Assembly (NCBI GenBank): GCA_963733035.1
Contig: CAVTBU010000005.1
Span: 1,344,001 to 1,408,000, forward strand
DNA from: Pirellulales bacterium
Lineage (GTDB): Bacteria > Planctomycetota > Planctomycetia > Pirellulales > PALSA-1355
Length of the DNA stretch: 64,000 nucleotides
Direction: 5' to 3'
Shown: piece after piece, positions 1-64,000 of the stretch
Position numbering within the stretch: position 1 is the first letter of the stretch
Layout of the letters: the number at the start of each line of letters is the position of its first letter
The notes under the pieces: model-generated
Databases searched by the model: none
The model's input: the letters and a program-made list of their open reading frames with translations, nothing else
Told to the model about the DNA's origin: nothing
Position numbers and translations under genes: made by a program

Positions 1-2
1 GT

Positions 3-1004
3 CAGGCGGTGCTCGTCCCCACGATGACCTTCGCCGCCACCGCCGAGATCGTGCGCTACCTGGGCGGAATTCCAATTCTCGTCGACTGCGACCCTAAAAC
101 GACGAATATGGACCTGGCCGATGCCGAGCAAAAACTAGAGCTGCTGTCAGCCGGGAAGATTCCCGCCGCGGCCGGACAACAACCCGAGGTGGTCGGTATC
201 ATTCCGGTCCATGTCGGTGGCCTGATGATGGACATGCAGGCGGTGCAAAATTTTGCCGACCGCCATCATCTGTGGGTGATCGAAGACGCGGCGCACGCAT
301 TTCCAGCGGCCTGGCGTCCGTCGGCCGATCAGCCTTGGCAACGCTGTGGCGAAGGCACCTCGGCTGTCGCCTGCTATTCGTTTTACGCCAACAAGACCAT
401 CACGACCGGCGAAGGGGGGATGGCGGTAACCGAAGACGAGGAAATGGCCGCCCGCATTCGCATGATGTCGCTGCACGGTCTGTCACGCGATGCTTGGGGA
501 CGCTACTCCGGCGGCGGAAGCTGGGACTACCGCATCGTCGAAGCTGGCTACAAGTACAACCTGACCGACGTCGCTTCGGCCATCGGCGTGCATCAGTTGG
601 CAAAGGCCGAAGCAATGCGCCAGGAGCGCGAGAAGATCGTCCATTGGTACCGTCAGGCGTTGGGCGACGTCGAAGCCCTGGAGCTTCCTGAGATCCCCGA
701 GAACCGCATTCACTCCTGGCACCTTTTTCCGGTCCGTCTGCGACTCGAAAGGTTGCGGATCAACCGCAACGAGTTCTTCGACGCGATTCGCGAAGCAGGC
801 GTCGGCTGCTCAGTGCACTGGCGGCCACTGCACATGCACCCGTACTACCACGAGCGATTCGGTTGGACACCCGATCTGTTCCCGGTGGCCACGCCGCTCT
901 GGGAGCGTTCGATTAGCCTGCCGCTGTTTCCGGGTATGCGCGAAGACGAGCAGACCTACGTCGCCGAAGTCGTACGCAGTTTGTGCACGAAGCACGCTGC
1001 CTGA
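3..1004 (+). CDS. DegT/DnrJ/EryC1/StrS PLP-dependent sugar aminotransferase (5' truncated by window edge)
   Basis: VIEDAAHAF, SFYANKTITTGEGG (PLP Lys), GYKYNLTD motifs; frame open to window start. Confidence 0.95.
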   Translation, partial: QAVLVPTMTFAATAEIVRYLGGIPILVDCDPKTTNMDLADAEQKLELLSAGKIPAAAGQQPEVVGIIPVHVGGLMMDMQAVQNFADRHHLWVIEDAAHAFPAAWRPSADQPWQRCGEGTSAVACYSFYANKTITTGEGGMAVTEDEEMAARIRMMSLHGLSRDAWGRYSGGGSWDYRIVEAGYKYNLTDVASAIGVHQLAKAEAMRQEREKIVHWYRQALGDVEALELPEIPENRIHSWHLFPVRLRLERLRINRNEFFDAIREAGVGCSVHWRPLHMHPYYHERFGWTPDLFPVATPLWERSISLPLFPGMREDEQTYVAEVVRSLCTKHAA

Positions 1005-1029
1005 GCAAATTGCGCAGGGAGACCGCGGC

Positions 1030-2844
1030 ATCACGGCCATACTGGGCATCTCGGCCTTCTATCACGACTCGGCCGCCGCGATCGTTGTCGACGGCGAGAT
1101 CGTCGCGGCCGCCGAAGAAGAGCGGTTCACCCGCCAGAAGCACGACGACGGCTTTCCGCTGCACGCCATTCAGTACTGCCTTGAAGCCGCCGGGTTGACG
1201 GCCGACGAGCTTGACTACGTTGGCTTTTACGACAAGCCGTTTCTCAAGTTTGAGCGCTTGCTGGAAACGTACCTCGCCTACGCGCCAGCCGGCTTTCGCT
1301 CGTTTCTCCGCGTCCTGCCTGGCTGGCTACAGCACCGCCTGCGTGTGCCGCGCGAAGTTCGGCGCGGGCTTGGCAACGGATTTCATCATCGGATACTGTT
1401 CTCGGAGCATCACCAATCGCACGCTGCCAGCGCGTTTTTTCCCTCACCGTTTGAAAATGCGGCGATCCTGACTTTCGACGGCGTGGGAGAGTGGGCGACC
1501 GCCAGCATGGGCATTGGACGCGGCAATCAGATCTCGCTCACCCACGAGCTCCGCTTTCCCCATTCGCTGGGAATGCTCTACTCGGCGTTCACCGCGTTTT
1601 GCGGCTTCGAGGTCAATTCGGGCGAGTACAAGCTGATGGGGCTGGCTGCGTACGGCAGCCCGTGCTATGCCGACCTGATCCAGGAAAAGTTACTCGACTT
1701 GAAGCGCGACGGTTCGTTCCGCCTTGGTATGCGGTACTTTCGCTACTGCCAGGGGCTGACCATGACCTCTCCGGCGTTCGACCGATTGTTTGGCGGCCCA
1801 CCGCGTCATCCAAACTCCCCCATCACCCACCGCGAAATGGATCTGGCGGCGTCGATCCAAATGGTCACCGAGGAAATTGTTCTTCGGGCAGCCCAACACG
1901 TGCAGCAACAAACGGGGGCGGACAAACTCTGCCTGGCCGGAGGTGTGGCCCTGAACAGCGTCGCCAACGGACGACTTCTACGCGAAGGGCCGTTCAACGA
2001 CGTCTGGATTCAGCCGGCGGCCGGCGACTCCGGCGGGGCCCTTGGTGTCGCACTATTGATCTGGCATCAACTGCTCGACAAGCCGCGCGTGGCCAAGCCG
2101 CACGATGGCCAACGGGGCTCGCTCCTTGGACCCGAGTTTGACGATCACCAATGCCGCGACTTTCTCGAGGGTGTTGGCGCACCCTACACTTTTTTTGAGC
2201 GCGAAGACGATCTCTGCGACAAGGTCGCCCAACGGATTGCCGACGGCCAGGTCGTCGCGTGGTTTCAGGGCCGCATGGAATTCGGCCCACGCGCACTCGG
2301 CTCGCGCAGCATCCTGGCCGATGCTCGCAATCCGCAAATGCAATCGATCCTGAATCAGAAGGTGAAACATCGGGAAACGTTTCGCCCGTTCGCACCGGCC
2401 GTTCTTGAAGAGCTCGCGGCCGAGTACTTCGAGTTGCCGCCGGGCCGTACAAGCCCCTACATGCAACTGGTTGCTCGCGTGAGAAACACGATGGAGTCGA
2501 CCGCGAGTGATCCGGTCGAGAGCTGTCGGACTTTCAAGACAACCATGGCGTCCAGTTCGCAGATTCCCGCGGTCACACATGTCGATGGCACGGCGCGTGT
2601 ACAAACGGTTGATCGTCTCCGGCACGGTCGTTTCCGTCTCCTTGTCGAGCGATTTCATGCGCTGACGGGCATCCCGGTGTTGCTCAACACCAGCTTCAAC
2701 GTCCGCGACGAACCCATCGTTTGCACGCCGGCCGATGCATACCGCTGCTTCCAGGCAACCGCGATCGATACGCTGGTGCTGGGACGGTGCATCGTTGACA
2801 AACCCAGCGAAGGCCCAGCCCACGAAATTCATGTCACTGGTTGA
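1030..2844 (+). CDS. Carbamoyltransferase (NodU/CmcH family); apparent start codon ATC
   Basis: In-frame upstream of 1195 reads ITAILGISAFYHDSAAAIVVDGEIVAAAEEERF; EHHQSHAASAF, GRMEFGPRALGSRS, LLNTSFN motifs. Confidence 0.93.
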   Translation: MTAILGISAFYHDSAAAIVVDGEIVAAAEEERFTRQKHDDGFPLHAIQYCLEAAGLTADELDYVGFYDKPFLKFERLLETYLAYAPAGFRSFLRVLPGWLQHRLRVPREVRRGLGNGFHHRILFSEHHQSHAASAFFPSPFENAAILTFDGVGEWATASMGIGRGNQISLTHELRFPHSLGMLYSAFTAFCGFEVNSGEYKLMGLAAYGSPCYADLIQEKLLDLKRDGSFRLGMRYFRYCQGLTMTSPAFDRLFGGPPRHPNSPITHREMDLAASIQMVTEEIVLRAAQHVQQQTGADKLCLAGGVALNSVANGRLLREGPFNDVWIQPAAGDSGGALGVALLIWHQLLDKPRVAKPHDGQRGSLLGPEFDDHQCRDFLEGVGAPYTFFEREDDLCDKVAQRIADGQVVAWFQGRMEFGPRALGSRSILADARNPQMQSILNQKVKHRETFRPFAPAVLEELAAEYFELPPGRTSPYMQLVARVRNTMESTASDPVESCRTFKTTMASSSQIPAVTHVDGTARVQTVDRLRHGRFRLLVERFHALTGIPVLLNTSFNVRDEPIVCTPADAYRCFQATAIDTLVLGRCIVDKPSEGPAHEIHVTG

Positions 2845-3247
2845 ATTCAAAAACGACCCAACGGACCGCGAGGTCCGGCAGTTTGCCCAACTTTGGCTGC
2901 CGGCCGCGTGCTTTGCACTAGCCCTCTGGGCGACCTACCGCCTGCACAACGTCTCGGCAACGGTCTTCGCCGCGGTCGGATTGCTGAGCTTGCTGCTTGG
3001 CATCTCGCGCCCAAATTGGATGCGTTGGGTGTATGTCGCCTGGACCGCGGCGGCATTTCCGCTGGCCTGGCTTGTTGCATATGCTTCGGCGGCGGCTATT
3101 TATTTCCTGTTGATTGTGCCGATCGGGCTGGTTCTACGGATCGCCGGCCACGACTCGCTTGCCAGGCAGTTTGATCGTGAGGCACAATCCTACTGGACGC
3201 CGCGGCCTGTCGAGGCCGATCGCCAACAACACTTCCGCCAGTTTTAG
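2831..3247 (+). CDS. SxtJ-family membrane protein
   Basis: MSLVEFKNDPTDREVRQF start overlapping upstream gene; TM segments; C-terminal SYW...FRQF typical of carbamoyltransferase-associated SxtJ. Confidence 0.8.
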   Translation: MSLVEFKNDPTDREVRQFAQLWLPAACFALALWATYRLHNVSATVFAAVGLLSLLLGISRPNWMRWVYVAWTAAAFPLAWLVAYASAAAIYFLLIVPIGLVLRIAGHDSLARQFDREAQSYWTPRPVEADRQQHFRQF

Positions 3248-3263
3248 AGACCGCGACCCAACC

Positions 3264-3935
3264 GTGACCGACTCGGTTCCTCCTTCCGTAGCCTCTGCAA
3301 AAAAGGTCCGCGCGGTCGCGCCACCGCGGCGACCGATCTACCACGCCGCGAAACGGACGCTCGACCTGGTGGCATCCACTTGTGGGCTGCTGTTGCTCAG
3401 CCCACTGCTGTTGCTGGCAGCCCTGGCCGTGAAACTGGATTCGCCGGGTCCCGTCCTGTTCATTCAGCAGCGTGTGGGGCGGAACTTTCGAAACTTTGGG
3501 ATCTTTAAATTCCGCACGATGGTCATCGACGCTGAGAAGCAGGGGGGTCAGATCACGTTCGGCGCCGACCCGCGAATTACGCGTGTCGGTCGCGTGCTGC
3601 GCAAGACCAAACTCGACGAGCTGCCACAGCTATTGAATGTGGTGCTGGGACACATGAGCCTGGTGGGGCCGCGCCCCGAAGTGCCGCGATACGTCGATAT
3701 GTACCGAGACGACTACGCTTATGTGCTTGCGGTACGGCCGGGCCTGACGGACCTGGCCTCGCTTAAATACCGCGACGAGGCGGAGCAATTGGCTGCCAGC
3801 CTCGATCCTGCGAAAGAGTACGCCCAGCACATCTTGCCGGATAAGATCGCGCTGGCTCACGAGTACATCGACACCGCCTCGTTTGCCGGCGACCTGGGCA
3901 TCGTGCTGAAGACGTTCGTGCGGATTGCCCGCTAG
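3264..3935 (+). CDS. Bacterial sugar transferase (phosphoglycosyl transferase)
   Basis: [46 protein letters not shown]. Confidence 0.93.
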
Positions 3936-3986
3936 GAACGTCTTGAGCACGTGTACATGCCCGCGGCCGCCGGCCGCCTCGCACGC

Positions 3987-4172
3987 TCAAGATTCGTCGA
4001 CGCCGACGGGGCCGCCGAGCGATCGAGGCTCCAGTTCGTCTCGGAGCACGAGGATGTGGGGCGGGGCCTCGATGCCCAGCCTCACTTTGTCTCCTGCCAC
4101 GCGCACGACGGTTACGACGATCGAGTCGCCGAGTCTAATCCGTTCTCGCTCACGCCGGGAAAGAACCAGCAT
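3987..4172 (-). CDS. csrA: Carbon storage regulator CsrA
   Basis: MLVLSRRERERIRLGDSIVVTVVRVAGDKVRLGIEAP...VLRDEL; GGGAGG SD. Confidence 0.92.
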   Translation of the reverse strand: MLVLSRRERERIRLGDSIVVTVVRVAGDKVRLGIEAPPHILVLRDELEPRSLGGPVGVDES

Positions 4173-4312
4173 GGACCGTACCTCCCTGTATGATCGAAGT
4201 TCGTTATTAGTGAAGTTATGTATACTATTCGCGACGGAACTGTCAAGCGTGCTTTTTGACCCTTGTACGCCACGCCGCAGACATCCGAACCGCCCGTCGT
4301 CCGCTATGAACC

Positions 4313-4609
4313 TCAGGCGGCAGTGGCCTCCAGCCTCGGCGCTTCCACCAGTTGAATCTTGTGAAAGCGCTCGCCGGTTTGACCGTAGAAAAGCACCGTG
4401 TTGCGTTGTGTTTCCCAAATCGCGGTGAGCTTTACGGCCCGAGGTCCATGCAGGCAGAAGAAGATGCCGCAGGGACCGTCGGAACGAATCAGAATTCGCT
4501 CGGTTAAGGGAAACGCTTCCAGCTCAAGTTGACCTTCCAGACATAGAATGTTTTTTACGTAGATTCGCAAATCGTCCAAGGTTTGTATCACCGCGGAACA
4601 GGTGACCAT
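4313..4609 (-). CDS. Hypothetical 98-aa protein
   Basis: AGGAG SD before ATG; globular composition (PCGIFFCLHGPR, TAIWET). Confidence 0.75.
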   Translation of the reverse strand: MVTCSAVIQTLDDLRIYVKNILCLEGQLELEAFPLTERILIRSDGPCGIFFCLHGPRAVKLTAIWETQRNTVLFYGQTGERFHKIQLVEAPRLEATAA

Positions 4610-4904
4610 GGGCGCTAAGTTCTCCTTTGGGAATCGCCAGCGAGCTTGGATAAGGTGAATGCCCGCGTGCGGGATAGATAATCTGGGTTGTGCCCCAACA
4701 GGATTGCTATCGGCCGAATTCGTGCGGCTCCTGCAACAAGGAGGGTAAATTTGAGAAATCTGTTAAAATAACAGCGCGGAGCGTGTTTGCTAAAGATTTC
4801 TCGATTGCGGAGGATTTGCGACGGTACCGCCATCGACAACGGCGCGCATCACCGCGGCGATCACGATGTGATCGGAGCCTCTTCACGTGTGAGAACGCCG
4901 CCCG

Positions 4905-5838
4905 TTATTTCGAGTATTCCTCGAACACCTCGGCAACGTGCCCCTGCTTCTCATCCCCTTTGTGCAGAAGCACGCGATAGCGAAGTTTCAACGTCTCGCC
5001 CTCGGGCAACGTGTACTCACCATGTTTCTTGCCATGCGTGAAGTCGTTCAGTCCGAACGGATTCGCTGCAAATAGGCCGTAGGTTCGCACGTGCCAGTAC
5101 GTGGGGAAGCGGAAGCTGGTAGGGTGATTGAGGATGGCAATGCCGACGGTTTCATCGTCGACGGGGCCATGATAATCGACCCAGGCGGCGGGTTTGCCCC
5201 AGGCCATCAGATTCGTTTGACCTTCGCTATTGACAATCTTTCCGCCTTTTTTTGATTCGACGCGCATGCTCGAGGGAACACGAACGCCAAATGAACCTTC
5301 CTTCGTGTCGCCAAACGTGACCGGGCCGGCGGTGGCCTTGATTTCGATATCCGCGTCGATCCAGCGCGCGTCTTGGTCACCACCGAAAGTGAACTTGCGC
5401 TCGTCCTGGCAAATTAACTTGCTGCCGTCCGGACTCAGCCAATCGTTGCGCGTAATGAGCACCGCCTCCGGACCACCTTCGGCCCGCACAAACTCGCGAT
5501 GTTCGATGCGGCCTTTTCCCTCGCTCCAAAAATCGATGCCGTTCACGTCGCCGTGCGTGAACCACAGCGATCGCTGATGAATATGATCGCGATCCGTTTC
5601 GCCGGGCACATCCTGTTCGAGCGGCCAGGAACGGGTCATTTTTTTCCCCGTGGGGCCGTACAGGGGCCAGATAATCGGCTTACTGCCGGATTTGACCAGG
5701 TACTCGGCGAAGGGCTGGCCGTCGATCTTCACGGCTTTGCCCTGGGGAGTGTCTTCAACGGTCAATTCGGCGGCGCACTGCGCGATTTGTCGCGAAGAAC
5801 AGGAGCAGGGCTGCGAGCAGGGCAAAAAAGCGGGGCAT
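4905..5838 (-). CDS. Secreted DUF6807/PmoA-like family protein; frameshift near 5790
   Basis: Signal peptide MPRFFALLAALLLFFA in one frame, then body with DHIHQRSLWFTHG, GDTKEG, WHVRTYGLFAANPFG in another. Confidence 0.82.
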
Positions 5839-5932
5839 GATGGCAAACTCCAAGGGGTGCGAGAATGCCACTATGTTAACCGCTGCCGCGGGCCGTTTCA
5901 GCCCCCGTCGGCCGCCGGAATTCTGGCGCTAC

Positions 5933-6691
5933 CTACCGGCGGCTCAAGCTTCCGGAGGGTGGGGCCAGAAAGGCCTTGAAATCGACTTCGTCGAACGTTG
6001 CCAGTTGATTGGCGGTTTTTGCCATCCGCTTGTGGTCGCTGTCCAGCAGTCGCCACGTGACGTAGTGCTCGGTGCGCGCCGACACGGCCCGGGTATTGAG
6101 CTGCACTTCCGTGGGAACCAAGCCCCGTTTGGCCAACTCGGCGTTGACGCTCAAACGCGGAAACGGCGGCGTCGAGCCAGGGTTGGCCATCGTATTGAAA
6201 CGAGCGTACCAGTCCGAGAACTCGCGATACTGCTGGGTCGCGCTGTCTGAGGGTGCTGCCATGGTCTGCAACTTGTAGGTCATCTGGGGACTCGAGAGCG
6301 TTAGCTCGCCATCCTCGGAAAACTCCACGTCGAATTGCGGGTCGGCCGCGAACTTCATGTTGGGGTTCGAACTCTTGGCCGCCAGGTCGTGCAACTCGTC
6401 TACCAATTTACGCACGTCGTCCGCCTTTACCTCGGCTTTGACCCTTTTTACCGGGTCGAGCACGACGAATCGTCCTCCCCGTTGATCGAACACCACGATT
6501 CGCGCCGAGCCACTGTCCATGTAGTCGTAGACATAGCCCGCCCGAAAGAGCGTCGTGTTCTGACTGATCGGGTTCTTGCTCTTGCCGGAGTAAACCTTGG
6601 TCTCAATGCGAAAATCGTCGGCGGGCACACGTGCGGCACATGCGCCGAGAACGACGGCGAGAATGGCCAGCTTGGCGGCGGAGTGGCGCAT
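5933..6691 (-). CDS. Secreted hypothetical protein
   Basis: AGGAG SD; signal peptide MRHSAAKLAILAVVLGACAARVPA; 252-aa globular ORF. Confidence 0.8.
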   Translation of the reverse strand: MRHSAAKLAILAVVLGACAARVPADDFRIETKVYSGKSKNPISQNTTLFRAGYVYDYMDSGSARIVVFDQRGGRFVVLDPVKRVKAEVKADDVRKLVDELHDLAAKSSNPNMKFAADPQFDVEFSEDGELTLSSPQMTYKLQTMAAPSDSATQQYREFSDWYARFNTMANPGSTPPFPRLSVNAELAKRGLVPTEVQLNTRAVSARTEHYVTWRLLDSDHKRMAKTANQLATFDEVDFKAFLAPPSGSLSRR

Positions 6692-7111
6692 GTCGTGGCT
6701 CCTGAGTCGGAAACGGCGAACACTTTTCCGGGGGCGGGAAGGGTACAAGAATGGTCCCCCAAGTGTAAAGGGGAGTCTGCCCCGCCCCGCGAATTCGCCG
6801 CTGCCAGACCTTTGCCGGGCCACGCTTGTTGCCCGCCGTCGCACATCCAGTCCGGCATGCCTGGGCGACCGCTAAAGCCGGCAAAATTGCCCCCAAATCT
6901 GCCTGCACGGCATGCAAACGGAGATTGGGCACGTTATGTTTAATAGCTCGACCACCGAGGTGGTGCCTCGATCCTTTCTCTCGGCGAGGTGCGTGGTCGC
7001 GGCGGTTCGACACCACCAATTCGGGTTCGCACGTTCTCGAACTCCGCACCGCTTGCCATACCGGGCGCGGGCGGCCAGCATGCAGCCAGCACCAAAAGGA
7101 CACTTGCAACG

Positions 7112-8431
7112 ATGGCGATCGAGTTAGAACAGGCAATTGAAGACAAGCAGGCCGTCGTGGGAATCATCGGCCTGGGCTATGTCGGGCTTCCCCTGATTCG
7201 GGCCTTCATCGCGGCCGGATACCGCACGATGGGTTACGACGTTGACGCCAGCAAGGTCGAAAAGCTGCTCGCCGGACAAAGTTATATCGGCCATATTCCG
7301 TCGGCGTGGATCAACGACTGCGTACAAAGCAAGAAACTCATCCCAACCGCCGACATGTCGCGGCTGGCCGAAGCCGACGCCTTGCTCATCTGTGTGCCCA
7401 CTCCCCTGTCCGATAGCCGCGATCCCGACTTGAGTTACGTCGAAGCGACGGCTCGTCACATTGCCGCCGCCCTGCGACCAGGACAGCTCGTGGTACTGGA
7501 GAGCACCACCTATCCGGGGACAACCCGCGACGTCGTCGCACCGATTCTTGCCGAGCGTGGCCTAAAACTGGGCACCGATTATTTCGTGGCCTATAGCCCC
7601 GAGCGTGAAGACCCGGGCAACCCCGACTACACGGCCGGCGGCATTCCCAAGGTCGTGGGCGGTATGGAACCGACCAGCGCCCGACTCGCCGGGTCCCTGT
7701 ATTCGAAAGCGGTGGTGAATATCGTTCCGGTGTCGAGCTGTGAAGTTGCCGAAGCCTGTAAGATCCTGGAAAACACCTACCGCTCGGTGAACATCGCGAT
7801 GGTCAACGAACTCAAGATGCTCTTCGATCGGCTGGACATTGACGTGTGGGAAGTGATCGACGCCGCCAAGACCAAGCCGTTTGGCTTTCAGGCCTTTTAT
7901 CCGGGGCCAGGCCTCGGCGGCCACTGCATTCCCATCGATCCGTTTTATCTGAGCTGGGTGGCGCGCAAACATGGCATGACCACCCGCTTCATTGAAGTGG
8001 CCGGCGAAATCAACACCGGCATGCCGAAGTACGTCATCCATCGCTTGATGGAAGCTCTCAACGATGCCGGCAAACCAGTCAAGGGGAGCAAGATTTGCGT
8101 GCTTGGAGTGGCCTACAAGAAGGACGTCGACGATCCGCGCGAAAGCCCCTCGTTCGAATTGATGGAACTACTCACCGCGGCGCATGCCCAACTTTCGTAT
8201 AACGACCCGCATGTGCCCAAGCTCCCTAAGATGCGCCACCACGAGTTGCCGGCAATGGCGAGTTCGGAATTAACGCCCGAATTCCTGGCCAGCCAGGATT
8301 GTGTCTTGATTGCCACGGATCACTCGGCGTACGACTACGATTTCATTGTCAAACATGCGAAGATGGTCGTCGATACGCGCAATGCGACCAAGTGCGTGCG
8401 TACAGGCCGTGAAAAGATCCGCAAAGCATAG
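7112..8431 (+). CDS. Nucleotide-sugar dehydrogenase (UDP-GlcNAc 6-dehydrogenase, WbpA-like)
   Basis: GLGYVGLP, ICVPTP, ESTTYPGTT, GPGLGGHCIPIDP, YKKDVDDPRESP. Confidence 0.95.
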   Translation: MAIELEQAIEDKQAVVGIIGLGYVGLPLIRAFIAAGYRTMGYDVDASKVEKLLAGQSYIGHIPSAWINDCVQSKKLIPTADMSRLAEADALLICVPTPLSDSRDPDLSYVEATARHIAAALRPGQLVVLESTTYPGTTRDVVAPILAERGLKLGTDYFVAYSPEREDPGNPDYTAGGIPKVVGGMEPTSARLAGSLYSKAVVNIVPVSSCEVAEACKILENTYRSVNIAMVNELKMLFDRLDIDVWEVIDAAKTKPFGFQAFYPGPGLGGHCIPIDPFYLSWVARKHGMTTRFIEVAGEINTGMPKYVIHRLMEALNDAGKPVKGSKICVLGVAYKKDVDDPRESPSFELMELLTAAHAQLSYNDPHVPKLPKMRHHELPAMASSELTPEFLASQDCVLIATDHSAYDYDFIVKHAKMVVDTRNATKCVRTGREKIRKA

Positions 8432-8527
8432 TCGGCCGGCGCTTCATGCCTGGGACCGTCCTATGCTTAAACTGCACGCAATATGGGGCGACGCCGACCT
8501 CGCGCAAACTTCGGATAACAGATTCCC

Positions 8528-9502
8528 ATGGCAGCCAATAAACGCGTACTCGTGACCGGTGGGGCCGGCTTTCTCGGCTCGCATCTTTGCGAACGGCTGG
8601 TTGCCGAGAAGCACGACGTCATCTGCGTCGACAATTTTTTCACCAGCCAAAAGTCGAACGTCGCTCACCTGCTCGATTTTCCCAACTTCGAACTCGTGCG
8701 ACACGACGTCACTCAGCCAATCTGGCTCGAAGTCGACGAAATTTACAATCTGGCTTGTCCCGCCTCGCCAGGGCATTACCAGTTCAATCCGATCAAAACC
8801 GCCAAGACCTCCGTGTTGGGTGCCATCCATGTGCTCGGCATGGCCAAGCGCTGCAAAGCAAAAGTGCTGCAAGCTTCGACGAGCGAGGTCTATGGCGACC
8901 CGGAAGTTCATCCGCAAACCGAATCCTACCGGGGCGCGGTCAATCCCATCGGTCCGCGGGCCTGCTACGACGAGGGCAAGCGGCTTGCCGAAACGCTATT
9001 CATGGACTATTGGCGCGCCAACGGCGTGAATATTCGTATCGTGCGCATCTTCAACACCTATGGCGAGCGGATGCATCCTTTCGACGGTCGCGTCGTTTCG
9101 AACTTCATCCGCCAGGCGCTCGGCGGCGAAGCCATCACGATCTTTGGCAACGGCGACCAAACCCGCTCGTTCTGCTATCGCGACGACCTGGTCGACGGCA
9201 TGATGCGGATGATGAACGGACCGGATGATTTCGTCGGGCCCGTGAATCTCGGCAACCCCGACGAGTTCACCATCTTGGAGCTGGCCCAACTGGTGCTCGA
9301 GCTGACCGGTTCGAAGTCGAAGCTCGTATACAAGCCGCTACCGGCCGACGATCCCACCAAGCGTCGACCAGATATTACGCTGGCCAAGGAACATCTCGGT
9401 TGGGAACCAAAAGTTCGCTTGGCCGAGGGGCTCAAGCGCACGATCGACTGGTTCCGTACGATCGACCTGGCCGACTACCGCCCGCCCACGCCGAACCACT
9501 AG
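8528..9502 (+). CDS. UDP-glucuronate decarboxylase (UDP-xylose synthase)
   Basis: [42 protein letters not shown]. Confidence 0.93.
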
Positions 9503-9912
9503 TTTGACTGCCGCAGTTGCCGTACGGCGGCAAAAAGACCCAAACCTAACGCGGCACCGAGCACATCGGCGCACCAATCCAATACGTCAGCATGCCGGCC
9601 GAACGCGGGTTGGGTCACCTCGTCAAGCGATCCATGCACGGCCAAAAGCGCCAGCAGCCCGAGCATCGCTCGCCACCCAAGTCTCCAACGGAGCGACCAG
9701 GCCAAGGCGGCCAACAGCGCCAACAGCGCATACGCCAGGAAGTGCACCAACTTGTCGGACGGCCGAAATTGGAACGGTTCCGGCACACGCGGAAGATGTG
9801 TTGACGTAACAAGCGCCACCCAATAGCAGAACAGCACCGCCGCCGCCGCGCGGGCAAGCCAGCGCGCACGCCCAGACGCGTCGCGCTGCTGGGTCGGGTT
9901 TGGCGTGGTCAT
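9499..9912 (-). CDS. VanZ-family membrane protein
   Basis: [28 protein letters not shown] motifs; TM segments. Confidence 0.85.
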
Positions 9913-10046
9913 GGACACAAGCGGGCCAAATGAAATGCCGCGGCAATCGTGCTATAAAGGTAGCGTAAACCAGCACACGCTGTTACCCCGAGTTCGTTTT
10001 CATTTCGAACTGACTGACGTCCAACCACCAGCCAGATGCCCAAATC

Positions 10047-10823
10047 ATGACCACGTCGACGCAATTCACGCCCCGCGAGTTGGCCCAATATCAGGAGGAT
10101 GGCTTCCTGCTCGTGCCGGGACTATTCGACACCCAGGAGATGCAGATCCTCCTCAACTACGCCAAGAGCGACCAGGCGCTACTTGCCGGCGCGTCGGGCC
10201 GCAAGGACGCCACGGGCCAGATCACGAAGCTCACGCTTTGGAACGAGGCTGGCGACGACCTGTACGGAATGTTCTCGCGATCACCGCGAATCGTCGATCG
10301 CATGGAACAGATTCTCGGCGGCGAGGTTTACCATTACCACACCAAGATGATGCTCAAGGAGCCGCGGGTCGGTGGAGCCTGGGAATGGCATCAGGACTAT
10401 GGCTATTGGTACCACAACGGCTGCCTGTATCCGCTGCTGGCAAGCTGCTTGATCGCCGTCGACCGAGCCACTCGCCAAAACGGCTGCCTGCAAGTGCTGA
10501 AAGGCTCGCATCGGATGGGACGCGTTGACCACGGCAAGAGCGGCGACCAGACCGGCGCTGATATGGAAGTGGTTCAGGCCGCGATGGAACGACTGGAGTT
10601 GGTTTACGTCGAGGCAAATCCGGGCGATGCGGTATTCTTCCACTGCAACCTGTTGCACCGTTCGGATCAAAACACTTCGCCCGATCCCCGCTGGTCGCTG
10701 ATTTGCTGCTACAATGCCGCCCGCAACAACCCCTACAAGGAATCGCGCCACCCTCGCTATTCGCCACTATCGAAGGTAAGCGACACGGCGATCAAGGACT
10801 GGAAGGCCCTGCCCACCGGTTAA
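10047..10823 (+). CDS. Phytanoyl-CoA dioxygenase family Fe(II)/2OG dioxygenase
   Basis: WHQDYGYW, NGCLQVLKGSH, GDAVFFHCNLLHRS. Confidence 0.93.
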   Translation: MTTSTQFTPRELAQYQEDGFLLVPGLFDTQEMQILLNYAKSDQALLAGASGRKDATGQITKLTLWNEAGDDLYGMFSRSPRIVDRMEQILGGEVYHYHTKMMLKEPRVGGAWEWHQDYGYWYHNGCLYPLLASCLIAVDRATRQNGCLQVLKGSHRMGRVDHGKSGDQTGADMEVVQAAMERLELVYVEANPGDAVFFHCNLLHRSDQNTSPDPRWSLICCYNAARNNPYKESRHPRYSPLSKVSDTAIKDWKALPTG

Positions 10824-10904
10824 GGCCCCCATTACACGCATCGCAACGTTTTACGCGCCCGGCTGGCTCTCTCTCACTGAATTTCTTTCACCGGCAATCA
10901 CCTC

Positions 10905-11729
10905 ATGCTTCTCGGACTCATCAATTCCGCCTGGGTACAAGCCAACCAGCCTACTGACTTCGGCTTGGAGCAGACGAAACGAATTGGCTTCGACGTCGTC
11001 GACGTCTTCTGCGATCCGCTCACGCTCGACGTCCGCGAGCGGCGGCTTGTCAAGGACCGCTGCGACGAGTTGGGCCTGCCGATCATTTCACTCCCCTGCG
11101 TGGCCGTGGGGCTGATCGACTTCAACGAGAGCGTGCGCGATTTTCACATCGAGCGGGTGTTGGAATTTCTCGACCTGGCGTACGAATATCAGGCGAAAAA
11201 TGTGCTGCTGGTGATTGGCGAATACATCTGGAACCGCGAGGTGATTCCGCCGGCCGAACAGTGGACGCTCGGCGTCGAGGCCGTGCGACTGCTCGGACGC
11301 AGGGCAGCCGAATTGAATCTGGAAATTGCCCTCGAGCTCGAGCCGTTTCCGCTCTCGCTGATCAACAATGTCGACACGATGGTTCGCTTTCTCGACGACG
11401 TCGATTTGCCCAACGTGTTGGCGAACCTCGACATCTCGCACCTCGTGCTCTCAAAAGTCCCGCCCGGGGAAATTCGCCGCTTGAAGGGGCGCGTCGGCCA
11501 CGTGCACCTTTCGGATTGCGACGGCAAGGTGCATGGCGATTTGCCCCCCGGACGCGGCGTCGTTCCGTTCGAGCCCTACCTGCGCGAAATCAAGGCCCTG
11601 GAACTCGGCAACCGGACGGTCTCGATCGAGTTGGAATATTCTCCCGAGCCGGCCAAGATCGTCCAGTGGGTGGAAGAGGCTTACCGTGCGACGGACAAAT
11701 TAATGCAGGATCTGAACCTGCGAAGTTAG
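10905..11729 (+). CDS. Sugar phosphate isomerase/epimerase (TIM barrel)
   Basis: [27 protein letters not shown] metal ligands. Confidence 0.88.
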
Positions 11730-11784
11730 CCGCCGCGGATGCGCCGAAATTGAACCGACCGTTGCCGCGCGAGGAAGTCCCGCC

Positions 11785-12243
11785 ATGCACGAATACTTCA
11801 TGCGAATGGCCCTGGCCGAGGCCGAGGCCGCCTTTGCCGAGGATGAAGTGCCGATCGGGGCGGTTATCGTGCGCGACGATCGTGTGATCGCCTCGGCCCA
11901 CAACCAGCGAGAGCAGCTACGCGATCCGACGGCGCATGCCGAGATGATCGCCATCACGCAGGCGGCGCAGCAGATGGAAAGCTGGCGGCTGGAAGGCTGC
12001 ACGCTGTACGTCACGCTCGAACCCTGCCCGATGTGCGCCGGCGCGATCCTGCAGGCCCGCGTGCCGACAGTCGTCTACGGAGTGCCCGACCCCAAAGGCG
12101 GCGCGGTTCACACGCTATATCAACTGCTCTCGGACCCGCGGCTCAACCATCGCCCGCAAACCGTGTCCGGCGTGCTGTTGGCGCCTTGCGGAGAAATCCT
12201 CTCGCGCTTCTTTCAGGCACAACGCAAACTGGGCAAGAAATAG
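11785..12243 (+). CDS. tadA: tRNA adenosine(34) deaminase
   Basis: [26 protein letters not shown]. Confidence 0.95.
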
Positions 12244-12369
12244 CCGGCGGCGCTCCGATTTACCGGGTGATCAGCCGACCCTGAATTGCCGCTGGCTCTC
12301 GCATAGGGAGCGCCGTATGATCGAGCAGGACGGCGTCGAAACGCCCCATATCTCGCAGGCGGAGAATTC

Positions 12370-14551
12370 ATGATCGTTAACTCGCGAATTCGCATCGGTT
12401 GGTCCGCGCTTTTCGTGCTCCTGTTTGCCTGCGCCGCGCGGCCCACGCCGGCGGTGGACCCGAGAACGTGTGCCTGGTGGTCAATGCCAACAGTTGGGCC
12501 TCGCTGACCGTGGCCAATCAGTTCATCGCCTTGCGGCGCCTCCCGCCGATCAACGTCTACTACCTCAATTGGGACGGTGGCTTCGAGAGCACCGACGGCC
12601 AAACCTTTCGCGACCAGATCCTGACGCCGGTCCTCGATGCGCTGGACAAACGGGGCATTTATAACCAGATCGACTACATAATCTACTCGAGCGACCTGCC
12701 CTACTCGGTCGGCCTGGCGAAGGACTATGACCCGTTCGTCAAGCAGGGGAAATACCCCAGGCCATACGAATACTACACGCCGCTGGTGTCGATCAACTCG
12801 GCTACTTACCTCTGGCACCTGGTAGAGAACAAATTGCCCCTCGCCATGGAATTGGAGGTGAACCGCTACATGCGCAACTTCACGAATGTGAAGCAAAAGA
12901 ATACGCGCCAGGTCGCCGCCCCGAGTCACGGCTTTCATAGTTGGTACGGCTGGGGCCGAGACGGTGCGCTAATCGAGGGGGGCGGGCAACCCTACATGCT
13001 CTCCACCATGCTGGGCGTGACCAGCGGACGCGGCAACTCGGTTTACGAAGTTCTCGACTATCTGAAGCGCAGCGCGGCCGCCGACGGCACCTCGCCCAAA
13101 GGCACGATCTACTTCACCCGCACCGATAACGTGCGCTCGACCTCGCGGCAGGATGAGGTGGCCGAGGCCATGCGCGAACTCGAAAAACTGGGAGTCGCGA
13201 GCCGCGTTGTCACCACGGCGATGCCGATGCAGGCCGGTGACGTGCAGGGCCTGCTCTCGGGTGTCGAAACGTTCTCCTGGCCCGCCACCGGTAGCACGAT
13301 TCTGCCCGGAGCCATCTGCGATAATTTCACCAGCTTTGGCGGCGTCCTCCGCGAGGACTCAAGCCAGACCCCGCTCACCGAATTCCTCCGCTACGGAGCC
13401 GCCGGTTCGGCCGGCACGGTCGTCGAGCCCTTGTCGATCGCCCAAAAGTTCGCCTCGCCGAATATCTTCGTCCACTACGCCCGTGGTTGCTCGCTGGCCG
13501 AATCGTACTACCAGGCGTTGTTCGGGCCGGCTCAAGTGCTGATCGTCGGTGATCCACTCTGTCAGCCCTGGGCCAACATACCGCAAGTGACCGTTGCGGG
13601 CGTCGAGCCGTCGGCCAAGGTGTCGGGAACGCTCACCCTAAAACCCGAATCCAGTCTGAAGAGGGACGGTAAGATTTCCCGCTACGTCCTGCTGGTCGAC
13701 GGCCGCCGCGCCGGCGTCGCGCAACCCGGCGCGGACCTGGTTTGGGACTCGACGACCGAGTGCGACGGCTATCACGAGCTGCGCGTCGTGGCCACGGTCG
13801 ATGATCCGATCGAAACTCAAGGCCGGGCGATCCTACCGGTCGTGGTTGACAACGCCGGGCATTCGGCCGTCCTGGCCACGCGGCCAGCCGGAAGTGTCCG
13901 CTGGGACCAGGTGTTGCAAGTTGCCGCCCGCGCGCGGGCGCCAAGCAGATTGTCGTGCTCAACAACGGCCGGCTGCTCGGCACGATCCAAGGCGACGAAG
14001 GCACGCTCAAGGTCGACCCGCGCGTGCTCGGCCTCGGTGCGGTCGATGTGCAGGCCGTCGGGCTGTTTGGTCGCGGCCCGCTCGAGCGCGTCGTGCCGCC
14101 GCCCGTGCGACTGACGGTACAAGCGGCCACGCCGCTGCCCGCACAGCCGGCGCCGCGCGACAGCCTGCTACCGGGTCTGGTCCTCAAGCTGGCCAACCAG
14201 CGAATCGTGCCGGTGCAAGACACGCGCGACCAGGGTTGGCTGGTGGCCAACGGCGTCGGACCCGATCAGCCGTATGTCTTCCAGGCCTACTTCGAGGTCC
14301 CTGACCAGGCAGTCTATCAATTCCAGCTATGGCACTTCGGCCAGTTGCAACTGGCGGTCGACGGCCGCACGCTCTTTCGCGGCAACGACGGCAAGTACGA
14401 GCAGAAGTTCGTTCCGGTGTCGTTGGCCGCCGGCCTGCACCGCCTGACAGTCGCCGGCAAGGCGGGCCAGGACGTCCGGCTGCGAATCCTCTTCGGCGGC
14501 CGCGGCACCCAAAGCCTGAGCGGCCAAATCTTCAAACACCCGAAGCGGTAA
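12370..14551 (+). CDS. TIGR03790-like secreted protein with C-terminal beta-sandwich domains; frameshifts near 12435 and 13935
   Basis: Signal peptide from ATG 12370 (GGAG SD); PENVCLVVN, PGAICDNFTSFGG, GTVVEP, VGDPLCQP; continues in ORF 13955-14551. Confidence 0.75.
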
Positions 14552-14614
14552 GCCGAGCTAGGGCCGACAAGACCTGGTGCCCATTGCTCGCGCCACGCCA
14601 TCCCACCTCGTCTG

Positions 14615-14652
14615 AAAAAAAACGCCCCGCGAATTGGCTTCGCGGGGCGTTT
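14615..14652. terminator. Bidirectional intrinsic terminator
   Basis: A8-CGCCCCGCGAA-ttggc-TTCGCGGGGCG-TTT between convergent genes. Confidence 0.85.
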
Positions 14653-14688
14653 GGGTTGGGCTTTGGGAGAATCAATGTCCGAGTGAGT

Positions 14689-15924
14689 TTAGAACTCCGA
14701 CTCATTGAGAATGTAAAACGGATACCCGCCTTGGGGGTTGTTCCATGCATTAATTGCAAGCACCGACTGACTGTTGGGTGTTCCGATGTTGACTTGCTTC
14801 TGGTTCGGAGTCATCAGTTGGGTAAACACCTTGTAGTCGATCTCTGCACTCAGGTAGCCAGCATTGCCGCCGCAGTACGCGACGTTTACACCGCCCGAAT
14901 GGTTGGCCGAAGGTCGAGAAAACGCCAAGCCGGTGGGACTGGAAATGTTCATACTGTTGTACAACAGCTGTATGGACCCGGTAACGATTTGGGAATTGTC
15001 GTTGATCCCATACGTACCAAGCGTCAACGGCGAGGTGTACACATTGGACGGCGTTCCGGACTGCCCCTCGTTATTCATGTTGCCGGTCAAGTACCACACC
15101 ATCCCCGTATTCTCACGAACGGCCATGTCGGTGTTATAGAAACCCCGTATTGTCACGCTTTCCGGAATTGCCGTTCCCGTCGGATTGTTTGGGTCGACAG
15201 CCCAGTTGCCGGCTTGCAGGTTCTCGCTGAGCATGATGGTGTACGTTGTACCATCGCGGGTGCTGATGAAATCCGCGTTGATTTTCACACCGCCACCGGG
15301 AGTCGCGCCAGATGGCACGCTTGCGCTAGTTCCAGCCCAAAGTGATTGATTGAAAAACACGCCCGAATTCACGTCTTCGGGAACGTACGTCGCGCCACTA
15401 GGGGTGACGGTGGGGACTTGTACGGAAGTATCATTTGGCGTTTTGGCGAGCCCTGTATTCACCACGTACGAAAGAGGATTCCCGCCGAGGTCAGGATTTG
15501 CGTTACTCGGACAAATGAGGATTTCCATCGGCGAGTAAAACGTTGCGGCGGAAGTCGTCGGAATGTGGGCAAACTGTGAATAAGACGTAAGAACATTGCC
15601 GACTTTGTGCCAATTCTGATAGAGGTCATTTCGCTCTAGTTGAGGAAGGATTGGCACAACCCATGAGGCCCGAATGTATGGAATTGTCGAATCATGTGTC
15701 GGGATCAACTGTACGTAGCCCGGATATGATTTCTTCGTCTCTTGAAATTGTGTGAGCGCCAGCGAACACTGCCGCATGTTGTTCTGGCAAACGCTGCGCC
15801 TGCCCGCTTCGCGGGCGGCTTGGATGGCTGGCAGCAGGAGCGAGACCAGCATGCCAATGATCGTGATGACGACTAGCAGTTCCACGAGCGTGAAACCGCG
15901 CGACCTCTGCTTCGGACGAGCCAT
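14689..15924 (-). CDS. DUF1559 protein with prepilin-type N-terminal methylation motif
   Basis: [46 protein letters not shown]-terminal [12 protein letters not shown]. Confidence 0.93.
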
Positions 15925-16488
15925 TGCTGTCTCTCCTCCCATGAATCCCCGTTCAGATGTGACCTCTAAACCCAGCCCAAGCCCATTTTCGCCGAACTTC
16001 CCAGCGGCGTCCAGTGTTTTTCGGGCAAAAATGGTTGCGCCTGTGCGTTTTGTAAGGGGCGCCGAGGTCCTGAGTCGTGTCACCAGGCCCGCGTCGAGCC
16101 TCAGCCAGGGCAGGCTTTGCCGTTCGATTGCGGTGGGGCTTGAAATCGGGCGACAAATCATCGAATCCCGTTTGTGCAGCGGGTATTGCCGCGAGACTGC
16201 GGGCCGGCGCAACGCATAAAATGTCGCCAATATTTGACAACGCGGCACTCCTCGGCTAGCATCAACGCGCGCTTGATCGAGGGAACGATCGTGATCCGCG
16301 AAACGCGTTTTCGTGGACGGTTACCTCGGAGATGGCCAACCCGCCCGAACATCCCACCACACGCGTTTTCGCCCATACCGAAGCTTGATGGTGCTTAATT
16401 TTAAGTACCCGAGGTCCACTGCTGCGAAGACCCGCTACGCGACCGACACCCTGGTTTCCTGCGGCCTCAAACATTTAGGGAGATCCGT

Positions 16489-17793
<1,305 letters not shown>

Positions 17794-17917
17794 GAGCGAA
17801 CCGCCGGGTCTCGCTGGGGTGGCTCGCGCGGCTACCACGCTCGCAAAGCGGGCAACGAGATCGCGGCTTGCTCCGGGAGCCTGCCATGCCTCAACCTAAC
17901 CAACTCGAGGTTTTCTG

Positions 17918-20396
17918 ATGCACGTTCGATCGCTATTTCGCGCCTGCGCGCCCAGCCGCGGCCATGGTTTTCTTGGCACTCGCGGCCGTGGCGGCGCAAG
18001 CTGCGGCCCCCGCCTACAGCGGCAATTCACCGCTCGGGGCGCAACGCGGCAAGGAAGCGGAGGTCACCTTCAGCGGTGCCAGGCTCTCCGATGCCCAGGA
18101 GCTTATGTTCTATGAGCCCGAGATCACGGTGCAGAGCCTCGAGCCGGCCGCGGACGGAAACTCGCTGAAAGCGAAGCTCGCCATCGCCGCCGATTGCCGC
18201 CTGGGGCTCCACCAGATCCGTATTCGCACGGCCACCGGCATCTCGAACCTGCGCACGTTTAGCGTCGGTGCTCTGCCTGAAGTCAGCGAAGCGGAGCCCA
18301 ATAGCGAATTCAACGCGCCGCAGAAGGTCGGACTCGACACGGTCATCAACGGCGTGGCTGAAAACGAAGACGTCGACTACTACGCCGTCGAAGCCAAAAA
18401 AGGGGAGCGGATCACCGCCGAAATCGAAGGACTGCGGCTGGGCTACACATTCTTCGACCCCTTCGTCGCGATTCTCGATGCCAAGCGATTTGAACTGGCT
18501 CGCTCCGACGACGCACCGTTGGTCCGCCAGGACTGCGTCGCCTCGATCGTGGCGCCCGAGGACGGCACCTATATCATCGAAGCCCGCGAAACTTCGTTCG
18601 CCGGCAACGGCGCCTGCCACTATCGCCTGCACGTTGGACGATTTCCCCGACCGACGGCCGTACTGCCGTTCGGTGGGAAAATTGGCGAGGCCGTCAAAGT
18701 TGAGTGGCTGGGAGATGTGTTGGGGCCGAAGTCCGAGGAAATCACCCTTCCGGGCGAAGCCCCGCACGAGTTCGGCGTCTTCACCAAGGACGATCAGGGC
18801 ATCTCACCGTCGGCGCTTCCCTTTCGACTGACGAACTTGAACAATGTGCTCGAGGTCGAACCGAACAACGAACTGGCCCAGAGCACCCCCTGCGACGCCC
18901 CCATCGCCATGAACGGCGTGATTGGCGAAGCCAAGGACGTCGACTGCTTCAAGTTTGTCGCGAAGAAGGGGCAGGTGCTCAACGTCCGTCTGTTTGCCCG
19001 GGAATACGGCTCGCCGCTGGATTCGGTGCTCAACGTTTATCGTATCGGCGGCGCACACGTGGGTGGCAACGACGACGTCGGTGGTTATGCCGGCGCGGCC
19101 GACAGCTACCTGCGCGTAACGATTCCCGAAGACGATACCTACGTGGTGCGCATCAACGACCATCTAAGCCAGGGCGGCCCCACGTACGTGTATCGCGTGG
19201 AAGTCACGCCTGTCGAACCGGCCCTCACGCTGGGCCTCTCGGAACGAAGCCAATTCGTCGACATCGTGGCCCCCGTGCCACAGGGAAACCGCATGGCCTT
19301 GTTGGTCAATGCGTCGCGTGCCGATTTTGGTGGCGAACTGAATTTGGAATTCAAGGATCTGCCGGCGGGCGTCACGGTCGAGACGCTGCCGATGGCCGGC
19401 AACCGCAGCGACGTCCCCGTGCTGCTCACCGCCGCCCCCGACGCTCCGGTAGCGGGCTCGCTGGTCGACGTCATTGGTCGACCGGCGGATGCGAACCTGA
19501 AGGTGGAAGGGCACTTGAATCAGCGCACCTCGCTCACGCGTGGCCAGAACAATATCGAAGTGTGGAACCAATACACTCAGCGAATGGCGACTGCGGTCAC
19601 GGGCGAGACCCAGTATTCGATCGAAATCGTGGAACCGAAGGTCCCCCTGGTGCGCAACGGATCGATGGGCCTGAAGATCGTTGCCAAGCGCAAGGAGGGT
19701 TTCACCGCGCCGATCCACGTGCAAATGCTCTACAACCCGCCAGGTGTTGGTTCCTCGGGTTCAATCTCAATTCCCGAGGGCCAGACCGAAGCGGTCATTC
19801 CGCTGACCGCCAACAGCGGCGCTGAAGTGAACAAGTGGAAGATTGTCGTGCTGGGTGATGCGACCGTGGGCGACGGGACGATAACAGTCGCCTCGCAGAT
19901 GGCCACGCTGGACGTTGCCGAACCGTTCGTGGCGTTCGAGTTTCTGGCCGCGACGACCGAAAAGGGCAAATCGACCGAGATCGTCGTGAAGGTGACCAAG
20001 GCCAAGGACTTTGAAGGCTCGGCCAAGGTGAAAATGCTCGGCTTGCCCAACGAAGTAACCACCGAGGAAAAAGAAATCACCAAGGACACGACGGAGTTGG
20101 TGTTCCCCGTTGCGACCACGGCCAACTCGCCGGTGGGCAAGCATGCCACGGTGATTTGCCAGGCCACGATCGTGGCCAACGAAGAGCCCATTCTGCACAC
20201 TTTGGGAACCGGCGAACTGCGCATTGACGAGCCGTTGCCGCCGAAGCCCGACGCACCGGTCGCCGCGGCCCCGATGCCCATGCCCGAGGCCGCGCCCATG
20301 CCCGAAAAACGACTCAGCCTATTGGAAAAACTCCGCCTCGAACGTAAAGAAGCGAAAGCCGCGCGAGCCGCCCAGGCCGCAGGAGACACGCAATGA
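17918..20396 (+). CDS. Secreted pre-peptidase C-terminal (PPC) repeat protein; probable frameshift near 17950 (alternative start 17964)
   Basis: Repeated EAEPN/EVEPNN...INGV...DVDYY/DVDCF modules; signal peptide; operon position. Confidence 0.85.
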
Positions 20397-22967
20397 AACG
20401 GACGATTCTCGCCCTCACGCTGCTGACCGGGATCGCCGGTCGATTATTCGCCGACGAGCCGCCGGCCGCGGCTCCTGCGCCTGAAGCGGCGCCTGCCGCC
20501 ACGCCCGAGCCGGCGCCCGCCGAAGCGACGCCAGCTGCCACGCCCGAGCCGGCGCCCGCCGAAGCGACGCCAGCTGCCACGCCCGAAGCGGCACCCGAGA
20601 AAGCCGCGCCGGAGCCGCAAATGACGCTGGCCGCCTATCCGCCGGACGTTCAACTCACGACTTCTCGCGATCGCCAATCGTACATCGTCGTGGCTACCCG
20701 AGCCGACGGCGTCACGCTGGACGTCACGGCCGAGGCTAAGGCGACGCTCGCCAACCCGGCGCTGGCGAGACTCGCAGGCAACACGCTTCACCCCGCGGCC
20801 GACGGCGAAACGACGCTGACGCTGGAATACCAGGGTCAATCAGTCGCGCTGCCGGTCAAAGTGGCCCAAGCGACAACGGATCGGCCAATCAGCTTCAAGC
20901 TCGACGTGATGCCGGTCTTCATGCGCTCCGGCTGCAATACGGGGAGTTGCCACGGCGCCGCTCGGGGCAAAGATGGGTTCAACCTTTCGCTGTTCGGTTT
21001 TGATCCCGACGGCGACTACAACCGGATCACGCACGAGATTGGCTTTCGCCGGATCAACCTGGCCCTGCCCGCTGAAAGCCTGCTGATGCAAAAGGCTGAC
21101 GGCAGCGTGCCGCATACCGGAGGCAAACGATTCGCGCCTGACAGCGAGTACTACCAGACGGTGCTCCGCTGGCTCGAAGCCGGCGTACCGCACGATCCGG
21201 CCGACGTCGCCACTCCCACCGCGCTTGAAATCTATCCACCGAAAGCCGTGCTGGAAGGGGAGGGAGCCACGCAGCAGTTCATTGCCCGTGCGAAGTATTC
21301 CGACGGCACCGATCGAGACGTCACGAACCTGGCGGTGTTCTTGACGAACAACGACAACTCGGCTCCCGTCGACGCCGAGGGTCTGGTAACCGCCGGCGCA
21401 CGCGGCGAAGCGTTCATCTTCGGCGCTTCGCAACTTACACGGTCGGCAGTCAGGCCTTGGTGCTTCCCAAGGATATCGACTACACCGCCCCCACGACGCC
21501 GCCAGCCAATTACGTCGATGAGCTCGTGAACGCCAAACTGAACAAGATCCGCGTGCTGCCGAGCGAATTGTGCAGCGACGAAGTCTTTCTCCGCCGTGTG
21601 ACGATCGACATCACGGGGCTGCTGCCCACCGTCGAGGAATACAACGAGTTCATGGCCGACAACTCGCCGGACAAACGAGCCAAGCTCGTCGACCGGCTGC
21701 TCGAGCGGAAGGAGTTTTCCGAAATCTGGGCCATGAAATGGGCCAACCTGCTGATGGTCAAGTCGTCGAACGAGGTGAGCTACAAGAGCGCGTTCTTGTA
21801 TTCGAGCTGGCTGACCAACCAGATATCGAACAACGTGCCGCTCAACGTCATGGTGCAGGAACTGCTCAGCGCCAGCGGCGGCACGTTCAGCAATCCGCCT
21901 ACGAACTATTTCCAGATCGAACGCGACACGCTCAAGACGGCCGAAAACGTGGCCCAAGTGTTCATGGGCATCCGCACGCAATGCGCGCAGTGTCATAATC
22001 ATCCGTTCGACCGCTGGACGATGGACGATTACTACGGCTTCGCCGCCTTTTTCGCACAGATCGGCCGCAAGCAAGGCGCCGACTATCGCGAAACAATCGT
22101 CTTCAACTCTGGTGGCGGTGAAGTGAAGCACCCCGTGGGCGGACGCGTGATGGCGCCGAAGTTCCTCGGCGGACCGGCCCCCGACGTGGCAGGCAAGGAT
22201 CGACGCGAAGTGCTGGTCAAATGGTTGGCCTCGCCCGAAAACCCCTTCTTCGCCACCAGCGTCGCCAATCGCGTGTGGGCTCACTTCTTCGGCATCGGCA
22301 TCATCGAGCCGGTGGACGACATTCGCGTCAGCAATCCGGCCAGCAATCCCGAGCTCTTCCAAGCGCTGGGCGACAAACTCACCAGCTACAACTACGACTT
22401 CAAGCAATTGGTGCGTGACATCGCCAATTCGCAAACCTACCAACGGGCATCACAGGCCAATGCCAGCAACGAAACGGACCTGACGAATTTTTCGCACGCT
22501 CGAATCCGCCGTATCCCGGCGGAAAGCGTGCTCGACTGCCTGAGTCAGGTGACCGACGTGCCGGACAAATTCCGAGGCCTGCCGCTTGGCGCCGCGCGGT
22601 GCAAATTGCCGACGGCCAAACCAGTAATTACTTCCTCACGTCGTTTGGACGCTCCCAACGTCTAACCGCTTGTGAGGGAGAGGCCACCACCTCGCCCACG
22701 CTTTCACAGGCGCTGCACATGATCAACGGCGACACGATCTCTCGCAAGATCGGCCAGAGCAAGTGGCTACAGTCGCAAATCGACGCCGGTAAGAAACCGC
22801 CCGAGATCATCGAAAACATCTACATCGCCTGCCTTTCGCGCAAACCGACGACCGAGGAGTTGCAGAAGCTCGAGGGCCTGGTTGGCGCCGACGCGAACGT
22901 GCGCGCGGCCGTCGACGACGTCCTGTGGGCGGTGCTCAACTCGCGCGAGTACCTCTTCAATCACTAA
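20393..22967 (+). CDS. DUF1549/DUF1553 protein with Ig-like domains; frameshifts near 21422 and 22595
   Basis: CNTGSCHG, FLRRVTIDITG, CAQCHNHPFDRW, ANRVWAHFFGIGII, QALHMING, WAVLNSREYLFNH spread over three consecutive ORFs. Confidence 0.88.
20498..20586 (+). repeat. 39-bp tandem repeat (about 2.3 copies) encoding ATPEPAPAEATPA linker
   Basis: GCCACGCCCGAGCCGGCGCCCGCCGAAGCGACGCCAGCT exact x2 plus partial copy. Confidence 0.92.
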
Positions 22968-24697
22968 TGAATTCGGATACCCGGTTACTTAAAGCCATGC
23001 ACCGAAACCTACTTGATATCAGCGTCGTTCTGACGACCGTTTTGCTCGGCGTGCTGACTTGCACGACGGCCGTGTCCGACGAGGCCGCGCCGGAAAAGGT
23101 CACCTACGACGATCACGTCAAAGCGATCTTTCGCGAACATTGCTTCAGCTGCCACAACCAGGACACCAAGAAGAGCGATCTATCGCTGGCCGCCTATGGC
23201 GCCTTGATGGAAGGTGGTGCGTCGGGTGCGGTTATCGAGCCCGGCGACCCGGACAGCTCGCGCTTGTGGGGTCTGGTGACGCACACCGATGAGCCGGCCA
23301 TGCCGCCCATGCAAGACAAACTTCCCGAGGCCAAGCTCGAAACGATCAAGAAATGGATTCTGGGAGGCGCCCTGGAAAACACTGGCTCAGTGGCCAAAGT
23401 GAAGAAGGGCCCCTCGATGCAAATGCTCGCCACCAGCGGCAGCGCCAAACCCGAGGGTCCGCCGCCGATGCCCGAAAAGCGTTCGCGGCAACCGATCGTC
23501 TACACAGAACGGGCCGGCGCCGTCACCGCACTGGCCGCCAGCCCTTGGGCTCCGCTGGTCGCACTCGCCGGTCAGAAGCAAATCCTGCTCTACAATTCCG
23601 ACACTGCCGAATTGCTCTGCGTGCTCCCCTTTCCGGAAGGCATCGCGCACGTGCTTAAATTCAGCCGCTCGGGCACGCTGCTTCTGGCGGGCGGAGGCAT
23701 CGGCGCGAAATCCGGCACCGTCGTCATCTACGACGTCAAAACGGGCGAGCGCGTGACGAGCGTCGGCGAGGAACTCGATGTGGTTCTCGCCGCGGACATC
23801 AACGAAGACCACACCCGGATCGCCCTCGGCGGTCCGGGCCGCGTGGTGCGGATTTATTCGATCGAGGGTGAGCTGTTGCACGAAATCCGCAAGCACACGG
23901 AATGGATTTACGCGGTTGAATTCAGCCCCGACGGCGTGCTGCTGGCCACGGCCGACCGCAACGGCGGCCTGTTCGTCTGGGAAGCGGAAACGGCGCGCGA
24001 ATACCAGAATCTGGCCGGCCACAAAGGGGGCGTCACCGACGTCAGCTGGCGGGCCGACTCCAACGTGCTGGCCAGCGCCAGCGAAGATGGCACGATTAAG
24101 CTCTGGGAGATGGAAGGCGGTAAGGAAATCAAGAATATCGGCGCTCATGGGGGCGGCGTAACGGCCGTGGAGTTCGCCCAAGACGGCAAAATTGTTTCCG
24201 CGGGTCGGGATCGCCTCACGAAGCTGTGGGACGGCAACGGCGGCGCAATTCGCGAGTTCCCGCCGCTTGGTGATCTGGCCATGGAAGTGGCGATCACCCA
24301 CAACTCCGGGCGCGTGATCGCCGGTGACTGGCTGGGCGAGGTGCGCATGTGGGACGCCGCCGACGGCAAGCAAGTAGCCCGGTTGCCACCGAATCCGCCC
24401 ACGCTGCAAATGCTTGTCGATGCCCAAATGGCGGCTGCCGAGGCCGCTGGCAAGGCCGCCGCTCAAGCGGCCGCCGAAGTCGAGGCGCAAAAGGCCGTCG
24501 CAGCCGCCGCGGGCGAAGCGGCCAAAAAAGCGGCCGCGGAATTGGCCGCGGCTGAAGCCGCGCTGGCCGAAAAATCCAAGGCCAGCCAGGCCGCCGCCGA
24601 GGCCGCGGCAGCTGCCAAGGCGAAGCTCGACAGCCTGGCCACCGAAAAGGCGGCTTTCGAAGAATCGCAATCGGCTCAGGCCAGCACGGCCAAGTAA
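22967..24697 (+). CDS. Planctomycete cytochrome c domain + WD40 repeat protein with Ala-rich coiled-coil tail
   Basis: CFSCH, MPP...IKKWI, WD repeats (GHKGGVTDVSW, IKLWE, VRMWD); TAATG overlap with upstream gene. Confidence 0.9.
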   Translation: MNSDTRLLKAMHRNLLDISVVLTTVLLGVLTCTTAVSDEAAPEKVTYDDHVKAIFREHCFSCHNQDTKKSDLSLAAYGALMEGGASGAVIEPGDPDSSRLWGLVTHTDEPAMPPMQDKLPEAKLETIKKWILGGALENTGSVAKVKKGPSMQMLATSGSAKPEGPPPMPEKRSRQPIVYTERAGAVTALAASPWAPLVALAGQKQILLYNSDTAELLCVLPFPEGIAHVLKFSRSGTLLLAGGGIGAKSGTVVIYDVKTGERVTSVGEELDVVLAADINEDHTRIALGGPGRVVRIYSIEGELLHEIRKHTEWIYAVEFSPDGVLLATADRNGGLFVWEAETAREYQNLAGHKGGVTDVSWRADSNVLASASEDGTIKLWEMEGGKEIKNIGAHGGGVTAVEFAQDGKIVSAGRDRLTKLWDGNGGAIREFPPLGDLAMEVAITHNSGRVIAGDWLGEVRMWDAADGKQVARLPPNPPTLQMLVDAQMAAAEAAGKAAAQAAAEVEAQKAVAAAAGEAAKKAAAELAAAEAALAEKSKASQAAAEAAAAAKAKLDSLATEKAAFEESQSAQASTAK

Positions 24698-24747
24698 TGC
24701 GAAACTCTCCGCGGTAAGTTTCAAGCAGCGCACATTCGAAGCGGCGC

Positions 24748-24796
24748 AAAAAAAGAAGCACATCGCCCCTGGGTCGTCGGGCGATGTGCTTTTCTA
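24748..24796. terminator. Bidirectional intrinsic terminator
   Basis: AAGCACATCGCCC...GGGCGATGTGCTT flanked by A and T runs, between convergent genes. Confidence 0.8.
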
Positions 24797-24823
24797 TAAA
24801 GTCCGGTTCAGCCTCTTCGAGTA

Positions 24824-25048
24824 TTACTCGCGGGGGCGAACGGCGCCGGTCAAGCCGCTGTAGTCCGGACGATCCTCGGGATGCCACAACGGTTCGCCGC
24901 GCAGCACGCGCGCGGCCAGGACATCGAGCTTTTCCTTCGAACCGGCCGGAGCCTCCGTCGGACAAAAATCCTCGTCTTGGCACGGCGCGAAGTCTTCGTC
25001 GTGCCCATACTTCAAAATCGCTTCAAACACGTTCCGCATTTGCCGCAT
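24824..25048 (-). CDS. Small hypothetical protein (74 aa)
   Basis: GGAGGG SD; MRQMRNVFEAILKYGHDEDF...PTEAPAGSKEKLDVLAARVLRGEPLWHPEDR. Confidence 0.8.
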   Translation of the reverse strand: MRQMRNVFEAILKYGHDEDFAPCQDEDFCPTEAPAGSKEKLDVLAARVLRGEPLWHPEDRPDYSGLTGAVRPRE

Positions 25049-25574
25049 CGAATCACACCCTCCAAAACACACAAAAAATTGCCCCGCTCGCTGTTCACAC
25101 ACAGCTACAGTTCAAGACACCACAATTGGAATACAAATCAAACGAGACAACCGATCCGTCAGCCTTTCGGAGAACGATCTGCCGACCCGCAAACCGTCCT
25201 GGCGGGTGAAGGGGCAAGATCAAACCAATCGGACAAAAGGTGGGTTCGTAGGCGATCCGAATTCCAGGCAGGGCAGAAAATACACGATTCACTTAAAACG
25301 ACTTATTGTCTCTGCCAAAATTCAAAAGTCAATACTCGGCCCCCCATTTTGCCCCTTGACGCAGGCCAGGCCGCAACACATCCAAATCTACCGATCAATT
25401 TGAGTCTGCCATGCCTTGCGCGAATGTGCAGTCGAACGCGAATTCCACTTCGACGAGAGTATGTCGCCAGCCCCGCCGGCGACCCCTCCACCTCATCGCT
25501 TGGCCTCAGACTACCATCTGCTACGCTCAATCGAAGCATAAATCTTCGATTCTTACGGGAAAGAAACCGTCCCC

Positions 25575-26003
25575 ATGGCTTGGTACCAGCGACAGCTTGA
25601 ACTCCCAGCTTTCCGCCGAGGTTTTCACCTGATCACCGATCGCGTCGTCTCCGCCGTACCCGAAATCGAACGCATCGACGTCGGCCTGCTGCATGTTTTC
25701 ATCCAGCACACATCGGCCTCGGTCACGATCAACGAAAATGCCGATCCTGACGTGCCGGTCGACCTGGAGTCCGCACTGAATGCGATTGCACCGGAGGACT
25801 TCGACTACACGCACACGATCGAAGGGCCCGACGATATGCCGGCCCACGTAAAGGCGTCCCTGCTCGGCGCAGCGGTCACGATTCCGATTCGCGCCGGTCG
25901 ACTACTGCTCGGCACTTGGCAGGGTATTTACCTCTGCGAACATCGCAATCGTGCCAGCGGACGCAAGCTAGTGCTTACCGTTCAGGGCGAGCCGTACGCG
26001 TAA
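25575..26003 (+). CDS. yjbQ: YjbQ/UPF0047 protein
   Basis: HTSASVTINENADPDV, DDMPAHVKASL, LGTWQGIYLCEHR. Confidence 0.93.
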   Translation: MAWYQRQLELPAFRRGFHLITDRVVSAVPEIERIDVGLLHVFIQHTSASVTINENADPDVPVDLESALNAIAPEDFDYTHTIEGPDDMPAHVKASLLGAAVTIPIRAGRLLLGTWQGIYLCEHRNRASGRKLVLTVQGEPYA

Positions 26004-26015
26004 CTACCGGCGCGA

Positions 26016-27098
26016 TTACCATTCGCCGTAGGCGGCGACACCGCGTCCAGACGCCGCGATCCGGGCCAGGTCATCGAGCCAACATTCCAAGAGCGTCGTT
26101 TGGTGCGCATTTCGATCGATGTGAGTCAACGCTTCGAGCGATCGGTCGATACAGGCGGCCACCACCTCGGAGTCCCACGGCCAGCGCGCGGCGGCATTCT
26201 CAACGATCCGCAATAGCTCCGCGTCTCCCACCGGTGCGACGCCCGCGCATCGGCGCATCAGCTGCCGATAAAACTCCACGGCGAAAGCAATCGCCTGTCG
26301 TGCACGAGCGCACCGCGCCGCGGACTCTTTTCCGGCCGCTTCCACAAACGGTACGAGCACCGTCGCAAGTTCGACGCTGTGCAGTCGCGGTTCGGCCAGT
26401 GCTTCGAGCAACGTTCGGCGAAAGTCCCAGAGGTCGTCATCGGCCAGTGCCACGGCCCGTTCGACGCTCCCCTCGGCAAACGCAGCCATCCGTTCGGCCT
26501 GTGCTCGGTCGGCCGCCAGCCCTTTGTCCAACAAAACGCGGATCAGCGTCTGCTCGTCGAGAGGCCGAAAGCGAATCGTCTGGGCTCGCGAACGGATGGT
26601 TGGCAACTGTCGATCCGCGCTGGTGCCGATGAGGATCAACACGGAGCGCGGCGGAGGCTCTTCCAGCGTCTTAAGCAGACTGTTGGCTCCCTCCTCGTTC
26701 AAGTAGTCGGCATCGTCGATGATCGCCACTTTTCGCCCGCCCATGAACGGCTTGAGTGCGATGTCGTGGCACAGCCCTTCGCGCATCCGGCGATTGTCCT
26801 CGCCGATGAACGCCGCCACGGGAATCGCGCTCTTATCGGGAGGCTTTTCCACGATTTGCAGATCCGGATGCGTTCGCGACGCCACCTGTACGCAAGCATC
26901 GCAACGCCCGCAAGCGACCAGTGTCTGCGCGTCGGCATACGGGCAAAGCAGCGACTGGGCCAGGTGATCGGCAAAAGCCCGCTTGCCAATTCCCGCTGGG
27001 CCGACAAACAGGAACGTGCTGGCCAGGCGTCCTCGCGCGATCGCGCGGCGAAAACGCTCGACCACGTCGTCGTGTCCCTCAATGCCTTGCCAGGTCAT
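26016..27098 (-). CDS. holB: DNA polymerase III subunit delta'
   Basis: FLFVGPAGIGKR, CGRCDAC, THPDL, ANSLLKTLEEPP, LPTIRSR. Confidence 0.93.
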   Translation of the reverse strand: MTWQGIEGHDDVVERFRRAIARGRLASTFLFVGPAGIGKRAFADHLAQSLLCPYADAQTLVACGRCDACVQVASRTHPDLQIVEKPPDKSAIPVAAFIGEDNRRMREGLCHDIALKPFMGGRKVAIIDDADYLNEEGANSLLKTLEEPPPRSVLILIGTSADRQLPTIRSRAQTIRFRPLDEQTLIRVLLDKGLAADRAQAERMAAFAEGSVERAVALADDDLWDFRRTLLEALAEPRLHSVELATVLVPFVEAAGKESAARCARARQAIAFAVEFYRQLMRRCAGVAPVGDAELLRIVENAAARWPWDSEVVAACIDRSLEALTHIDRNAHQTTLLECWLDDLARIAASGRGVAAYGEW

Positions 27099-27312
27099 GT
27101 TGCATCCGCCGGTCACAAGGAATCCGCTCAATCGCGGGGGCATTGTACCGCATCCGACGCCATGCCGCAGTAGGCCGATGCACAAGCACACGCCAACCCG
27201 CAAACCAAAACCGCGCGTGCGTCTCCAAGACGCGTGCGCTTCCAAGAAACGACAACGCCAGAGCTGCCTGGCCGGCGAACTCTGGCGCTGACGAACAACC
27301 TTGGTGTTGGCG

Positions 27313-27780
27313 TTAGCTCGCCTTCACGGGAATTCGCTTGGCGAGCGCTTCCTGGGCCTTCTGCAGTTTGATGTGCAAGACCCCGTCCTTATACTTGGCG
27401 TCAACGTTGTCTGGGTCGACGGCCGACGGCAGCGTCACCTCGCGGCGGAAGCTGCCGAAGCGGCGCTCCTGGTAGAGATAACCCTTCTCCTTGCGCTCTT
27501 CGCTCTCTTTCTTTTCGCCGGAAATTACCAGCGCGTTGCCGTTGATCGACAGGTCGAGTTCCTCGGGCTTCACGCCGGGGATTTCAGCCCGCACGTGGAT
27601 TTCCTTGTCGGTTTCCTCAACGTCGAGCGGCGGTCCCCAACTCGACAGTCCCCACGCACTGGCCGGCGGCGCGAAGGACTCACCGAAAAACGACTGGAAC
27701 AGCTGGTCCATCTCGTTGCGAAAACTGGCCGCCGGCACGCCGGATTGCTGTTGCTTGTGTCTCCAGGGTATCAGGCTCAT
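27313..27780 (-). CDS. Hsp20/alpha-crystallin small heat-shock protein
   Basis: PLDVEETDKE, ERRFGSFRREVTLP, AKYKDGVLHIKL. Confidence 0.95.
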   Translation of the reverse strand: MSLIPWRHKQQQSGVPAASFRNEMDQLFQSFFGESFAPPASAWGLSSWGPPLDVEETDKEIHVRAEIPGVKPEELDLSINGNALVISGEKKESEERKEKGYLYQERRFGSFRREVTLPSAVDPDNVDAKYKDGVLHIKLQKAQEALAKRIPVKAS

Positions 27781-27846
27781 ATTGTCACGCTCCTTTCTGA
27801 TACGTTTCGATTGAGAGCTTGGCAAAACTCTGGACGCAAGCAGCGG

Positions 27847-28239
27847 CTAGCTGCCGGCCTTAACCGCGATCTTGCGCGGCTTGGCGGCTTCGACCTTCGG
27901 CAGGTGCACGGTCAGCACGCCGCCGGCACACTCGGCCTGAACACCACTCACGTTGATCTGTTCGCTAACGCGAAAGGTGCGATAGAAATCGCCGATCCCG
28001 TACTCGTGCAGCAGAAAGCGCGTCCCGTCGGCGTATCGTGATGCGATTTTGCCCTGAATCGTGAGCACGCCTTCCTCGAAGTCGATGTCAATGTCCTCGC
28101 TTTTCACGCCAGGCACGTCGGCAATTAACGTCAACTCGCTTGCGGTCTCAAGAATGTCCACGTTTGGCCGATAAACCTGTCCGCTGCGAGTGCGTTCGGC
28201 GGCCTCGGCTTCGTTCTTCACGGAAGTTTCAGTTGTCAT
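27847..28239 (-). CDS. Hsp20/alpha-crystallin small heat-shock protein
   Basis: PNVDILET, ADVPGV, GVLTVHLPKVEAAKPRKI. Confidence 0.93.
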   Translation of the reverse strand: MTTETSVKNEAEAAERTRSGQVYRPNVDILETASELTLIADVPGVKSEDIDIDFEEGVLTIQGKIASRYADGTRFLLHEYGIGDFYRTFRVSEQINVSGVQAECAGGVLTVHLPKVEAAKPRKIAVKAGS

Positions 28240-28312
28240 CGGAAGGAACTCCTCTGTTGCTGGCGCCAGGCGCCAGATGTTGATTGGATTCGAAAGAGCT
28301 GCGCCCGGTCGC

Positions 28313-28774
28313 TTATTGGCCGGACGACACCTTGATCTTCTTGGGCTTGGCACTTTCGGCCTTGGGCAGTTTGATCCGCAGCACGCCGTCTGTCAGCGAG
28401 GCCTCAACCTTGCTGGCATCGACTTCGACGGGCAATCGCAAAACACGATTGAACTGCCCCGTCCCGCGTTCCTGGCGATGATAGGCCACGCCTGATTGCT
28501 GGGGTTCGCCGCGACGGCCGCGAATTGTCAAGTCTCCAGCCATGACCGAAATATCGAGGTCCTCGCTGTTGACGCCGGGCAACTCCGCCTCGGCATAGAG
28601 CGCATCCCCGTCGTCCCAAATGTTGAGCGGCGGAAAACCCCCAGCTGGGCGATCGGCAACCCAGCGCGCCGCTGGACCGTCGCCTGGCGGCGTGAAAAAA
28701 TCATGGACCAGCCGGTCCATTTCGTCGCGCAGTTGGGCCACCGGCAGCAGTGTATTGACTCGTCGAAAAACCAT
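28313..28774 (-). CDS. Hsp20/alpha-crystallin small heat-shock protein
   Basis: GAGGAGG SD; FPPLNIWDD, AELPGV, GVLRIKLPKAESAKPKKI. Confidence 0.93.
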   Translation of the reverse strand: MVFRRVNTLLPVAQLRDEMDRLVHDFFTPPGDGPAARWVADRPAGGFPPLNIWDDGDALYAEAELPGVNSEDLDISVMAGDLTIRGRRGEPQQSGVAYHRQERGTGQFNRVLRLPVEVDASKVEASLTDGVLRIKLPKAESAKPKKIKVSSGQ

Positions 28775-28911
28775 GGAATTTACCTCCTCGAATAGTGCAT
28801 TCGATTGGCAGCAGGAAGCGGACTCTTCGTCCTGCCGGGGACGGCGCTCCGTACCCGGACGGGACGGTTCTTGGTGAAATGGGCGACGCCGAAGCATCCG
28901 CGGCTACTTAC

Positions 28912-28928
28912 CGCAAAGCTGGTGCCAA
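28912..28928 (-). promoter_or_regulatory. Sigma54 -24/-12 promoter of hsp20 operon
   Basis: Minus strand TTGGCAC-CAGCT-TTGC matches TGGCAC-N5-TTGC. Confidence 0.75.
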
Positions 28929-28991
28929 TTGCTGCGGCCGGCTTCAAATACAGATAGGCCAGCGGTTTGTGACAGACTTCACGATGCGCGG

Positions 28992-29023
28992 CAAAAAAGG
29001 CGGCCTGTCAAAATGACAGGCCG
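28992..29023 (-). terminator. Perfect palindrome, terminator and/or activator site
   Basis: CGGCCTGTCA-aaa-TGACAGGCCG followed on minus strand by CCTTTTTT. Confidence 0.6.
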
Positions 29024-29051
29024 CGAAGTCGATTATTGGCCGCCACCGCAG

Positions 29052-30974
29052 CTAGACTGACAATTCGTCCAGCAGTTCGTTTAATAGTTCGCCGTCGCCC
29101 ACGAGACCCGAAGCCGTCGGGGGTGCCAGCCGACTGCCTGGTGCCGAATCTAGCATTAGTGCCGCAAAGTACTGCTCGCGCGGTTGTAGACCCTTCGCGA
29201 TCGGTCCTTGCCCGGCCTCAGGTCGTGGTAGTGCGGAATCCGCCCAGGGCTTTACTCCCGGCAAAGCAGCCAGTGCCGAGGCAACCGCGGCGCGACTGCC
29301 GTCGTCCGCTGCGGTCGGAGCGGCGTCGGGCGCCGACGAAGATCCCCAATCAAGGACGCGCGTCAGGTAGCCGCCGTTGGTACGAGCGATGATTTGATCG
29401 CTCGCGTTGACCTGTCCATCTTTGTTGAAGTCGTAGGTGTTCGTAAGTGGCAGCGAGAAACCAGGATTGAGACGGGCCGCAATTTCGTCGCCCGCGTTGG
29501 TGGTGACCAGCGTCGGGGGTGAACCTTCGAAGTTGTCACCGATGCGATTGCCGTAGAAGAACACTTCACTCGTTGCGAGTCCCGTGTTGGTGTTAAAACC
29601 GCCGATCGCATCGTTCCCCTCGACGACGACCTGCAACCAACTGTTGGCGATGCTGCCGTCGGGCCAGGTGATTTCCACTCGATCCGATCCGCTGACCCCG
29701 GCGCCCGTGCGCACGGAAAATCCGCTGGGGGAGGCGGCTGGTACCCACGTGTTCACCGAGCCGTTCGTGCCGACGTTGAAGGTGAAGTCCGAGAGCGATA
29801 GCGTCGCGGGGGCGTTAACAATGTCGACCATCAATCCATTGATGCCCTTCGAGTAGCTGGAAAACGCCGACACGGGAGCCGTGCCGATTCCGTTGAAGGC
29901 AGCCTTATCCTGGGCAACCGCGCCGTCGTCCGACGCATCGATTCCGGTTCCGTTCCCATCGAAGCCAGAGTTATTGTAGAACAACCGTTCCGAAACCACC
30001 TGCGGCGCCAGGTCGGGCACAAAGCCGATTCCCGTTGGCGTGCCGATATTCGAAACCAATGTTTGGATGAAGGCGCCAGTGCCGGCATCGTACTGCTGAA
30101 TGGCGCCGTTCAAATTGTGGTCCGGAGACAATCCGACCAACAGGTTGCCACTCTCGTCGTACACCAGGCTGCTGGGTTGCGGCGGATAACCGGCCGACGA
30201 ACCCGTGCCTACCGGCGTGGTGAGATTGATGAACTGGCTGGTGCTGTCGGTGCCGACGTCGTACAGGACCACCTGATGGTGAGCGAGCGGGTCGCTGCCG
30301 AGCGTGATATCGCCGACCAGCACGTCGCCATCGGGGCGCACCAACACCGCGGCCGGGTTGATGCCGCTGAACTGTTCAATCCAGACCGTCTCGTTGCCGC
30401 CCGTGTCGTAGTGATTCAAGCCTTGATAATACAGGTCGCCCACCACCAGGCTGCCGTCCGTTTCAAAATCGAATCCCCCCGGGACGTAGCCCAGCGATAA
30501 CGTATCACTTTGTAGATACTGCTGCGTGGCCGAAGTGGTATCAAATTGAAAAATCGCGGCCGCGCCCAGGTCCGCGACATACAAGTGGCCGTTGGGTCCA
30601 AACCGCAAGGCCCCCGGCGCTTGCAGCGGCGCCGCATTCGCGTCTCCCGCGCCCAGTGCTCCCAGCAGGTTGCCCGCGGTGTCGTAGTGAAACACTTGTC
30701 CGGAAATCAAACTGCTCACATAAAACGACCCGTCGTCGGCCACGGCCATCCCTTGCACCATCCCCACCGTCGCGCTCGTCGAGACGCCGCCGGCAACGGG
30801 CTGGAATTGATCGTCGTAGCGCAGCACGCTGAGACCGCCGGTGTCATCGAACACACTGACCAGCATGTCACTGGTCAGCATCGTGCGGGTCTCGAGCAGC
30901 TCCAGGCGCGGGCTGTCGCCAACGCCGCCTGTCAACGAGGAATTCTGGCCAAACTTCGTGGTGCGTTTTTTCAT
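29052..30974 (-). CDS. Planctomycete extracellular protein: LExRxLL-type N-terminus, beta-propeller repeats, dockerin-like C-terminus
   Basis: LELLETRTMLT; PGALRFGPNGHLYVAD-type repeats; YDFNKDGQVNASD Ca-binding loop. Confidence 0.85.
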   Translation of the reverse strand: MKKRTTKFGQNSSLTGGVGDSPRLELLETRTMLTSDMLVSVFDDTGGLSVLRYDDQFQPVAGGVSTSATVGMVQGMAVADDGSFYVSSLISGQVFHYDTAGNLLGALGAGDANAAPLQAPGALRFGPNGHLYVADLGAAAIFQFDTTSATQQYLQSDTLSLGYVPGGFDFETDGSLVVGDLYYQGLNHYDTGGNETVWIEQFSGINPAAVLVRPDGDVLVGDITLGSDPLAHHQVVLYDVGTDSTSQFINLTTPVGTGSSAGYPPQPSSLVYDESGNLLVGLSPDHNLNGAIQQYDAGTGAFIQTLVSNIGTPTGIGFVPDLAPQVVSERLFYNNSGFDGNGTGIDASDDGAVAQDKAAFNGIGTAPVSAFSSYSKGINGLMVDIVNAPATLSLSDFTFNVGTNGSVNTWVPAASPSGFSVRTGAGVSGSDRVEITWPDGSIANSWLQVVVEGNDAIGGFNTNTGLATSEVFFYGNRIGDNFEGSPPTLVTTNAGDEIAARLNPGFSLPLTNTYDFNKDGQVNASDQIIARTNGGYLTRVLDWGSSSAPDAAPTAADDGSRAAVASALAALPGVKPWADSALPRPEAGQGPIAKGLQPREQYFAALMLDSAPGSRLAPPTASGLVGDGELLNELLDELSV

Positions 30975-31057
30975 GGAAGTCTCGTTCAGTTGGAAGGTGT
31001 GGCTCGCGGCCCTCAGAATTCCTGCCGACAGGAATGAATGTCCCTCGCCGAATTTTC

Positions 31058-31115
31058 TTGCACGGCGGCGAGAAAAAGCATATCCTCTAACATTCTTACG
31101 ATCGTAATAGTGTTA
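31058..31115 (+). promoter_or_regulatory. Sigma70-like promoter plus 28-bp palindromic operator
   Basis: TTGCAC-N17-TATCCT, then TAACAtTcTTACGATCGTAAtAgTGTTA (24/28 self-complementary). Confidence 0.65.
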
Positions 31116-31217
31116 ATCCCTGGCGACGGGCGATGCAAGGTGCCCGATGGAATATTTTTTCCACCCCGCCGCTCCTAAACCGCAATCGCCACTCAAGCGG
31201 CCCTATTGACCCGCGCG

Positions 31218-32250
31218 ATGGACCCCGCCATGCCCACTTCACGAAGTTGGAAGGCCACAATCGCGGGTTTCACAATGGTGGAACTGTTGGTCGTGATCGC
31301 GATCGTCGGCATTCTGGTGGGTCTGTTATTGCCGGCTATCCAAGCCGCCCGAGAAAGCGCGCGACGCACGGCGTGCGTGAATCATCTCAAGCAAATTGGC
31401 ATTGCCGCTCAGAATTTTCACGACGTCAATCGGGCGTTCCCGCCGGGAGCGGAATCGAAGCCGTATCCAAACGCTCCGTCGACGGCCTGGACCTTTTATC
31501 GCTGGTCGTCACTGGCGCATTTGGCTCCCTACTTGGAAGAGGGGAATGCCGTCAACCTGCTCGACTTGTCGGTGCCGCTGTATGGCACGACCTTTGGTGT
31601 CACTCCGCAGAATGTCGCCGGCGTGGCGCTGGTCGTCCCGTTGTTTCTCTGTCCGAGCGACCTGGCACAGGTCGTCTCGCCCGGTTTCGGACCGACGAAC
31701 TACGTCGCCTGCTCTGGCGCGGCGCGGATGGCGGAACGCCCTTCGACACCGACGGTGTCTTCTTCGTCAACTCGCGCGTCCGTTTGGCGCAGATTACCGA
31801 CGGCTCGAGTCACACGGCGCTGATGTCAGAAAGTCTGCTGGGAAACCCCAAGGGAACCCCGCTGGCGCGCGACCCGCAACTCGACTACAAGTACATCCTT
31901 GCGGCACCTTTGAATGAGAACTCCTGTAACATCTCTCCGCAATGGAACGTCTCGGACCCGCGCGGCTTTGCCTGGGTCAGTGGCGAATATCGTTGCGCTT
32001 CGTACAACCACTATTACGCGCCGAACTCCACGCTGCCGGATTGCCTGGGCACGCGATTGGGCGGCGGTCTGCAGTACAACTTTTCAGCCTACGGTTGCGC
32101 GCGGCCCGCAGTCGGCATCCTGGCGGCGTTAACCTGCTGCTGGCCGACGGCTCGGTCCGTTTCATCAACGAGGCGATTGACGTGCGACCCTGGCTGAGCC
32201 TTTCCACGCGAGAAGGGGACGAGCTACCCGCGTCGACGGAAAATCCTTAA
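31218..32250 (+). CDS. DUF1559 prepilin-like protein; frameshifts near 31720 and 32097
   Basis: [64 protein letters not shown] (H-X9-DG). Confidence 0.88.
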
Positions 32251-32277
32251 CCACGAGCACCCTCATCACGGTAAACC

Positions 32278-33063
32278 ATGACCACCGAAACGAAACGTGC
32301 CTTCGTATCTGGCGAGCAGATTACGCGATATCACACCGACGGTTACCTGATCCTGCGCGATGTGTTTCCGCCCGACGAAGTGGCGGCGCTGGCATCCGAG
32401 GCCGAAACACTCATCGGCCGGACCGAGCTTATCGACTCGGCCAACATTCGCTGTCGCTGGTCCGACCACGTCCGTACCGGCGAATGCCTGTTCGATTGTT
32501 TCGATCCGGTGATCGACATCGGCCCGGTTTGTCGCCATGTCGCCAGCGACCCGCGCATCGTGGATCCACTTAGTGCTCTCTACCGCGAGCCGGCGGTGCT
32601 CTTCAAGGATAAGTTGATTTTTAAGCGCCCGGGAGTGAAGGGGTACAATCTGCACCAGGACTATATCAGTTGGCCGGAGTTTCCTCGGAGCTTCGTCACG
32701 GTGATTCTGGCCATCGACCGAACCGACACCGAAAATGGCGGCACGGAAATCTTTCCCGGCTATCACACCCAAGGGTATCTCTCGCCTCCAGATGGCGACT
32801 ACCACGAGTTGCCTCTGGATACGATTGACGAGTCGCGAGGGATCGTGCTCGATTTGGACCCGGGCGACCTGGCGATCTTCAGCGGCTTCACTCCGCACCG
32901 CTCCGCCCCAAACACAAGCAATCGCTGGCGCCGGCAATTGTATTTAAGTTACAATCGCCAGAGCGACGGCGGCCATCAGCGTGAAGCCCATTACCGCCAG
33001 TTTCACGACTGGCTCAAAATGAAATACGCTCAGTACGGGCGCGGCGAGGTTTACTTCCAATAG
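32278..33063 (+). CDS. Phytanoyl-CoA dioxygenase family Fe(II)/2OG dioxygenase
   Basis: KDKLIFK, LHQDY, NGGTEIFPGYH, PHRSAPN, RRQLYLSYN. Confidence 0.92.
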   Translation: MTTETKRAFVSGEQITRYHTDGYLILRDVFPPDEVAALASEAETLIGRTELIDSANIRCRWSDHVRTGECLFDCFDPVIDIGPVCRHVASDPRIVDPLSALYREPAVLFKDKLIFKRPGVKGYNLHQDYISWPEFPRSFVTVILAIDRTDTENGGTEIFPGYHTQGYLSPPDGDYHELPLDTIDESRGIVLDLDPGDLAIFSGFTPHRSAPNTSNRWRRQLYLSYNRQSDGGHQREAHYRQFHDWLKMKYAQYGRGEVYFQ

Positions 33064-33143
33064 CAGTCGGCCCCCAAAACGATCATTCACCAACGGCCCG
33101 GGAACCGCTCTTTTCCGGAAACTCCTCGCGGGAGCACTGAATC

Positions 33144-34199
33144 ATGTCATCGCCCCTTCCAGTCATCGCCTCCGCAACCGACAACGGCCAGGTATTGTTT
33201 CACCTCTCGTTAAACGTCGACGATCTGACGCGCAGCGTCGACTTCTTCCGTTTGCTCTTCGATCAGCCCCCTTCGAAGCATCAGCGAGACTATGCAAAAT
33301 TCGAATTGTCCGATCCGCCGCTGGTGCTCTCGCTCGAACCGACGCGAACGCCGCGCGGCGGCAAGCTGAATCACCTAGGGTTTCGGCTGGCCAACTCCGC
33401 CGTGCTCGTCGCAATGCAAAAACGCCTTGAGCTAGGCGGCATCTCCACTTCGCGCGAGGAAGGCGTCGAGTGCTGCTACGCCCGCCAAACCAAATTCTGG
33501 GTTACCGATCCCGACGGCAATCTGTGGGAAATGTATACGTTCGAAGCCGACCTCGAGCATCGCGGAATGGGCCAGGTCCCGCGCAAATCGAACGAGTCGG
33601 TCGCGGCCTCCGATCGCTCGGCGCCGGCCCCCGCCATCTGGGCTCATCGACTCGGCGAGCCCTTCCCGGTGCGAATTTTGGCGGATTCCGACGGCGTTGA
33701 CGAAGTCTTGCTGCAAGGAACCTTCAACGCCCGCCTAACGAGCGAGCAGCGTCGCGGGCAACTGGTCGAGGTTCTGAGAATCCTGAAGCCTGCCGGCCGT
33801 GTGATGCTGCACCAGCTAACCGCGGAGCGGTCGGTCGCGACCATCCGTACTCCCCTTCCCGGCCCCGCGGTGGCCGTCGAAGCGGTTCCCACCGCCGAGG
33901 AAATCGCCGACGATCTGGCCGCGGCCGGTTTCATCCAAGTCGAATTCGAAAAGCTCGGCGACAACCCTTGTTTCAACGCCGACGGCGTCGCGTGTCGCGA
34001 AACAAAACTCATCGGCCACAAGCGGGCTCCAAGCTCGACCGGTCCTGCGCGACATGTCCTTTACAAAGGCCCATACCGACAACTCGAAGACGACCTGGGG
34101 AACCACTTCCGCCGTGGTGTCTGGACCGAGGTCGATGCCGCCACCTGGCAGTCGCTCGCCGCTTCGTCGTTGGCAGATCAATTCGCGATGCCCCGATAG
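33144..34199 (+). CDS. ArsI/CadI-family VOC metalloenzyme fused to truncated methyltransferase-like domain
   Basis: FHLSLNV, LNHLGFR, VECCYARQTKFWVTDPDGNLWE; C-terminal VLRILKPAGRV, AAGF, YKGPYRQLEDDLGNHFRRG. Confidence 0.85.
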   Translation: MSSPLPVIASATDNGQVLFHLSLNVDDLTRSVDFFRLLFDQPPSKHQRDYAKFELSDPPLVLSLEPTRTPRGGKLNHLGFRLANSAVLVAMQKRLELGGISTSREEGVECCYARQTKFWVTDPDGNLWEMYTFEADLEHRGMGQVPRKSNESVAASDRSAPAPAIWAHRLGEPFPVRILADSDGVDEVLLQGTFNARLTSEQRRGQLVEVLRILKPAGRVMLHQLTAERSVATIRTPLPGPAVAVEAVPTAEEIADDLAAAGFIQVEFEKLGDNPCFNADGVACRETKLIGHKRAPSSTGPARHVLYKGPYRQLEDDLGNHFRRGVWTEVDAATWQSLAASSLADQFAMPR

Positions 34200-34228
34200 G
34201 TCACGACCAGCGGCCAGGAGAATCGCAC

Positions 34229-34275
34229 TTGACCCAATCGATGCGCGCCACTATATTTGCTTACACGAATATGAA
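34229..34275 (+). promoter_or_regulatory. arsR promoter and probable ArsR operator
   Basis: TTGACC-N17-TATATT; imperfect palindrome ATATTTG-CTTACA-CGAATAT overlapping -10 and start codon. Confidence 0.7.
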
Positions 34276-34618
34276 AACCAAATCCGGGCCCAACGTCGAC
34301 TTGATGTTCCGAGCTTTTTCGGATCGCACGCGGTTGCGCATTTTACATATGCTCGCCAGCGGCGAATTATGCGTGTGCGACATCGTCGCCGTGCTGCGAG
34401 TTCCGCAGCCAAAAGCCTCACGACACCTGGCCTACCTGCGGAAGGCGGGTTTGGTCATGGCACGCAAGGAAGGACTTTGGAGCTACTACCGGCTGGCCCC
34501 GGCCCAAGGCACCTTCCACCGGAAACTTCTCGACTGCCTGGCTTGCTGCTTCCAGGAAGTTCCTGAGTTGGTAGCCGACGCCAAACAGATCGCCGCGCGC
34601 AAAGCCTGCCGCGGCTAA
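34271..34618 (+). CDS. arsR: ArsR/SmtB As(III)-responsive repressor
   Basis: ELCVCDI metal box, SRHLAYLRKAGLV, C-terminal CLACC. Confidence 0.92.
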   Translation: MKTKSGPNVDLMFRAFSDRTRLRILHMLASGELCVCDIVAVLRVPQPKASRHLAYLRKAGLVMARKEGLWSYYRLAPAQGTFHRKLLDCLACCFQEVPELVADAKQIAARKACRG

Positions 34619-34650
34619 AATTTTTTACCAATCTATATTCGCTTACGCGT

Positions 34651-35130
34651 ATGAATAACACGACTCCGAATCCTGAAAAGAAACTCACCGTGCTCTTCCT
34701 GTGCACCGGAAACTCCTGCCGCAGTCAGATGGCTGAAGGCTGGGCGCGGCACCTCAAGGGCGAACAGATCGAAGCCTACTCGGCCGGAATTGATCCCCAT
34801 GCACTGAACCCGTGGGCCGTGCAAGTCATGGCCGAAGCGGGCATCGATATCAGCCGGCAACGCTCACAGCACATCAACGAGTTCGAAGATGTCGAATTCG
34901 ACTACGTTGTTTCCGTATGTGATCGGGCCCGCCAATCGTGCCCGGCGCTTCCCAGCGGCAAGCACCGATTGCACGTGGCCTTTGACGATCCGCCACGCCA
35001 GGCAATCACCGCGGTGACCGACGAACAAACCCTCGCTCCGTATCGCCGCGTCCGCGACGAGATTCGCAAGTTCATTGAGGAAATGCCTGACAATCTGGCA
35101 ACTTTCTCATCAACCACTCCCGGAGGTTAA
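34651..35130 (+). CDS. arsC: Thioredoxin-coupled arsenate reductase (LMW-PTP fold)
   Basis: CTGNSCRSQMAEG, VCDRARQSCP, FDDP, VRDEI. Confidence 0.93.
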   Translation: MNNTTPNPEKKLTVLFLCTGNSCRSQMAEGWARHLKGEQIEAYSAGIDPHALNPWAVQVMAEAGIDISRQRSQHINEFEDVEFDYVVSVCDRARQSCPALPSGKHRLHVAFDDPPRQAITAVTDEQTLAPYRRVRDEIRKFIEEMPDNLATFSSTTPGG

Positions 35131-35133
35131 CTC

Positions 35134-36032
35134 ATGTCCATCGAAAAGATCGTGCAATCGAAGTACGGCGCCATGGCCACAAGCGGGCGATCGAGCGAGC
35201 ACTCCGGCGTCAAGGCGGTGGCCGAAGCGTTCGGCTATTCGCCCGAACAACTCGCCGCAATTCCGGCGGAAGCCAACATGGGGCTCTCGTGCGGCAATCC
35301 CACCGCCTTTGCAAGTCTCAAACCGGGCGAAGTGGTTGTCGACCTGGGCTCCGGCGGAGGGTTGGATGTGTTTCTCGCCGCCCAAGCGGTCGGCCCCACC
35401 GGCAAGGCAATCGGTATCGATATGACGCCCGAGATGATCGCGCTGGCCGAGACGAACAAACAGCGCTCGGGAGCCACAAACGTCGAGTTCCACCTGGCCA
35501 CGATCGACAACATGCCGTTGGCCGACGAATCGGTCGACTGCGTGATCAGCAACTGCGTGATCAATCTGGCCAGCGACAAGCCGGCCGTTTTCCGCGAAAT
35601 CGCCCGCGTACTAAAGCCCGGCGGCCGGTTGGCCGTCAGCGACATCGCGCTCAAGCGAGAGTTGCCGCCAGAGCTCAGCGAAAGTCTGGCTGCGTATGTC
35701 GGATGCGTGGCCGGTGCTATTTCAATCGACGAGTATCGCCAGGGACTGCGCGCGGCGGGTTTCGCGCACGTCGAAATCGTCGACACCGGCGCGGACTTGA
35801 ACGCCTATGCAAAGGCCGACAACCAGGCCGGTTGCTGTGCGCCGGACCCTCCGAAGCGGCGCTGCCCGTGGTTGACGGCGGCCAGGCGGAAGGCAGCTTT
35901 CCCGAGCAGCTGCGCGAGCTGATGACCAAGTATAATGTCAACGACTACGCCGCCAGCGTGAAGGTGTACGCCGTCAAGACCGCCGAGGCCGCCCAATCGT
36001 GCTGCAACCCCGTGCATGGCGAGTGCTGTTGA
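35134..36032 (+). CDS. arsM: Arsenite S-adenosylmethionine methyltransferase; frameshift near 35846
   Basis: [31 protein letters not shown]; tail [16 protein letters not shown]...SCC...ECC in shifted frame. Confidence 0.9.
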
Positions 36033-36124
36033 ATGCGCGACATGGCCAGTCGGGGGTTGCCAGCGCCCGCGTTGCGAGAAACAATCGGCGTGCCTCCCCA
36101 CTGGCCACTCACCGTGAGACACCT

Positions 36125-36772
36125 TTGAACGAAACTACCACCGACACGCTGGCGGCAGCCTTAGCGCGGCACGAAATCGAACTGCCCGAGGAGCAAATCG
36201 AACCGCTCGATCGTTATTGCCGCTCGTTGTGGGCCTGGAACGAGAAGCTCAACCTCACGCGGCATACCGACTACGAGAAATTCGTCGCCCGCGACGTCGT
36301 CGATTGCCTGCAACTCGAGCCGTTGCTCGAACCGGGCGAACGCGTGCTCGACGTGGGGACCGGTGGCGGCGTGCCGGGCGTGGTGCTGGCGATCTTGCGG
36401 CCCGACCTTTCCGTGGCACTCTGCGATTCGGTGGCCAAGAAGGCCAAAGCCGCCGGCGAGATCATCAGGGAAGTCGGACTCCCGATCACCGTCCATCATC
36501 GGCCGGTCCAGGAACTGCTAGCCGAAGAGCACTACAACACGCTGGTCGCGAGAGCCGTGGCCCCTCTGGCGAAGATGCTTCGCTGGCTGGCCCCGCATTG
36601 GCATTCGTTCGACCGCTTGCTGGTCATCAAGGGCCCGGCCTGGGTCGAGGAACGGAGCGAAGCTCGCGAAGCCGGTCTTCTCAAGCGGCTGCAAATGCGC
36701 AAGGTGGCCAGCTACCCGATGGCTGGCACCGAATCGGAAAGCGTCGTGCTCTCGATTCGGCCAAACGAATAG
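36125..36772 (+). CDS. rsmG: 16S rRNA m7G527 methyltransferase
   Basis: WNEKLNLT, LDVGTGGGVPG, ARAVAPL, IKGP; TTG start. Confidence 0.92.
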   Translation: MNETTTDTLAAALARHEIELPEEQIEPLDRYCRSLWAWNEKLNLTRHTDYEKFVARDVVDCLQLEPLLEPGERVLDVGTGGGVPGVVLAILRPDLSVALCDSVAKKAKAAGEIIREVGLPITVHHRPVQELLAEEHYNTLVARAVAPLAKMLRWLAPHWHSFDRLLVIKGPAWVEERSEAREAGLLKRLQMRKVASYPMAGTESESVVLSIRPNE

Positions 36773-37021
36773 TGGAGATCGTCCTCTCGGCATTCGTGCG
36801 ACTATTTCGTCTACAAACGACCGCCGAATCGGGGTTACTCGCCGCCGGCAGCTTGCCTTGTGGGCCTGTGCGGCGCTCCCTATACTGGTTGTCTTTCCCA
36901 CACCGCAAAGTCGCCTGCCGGAGGTCCTCTGGCGTGGCGTTTCTGGGGCGACTAGCCCTGCCGCGAATATTCGCACGAAACCACTGTACTAGTCCAAAGC
37001 TTCACGGGAAGGATCGACATC

Positions 37022-38278
<1,257 letters not shown>

Positions 38279-38300
38279 TAGATACGCAGCTCGATATCCG

Positions 38301-38339
38301 AAAAGAGCCCAGGGGAGATTCTCCCTGGGCTCTTTTTTT
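38301..38339. terminator. Intrinsic terminator after sat (bidirectional)
   Basis: AAAAGAGCCCAGGG-gagattct-CCCTGGGCTCTTTTTTT. Confidence 0.88.
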
Positions 38340-38399
38340 CCAGGGCCATCAAGACCGGATTTTTCCGTTACACTCGTCGTCCGTTTATCGCGGCGGCGA

Positions 38400-39266
38400 T
38401 CAACGCACCGGACGCTCGAGCATCTTTTGATGCCGCCGTCGCTGCAAAAGCAACAGCGCAGCTCCAGGGACAACCAGGGCCAGGGTGGCCGGCTCCGGCA
38501 CGACCGCCACGAAGCGCACGATGCCTTCAACGTCGGGGCGCCCGGAACTGGCCCAGCCGAGCAGCGGGTGACCCTCGCTGTCGACTGGAACGTTGAATCC
38601 CATATCATCCAAACGGACGCTCGAATTGTAGATGTTCAGAATGTACGACTTTCCGACGACGAGCGGCACGGACGGCGACCAATCAGTCGTGCCGGCCGGT
38701 ATGACGGTCGACAACACGTTGTGAAGGGGATCGCCCATTTGTGCGGTAAAAGATTGGCCGGGCGGCAGATCGAGTACGAAGTGTGGAGTCGGCGTGCTGA
38801 CGTTCGAATTGTGTATGGGTGATAGAATTACAGGCGGTGCGATGTCCGCGGCCGTGAGCAAGCCCAAGTTCGGTGTCATTTGATAGTGCCGCTCGGTTGG
38901 AAGTCCCTGGTCGATGTTGAAGTACCAGGCTTGGTCGAGCGAGGTCACGAACTGGTTGAAGTCGACGAACGCGGGCGGGGGGTCGAACGTCCAACCTCCG
39001 TATTCCGTATGGACTCGATATTGACCGTCTTGGCTGACGATCTCGCCCGACGCAAAGTCCAACTGTTGGCCACCCGGAAAAAACTCCGGATAGGCATAGC
39101 CTCGGTAAGTCGTCACGCCGTTGACGTTCTCGGCGCGCAGGTCAAGATCGACGCGCACCTCGGCGATTGACGTCGTCCGAGTGCCGAAAATAAAGAGGAG
39201 AGTCGCCGCACATCCAAGGACCTTCGATGTAACTAAATTCCGACGCAGCATGATTGCGAACCCCAT
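38400..39266 (-). CDS. PEP-CTERM sorting-domain protein
   Basis: N-terminal signal peptide; C-terminal VPEPATLALVVPGAALLLLQRRRH. Confidence 0.87.
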   Translation of the reverse strand: MGFAIMLRRNLVTSKVLGCAATLLFIFGTRTTSIAEVRVDLDLRAENVNGVTTYRGYAYPEFFPGGQQLDFASGEIVSQDGQYRVHTEYGGWTFDPPPAFVDFNQFVTSLDQAWYFNIDQGLPTERHYQMTPNLGLLTAADIAPPVILSPIHNSNVSTPTPHFVLDLPPGQSFTAQMGDPLHNVLSTVIPAGTTDWSPSVPLVVGKSYILNIYNSSVRLDDMGFNVPVDSEGHPLLGWASSGRPDVEGIVRFVAVVPEPATLALVVPGAALLLLQRRRHQKMLERPVR

Positions 39267-40185
39267 GCATTCAACCTGGCCAATGGTGTTTCAAACTGCC
39301 TTTGCTTAGCGACTGGAGGACCGCCTGGCGCGTTCTCGATGGGTGTCGTCCGTGCGTTGACGGTTTTCGGGCTTAGTCATCGGCATTGCCCAAGAATGCC
39401 GACCCGCGGTCGCATTTTGGAACCTCGACCGTGCAACGGCCTGACCCCTTCGCTGGAAGCGGCCCGGCGTTTTCGGGCATCGTCGTCGTTGGGTACGAAG
39501 CGAAGCAAGGGCAGTAGCATCGCTCGATTTGCACTAGCGTGTGGTAATGTGCCCCCTACTGTAACTAACGACATGGGGCCGGTCAATCAAACCGGTGGGC
39601 ACCAACTAACTCTATCGGAACGCACATTTCGCGAAATACGATCCGCACAATCACCAGTGGCCGGCAAGGGATAACTTGGTCGATCCCGATCCCACTTCGA
39701 GGCCAGATCTCCCATAACTCATGCTACGAATTCTCGCGCTTGAAATCGGGCCAGCACCTGCGGCATACTCACCCGCGGTCGGATGGCCTGCGACGTGTGG
39801 ACGAGCAACAAGCCTGGGACCTTGGTTGTCTTGTCTTTGGAACCTGCCCATCCCCGCCGACACGTTTCGGCGGCACGAGGATTACGGGGTTCGCTTGCGT
39901 TCACACGTTCGCCGCTTGCCGCAAAACGACGGCGCCGGGGTACCACGGCGCTGCGAACTTGCGCGGCAGGTCTGGCTGTCTTTGCCGCACGAAGGTTTTT
40001 TAGCCTGGCTTGGCGGTGGCGGAAGCCGCCGTCACTTGACGTACTGGTAAAACGAGTGCTTCGTGCTGCATGCCGCGTGTCGCGCCGCTCGGTCGATGGC
40101 CGAGGAGTGACCAACCATTAACCACTTTCAAAGTCCAATCCCGGCTCAACCGAGCACGACACGCTTCTATTTTTAAAAAGCGTCC

Positions 40186-40235
40186 AACCAAACGCCGCGC
40201 GCACCCTTGCGCGCTGGCGTTTGGTTTTTTTGTTT
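40186..40235. terminator. Strong terminator-like hairpin
   Basis: AACCAAACGCC-GCGCGCA/TGCGCGC-t-GGCGTTTGGTT followed by T run on plus strand. Confidence 0.7.
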
Positions 40236-40399
40236 TCAATTCGTCCTTTGTGCCCTTGGTGGTTTTTTATCAACATCCTGTTTTTAATTGCTTACAGTTG
40301 CCCCTTTCGGGGCTCAGGGATCGTCGGAAAGTCTGCCTGTCAGGCCTCGGCCTGACCTTCTGTTTTCTTGACAGAGTCGTCAAAGCGATGCGAGCAGCC

Positions 40400-40828
40400 C
40401 TAGATGTAATACATGTTCTCGCTCTGCCGCTGAATGCGGCTCACCAGGTCGGCGAACGTGATCGCACGCAGCGCGTCGTATTCCACCTTGGCCACTTCTT
40501 GCCAGGCGTCCTTCAGTACGCGGGCAGTCGACGAGCGAGGGCTCGTCGTGCTCGTAACTTCCGTGTCCTGCCCTTCGATGACGGCCATCACCTCGCCCAG
40601 CGAAATCTCCTCCGGCGGCTTAATAAGTTGATACCCGCCGCTGGCTCCCCGCGTGCTCGACACGAAGCCGGCGCCTTTGAGCTGCAGCAGAATCTGCACG
40701 AGAAACCGCGAGGGGATGCCGTGTTCCTCGGCAATCGAGCGAATCCGCACCGGTTCGTTCGAACCGTAGTGGGCGGCCAACTCGAGCATGGCCAGGCAAG
40801 CGTATTCAGTCTTGGCCGATACTTTCAT
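40400..40828 (-). CDS. Rrf2-family regulator (CymR-like, no Fe-S Cys triad)
   Basis: MKVSAKTEYA, FLVQILLQLK, STRGASGGYQL, MYYI end. Confidence 0.93.
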   Translation of the reverse strand: MKVSAKTEYACLAMLELAAHYGSNEPVRIRSIAEEHGIPSRFLVQILLQLKGAGFVSSTRGASGGYQLIKPPEEISLGEVMAVIEGQDTEVTSTTSPRSSTARVLKDAWQEVAKVEYDALRAITFADLVSRIQRQSENMYYI

Positions 40829-40915
40829 AGCCGGATCGAAGCCGAAGTCGCGTGGGGCAAAGCATCAACGCAATCGGCCGCATGGAGAAGCGGCGCTCGT
40901 CGTGGGCCGAGCGTG

Positions 40916-41740
40916 CTAGTCGGACGTGTGCAGGCCGCACTCTTTTTTGGCCGAGCCGCTCCAGCGGCCGGCACGCTCGTCTTCGCCAAACATCACCGCC
41001 CGCGTGCACGGCCAGCAGCCGATGCTAGTGTATCCTTGATCGTGCAGCGGGTTGTAGGGGATGTTGTGCTCGGTGATCATTTTCCAGACGTCCTTCTTGG
41101 TCCAATTGGCCAAGGGACTGATCTTCACCAGGCCGAACTTTTTGTCCCAACCGACGATTGGAATACCAGCCCGATCACCCGTGCCCTGGTCGCGGCGGAT
41201 GCCGCTCATCCAGGCCTGCCAACCCACGACGGCTTCACGAAGCACTTTCACCTTCCGATCAAAGCAGCACTGATCCGAGTTGGTCTTATACAGCGGACCG
41301 CCGTGCGCGGCCTCGTATTGTTCGACCGTGGTTTCGGCCCGCCTGTAGTCCACCTCGAGCCCATACCGCTCTTTGATCCGGTCGCGCAGCTCCAGCGTCT
41401 CTTTGAACTGGTAGCCGGTGTCGAGATTGAACACGTAGGTGCTCGGATCGATCGCCGCCAGCATATGCAGGATGATGCAGCCCTCGGGTCCAAAGGCCGT
41501 GGCCATGGTCAGCTTGGGTGCGTAGTTTTCGACGGCCCAGGAGATAATTTCAACCGGCGTGGCCGTTTCCAACCGGCGGCTGTGTTCCGCCAGCTCGGCC
41601 AGAAACTCGGGGGTCGCTTCCAAACCGTTGTGTGTCGCCGCGGCAAGTGGAGCTTGCTTCGCGGGCTCGTTCACAATGGGAAGTTGATTCGGGAACACGC
41701 TCATCGAGGGGGCCATGAGGGTGGAGTGTCCGGTCGCCAT
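40916..41740 (-). CDS. cysH: APS/PAPS reductase (4Fe-4S, APS-reductase type)
   Basis: LDTGYQF, QCCFDRKV, SIGCWPCT, RAGRW, ECGLH; start uncertain (41704-41740). Confidence 0.92.
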   Translation of the reverse strand: MATGHSTLMAPSMSVFPNQLPIVNEPAKQAPLAAATHNGLEATPEFLAELAEHSRRLETATPVEIISWAVENYAPKLTMATAFGPEGCIILHMLAAIDPSTYVFNLDTGYQFKETLELRDRIKERYGLEVDYRRAETTVEQYEAAHGGPLYKTNSDQCCFDRKVKVLREAVVGWQAWMSGIRRDQGTGDRAGIPIVGWDKKFGLVKISPLANWTKKDVWKMITEHNIPYNPLHDQGYTSIGCWPCTRAVMFGEDERAGRWSGSAKKECGLHTSD

Positions 41741-41766
41741 AGGTCGGAATGCCGCGATTGCTCAGA

Positions 41767-41799
41767 ATGATACTTATGTTAGTAATCAAAGTCAACTAT
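41767..41799 (-). promoter_or_regulatory. Sigma70 promoter of cysH-rrf2 with Rrf2-like half-site
   Basis: Minus strand ATAG-TTGACT-N17-TATCAT. Confidence 0.7.
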
Positions 41800-42020
41800 C
41801 GCCACTGTACCTCTTTATCGACCTCCACGTGCCGGGTTCTTCAGCCTGTAACGATTTTGGCGATCGCATTTTCGGCCCCGCCGGTTTGTTCGCAAGTCGT
41901 TAGCTGGCCCAGCGCTTGACGCTGCCAACCGAGCGCGCCATTCTGGTGGCCCGGCGGAAAAATGGCCGGCAACGGACCCAGACAACAGCAACACCCCCAG
42001 ATATAGCAGGTGGCAACTTG

Positions 42021-43514
42021 ATGGCGCGGCAGACCTACCTGGCGATCGACATTGGGGCATCCAGTGGCCGGCATGTGGCTGGCATGTTCGATGGCAAGCG
42101 GCTCGAATTAGCCGAGGTGTTCCGCTTTGAGAATGGCCCCGTGGCGGCCGCCGGGCATTTGTATTGGGACCTGCTGGCTCAATGGCAAAGCGTCACGCGC
42201 GGCCTCCGCGCCGCCGGTGCTGGCGACTGGGGCGAGATCGCTAGCGTTGGCGTCGACACCTGGGGCGTCGACTTCGGATTGCTCGGCCGAGGCGACGAAC
42301 TGCTCGGCAATCCGGTGGCCTACCGCGATGCCCGCACCGATGGACTGATGGAACAGGCCTTCACGGTCGTGCCGCGCGAAGAGATCTTTGCCCGCACCGG
42401 CTTGCAGTTCATGCAGTTCAATACGCTGTTTCAACTATGGGCCATGCGACGGGCAAACTCGCCGATCCTCGCCGCGGCCGAGTCGCTGCTGATGATGCCC
42501 GACCTGTTCCACTGGTTGCTCACCGGCATCAAGTCGAACGAACAAACCAACGCCACGACCACGCAGTTCTTTGATCCGCAATCGGGCGGCTGGGCCAACG
42601 AACTTTTCGCCAAGTTCGATCTGCCCACAGGTATCCTCGGTCCCTTGTCTCAGCCTGGCACGCAACTCGGCCCGCTACGCGCCTCGATTGCCGCCGAAGC
42701 CGGCCGGAACGATGTACAAGTCGTGTTGCCCGGGACGCACGACACGGCAAGCGCGGTGGCGGCGGTGCCTGCCGCCGGGCCGCCAAGTCAAAGTCCGAAT
42801 TGGTGCTACATCAGCTCCGGCACCTGGTCGTTGATGGGCGTGGAAGTGCCGCGGCCGATCGTGAGTGAGAAATGCCTGGCCCTGAACTTCACGAACGAAG
42901 GCGGCATCGGTGGCACGACGCGGCTGCTCAAGAACATCGGCGGTCTATGGCTCGTGCAGGAGTGCCGCCGAGTGTGGAATCAGTCGGGCAAAGATTTCAA
43001 TTGGGAGGATTTGACCCGGCTTGCGAAAGCAGCCCGGCCACTGGTTTCAATCATCGATCCCGATGATGCGGCATTCCTGCTGCCGACCAACATGCCCGAG
43101 GAGATCCGTAACTATTGCCGTCGCACAGGGCAGACCGTGCCCGCGGACGAGGGTGCAGTGATTCGCTGCGCGCTGGAAAGCCTGGCACTCCGTTACCGTC
43201 AGGTGCTCGGTTGGCTCGAGGAGTTGGTTGGCACGCGAATCGATACGATCCATGTCGTTGGCGGGGGCACGCGGAACCGCGAGCTTTGCCAGGCCACGGC
43301 CGACGCCTGTCAGCGCGTCGTCATCGCAGGACCGGTCGAAGCCACGGCGATCGGCAACGTCGTCGTACAGGCCATCGCTGCTGGCGAATTAGGTTCGATC
43401 GAAGATGCCCGCGCGGTCATTCGCGCCAGCTTTCCACCCGATCGCTACGAGCCCCAGGACGCGCCCGCCTGGGACGAAGCCTATGGCCGTTTTCTCAAGC
43501 TGGTGAAGAAGTGA
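42021..43514 (+). CDS. rhaB: Rhamnulokinase/fuculokinase (FGGY family)
   Basis: AIDIGASSGR, GVDTWGVD, HDTASA, ISSGTWSL, NFTNEGG, GPVEATAIGN. Confidence 0.9.
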   Translation: MARQTYLAIDIGASSGRHVAGMFDGKRLELAEVFRFENGPVAAAGHLYWDLLAQWQSVTRGLRAAGAGDWGEIASVGVDTWGVDFGLLGRGDELLGNPVAYRDARTDGLMEQAFTVVPREEIFARTGLQFMQFNTLFQLWAMRRANSPILAAAESLLMMPDLFHWLLTGIKSNEQTNATTTQFFDPQSGGWANELFAKFDLPTGILGPLSQPGTQLGPLRASIAAEAGRNDVQVVLPGTHDTASAVAAVPAAGPPSQSPNWCYISSGTWSLMGVEVPRPIVSEKCLALNFTNEGGIGGTTRLLKNIGGLWLVQECRRVWNQSGKDFNWEDLTRLAKAARPLVSIIDPDDAAFLLPTNMPEEIRNYCRRTGQTVPADEGAVIRCALESLALRYRQVLGWLEELVGTRIDTIHVVGGGTRNRELCQATADACQRVVIAGPVEATAIGNVVVQAIAAGELGSIEDARAVIRASFPPDRYEPQDAPAWDEAYGRFLKLVKK

Positions 43515-43616
43515 TCGGAAATGCACCAGGCCAGAGATTTCGCGGCAAATGCTAGCACGGCAACTCGCCGCTGGTGGTCGATAACCTATGACGGGACCAA
43601 TTGGAGAAGCGGGATC

Positions 43617-43832
43617 ATGGGCTATCGACGAACCATTCTCTTTGCGCTCGCGACGGCGCTCGCATTCGGGCCATCCGTTGGCTGCACGATTCAGGACGTG
43701 TTTCGCACGACCCTCGGCGGCATTAATTCCGATCGCGCCGCGTTGAACAAGATCAACCCCGCGAACGACTACTCCTATCCCCAGTCCGACGAGCAGCGCA
43801 CGGTCTGGCGATTGCCCAAGTCAGACAAGTAG
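43617..43832 (+). CDS. Small putative lipoprotein (71 aa)
   Basis: MGYRRTILFALATALAFGPSVGC lipobox-like signal. Confidence 0.6.
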   Translation: MGYRRTILFALATALAFGPSVGCTIQDVFRTTLGGINSDRAALNKINPANDYSYPQSDEQRTVWRLPKSDK

Positions 43833-43857
43833 AGACGCGGCAAAGGTGCGTCAAACC

Positions 43858-46071
43858 CTATTCGAGATACAAGAACTCGTTGGCATTGAATAATGCCAGG
43901 CAGAAGTCGACCAGTGCCGCGGCCAAAAACGGATCGTCGGGCCTGGAGCCGTCGAGCGGAATTGCGAGCGAATCGCTATCGCGGCCTTCGGCCCGCAATC
44001 GCTCGGACTGCTCCGCGAGGAACCGACGGCCGGCCGCGACTTCCTCGGCGCTGGCTGCCCGATTGAACACTCGCAAGTATGCCTGCCGCATGGCCTGCGC
44101 TTCGCCGTCAGACAAATCGTCAACCTCGGCGGGCCAGACAGCCCCGGCCAGCCATCGAGCACATTCCAAACTGAACTGCGAATTGAATTGCGTTAACGAT
44201 TGGGTCGCCGTGGTCGACTCGTGCCGCACGGCGCAGCTCGCGTTCGTATCGGGTCGATCGAACACGTCGAACATCGGATACCGCAGATTACGGCGAACGA
44301 ACAAGTAGATGCTACGCCGCCGAGAATCTTCCGCATCGCCGTTGACCTGCCACTGATTCTTGAGCAGCGTGGTGGTGACTTCCGCTGGCAGTGGCGGACG
44401 AATTCCGGGTCCGCCCGTACGCGGCGACAGTTTACCGCAGGCGGCGAGCATCGCATCGCGAATGGCCTCGCCATCCAGCCGAGCGCTGGGACGATGCCAG
44501 AGCAGCTTGTTGTCCGGATCGAGCGATTGCGAGCGTTGCCAGGTCCGGCGCGCCGCCGCGATCTGTTCGTCCGACCAGGCTGCATCATACGGTACGCTCG
44601 CGAGCCGATACGCACGCGAGGTCACCATCCGCCGGTGCATCTCTTTCATGCTCCAGTCATCATCGATGAACCGCTCGGCGAGCCAATCGAGCAGCTCGGG
44701 ATGCGTCGGCACTGCACCCATCGTGCCGAAGTCGCTCGGCGTGGCCACCAGACCGCGACCGAAATGCCATTGCCAAAGCCGGTTCACCATCACGCGCGCC
44801 ACCAGGGGATTATCTGGTTGCATGAGCCACCGCGCCAGCTCACTGCGTGGCCGTTCTGGCGAAACGACAGCTGCGCCCTCGTCGCGCAGCACGCTCGGAA
44901 AGGCACACTCGACAAGGGGACCTTCGCGGCGGAAATCGCCACGCAAATACAAATGTGCTGTCCGGGCCTTGCCGGGCCGCATCACGCGTCCCGTTGGCAA
45001 TTCCGGCAGCGGCGGCGCGGTCTTGAGCAACTTGACCAGCCCGCCATAGTCCTCGCGATCATCGTCGTCGAGTTCGGCCAAGGCTTGCTGGAGCGAGGGA
45101 CGCACGTCAGGGTTCTTTTCACGAACCAGTTCCCGGCCGAGAGCCTCGAGTTCTTCGCGCCGAGCCGCGGCCAGGCGGAACTTTGAATCGCGAGCTTCCT
45201 CAGCGGCCCGTCGCGCGACCAATTCCTCGGGCATGGGAATGGCGTGATCGCGAAAGATCTCCGCCGATTCGAAAAACGCCCGCAAACGATAGAAATCCTG
45301 AATACGAATTGGATCGTACTTGTGATCGTGGCACTGGGCACAACCGAACTGCATCGCCAGAAAGACGCTTCCGACCGCCGCGGTCATTTCGTTCAGCACA
45401 ACGTGCCGCCGCTCCTCCTGCAAGTTGATGTCCGGCATATCCGGCCCGCATAGCAGAAAGCCCGTGGCAATCGCGGCATTCGGATCGTGTGGGTGAATTT
45501 CATCTCCCGCCAGTTGCAAGCGCGCGAACTCGTCGTATGGCAGATCGCGGTTCAGTGCGTCGATAACCCAGTCGCGGTACCGCCAAGCGTTCGGCCGTAG
45601 CAAATCATGTTCGAAACCGTCCGTCTCGGCGAATCGCGCCAGGTCGAGCCAGTGCTGCGCGTAGCGCTCGCCATAAGCAGGCGAGGCCAGCAACCGATCT
45701 ACGACCTTTTCGTAAGCGCCAGGTGAATCGTCCGCCAAAAACCTTGAAACTTCCTCGGGAGACGGCGGCAGTCCGACGAGATCGAAGTAGGTACGTCGTA
45801 AGAGGGTTGCCTTCCCCACCGCGGGCAGCGACTCGATCGAATTTGCATCGAGTGACGCTTTGAGAAACGCATCGATCGGATATGCATTCCAAACTTGATC
45901 GGCAACTTGCGGAACAGCACTTTTCGCTCGCGGCAAGTAGGCCCAATGATGCCGCTCGCTTTCCGTGATTGGCACCTCCTCCAACTCGTGTGCGGCGGAG
46001 GCTCGCTCGGCGGCTGCGAAGCACGCCGTGGCCGACACGAGCAGCAGGCTGACAACGCGACGGAGGTTCAT
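43858..46071 (-). CDS. DUF1549/DUF1553 domain protein
   Basis: HWAY, WLDLARFAET, CAQCHDHKYDP, NRLWQWHFGRG, PTHPELLDWLA, LFNANEFLY; ATGA overlap. Confidence 0.92.
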   Translation of the reverse strand: MNLRRVVSLLLVSATACFAAAERASAAHELEEVPITESERHHWAYLPRAKSAVPQVADQVWNAYPIDAFLKASLDANSIESLPAVGKATLLRRTYFDLVGLPPSPEEVSRFLADDSPGAYEKVVDRLLASPAYGERYAQHWLDLARFAETDGFEHDLLRPNAWRYRDWVIDALNRDLPYDEFARLQLAGDEIHPHDPNAAIATGFLLCGPDMPDINLQEERRHVVLNEMTAAVGSVFLAMQFGCAQCHDHKYDPIRIQDFYRLRAFFESAEIFRDHAIPMPEELVARRAAEEARDSKFRLAAARREELEALGRELVREKNPDVRPSLQQALAELDDDDREDYGGLVKLLKTAPPLPELPTGRVMRPGKARTAHLYLRGDFRREGPLVECAFPSVLRDEGAAVVSPERPRSELARWLMQPDNPLVARVMVNRLWQWHFGRGLVATPSDFGTMGAVPTHPELLDWLAERFIDDDWSMKEMHRRMVTSRAYRLASVPYDAAWSDEQIAAARRTWQRSQSLDPDNKLLWHRPSARLDGEAIRDAMLAACGKLSPRTGGPGIRPPLPAEVTTTLLKNQWQVNGDAEDSRRRSIYLFVRRNLRYPMFDVFDRPDTNASCAVRHESTTATQSLTQFNSQFSLECARWLAGAVWPAEVDDLSDGEAQAMRQAYLRVFNRAASAEEVAAGRRFLAEQSERLRAEGRDSDSLAIPLDGSRPDDPFLAAALVDFCLALFNANEFLYLE

Positions 46072-47508
46072 GCCAGAATCTCCGTCACGACATGACCGGC
46101 CACGTCCGTCAGTCGTCCGTCGCGGCCGTTGTGCAAGTAGGTCAACTGCTCGTGCTGTATGCCCAACAGGTGCAGGATCGTGGCGTGTAGGTCGTGGACA
46201 TGAACTTTGTTTTCCACTGCCCGTAGTCCGAACGGGTCGGTGGCGCCGTAGGCAAAGCCGCCGCGCACGCCGGCGCCCGCCAGGCAGACGGTGTAGCCCC
46301 AAGGATTGTGGTCGCGTCCTTTCCCTTGTTCGCTCATCGGCATGCGGCCAAACTCTCCGCCCCAGACAACCAGCGTGTCGTCAAGCAAGCCGCGCCGCCG
46401 CAAGTCTCGCAACAATCCCGCCACGGGCTTATCGGTCTTGCCGCAGTATTCCGTGTGGTTTTGTAATACGTCGTGGTGGGCATCCCAGCCGTTGGTGTCG
46501 CCGGAGTAGAGCTGCACGAATCGCACGCCTCGCTCGACAAGCCGGCGGGCTAACAAGCAGCGACGGCCGAATTCATCGGTCTGTTTCTCGCCGATTCCGT
46601 AGAGAGCGAGCGTCTCTGCCGTTTCATCACCTAGATCGACGACCGCCGGCGCCGCCGCCTGCATGCGGAACGCCAGTTCGTACGCCTCGATGCGGGCATC
46701 CAGATTCGCTGGATTATCGCGCAACAAACCGTGCCTGCGATTCAAATCCCGTAGCAGATCGATGCTGCCCTGTTGCTGGACGCTCCCGATCGACCGCTGC
46801 GGGCGCAGATCGACCACCGGCGCGGCACCGGGTCGAAACGTTGTACCCTGGAAGGTAGCGGGCAAGTATCCATTGCCCCAGGCCGCCGGACCTCCCTTGA
46901 TGCCGCCGCCAGGATCAGGCAGCACGACGAACGCTGGCAGACTATCGTTTTCGGTCCCTAACCCGTAGCTCACCCAACTCCCAAGACTGGGTCGACCCAT
47001 CAGCACACTGCCGGTGTTCATCTGATACACCGACTGCGGATGATTCACGCTGTCGCCATGACACGACCGCAGGACGCAGAGCTCGTCGGCCACTTCGGCC
47101 ATCTGCGGCAGAAAGTCGCTGATCTCGAGCCCCGACTGGCCGCGCGGACGAAACGGCTTCACCGGCGCGAGCAGCGGATTGGCCGCTACCTTCCGCCGCG
47201 TCATGACGGGCCCAACGCTCTCGGGCAATGGTTGCCCGGCATGCTTTTCGAGCTCTGGCTTCGGGTCGAATAAGTCGACATGGCTCGGTCCGCCATGCAT
47301 GAACAGATAGATGACTCGCTTGGCCCGGGGAGTAGCGTGCGAGCGGTTTCGGTGCTAACGGCCGGTTTATTGCTTCGGTTTCCGCCCGAGCGACCGACTC
47401 ACGGGCAAGCAAAGAAGCCAGGGCAATTGCTCCGAAACCTCCCCCGGCTTGCTGCAAGAATGCTCGGCGAGTGGTGGCAGTGCCGCGCGGCACATGACGA
47501 GGCAGCAT
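46068..47508 (-). CDS. DUF1501 domain protein (Tat signal); frameshift near 47340
   Basis: TRRAFLQQAGGGFG in one frame; MHGGPSHVDLFDPKP, GWDAH, GEFGRMP, GRDHNP in the next. Confidence 0.9.
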
Positions 47509-47639
47509 CACACGCTCTCCCAGAGGGGTCAGAAATGCGGCTTTTAGCGTACCATGGCGGACTCTGCCACTCAACGAAACGGACCGTTCCGTGTGAATGC
47601 TCACCTACGACTCACAGGTTCCATCGTTCGGCCGTTGGT

Positions 47640-47945
47640 TCAGGATGAGAGCATCCGTTGTAAAAACATCCCCAGGCTTTCGACATAGTCTTTGGCCTCT
47701 TTCAAACCCACCCCGGTTTGCGATCGGTAGAGCTTGATGGCTTCGATCTTCTGGCCGCCACGAACCAATTCGACGATCCGGGTATCAAGTCCCTCGTGCG
47801 GATCAATGCCCAGATTCTTGAGAATCAGATCGAGCTTGTGATCGAGTGCCGCCAGCCGGCCGGACGAATCTCCGCCACCTCGAACGAACAGTGAAATGAT
47901 CGCCAGAACGAGGATCGCGATCAGCAACCACGTGTCGGTCGACAT
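47640..47945 (-). CDS. Membrane-anchored ribosomal L7/L12 C-terminal-like protein
   Basis: AGGAG SD; N-terminal TM; KIEAIKLYRSQTGVGLKEAKDYVE. Confidence 0.8.
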   Translation of the reverse strand: MSTDTWLLIAILVLAIISLFVRGGGDSSGRLAALDHKLDLILKNLGIDPHEGLDTRIVELVRGGQKIEAIKLYRSQTGVGLKEAKDYVESLGMFLQRMLSS

Positions 47946-48099
47946 GCCTATTGCTCCTGAAGGTTTTGCGAACAGACCTAACCGGACCCGTCCCTTGCCA
48001 GCTGGTGACGGCAGTAGTATATCGAACCTTTCGGTTCCAACTACACGTCGCTGGCCGAACACCGCCTGAGCGGCTGTTCCAGGCACAGAAAGGTCAATC

Positions 48100-48648
48100 A
48101 TGGAAGCGCTCGACGTCATCCGCCGCCTGCACCAACACCGAATGTGGGTGAACGCACAGTTGCTGTCTGCGGCGGAAACACTTTCGAACGACGATTTGCA
48201 AAGAACCTTCGCCATCGGCCAAGGAACGCTCTGGCGGTCGCTCGTGCACATGTACGCGGCCGAATGGGTGTGGCTGGCGACACTCGGCGGCGACGAAGCT
48301 CCCGTACTCCCCGGCGACCGCGCTGACGACCTACCAGGTAACCAGCAGGGTGAAGGAGGGTTGAAGTCGCTGGCCGAACTTCGCTCGTCATGGGAGCAAC
48401 TCGACGACCGCTGGCGGGCCTATCTGGCGCAACTGGCCGAGAGCGAACTCAACGAGTCGGTCTTCAAGGTCAGTAGCCTCCAGCGTGCGCGATTTTCCAC
48501 GAAGCGACTCGACATTCTGCTGCACGTTTGCACGCATGCCCACTATACGGCGGCCCAGGTGATGAATATGCTGCGGCAAGTCGGCGCGGCGTCGCTTCCC
48601 GACCCCATGCTGATTACCATGGCACGACAAGAAGCGGCCGCACGTTAG
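48100..48648 (+). CDS. DinB/DUF664 family protein
   Basis: SLVHMYAAEWVW, LHVCTHAHYTAAQ, MLRQ. Confidence 0.88.
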   Translation: MEALDVIRRLHQHRMWVNAQLLSAAETLSNDDLQRTFAIGQGTLWRSLVHMYAAEWVWLATLGGDEAPVLPGDRADDLPGNQQGEGGLKSLAELRSSWEQLDDRWRAYLAQLAESELNESVFKVSSLQRARFSTKRLDILLHVCTHAHYTAAQVMNMLRQVGAASLPDPMLITMARQEAAAR

Positions 48649-48700
48649 ACTACGTCGGGCGGACCTCAAGCAGCTTCGGCACCAGGGAGTACATGAGCAA

Positions 48701-49744
48701 ATGATTCGCGTGGGCATCGCTGGCATCGGCTTCATGGGCATGATTCACTACCTGGCCTACCAAAAGGTTCGCGGCGCGAAAGTCGTCGCGTTGTGCGAAA
48801 CGCAGCGCGAGCGACTCGCCGGCGACTGGCGGGCGATCAAAGGCAACTTTGGTCCGGCCGGCAAAAAGATGGATCTGAGGGGCATCGCCAAGTACGAGCA
48901 GCTCGACGCGATGCTGGCTGATCCAAACGTTGACGTCGTCGACATCTGCTTGCCGCCGGCGGCACACGCTCCGGTTGCCATTGCAGCGCTCAAGGCCGGG
49001 AAGCACGTCTTTTCTGAAAAGCCAATCGCACTGACCGCCGCCGATGCCACGAAAATGGTCAAAGCCGCCCAGGCCGCTGGCAAACAGCTGATGATCGGCC
49101 AGGTGCTGCCATTCTTCCCGGAATTCGCCTTCGCGTACAAGGCGGCGACCAGCGGCAAGTACGGCCGGCTGCTGGGGGGGCATTTCAAGCGAGTGATCTC
49201 CGACCCACAGTGGCTCAAGGATTTCTACGATCCGCAGAAGGTCGGCGGACCGATGCTCGACCTGCATGTCCACGATGCACACTACATCCGCTTGCTGTGC
49301 GGCATGCCAACGTCGGTCATGACGAGCGGCCGCATGCGGGGTGACGTGGCCGAGTACTTCGTTTCTCAGTTCCTGTTCGATGATCCCGCGCTCGTTGTCA
49401 GTGCCCTGAGCGGCGTGATCCATCAGCAGGGGCGAGGCTTCTCGGTCGGCTTCGAAATCCACCTGGAAAAAGCCACCCTGCTTTACGACTTTTCTGTGAT
49501 CGACGACAAGCCGGAGGTCAGCATGCCGCTGACCGTGTTGCGAGCCAACGGCAAGGTCGAGCGCCCCACGATGAAGAGCGCCGACCCCGTGGACGCCTTC
49601 GTCGATGAGTTGACTGAAGCGGCAAAGACCGTCAAGAGCGGCCGCCCCTCGGCGCTGCTCGATGGGCAATTGGCACGCGACGCCGTGTTGCTTTGCCAGA
49701 AGCAAACTGAGTCGATTCGCCGGCGGCGGCCCGTCAGCATCTAG
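48701..49744 (+). CDS. Gfo/Idh/MocA oxidoreductase
   Basis: GIGFMG, AGKHVFSEKP, DLHVHD. Confidence 0.93.
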   Translation: MIRVGIAGIGFMGMIHYLAYQKVRGAKVVALCETQRERLAGDWRAIKGNFGPAGKKMDLRGIAKYEQLDAMLADPNVDVVDICLPPAAHAPVAIAALKAGKHVFSEKPIALTAADATKMVKAAQAAGKQLMIGQVLPFFPEFAFAYKAATSGKYGRLLGGHFKRVISDPQWLKDFYDPQKVGGPMLDLHVHDAHYIRLLCGMPTSVMTSGRMRGDVAEYFVSQFLFDDPALVVSALSGVIHQQGRGFSVGFEIHLEKATLLYDFSVIDDKPEVSMPLTVLRANGKVERPTMKSADPVDAFVDELTEAAKTVKSGRPSALLDGQLARDAVLLCQKQTESIRRRRPVSI

Positions 49745-50019
49745 CCACCAACGATTTGACATCACCGGACACCTGAGTCCAGCGGGAATGGCTTCGCAGG
49801 TCAGTTTGACGCCGGTTCCGCCGGTGTCGATCGCGCCGGTTCTCACAGCTCGCCGAGCGGCTGTCCAGTGCGCGCAGCGGGCAAAACCGTTGCCGGCTGT
49901 CTCTCCCGCGAAAGCGATTTTCTGGCCGTAACCGCAAGAGCCATCGCGTCGTACACCCCTTGGTGACGATTGTGCGGAGGATCCGGCGAGACCGTGGGAA
50001 AAATCTTTTGCCCCGTTTT

Positions 50020-50048
50020 TTGACCACTGCCATTTCGTGGCCTATAGT
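50020..50048 (+). promoter_or_regulatory. Sigma70-like promoter
   Basis: TTGACC-N17-TATAGT upstream of S41 peptidase. Confidence 0.65.
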
Positions 50049-50211
50049 GTTTTTGGCCGGCGTTCTCGACCCACCTACCGGCCGCGCGTTGGTTCGACAA
50101 CACGAGCGACAGCGAGCTGTCACGCGGCCGGGCCTTTCGAGTAAGGAACCGGCTCTTTTCGCCGGCGGACAGCGGCGCGCACTCGCGAGACGCATCACAA
50201 CGGAAGGCCCC

Positions 50212-51849
50212 ATGCAAAAGCTCACCCAGCGGTGGTTTCTTCTTGCGCTCCTGCTCTCCTGGCTGGCGGTACCCGCGTTTGCCCAGACGCAGATTCGGAT
50301 CGTTCAGCCCGAGCAAACAAACGTCGCCGAGCTAGACGGCGTGCTTCAGCGTGCCCAGCAGGCGGAAATTGAGCAGCGGTGGGGCGAAGCGCTGGCGATT
50401 TACGAAGAGGCGCTGCGTGAATACCCGGGCCACGCCACGCTGGGCAACCGCCACAACCTGGCGAAGATTCATTACGACCTTGGACGGCGCTACAACGATA
50501 CCAGCTTTTTGCGCGCCCTCACCGGGGTCGATGAGCGGCAGGCGTTGGCCCTCTATTCCGAGGTCTTGGTAAAGGTAGAAACGCACTACGTGGCCGCACC
50601 TGACTGGGCAGCCCTCGTGGCCCGCGGCACGCAGGACTTGCAAGTAGCCTTACACCAGAAGAACTTTCGAACACGACACCTGACCGGCCGCTCGCAGGCC
50701 GAGCTCGAAGCGTTTTCCGATAGCATCGGCCGGTTTACCGCCGGCCGCCGCATTCAGACTCGGCAACAGGCGATCGACACGGTTTCGGCCACCGCCCGCT
50801 ATGCTCAAGAACGGTTGGGAATGTCGCCCACGGCGATCACGCTTGAATACACATGTGCCGCCATCGGCGCGCTCGACTCCTACTCGGCATACCTGACCAG
50901 CGACCAACTGACCGACGTCTACTCGCAGATCGAAGGCAATTTTGTCGGCCTGGGCATCGAGTTGAAGGCCGACGACGGCGCGCTTTTGATCGTGAAGGTC
51001 ATCCCACGCAGTCCGGCCGAACGGGCAGGAATTCGTGCCGGCGACCGCATTACCGAAGTGGACGGCAAAGCTACGGCTGACTTCTCAACCGACCAGGCCG
51101 CCGACCTGCTGCAGGGACCGGAAGGCAGCATCGCGCAGGTCGTGGTGCTCAACGAAGCCGATCAAGCCCGCCGGTTGGCCGTTCGCCGCGAGCACGTCGA
51201 AGTGCCCAGCATCGACGATGTCAAAATCATCGATCGCGAAGCGGGCGTTGGCTATCTAAAGTTGACATGCTTTCAGAAGACGACCAGCCGCGACTTGGAT
51301 GCCGCCATGTGGAAGCTGCATCGCGAGGGAATGAAGAGCCTGATCATGGATCTGCGCGGCAACCCTGGCGGTCTGCTGACCGCGAGCGTCGAGGTGGCCG
51401 ATAAATTCGTGGACGAGGGCGTGATCGTCTCCACCCGCGGACGCAGCCCGCTGGAAGACTACAACTACACGGCACACAAGGCGGGAACTTGGCGAGTTCC
51501 GTTGGTGGTGCTCATCGACGGCGACAGTGCCAGCGCCAGCGAGATTTTCGCCGGTGCCATTCGCGACCACCGCCGCGGCAACATCGTCGGCCAGCGAAGC
51601 TACGGCAAGGGCTCGGTCCAGGGGATCTTCCCGCTCTCGATCGCCGGCTCGGGCGTGCGGCTGACCACGGCCAAGTTCTTTTCGCCGCAGGGACATCCGA
51701 TCAACATGGTCGGCGTACAGCCCGACATCATCGTGCAGCGGACGGCCAAAGTTTCCCAGGCCGATGCCGCCGAAGTGAATGAGCGACTCGGCGACACCGT
51801 GCTAAATTCCGGGCTGCAAGCGGCCCGGCGCCAGACGGCCCAACGCTGA
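50212..51849 (+). CDS. S41 C-terminal processing protease with PDZ
   Basis: Signal peptide; GLGIEL, DLRGNPGGLL, SASASEIFAGA, YGKGSVQ. Confidence 0.94.
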   Translation: MQKLTQRWFLLALLLSWLAVPAFAQTQIRIVQPEQTNVAELDGVLQRAQQAEIEQRWGEALAIYEEALREYPGHATLGNRHNLAKIHYDLGRRYNDTSFLRALTGVDERQALALYSEVLVKVETHYVAAPDWAALVARGTQDLQVALHQKNFRTRHLTGRSQAELEAFSDSIGRFTAGRRIQTRQQAIDTVSATARYAQERLGMSPTAITLEYTCAAIGALDSYSAYLTSDQLTDVYSQIEGNFVGLGIELKADDGALLIVKVIPRSPAERAGIRAGDRITEVDGKATADFSTDQAADLLQGPEGSIAQVVVLNEADQARRLAVRREHVEVPSIDDVKIIDREAGVGYLKLTCFQKTTSRDLDAAMWKLHREGMKSLIMDLRGNPGGLLTASVEVADKFVDEGVIVSTRGRSPLEDYNYTAHKAGTWRVPLVVLIDGDSASASEIFAGAIRDHRRGNIVGQRSYGKGSVQGIFPLSIAGSGVRLTTAKFFSPQGHPINMVGVQPDIIVQRTAKVSQADAAEVNERLGDTVLNSGLQAARRQTAQR

Positions 51850-52108
51850 GGCTGGTCTCGATCCTGGCGGTGCCAGCAGGCCACCATGTAACGCCACTGG
51901 GAGCCTGGCGCCCGATGCAAGCGGCCACACCTCCCGCCCGATCGCGCTAACCATCGAACGCCATTGCCAGGTCTCGGCGATACAACCTGTCAAACCAGCA
52001 GTTTGCACCGGCCGGCTCCCGCGTTAGGATGGGGAGCCGGAGAAGGGGGCAGCGTCTTCTCCAGGCGTTGATGGGTCGACTCGATTGGACCGCGGAGTTC
52101 GGGAGACG

Positions 52109-54488
52109 ATGTTCGAAGGACTCGGAGCGGTGGTTTCGCGCCATGGCCGGTCCGTCGTCGCGCTGTGGATCGCACTCGCCGTCGGGCTGCACCTGATCGC
52201 GCCACGCTGGGACGATGTTACCCACGACGGCGACTTGGCTTATCTGCCCGCGTCGATGCCAAGTTCGCGGGGCGTGCAACTGCTCAACGAAGCCTTTCCC
52301 CAGGAGCACGGTCGCAGCGAACTGGCCGTGATCGTCGAGCGCCCCAACGGCCCGATGTCCACCGCGGACCTGCTCTGGTCTGACTCGTTGGCCGAACTGT
52401 TTCGCACCCATGCCGATCGGCTTGAACTTTCCGACGTCTGGAATCGCAATACCGAAGTCGTCGGCAACAAGCTGACGAGTCGCATTAGCGACGCGGGCCA
52501 GGCAGCCGTGACCGTGCTCAAAGTGAAGCACGAATTCATGGCCACGGCCAACATACGCCTGCTCGATGAGGTGCAGGCACAGCTGGCCAAGGCGAGCAAA
52601 ACAGCACCGTCCGGACTAAACGTCGGCGTCAGCGGCTCGGCCGCGATTGCCGGCGACATGCTGAAATCGGCCGCCGAGAGCATCAAGAACACCGAGTGGA
52701 CGACCGTCCTGCTGGTGGTTGTCATCCTGCTGTTGGTCTATCGGGCTCCGCTACTGGTGCTCGTGCCGCTGGCGACCATCGGCGTGGCGCTCGATTGTTT
52801 CGATCGACGTGCTCGCGCTGCTTACGCAACTGGGTCGCCTGTCAGGCTTCGGCTGGTGGCACTTTAAGGTCTTCACAACGACTAAAATCTTCATCATCGT
52901 CATCTTATTCGGATCGGGCACGGACTTCTGCCTGTTCTTGATTTCTCGCTATCGCGAGGAGTTGGGCCGCGGCGTGCGGCAGCAGGCGGCGGTGGCGAAG
53001 TCCGTGGGGCGTGTAAGCGAGGCCCTCGTGGGGAGCGCCCTTACGACGATTTGCGGACTATCGATGATGTTCTTCGCCGACTTTGGCAAGTTCACCAGCA
53101 GCGGTCCGGCAATCGCGTTGTGCCTGGCGATCACGTTGACGGCCTGCCTCACGCTGGCCCCTGCATTATTGGTGCTCGGCGGCCGTGCGATATTCTGGCC
53201 GTTCGGCTGGCCAGCGGTTGGGCATGGCGAAGGTGAGGCCCCGAGCGTAGGCAACCGCTTTTGGAATTGGGCCGCTGGCGCGATCTTGCGTCGCCCAGGT
53301 CTGATTCTTGTGGCCAGCGTCTTGCTATTGCTCCCGTTCGCCTATCGCGGCACCTCGGTGCAGCTGACATACGACCTTTTGGGCGAGTTGGCGGCCAGCC
53401 GGGCGAGCGTCCGCGGCACGGAGATCGCCAGGCGGCACTTCAGCCCGGGCGAGATGGCTCCTATTACGCTCCTGGTTTACAAGCCCGGCGCAGAATTCAA
53501 TGAGAAGTCGGGAGAGCGGCAGATCGGCCGATTGACCAAGACGCTGTATGACATGCCGGGCATCGAAAGCGTGCGGAGCATCACCGAACCGACTGGCGAC
53601 CCGCCCGGCTACTTCCAACCGCTGCGTGCCCGCGGTCTGCAGAAATTGGCCGCCCGCAAACATAAGTTCACGCGAGCCCGGTTTTTGACGCCGGTTCCAG
53701 AGCTGGCTGGAGAGGTAGCGCGGCTCGACCTGGTGTTTCGCGACGAGCCGTTTTCGCCACAGGCCGTGGCGCGTCTCGATCGGTTGGAAGATTGGCTCGA
53801 CGATCAACGTGTCGACGCCCAGTCGCCGTGGCACAAGGCGAATTTTGCGTTCGTAGGCACCACCGTTGGTGTCCGCGACCTGGAACAAGTGACGGCCAGC
53901 GATCAGCGATTGATCCAACAGCTGGTCGTGCTCGCCGTGCTCGCCGTCTTGATCGTCATGCTACGGCGTCCGCTCATCTGTCTCTATTTGATTGCCTCGG
54001 TGCTGTTCAGCTACCTGGTGACAATCGGTGCCACCCAGTGGTTCTTCGCATGGCTCTACGGGTCAGCCTACTACGGTCTCGACTGGAAGGTGCCGATTTT
54101 CTTGTTCGTCATCCTGATCGCCGTGGGCGAGGACTACAACATTTACCTCGTCACTCGGGTCTTGGAAGAACAACAGCGCTATGGGCCGTTGGACGGGCTG
54201 CGGCGCGCGGTCGCCAAAACGGGGGGCATTATCACAAGTTGTGGTGTGATCATGGCCGGCACGTTCATCTCGATGACCACCGGAACGCTACGGGGCATGA
54301 TCGAATTGGGCTTCGCCCTGTCGCTTGGCATTCTGCTCGATACGTGCGTGGTGCGACCCGTCTTGGTGCCAGCCTTTCTGACGCTGGTTGAACGCTATCG
54401 CCGGCGGCCAAGTCAGTCGCCCCCCGTCGGCGGACCAGCGCCGCTTCCACAGGGTCCCTGGCCAGAACGGGCGGCGGCCAGTCGCTAA
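52109..54488 (+). CDS. MMPL (RND-like) membrane protein; frameshift near 52790
   Basis: FGSGTDFCLFLISRYREE, AVGEDYNIYLVTRVLEE, TGGIITSCGVIMAGTF. Confidence 0.9.
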
Positions 54489-54656
54489 TTCACGTCGGAG
54501 CCTCGAACTCCTGCTTTGCTGGCAGGGGGTGCCTCGAATTAAGGCGTCCGGCTGTAGCACGCCCGACGGCGGAAAAACCAGCCAACAACCGTAAGCCTTT
54601 CTCAAACAAAAACTTAAGATTTTGACAAACACGACCGACACGCTCGGCTGCTAGCG

Positions 54657-54671
54657 TGGCACGCGAGTTGC
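54657..54671 (+). promoter_or_regulatory. Sigma54 -24/-12 promoter of GSIII gene
   Basis: TGGCAC-GCGAG-TTGC, exact consensus. Confidence 0.8.
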
Positions 54672-54747
54672 CAATACGATGGGCGACGCTTTGCGCGCCA
54701 GGAACCATCCAACCAAGTGAACCTCTTTTTGCCAGGAGTCGAGAACC

Positions 54748-56925
54748 TTGAGTAACGCACGCCAGGACGCGATCGCGGCCGTCACCAACTACAAGTCAAA
54801 CGGGCAGGCTTTGAATTTCCGAGACACCACATCGGCCTCGATCTTCGCCGCCAACGTGTTTAGTGAAAAGTCGATGAAGGACCGCCTGCCCAAGAGCGTC
54901 TATAAGGCGCTGCAGCGGACCTGCCGGATGGGCGAGGCGCTCGACCCGACGTTGGCTGATGCCGTCGCTTCGGCCATGAAAGACTGGGCCATCGAAAAGG
55001 GGGCCACCCACTATGCTCATGTGTTTTATCCTTTGACCGGCTTGACGGCCGAAAAGCACGATAGCTTCTTGTCGCCGAGTGACGACGGCGGCGCCATGGC
55101 CGAGTTCTCGGGCAAGGAACTCATCCAGGGTGAACCAGACGCGTCGAGTTTTCCCTCGGGCGGTATCCGCGCCACGTTCGAAGCCCGCGGGTACACGGCC
55201 TGGGACCCAACCAGCCCCGCCTATATTCTTGAAAATCCGAACGGCACAACGCTTTGCATCCCAACGGCGTTTTGCTCGTGGACGGGCGAGGCGCTTGACA
55301 AGAAGACCCCTGTGCTCCGTTCAATGCAGGCCCTTAACAAACAAGCCCAACGGGTCCTGAAGCTATTTGGACACGAAAACGTCGGACCGATTACCGCGAG
55401 TGCTGGTCCGGAACAGGAATACTTCCTGATCGACCGCAATTTCTATTTTGCCCGGCCCGATATGGTCACTTGCGGTCGCACGCTCTACGGAACGAAGCCG
55501 CCCAAGGGCCAGGAGTTTGAAGATCACTATTTCGGCGCAATTCCCGAACGCGTGTTGGCCTGCATGCTCGAGACGGAGCGTGAACTCTATAAGCTCGGGG
55601 TTCCGGTAAAAACGCGGCATAACGAGGTCGCCCCCGCCCAGTACGAAGTCGCGCCGCTCTACGAAAACGCGAACGTCGCGACCGATCACCAACAGTTGAT
55701 CATGCAGACTCTGCAACGCGTGGCGCAAAAGTACGGGATGACCTGCCTGCTGCACGAAAAGCCTTTCGCAGGGATCAATGGTTCGGGCAAACATGTCAAC
55801 TGGTCGCTCGGCGGCTCAATCGGCAACCTATTGGAACCGGGCGAAAACCCGCACGACAATGCCCAGTTCCTCACGGTCTGTGCGGCGGTAATTCGTGCCG
55901 TACATTTGCATTCCGACTTGCTCCGACTGACGGTCGCCAGCAGTGGTAACGATCACCGGCTGGGCGCCAACGAAGCTCCACCGGCGATCATCTCGATCTT
56001 CCTCGGCGATCAACTTTTTGACGTCTTTGAGCAAATTGAGAAGGGGAGCGTCACCGGATCGAAGCACGCGGGAACGATGACAATCGGAGTCGACACGTTG
56101 CCGCCGCTTCCCAAGCACGCCGGCGACCGCAACCGCACCAGCCCGTTTGCCTTCACCGGAAACAAGTTCGAATTCCGGGCGGTTGGCTCGAGCCAGTCGA
56201 TCGCAGGTCCCTTGGTGGTGCTGAACACAATCGTGGCCGAGAGCCTCGACTACATCGCCACTGCACTGGAAAAAGAGACTGGAGGCGATCCAGCCAAGCT
56301 CAATGCCGCCGTTCAGAAGGTGGTGCAAGCCGTCATCAAGGAGCACAAGGGGGTGCTGTTCAATGGAGACAACTACTCCGAGGCCTGGCACAAGGAAGCC
56401 GAAGCCCGCGGTCTGCCGAACCTGAAGAACACGGTCGAAGCCCTGCCCGCATTGATCGCCCCCAAGAACATCGCGATGTTCGAAAAGTATGGTGTGCTCA
56501 GCTCGCGTGAAGTCCACAGTCGCTACGAAATCTACATGGAGCGGTACTGCAAGGACATCAACACCGAAAGCCACGCCGCACTGAGCATCGCCAAGACCAT
56601 GATCCTGCCGGCCGCTTACCGTTACCAGGGCGAACTGGCCTCGACGGCCGCTTCGCTGAAGGAGGCTCTCGGCGGGAATGTCGACACTGGCATGTTAAAA
56701 ACCGTTACCGGGTTGGTTGCCGACTTGGAAAAGTGCATTGGCGATTTGGAAAGTGCCATGGCGCACGAGGGTGCCGGCGATCTGGCCGCCGAAGCCAAGC
56801 ACTTCCAGTCGGAGGTCATCCCGGCGATGGGTGCGGTCCGGACCGTGGCCGACAAGCTCGAAACCGTCGTAGCCGATGATCTTTGGCCGCTGCCGACCTA
56901 TCGCGAGATGTTGTTTATTAAGTAG
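54748..56925 (+). CDS. Glutamine synthetase type III
   Basis: 725 aa; [56 protein letters not shown] start with AGGAG SD. Confidence 0.96.
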
Positions 56926-56962
56926 TTGCCATCGGACAAACTGCCATTCAAGGCAGCCATTT

Positions 56963-57003
56963 CACGCCCCACGCCGCTTCGAAGCGGCGTGGGGTGTTTT
57001 TTG
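56963..57003 (+). terminator. Intrinsic terminator
   Basis: CGCCCCACGCCGCT-tcga-AGCGGCGTGGGGTG followed by TTTTTT. Confidence 0.82.
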
Positions 57004-57219
57004 TGATGTGCTTCGGGCCACAACTCGGCGCGTCGGCACGGGTCTCGCCAACTCGGCCGGTTGGCGCGCTCTCGCATACGACACAGTTGACGGCTTTGCC
57101 AAGCGCCCTTTTCGCTCTTCCGCCCGGCGTGTTGCATCGCGCCGACGATTCTCTATGATGACGGCGGATATCGGGTCCCGAGGGCGGGCACGTTCAACTC
57201 TGGCGGAAAGGGAATCGTT

Positions 57220-58632
57220 ATGAAGCCAAAAGAAGTGTTGGCGTTGTGTCGTGAGAAAGACGTCAAGGCAGTCGATCTGCGGTTCATGGATTTTCCGGGT
57301 CTGTGGCAACACTTCACGATCCCGGTCAGCAAGCTCGAAGAGGAAATCTTCGAGAACGGCCTGGGCTTCGACGGGTCGAGCATCCGCGGCTGGCAGGCCA
57401 TCAACGAGAGCGACATGCTGGTGGTCCCCCAACCCGAAACGGCCTTTCTCGATCCGTTCACCGAGTTGCCCACGCTGGTGATGATCTGCAATATTCAGGA
57501 CCCGATCACCCGCGAAGATTATAGCCGCGACCCCCGCAACGTGGCCCGCAAAGCGGTCAACTACCTGAAGAGTTCCGGCATCGCGGATACGTGCTTCATT
57601 GGTCCCGAGGCCGAGTTCTTCATTTTTGACGATGTCCGCTTCGACGCCCGCTCTAACGAAGCCTACTATCACGTGGACAGCGTCGAGGGAGAATGGAACC
57701 GCGGCCGGGTGGAAAGCCCGAACCTGGGTTATAAGCTGCGGTACAAGGAAGGATACTTCCCGGTCCCGCCGTCGGATCAGATGATGAACCTCCGCAACGA
57801 GATGATGCAGACCATGATCGATTGCGGTCTGGACGTCGAAGCCCAGCATCATGAAGTGGCCACCGGCGGCCAGAGCGAGATCGACCTGCGGTTCAATGAT
57901 CTGGTGCGGATGGCCGACCAGATGATGATCTACAAGTACATCATTAAGAACGTTGCGGCGCGGCACAACAAGACGGTCACGTTCATGCCCAAGCCGCTTT
58001 ATGCCGACAACGGATCTGGCATGCACACCCATATCTCGCTGTGGAAAGGGGGCAACCCGCTGTTTGCCGGCAGTGGATACGCCGGACTGAGCGAAATGGC
58101 CATGCATGGCATTGGCGGTCTGCTACGTCATGCGCCCGCGATCCTGGCATTCAGCAACCCGACAACCAACAGCTATAAGCGCCTGGTGCCGGGCTACGAG
58201 GCGCCTGTCAACCTAGCCTACTCGCAGCGAAATCGCTCCGCCAGCTGTCGCATTCCGATGTACAGCCCCAGCCCCAAGGCCAAACGGGTGGAGTTCCGCT
58301 GTCCCGATCCGAGTTGCAATCCGTACCTGGCTTTCTCCGCGATGCTGATGGCCGTGATCGACGGCATTCAGAACAAGATCAACCCCGGCGATCCGCTCGA
58401 CAAGGACATTTATGACCTGGCGCCAGAGGAACTGGCCGAAGTACCCAAGACGCCCGGCTCGCTCGAAGATGCGCTGGCCTCTCTGCGTGCCGATCACGAA
58501 TTCTTGCTCCGCGGCGACGTGTTCACGCCCGACGTGATCGACACCTGGATTTGGTACAAGACCGAAAAGGAAGTCGATGCGTTGCGTCTGCGGCCGCATC
58601 CGTACGAATTCTGCATGTACTACGACATCTAA
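57220..58632 (+). CDS. glnA: Glutamine synthetase type I
   Basis: [40 protein letters not shown] adenylylation-site Tyr. Confidence 0.97.
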
Positions 58633-58747
58633 ACGCGAATAACGGCCCGGGCGAGATGGATCAACGGGGCGCTGCGAATCATTCGGCGGTGCGCCGGCGA
58701 TCCCGTGCCCGGAACGAACTCCGCTCTCCTCATCCTTGGGAATTCAA

Positions 58748-59474
58748 ATGGCTCTCTCCCCCGAAACCCTGAAAAAGCTTGGCCAGTTCGATACGCCCAC
58801 CATCTGCAACGTCATCGAATTGTTTGACGTGCGGCCGCGAACCGCGGGCTACATGAATTCCACGATTAAAGCCGCTTTTCCCGAGATGCCGCCAATGGTT
58901 GGTTTCGCCTGTACGGCGGCCTTTCGCAGCAGCGCCGCCCGCCGGGGGAGATGCCTACGGATCAATGGAGCAGCAGGTCGAACTGTTTGGCAGGCTCGAG
59001 GGTCCGGCGGTGGTCGTGTTTCAAGACATCGACGATTCCCCCGTGGCCGCCACGTTTGGCGAAGTCATGTGCTCCACGTACAAGGGCTTCGGCTCCACCG
59101 GCCTGATTACCTCCGGCGGTGGGCGCGACTTGCTGCAGGTGCAGGCGATTAGCTACCCGGTGTTCACGGGCTCGACGATCTGCTCGCACGGTTATTGTCA
59201 CATTTTGCACGTGGGCATGCCGGTGCATGTGGGCGGTCTACCGGTTAGCACGGGCGACCTGCTGCACGGCGACGCGAATGGCGTGACGAACATTCCCGTC
59301 GACATTGCATCCGAGATTGCCGACATAACGCAGGAATTTGTCGATGCCGAAAAGATCGTCCTCGACTACGTCAACGGCAGCGGTTCTAAGACCGCCGCTG
59401 GCTTGGCTGCGGCCCGAAAGGAATATGGCGTGGTCGTGGCGAAGCTGACCGAGCGAATCCATCAGAAGAAGTAA
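58748..59474 (+). CDS. RraA/HMG-aldolase family protein; frameshift near 58932
   Basis: [36 protein letters not shown]. Confidence 0.85.
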
Positions 59475-59573
59475 CCCATTCGAGGATCGCACCGATCGTA
59501 ACGCAAGCCCAGGGAGTACATTCCCTGGAGTTCAGATGTGTCCGATCGCGTGCAAGTCGGCTATTTACTTGAT

Positions 59574-59882
59574 TTACTTCTTGACGGTTCGGCCAAGTTG
59601 CTTCTCGACGCTGGCTACTTTGGCGTCCAGCGCTCGGGGATGTCCCTTGCGCACGTCAATTTTTGCCGATACCGAAACGCGGTCGCAGTCCGCCATCATG
59701 GTGTTGATACATTCCTTGAGTACGTCGAGCAACTGATCGATGTCACCTTCCACGACCGTTCCCATCGCGTGCAGTTGGTAGTCGAGACCGCTCTTGTCGA
59801 TGACGTCAACGGCTTTGGCGACGAATTGACTCACGCTTTCGCCGGCACCCAGCGGCGTGATACTGAATTCCAAGAGTGCCAT
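59574..59882 (-). CDS. MTH1187-family thiamine-binding protein
   Basis: GGAGG SD; MALLEFSITPLGAGESVS, YQLHAMGTVVEG, KIDVR. Confidence 0.9.
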   Translation of the reverse strand: MALLEFSITPLGAGESVSQFVAKAVDVIDKSGLDYQLHAMGTVVEGDIDQLLDVLKECINTMMADCDRVSVSAKIDVRKGHPRALDAKVASVEKQLGRTVKK

Positions 59883-59990
59883 CGCCCTGTCCTCCTTCAT
59901 GAATTCACTCAAAGAAAAAGCGGTGCCAACAGCCATGGTACACCCGGCTCCTGGCACCGCGATATTCTAACAATTTCGCTTTCGTCCGCG

Positions 59991-60899
59991 TTATTCAATG
60001 CCCTTTTGCATCTTGAGCCAGGCCACCATGCACTTGGTCACTTTTTCGGCTGCGTCCTGCTGCACGAAGTGGCCGGCCTGGGGAATCGTCACCAAGGTCA
60101 AATCCTCGTCAAGCCAATTCCAGGTGTCGTTCAGCGCTCCGGGCAACAGCGCCTCGTCCTTCAAACCATGGAACATCAGCACCGGGCATTTGACCGGCGG
60201 GAACTTCTGCTCTTCGTCGTACTCGTATGGCTCCTTGGGATAGTTGGCCTTGTAGTAGTTGAGCATGCCCTCCATGCTCGACCGCTGGAACGCTTCCAGG
60301 TACTTCTTCTTGGCTTCCGGATCCTTCACCCAAAACGTGAGCATGAAGGGCTGCATCTTCGAGGCCGCGTCGGGCTTTTGAAAGTTACGGGCATACGATG
60401 AGTTCTGCTGCTGCTTCGGGTTATTGGCCAGTTCGCGAGTTAGTCCCTTGGGATGCGGCAAATTGAGAATGATCAGTTTGTCGGTCTTGTCAGGGTGGGT
60501 CATCGCGTAGGTCCAAGCCACCATGCCGCCCCAATCGTGCCCCACGATGATTGCTTTGTCCGCTTTGAAATGGTTGACCACCGCATCGACATCGGCCACG
60601 AGCTTGGGCATGGCGTAGCTCTCCACGCCCTCCGGCTTGTCGCTCAGGTTGTAGCCCCGTTGATCGATGGCCACGACCTGAAAGTTCTTGGCCAACTCCG
60701 GCATTTGCTCCCGCCAGGTGTACCAGAAATCGGGAAACCCATGAATCAGCACCACGAGCGGCCCCTTGCCGGCCGTGACGTAGTGAATTTTGACTCCCTC
60801 GGAGTCGGCGTAGCCTTCCTCGCCCAAGTCCTCGGCGCTGCTGGCTTGGACCGAGCAGGCAAACATCACCAACAGAGTGAATGCCAGAATTTTGAACAT
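59991..60899 (-). CDS. Secreted alpha/beta hydrolase (epoxide hydrolase-like)
   Basis: HGFPD, DQRGYN, GHDWGG, GHFVQQ; signal peptide. Confidence 0.93.
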
Positions 60900-61179
60900 A
60901 CGAATCGCTCCTAGCTAGCAGTCAGAAGATGCCTTCGGCAAGTGTGGTTGCTCGTCAAGCTATCCGCTGGAACCGGTCCAGGCAAGTTTTGGCCAAATAA
61001 AGCTAGTTCAGGACTGGAGTTTCTGGGTTCCGACAAGTCCGGTCGGCATACCCGCCGAGTTGACCTTCCAGCATTGAGACCGGTTTTGTACTACACGAAT
61101 ATTCGGCCCTGACGGTGGGGGCCCGAGACCTCCGCCGTGGACCGGTGCACCGCCCAATTGACCTCAACTCAACTTGATT

Positions 61180-62428
61180 ATGCAGACCATCACGACCCTG
61201 GCCGAACTCGACGCAAAGGTGGCCGAGTGTGAAGACGCGCGACAGGTTTCGGACGACGCCCTACGACGCGTATTTCGCAGCTTTCGCATGGATCCACCGG
61301 CGGATATGCCGCGACACCCGTTCAGCGAAGAATACTCGCGCTATCAGCTGGCCCTGTACCACCGGCTCGCGGGCAAGCCATACGATGTCCGCAATGAGGT
61401 CACGTCGCTGGAGGTCGAAGAGGCCGCCAAGTGTCCGTTTCCGTATAACACCGGCGGCACCGTAACGACCGCCGATCAATACACTGCCATCGGCGCTCTG
61501 CTGCGGCGACTGGATTTGGCGCCAGGCGCGCGTGTCCTCGAGTTCGGACCTGGCTGGGGCAATACGACGCTGGCACTTGCTCTGTTGGGCTTCCAGGTCA
61601 CGGCCATCGACATCGAAAAGCGGTTCTGCGACCTTGTTCAGAAGCGCCAAAATGCACGGCGTTTCGGTCGAGACAATTCATGCCGACTTCCAATGGGTCG
61701 AGCAAGTCGAACGGCCCTACGACGCGGCGATCTTCTTTGAATGCTTCCACCACTCGGCGGATCACCGCCGGCTACTCCGATCACTTCGCCAAGCCGTTAA
61801 GCCCGACGGGCGCATTCTTTTCGGTGGTGAACCCATCAGTTCGGATTTTCCCGTCCCTTGGGGATTGAGGATGGACGGGCAATCGTTGTGGTCGATCCGC
61901 AAACACGGCTGGTTCGAACTCGGATTCAATGACCGCTACTTTGTGGAAGTTCTTGCTGCCGAAGGTTGGCTCGCGACAAAATACGCCTCGGGCGACACGC
62001 CGGTTGCCGATGTTTGGGTGGCGCGCCGATACCGCGGCGAGCCGTTTGTGTTCTCCGCCACCGACGGCCGCATCATCGTGCCGTCAGAAATGCGAGATTC
62101 TGCCGGCATCGCGTTGCAGAATCTCGCGGAGCAATGGGGATTTTTCGGACCCTACATCACATTGCCCGCCGGAAAGTGGCTAGCACGAGTCGTGCTTCAA
62201 CAAAATAGCCCCCGCGAGGGCCGTGGAACGCTAGACGTCTGCGCCGGCGCGGACCATCAGGTGCTTGCCAGCCAGCAATTCGAACTTGGCGAGCTCGCAC
62301 CGGATAAACACAATCTGGAAATCGAGGTCTCGTTGGAGCGTGCCGTGTCGGACGTCGAGGTCCGCTTCCATTGCGAAACCGCCGTCTGCTTGGCCGTGAC
62401 CCGCATTGAGCTGACGCCGCGGGTATAA
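61180..62428 (+). CDS. Class I SAM methyltransferase with C-terminal beta-sandwich domain; frameshift near 61647
   Basis: VLEFGPGWG, FFECFHH, GEPI; C-terminal FGPYITLPAGKW. Confidence 0.83.
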
Positions 62429-62531
62429 GTTTGCCGCGGCCAGGTGTGCTCGATTCTCCGTCCGGGTTGTCTGCGACCCCGTCAAACGATAAGACTATCG
62501 TTTCATCACCGGCGGCCAACGATTGAATCAG

Positions 62532-63179
62532 ATGTCCAAACTCCTACACGACCACCGCGTTTTCTGGCGGCAATTTCGCGAAAACTACCACACCACTGGC
62601 GCCATCGCCCCCAGCAGCCGGTTCCTGGGCCAGGCTCTGGCACGCTACGTTGGCAGCGAACCATCTCAGCCGCAGAAAGTTCTCGAAGTCGGGCCTGGCA
62701 CCGGGTCGGTCACCGCGCACATCGTGCGACGTTTGGGGCCATACGACACCCTCGATCTAGTCGAACTCAACGAACAGTTCGTCCGCCGTCTCGACGAGCG
62801 TTTTGCCAGCGAACCAGCCTTTTGCAAGGTTGCCGACCGCTCGCGCGTTCTCCACCAGCGATTGGAGTCGCTGGGCCGCTCGGCGGACTACGACGTGATC
62901 GTCTCGGGGCTGCCTCTCAACAACTTTCAAGTGGCCGACGTCCAGCAAATTCTCGAGTCCTTCCGCGAACTGTTGCGTCCTGGGGGCGTACTTTCGTTTT
63001 TCGAGTATGTCGCAATTCGAAAGGCGCGAGCGCTGGTAAGCGGACCACGGGAACGGGTCCGTCTGAAGGGCATTGCTCGGGCACTTCACGACATCCTTGG
63101 GGCCTACGAAATTAAGCGGGACTGCGTGTGGGCGAACATCCCTCCGGCGTGGGTTCACCATGTGCGTATTCCGGCCTGA
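62532..63179 (+). CDS. PmtA-like lipid N-methyltransferase
   Basis: TGAIAPSS, VLEVGPGTG, IVSGLP, NIPPAWV. Confidence 0.88.
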   Translation: MSKLLHDHRVFWRQFRENYHTTGAIAPSSRFLGQALARYVGSEPSQPQKVLEVGPGTGSVTAHIVRRLGPYDTLDLVELNEQFVRRLDERFASEPAFCKVADRSRVLHQRLESLGRSADYDVIVSGLPLNNFQVADVQQILESFRELLRPGGVLSFFEYVAIRKARALVSGPRERVRLKGIARALHDILGAYEIKRDCVWANIPPAWVHHVRIPA

Positions 63180-63384
63180 AACTTCCCGGCGGTCCCGGGA
63201 TGTCCCAGTTGGCGCCACGCGCCGTTGCGGCTCGGCAGGCATCGGCCTGGCGAACCGTTATTGCCGCTTGCGCAAGCCCTGCCTATACTAGACTTTGGGT
63301 AAGCGGCGCCGATGCGCAAGTTCGTTCGCCTGCCTTCCCGCCGAATCGCTCCCACCCGACTCCAGCCCCTTCGGAGGCCCTGCG

Positions 63385-64000
63385 ATGGAACGTCGCCGTT
63401 GGCACTGCATCTGGCTTTTGCTTCTGGTGTCCCTCATCACGCGTGGGGGGGTTTTGCGTGCCGAGGAGTCCAAACCGCCCACCGCTGTCGACAGGAAGGC
63501 GGAGAGCGACTTCGAGCTCTATCAGATCTTTGCCGATACGCTCGATCAGATCGAACGCAACTACGTCAAGGATGTCAGCCGCCGAGAGCTGATGGAAGCC
63601 GCGATCCAGGGAGTGTTGGAAAAGCTCGATCCCTATTCAAACTACATCAGCCCCGACGATATCGGCCGTTTCAAGTCGAGCGTCGAACACCAGTTCGGCG
63701 GCATCGGAATTCAGATCGGTATTGAAGATGGTCAATTGAAGGTAATCAGCCCGCTGTTGGGCACACCGGCATATCGGGCGGGCCTCGAGTCGGGCGACGC
63801 AATTCTCGAAGTTGACGGTAAGAGTACCGAGGGTATTCAGATCGATGAAGCGGTCAAGCAGCTCAAAGGCGATGCGGGCACCAAGGTTACGCTGACAATT
63901 CGGCACGCGGGCTCGCGCGAAAAGGAGACGATCACGGTTGCTCGCGAGGTCGTCCATGTCGACACTGTGCTGGGTGATACCCGCAAGAGTGACGACAGCT
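63385..64000 (+). CDS. S41 C-terminal processing protease (3' truncated; absent from ORF track)
   Basis: GGAGG SD; MERRRWHCIWLLLLVSL signal; FADTLDQIERNYV, LDPYSNY, FGGIGIQI, PAYRAGL PDZ. Confidence 0.9.
   Translation, partial: MERRRWHCIWLLLLVSLITRGGVLRAEESKPPTAVDRKAESDFELYQIFADTLDQIERNYVKDVSRRELMEAAIQGVLEKLDPYSNYISPDDIGRFKSSVEHQFGGIGIQIGIEDGQLKVISPLLGTPAYRAGLESGDAILEVDGKSTEGIQIDEAVKQLKGDAGTKVTLTIRHAGSREKETITVAREVVHVDTVLGDTRKSDDS

Follow-up and report, generated by a model that had tools for sequence, protein, structure and literature searches.

What does the cluster of arsenic-related genes at positions 29052–36032 of the window (the whole stretch of 64,000 nucleotides analyzed here, from a Pirellulales bacterium) do, and does it act as a single system? 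The original prediction described six co-oriented genes (DUF1559, a PhyH-type dioxygenase, an ArsI-like fusion, arsR, arsC and arsM) together with a divergent gene for a secreted 640-aa protein, and treated them as one organoarsenical system. All seven genes are real, and their coordinates held on re-analysis. The 640-aa protein, an open reading frame with weak profile matches, is encoded on the reverse strand (29052–30974), and a 24-bp palindrome (31090–31113) lies between it and the divergent DUF1559 gene (about 31230–32250; three PF07596 pieces, start codon uncertain). On the same forward strand follow the genes for the PhyH dioxygenase (32278–33063; PF05721, 97 bits) and the ArsI fusion (33144–34199; NF041414, 132 bits with a cut-off of 116), a promoter-like site (TTGACC-17-TATATT) with the ars-type operator of arsR (34229–34273), arsR itself (34271–34618), arsC (34651–35130; PF01451, and TIGR02691 at 143 bits, below its cut-off of 174) and arsM (35134–36032; NF008823, 294 bits with a cut-off of 263). 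The prediction was silent on three frame breaks: the DUF1559 reading frame is in three pieces, with breaks near 31720 and 32096, and that of arsM is broken near 35841. All three sites read straight through in homologues. Because contigs of two public soil runs (one contig each, depth 2–4) carry one extra base exactly at these three sites, the breaks most probably arose in the assembly.

The genes belong to two separate units and do not make up a single operon. In family relatives that lack the module, hsp20 directly adjoins arsR-(arsC)-arsM-rsmG; the 640-aa gene, DUF1559, PhyH and the ArsI fusion are a module inserted between hsp20 and arsR. Linkage of such modules to ars genes elsewhere, which the prediction had named as its own test, is largely absent: neither arsC nor a true arsM was found near the fusion in any of 80 genome loci, and of 126 pooled clusters only 3, all of one lineage, have arsM downstream of the fusion. 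In that independent lineage arsR-arsM lies directly 3' of the module. In genome G432 the module and the ars unit share a contig at a distance of 3.7 Mb. Since arsR also has its own promoter-like site and an operator that differs from the one at 31090–31113, the six genes could not be upheld as one system. What stood was the DUF1559-PhyH-fusion set, a genuine conserved and co-regulated unit with shared neighborhood and operator across loci, and the assignment to it of the divergent, putatively secreted gene, homologues of whose N-terminal domain lie beside the module or its DUF1559.

The arsR-arsC-arsM genes form an ordinary resident resistance operon with its own promoter-like site, outside the module: an ArsR with its own operator is followed by ArsC and ArsM, an arrangement conserved in relatives. 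ArsR has Cys34, Cys36 and the C-terminal Cys89, 92 and 93. Genomes G402 and G409 retain the inverted repeat that overlaps its promoter-like site, and the repeat occurs again before arsC. ArsC is an LMWP/thioredoxin-type arsenate reductase with Cys18, 23, 90 and 97, and ArsM is a short-type arsenite methyltransferase, with an unbroken counterpart of 303 aa (82–87% identical) in each of two same-genus genomes; an arsM-like match is found in 25 of 32 family genomes, and arsR adjoins arsM in most family relatives. As originally noted, no efflux gene was found in the cluster, nor were acr3, arsB, arsP or ArsS found in the whole genome (92% complete), whose best MFS match is only 23% identical. Such an absence is ordinary, since, in this family, acr3 is missing from 10 of 12 genomes and, in the excerpt of PMC11868830, a published arsRMC operon has no pump among its three genes.

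How widely the module is conserved can be seen from the 91 non-redundant loci whose upstream DNA is long enough. The PhyH gene is present in 86 of these clusters (absent from 5), an MFS transporter in 76 (absent from 15 and from this window), DUF1559 in 57, a three-cysteine ArsR (ArsR*) in 42 and a TonB-dependent receptor in 16, with TonB alongside and never together with DUF1559. A propeller gene occurs in 9, 8 of them without the MFS gene; the copy in the window is the MFS-less form of this conserved planctomycete module, and the 640-aa protein is an accessory member of that form. Of 151 evenly sampled genomes of this order, which is common in soil and water, 29 have the module. By hand count, 28 of 31 PhyH-subfamily copies in the sample lie within 3 kb of a fusion, and ArsR* is present in 28 of 29 genomes with module-type PhyH; the PhyH gene is absent from 21 of 49 ArsR*-bearing genomes. 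Both acr3 (9 of 29 module genomes) and ArsS (4 of 29) occur at about background frequency. At locus L304, which has no PhyH gene, a PhnD/C/E/E importer follows two fusions with the same operator, and MIP channels are found at the operator in L278, L286 and L292. Neighbor clustering recovered no chelator synthetase and no radical SAM ArsS among the conserved neighbors, and no PhnZ-like gene in the window or among the conserved neighbor clusters. No description of the module was found in the literature searched, and it is apparently a conserved, undescribed planctomycete gene set.

The fusion joins an ArsI C-As lyase domain (aa 17–137) to an ArsM-derived C-terminal part (aa ~165–350); none of the 163 plasmid records hit contained a full-length match. 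Its top PDB sequence match is Thermomonospora curvata ArsI (E 8e-33). With the catalytic residues as defined in excerpts of PMC6138428 and PMC12607644, H20, H77 and E129 align to the Fe ligands Gln/His8, His65 and Glu117, C110-C111 to the vicinal Cys98-Cys99 substrate site, and Y50, Q115 and K117 to Tyr38, Gln103 and Lys105 (PMC12607644). In 77 sequences, H20, C110, Q115, K117 and E129 are always kept, Y50 and H77 in 76, and C111 in 72. The fusion carries every known ArsI catalytic residue and is thus predicted to be an active lyase. The 5 sequences without C111 are single-cysteine (CG) copies, each lying upstream, in a tandem pair, of a copy of the CC majority type, a combination that would suit di- and mono-substituted arsenicals. 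Both sequence and fold comparisons link the C-terminal part to AS3MT and CmArsM (Foldseek E about 1e-9); its best NCBIfam model is arsinothricin ArsM, and among full-length proteins it is closest to the long ArsM of arsenosugar clusters (hhalign probability 99.6, 171 columns). However, the pattern of SAM-binding motif I occurs in 0 of 77 fusions, the hhalign-aligned region beginning downstream of it, the equivalent of arsenic-binding Cys174 is G192 in 76 of 77, and that of Cys224 falls in an aligned Pro/Ala stretch without Cys. Judged by these residues, the part corresponds to the last two-thirds of a long ArsM of the arsenosugar/arsinothricin type and is catalytically dead. With the SAM motif and both arsenic-binding cysteines missing, organoarsenical biosynthesis is unlikely. 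Of the roles first proposed for the locus, handling of an organoarsenical substrate survives as the best reading.

In the PhyH enzyme, the facial triad H126-D128-H207 and the 2OG-binding R218 are invariant in 45 sequences. Its best NCBIfam match is methylphosphonate hydroxylase (82 bits), and the cut-off of 500 for NF052437 was not reached (82 and 90 bits). The enzyme is 26% identical to a PhnY-like protein, lacks the C-terminal basic motif of that protein and has Cys74 where the latter has an Arg; the Arg of the PhnY-like SRVEK motif is lost. A structure model (pLDDT 95.6) has proline and ectoine hydroxylases as its top structural matches, the best being proline hydroxylase 7dzz (Z 25.2, rmsd 2.3, 220 aligned). 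From its sequence, the enzyme is assigned to a module-specific PhyH-fold subfamily related to the phosphonate hydroxylases PhnY/PhnY*.

Co-location indicates that the palindrome at 31090–31113 is probably the site of ArsR*, whose gene lies elsewhere in this genome (contig C7:533081-533398). The 24-bp motif was present in 49 of the 97 loci scored, the window (the seed) counted in, and gave no match above 16 bits in 153 shuffled regions or in 37 control loci (211 kb). With a matrix built without the window and its near-twin, the site was the top-scoring one in the genome, at 33.4 bits versus 20.0 for the next best. G102-C103-C104 and C16 of ArsR* are invariant in 17 sequences, so the C-terminal vicinal cysteine site required of As(III)/MAs(III)-sensing ArsR proteins is present, and a new three-cysteine ArsR is defined together with its probable operator. 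According to the excerpt of PMC11868830, AfArsR and SpArsR use C-terminal pairs of this kind to bind As(III) or MAs(III). By sequence, the nearest solved relatives of ArsR* are the metal sensors NmtR, SmtB and CzrA.

The 640-aa protein has weak NHL/SGL/ScyF-type matches, an N-terminal beta-propeller-like domain and a C-terminal domain with 25 tblastn matches across the genome. It begins with what we take to be a planctomycete N-terminal motif and is a putative secreted or surface protein. Close homologues of its N-terminal domain (39–75% identical) lie beside the module or its DUF1559 at L031, L032, L033, L186 and L170. The DUF1559 pieces carry an N-methylation motif and an H-X9-DG motif. In a tree where the G403 copy (76–78% identical) replaced the frame-broken one of the window, a single clade (support 0.87) takes in 39 of the 40 copies adjacent to a module and excludes 13 paralogues from this genome; the window protein is accordingly classed as prepilin-like and of a module-specific clade. 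This links one clade of the large planctomycete DUF1559 family, whose function is unknown, to the slot that a TonB-dependent receptor occupies in sister loci.

With moderate confidence, we propose that the module imports an organoarsenical, hydroxylates its As-attached carbon in a PhnY-like manner and then cleaves it with ArsI. The complete ArsI site, the kinship of the fusion C-half to arsenosugar-cluster ArsM, and the invariant Cys pair and Cys16 of ArsR* point to arsenic as the target; the mutual replacement of DUF1559 and TonB-dependent receptor, the L304 importer and the MIP channels at the operator point to uptake. The conserved gene set, the CG/CC tandem pairs and the independent lineage with arsR-arsM directly 3' of the module also speak for the proposal. 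The substrate would have alkyl groups on arsenic, as in dimethylarsinate (DMA) or the dimethylarsinoyl or methylarsinoyl group of an arsenosugar or arsinothricin-like compound; because this genome has an ArsM, free DMA would mean a futile cycle. A trivalent arsenical would bind ArsR* and free the palindrome, so that both divergent units are transcribed. Surface components, here the DUF1559 pilin-like and propeller proteins and in relatives a TonB-dependent receptor, MFS or PhnD-type ABC importer, would capture the compound. By analogy to PhnY, the Fe/2OG enzyme would then hydroxylate the carbon bound to pentavalent arsenic, and breakdown of the product would yield an aldehyde plus a mono-alkyl trivalent arsenical, for example MAs(III); the literature searched gave no confirmation of such a breakdown of alpha-hydroxy arsonates. 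The ArsI domain would bind the trivalent species at Cys110-Cys111 and, using Fe(II) and O2, cleave the last C-As bond; the inactive domain derived from ArsM would be a binding or scaffold part. In this strain, the separate arsR-arsC-arsM unit may deal with the arsenic set free.

Several observations count against this proposal: the low identity (26%) of the PhyH enzyme to the PhnY-like protein, its lack of the basic motif, its Cys74 and its structural likeness to proline/ectoine hydroxylases; the failure to find acr3, arsB or arsP in the genome, its poor best MFS match, and the background frequency of acr3 and ArsS in module genomes; and the ArsR* genomes (21 of 49) and clusters (5 of 91) without PhyH, along with the metal-sensor relatives of ArsR* and the operators before a CobW-like GTPase gene and, once, a Mn/Zn ABC transporter.

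A purely defensive role against organoarsenical antibiotics (MAs(III), arsinothricin), with ArsI cleaving, the MFS protein exporting, the dioxygenase inactivating and the surface proteins sequestering, seems unlikely. ArsI is known to confer resistance to MAs(III) (excerpt of PMC6138428), the fusion C-half scores best as arsinothricin ArsM, an ArsR-type repressor is typical of detoxification and MIP channels belong to the regulon, but the TonB-dependent receptor, which occurs with TonB in 16 of 91 clusters, and the PhnD-type ABC importer are import machines, and the MFS gene is missing from 15 of 91 clusters and from the window. Quite unlikely is a regulon for a metal or other metalloid, with ArsR* sensing a thiophilic metal, the receptor or ABC system importing a metal chelate and the ArsI-like domain acting on something other than arsenic, as in CadI. 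The operator precedes a CobW/HypB-like GTPase gene in L296/L297 (after MIP), L299 and L309 and is once, in L312, divergent from a Mn/Zn ABC transporter, which fits such a regulon, as do the siderophore-type score of the receptor, the span of NF041414 over both ArsI and CadI, and the closest PDB relatives of ArsR*. On the other hand, all ArsI catalytic residues are kept, the fused domain derives from an arsenic methyltransferase, the conserved neighbors include no chelator synthetase, and the genome has one strong operator only, unlike a metal-starvation regulon; moreover, ArsR-family repressors usually let go of DNA upon ligand binding, which suits substrate induction. Phosphonate or phosphinate catabolism, in which a PhnY-like hydroxylase works with a VOC enzyme in place of PhnZ and with phosphonate importers, draws on PhnY/PhnY* as the best named relatives of the dioxygenase and on PhnD/C/E/E after the fusion in L304; it is very improbable given that a vicinal-Cys site binds trivalent arsenic and not phosphorus, that the regulator is a Cys-rich ArsR, that the Arg of the SRVEK motif is lost, that L304 has no PhyH gene and that no PhnZ-like neighbor emerged from neighbor clustering. 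Least credible is a six-gene operon in which ArsC and ArsM supply PhyH and the fusion so as to make or recycle an organoarsenical: co-orientation, a 71-bp gap in the window and arsR-arsM downstream in one other lineage speak for it, and the 0 of 80 loci, the 3.7-Mb separation in G432, the separate operators, the dead methyltransferase and the failure to find ArsS in the genome speak against it.

If import and oxidative breakdown of an organoarsenical is correct, the module names a candidate oxygen-dependent enzyme for removal of the first methyl group, and two purified proteins would suffice to test it. ArsI accounts for how MAs(III) loses its last methyl group. Loss of the first from di-substituted arsenicals such as DMA is described as unclear in the excerpt of PMC10579292, and the literature searched gave only a methanogen route for it. 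Only tentatively do we suggest that this is the first dedicated organoarsenical scavenging, with dimethylarsinate or arsenosugar imported via a TonB receptor or DUF1559 binder and demethylated aerobically in two steps, to MAs(III) by the Fe/2OG enzyme and then by ArsI; if true, it would supply a missing aerobic DMA demethylase and give the first ligand class for a DUF1559 clade.

Each half of the locus resembles systems already described. Arsenicibacter rosenii arsRMC (excerpt of PMC11868830) likewise groups arsR, arsC and arsM without a pump, as in 34271–36032, but differs in gene order and ArsR type and matches the right half only. ArsR* terminates in an invariant Cys-Cys pair like AfArsR and SpArsR, but its third invariant Cys sits in the first helix and these two are not its closest PDB relatives by sequence. 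The fusion C-half descends from the long ArsM of the arsenosugar (ArsM-ArsS-glycosyltransferase) and arsinothricin (arsQML) clusters, whereas the module is without a radical SAM enzyme, SAM motif or arsenic-binding Cys and its direction is degradative. With the PhnY*/PhnZ pathway of Gimesia maris and Prochlorococcus (excerpt of PMC6581173) it shares nearby importers and the pairing of an Fe/2OG hydroxylase with another non-heme iron oxygenase, one that cleaves a bond between carbon and a heteroatom; here, however, the second enzyme is ArsI and not PhnZ, the hydroxylase scores 82 bits versus a cut-off of 500, and control is by a Cys-rich ArsR. Finally, the ArsI C-As lyases of Bacillus MD1 and T. 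curvata (PDB 5CB9) share the VOC fold, Fe ligands, vicinal Cys pair and Tyr/Gln/Lys second shell, but the module ArsI is fused to a dead ArsM part, is joined at some loci by a single-Cys copy, and stands not in an ars efflux operon but in a catabolic-looking module with an Fe/2OG enzyme and importers.

The seven genes of the locus were confirmed at the coordinates originally predicted, and the interest was found to lie in a four-gene module, which is a real finding, and not in the place of that module beside an ars operon. The module comprises a gene for a putatively secreted 640-aa protein (29052–30974, reverse strand), a DUF1559 gene (31230–32250), a PhyH-family dioxygenase gene (32278–33063), and a gene for an ArsI fusion (33144–34199). 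The frame is broken twice in DUF1559 and once in arsM. At all three places intact homologues read through, and one extra base each is found at positions 31720, 32096, and 35841 in single, low-depth contigs of related strains from two soil runs. Both genes were therefore treated as intact, and their being pseudogenes was rejected as the less likely reading. The GC profile of the window gave no sign of an island. The 640-aa protein's C-terminal domain (29350–30000) has 25 tblastn matches in the same genome and no Pfam name; probably it is shared between proteins for anchoring or export. Elsewhere in the window are a second, distant PhyH-family gene (about 10047–10757, 24% identical) and, at 38400–39266, a secreted-looking protein with a VPEP-type sorting motif at its end and no Pfam hit, the neighbors of which were labeled by eye as sulfate-assimilation-like.

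Relatives of the fusion numbered 1770 among 8000 candidates scored. From 287 genome loci the best 80 were fetched, and likewise the best 80 from 395 metagenome loci. PhyH was present in 72 of the 80 genome loci and arsC in none; the 11 arsM matches were all weak (≤50 bits), nine being the fusion's own C-terminal half. Pooling both sets with 27 regions from the genomes under study and collapsing at 90% identity gave 155 clusters, 91 of them with at least 5 kb upstream. In these 91, we observed PhyH in 86, an MFS transporter in 76, DUF1559 in 57, a three-cysteine (GCC-type) ArsR in 42, a TonB-dependent receptor in 16, and a propeller protein in 9. The pairing of PhyH with the fusion was borne out; linkage of the pair to ars genes was not: true arsM lies 3′ of the fusion in 3 of the 126 clusters with 1 kb downstream. 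Because these three are 81–85% identical to one another and form a single lineage, and the ArsR in the two that were read is unlike that of the window, they were counted as one independent juxtaposition, which gives mild support to an arsenic link. The receptor and DUF1559 never occur together (neither was found in 18 of the 91 at the thresholds used), and MFS is absent from 8 of the 9 propeller loci, as in the window; since kin are not independent, both exclusions partly reflect lineage. In an unbiased check of 151 genomes of the order, 31 PhyH-subfamily copies were counted by hand in 29 genomes, and 28 of them have a fusion no more than 3 kb away, in two cases a fusion in pieces (also hand counts). 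Of the other three, two end close to the edge of a contig and the third has its fusion on a different contig; genome G536 has fusions and no PhyH. The full fusion is rarer across the phylum (4 of 401 genomes, including that of the window). Plasmid searches returned no full fusion and only distant PhyH proteins (best 25–32% identical), and the Nostoc match among them had no arsenic genes as neighbors.

The N-terminal domain of the fusion matches Thermomonospora curvata ArsI (E 8e-33) and keeps H20, H77, E129, C110, C111, Y50, Q115, and K117, the residues named in the portions of PMC6138428 and PMC12607644 available. Its C-terminal domain is, by sequence and by fold, the last two-thirds of a long ArsM. 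The SAM motif is missing from all 77 sequences and both arsenic-binding cysteines are lost, so this domain cannot methylate, and biosynthesis by the fusion was ruled out on the same grounds. ESM Atlas yielded just "methyltransferase-like" and "planctomycete ArsR". The closest full-length relatives of the C-terminal domain found in the order (in 6 of 8 fetched regions) include copies adjoining ArsS and arsenosugar glycosyltransferases, as was confirmed for locus L320; for its alignment to long ArsM of such clusters, hhalign gives a probability of 99.6. Pirellulales arsenosugar clusters with long ArsM, ArsS, and a TIGR04282/04283 glycosyltransferase were seen at L320:5590–10800 and, by eye, in L322 and L324; ArsS occurs in 28 of the 151 genomes. 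Each of the five ArsI copies with a single cysteine leads a tandem pair and has Cys-Gly in place of Cys-Cys (loci L047, L088, L107, L108, and L109); di-substituted arsenicals are what these copies may cleave or bind.

On balance, we lean slightly toward a module for organoarsenical acquisition and breakdown; that its specific substrate is DMA or an arsenosugar is a more tentative proposal. A product hydroxylated at a carbon on As(V) would be expected to decompose into an aldehyde plus a trivalent arsenical. No confirmation of this breakdown appears in the accessible parts of PMC13728944 or PMC9043123. In the proposed scheme, an arsenical would induce the module and an organoarsenical would be captured and imported. 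By analogy to PhnY (PMC6581173, in the part available), the dioxygenase may then hydroxylate a carbon on As(V), and the product would give the aldehyde plus the trivalent arsenical that ArsI would cleave. The scheme would account for the joint occurrence of the two enzymes, because the species on which ArsI acts are trivalent. Against it, free DMA as substrate would enter a futile cycle with ArsM, and no known arsenite pump was found: searches of the window's whole genome (10 contigs, 6.6 Mb, 92% complete) gave no acr3, arsB, or arsP, and acr3 is missing from 20 of the 29 module genomes. Lack of acr3 is, however, shared by 10 of 12 genomes of the same family. A role in defence only is unlikely. 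At the genome level, the module showed no link to acr3 (9 of 29 module genomes vs 31 of 122 others) or to ArsS of arsenosugar producers (4 of 29 vs 24 of 122; all hand counts).

A 24-bp palindrome, at 31090–31113 in the window, is shared by the 5′ side of the module in 49 of the 97 loci scored with a motif seeded from the window's site; shuffles exceeded 16 bits in 0 of 153 cases and all 37 control loci lack it. With a matrix built without the window and its near-twin, this site outscores every other in the genome (33.4 vs 20.0 bits). Inspection by eye shows a variant in many of the other loci, including between the GCC-type ArsR and DUF1559 in L066, L074, L075, L078, L081, L083, L193, L211, and L231. 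The palindrome is probably bound by this ArsR, in which Cys16, Cys103, and Cys104 are invariant in 17 sequences. This ArsR occurs in 49 of the 151 genomes, including 28 of the 29 with the module, and 12 of 30 of its loci have the operator within 1.5 kb. The copy in the window's genome (contig C7:533081–533398) is an orphan behind murA with no operator nearby, and in loci L033 and L031 the module occupies the same murA site. The main reading is also weakened by metal-type genes within the regulon: the operator precedes TonB, MIP channel, and CobW-like GTPase genes and is once divergent from a Mn/Zn ABC transporter. In L296 (9250–11300), L297, L298, and L299, it stands before a MIP channel and/or CobW-like GTPase gene at places or in genomes free of the module. 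AfArsR and SpArsR bind As(III) or MAs(III) through C-terminal cysteine pairs, according to the parts of PMC11868830 and PMC8960804 available, but the solved proteins nearest this ArsR by sequence are metal sensors. A metal regulon, to which these would also point, is rather improbable, and phosphonate catabolism is less probable again.

The Fe/2OG site of the dioxygenase is intact, and the model of its PhyH fold is confident. Among named models methylphosphonate hydroxylase scores best, though far under the cut-off. Identity to a PhnY-like protein is 26%, and the two share the motif FK(D/E)K..FK.PG. At position 74 the dioxygenase has a small neutral residue, in contrast to the Arg or Lys of that protein and most sister families; an invariant Arg60 is a further difference. 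A search for true PhnY* in 301 genomes of the phylum gave one sub-threshold protein, and TmpA and PhnY are absent among the structure matches listed. The operator once precedes DUF1559-fusion-fusion-phnD/C/E/E; this locus (L304:3067–10170) has a complete PhnD/C/E/E-type ABC importer and no PhyH gene. Distant PhyH relatives are fused to GNAT or aldo-keto reductase domains, which are uninformative on function. Of 40 module DUF1559 copies, 39 group in a clade apart; solute binding was at one time suggested for the family (PMC2754498, in part).

The original prediction of a single system from DUF1559 to arsM, as one six-gene operon, is very improbable and was ruled out by the neighborhood counts (arsC in 0 of 80 genome loci), the family relatives, and arsR's own promoter-like site and its operator, the latter conserved in relatives. 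The right half, arsR (34271–34618), arsC (34651–35130), and arsM (35134–36032), is a resident unit: 25 of 32 family genomes have an arsM match, mostly adjoining the same arsR. Three tandem Hsp20 genes (27313–28774) mark the left edge of the module insertion; in two relatives, G409 and G416, they run divergently to arsR. There, arsR-(arsC)-arsM-rsmG directly adjoins hsp20, and 29052–34199 (5.1 kb) is therefore an insert at that junction. In two genomes of the same genus, G402 and G403, arsRCM-rsmG occurs and the module does not. Still present in G403 are hsp20, the secreted gene, and DUF1559, followed by an ORF labeled by eye as thymidylate-kinase-like; the operator is absent there. A published arsRMC operon likewise has no pump among its three genes (PMC11868830, in part).

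In the literature searched, which lay outside most subscription journals, we found no description of the ArsI–dead ArsM fusion, of the combination of this fusion with importers and a PhnY-like enzyme, or of the GCC-type ArsR with its operator. In the parts available, PMC10579292 regards the mechanism by which DMA is demethylated as unclear, and a preprint (bioRxiv 10.64898/2026.08.27.747368) treats only ArsI and methanogen routes. The parts of the module all belong to known families.
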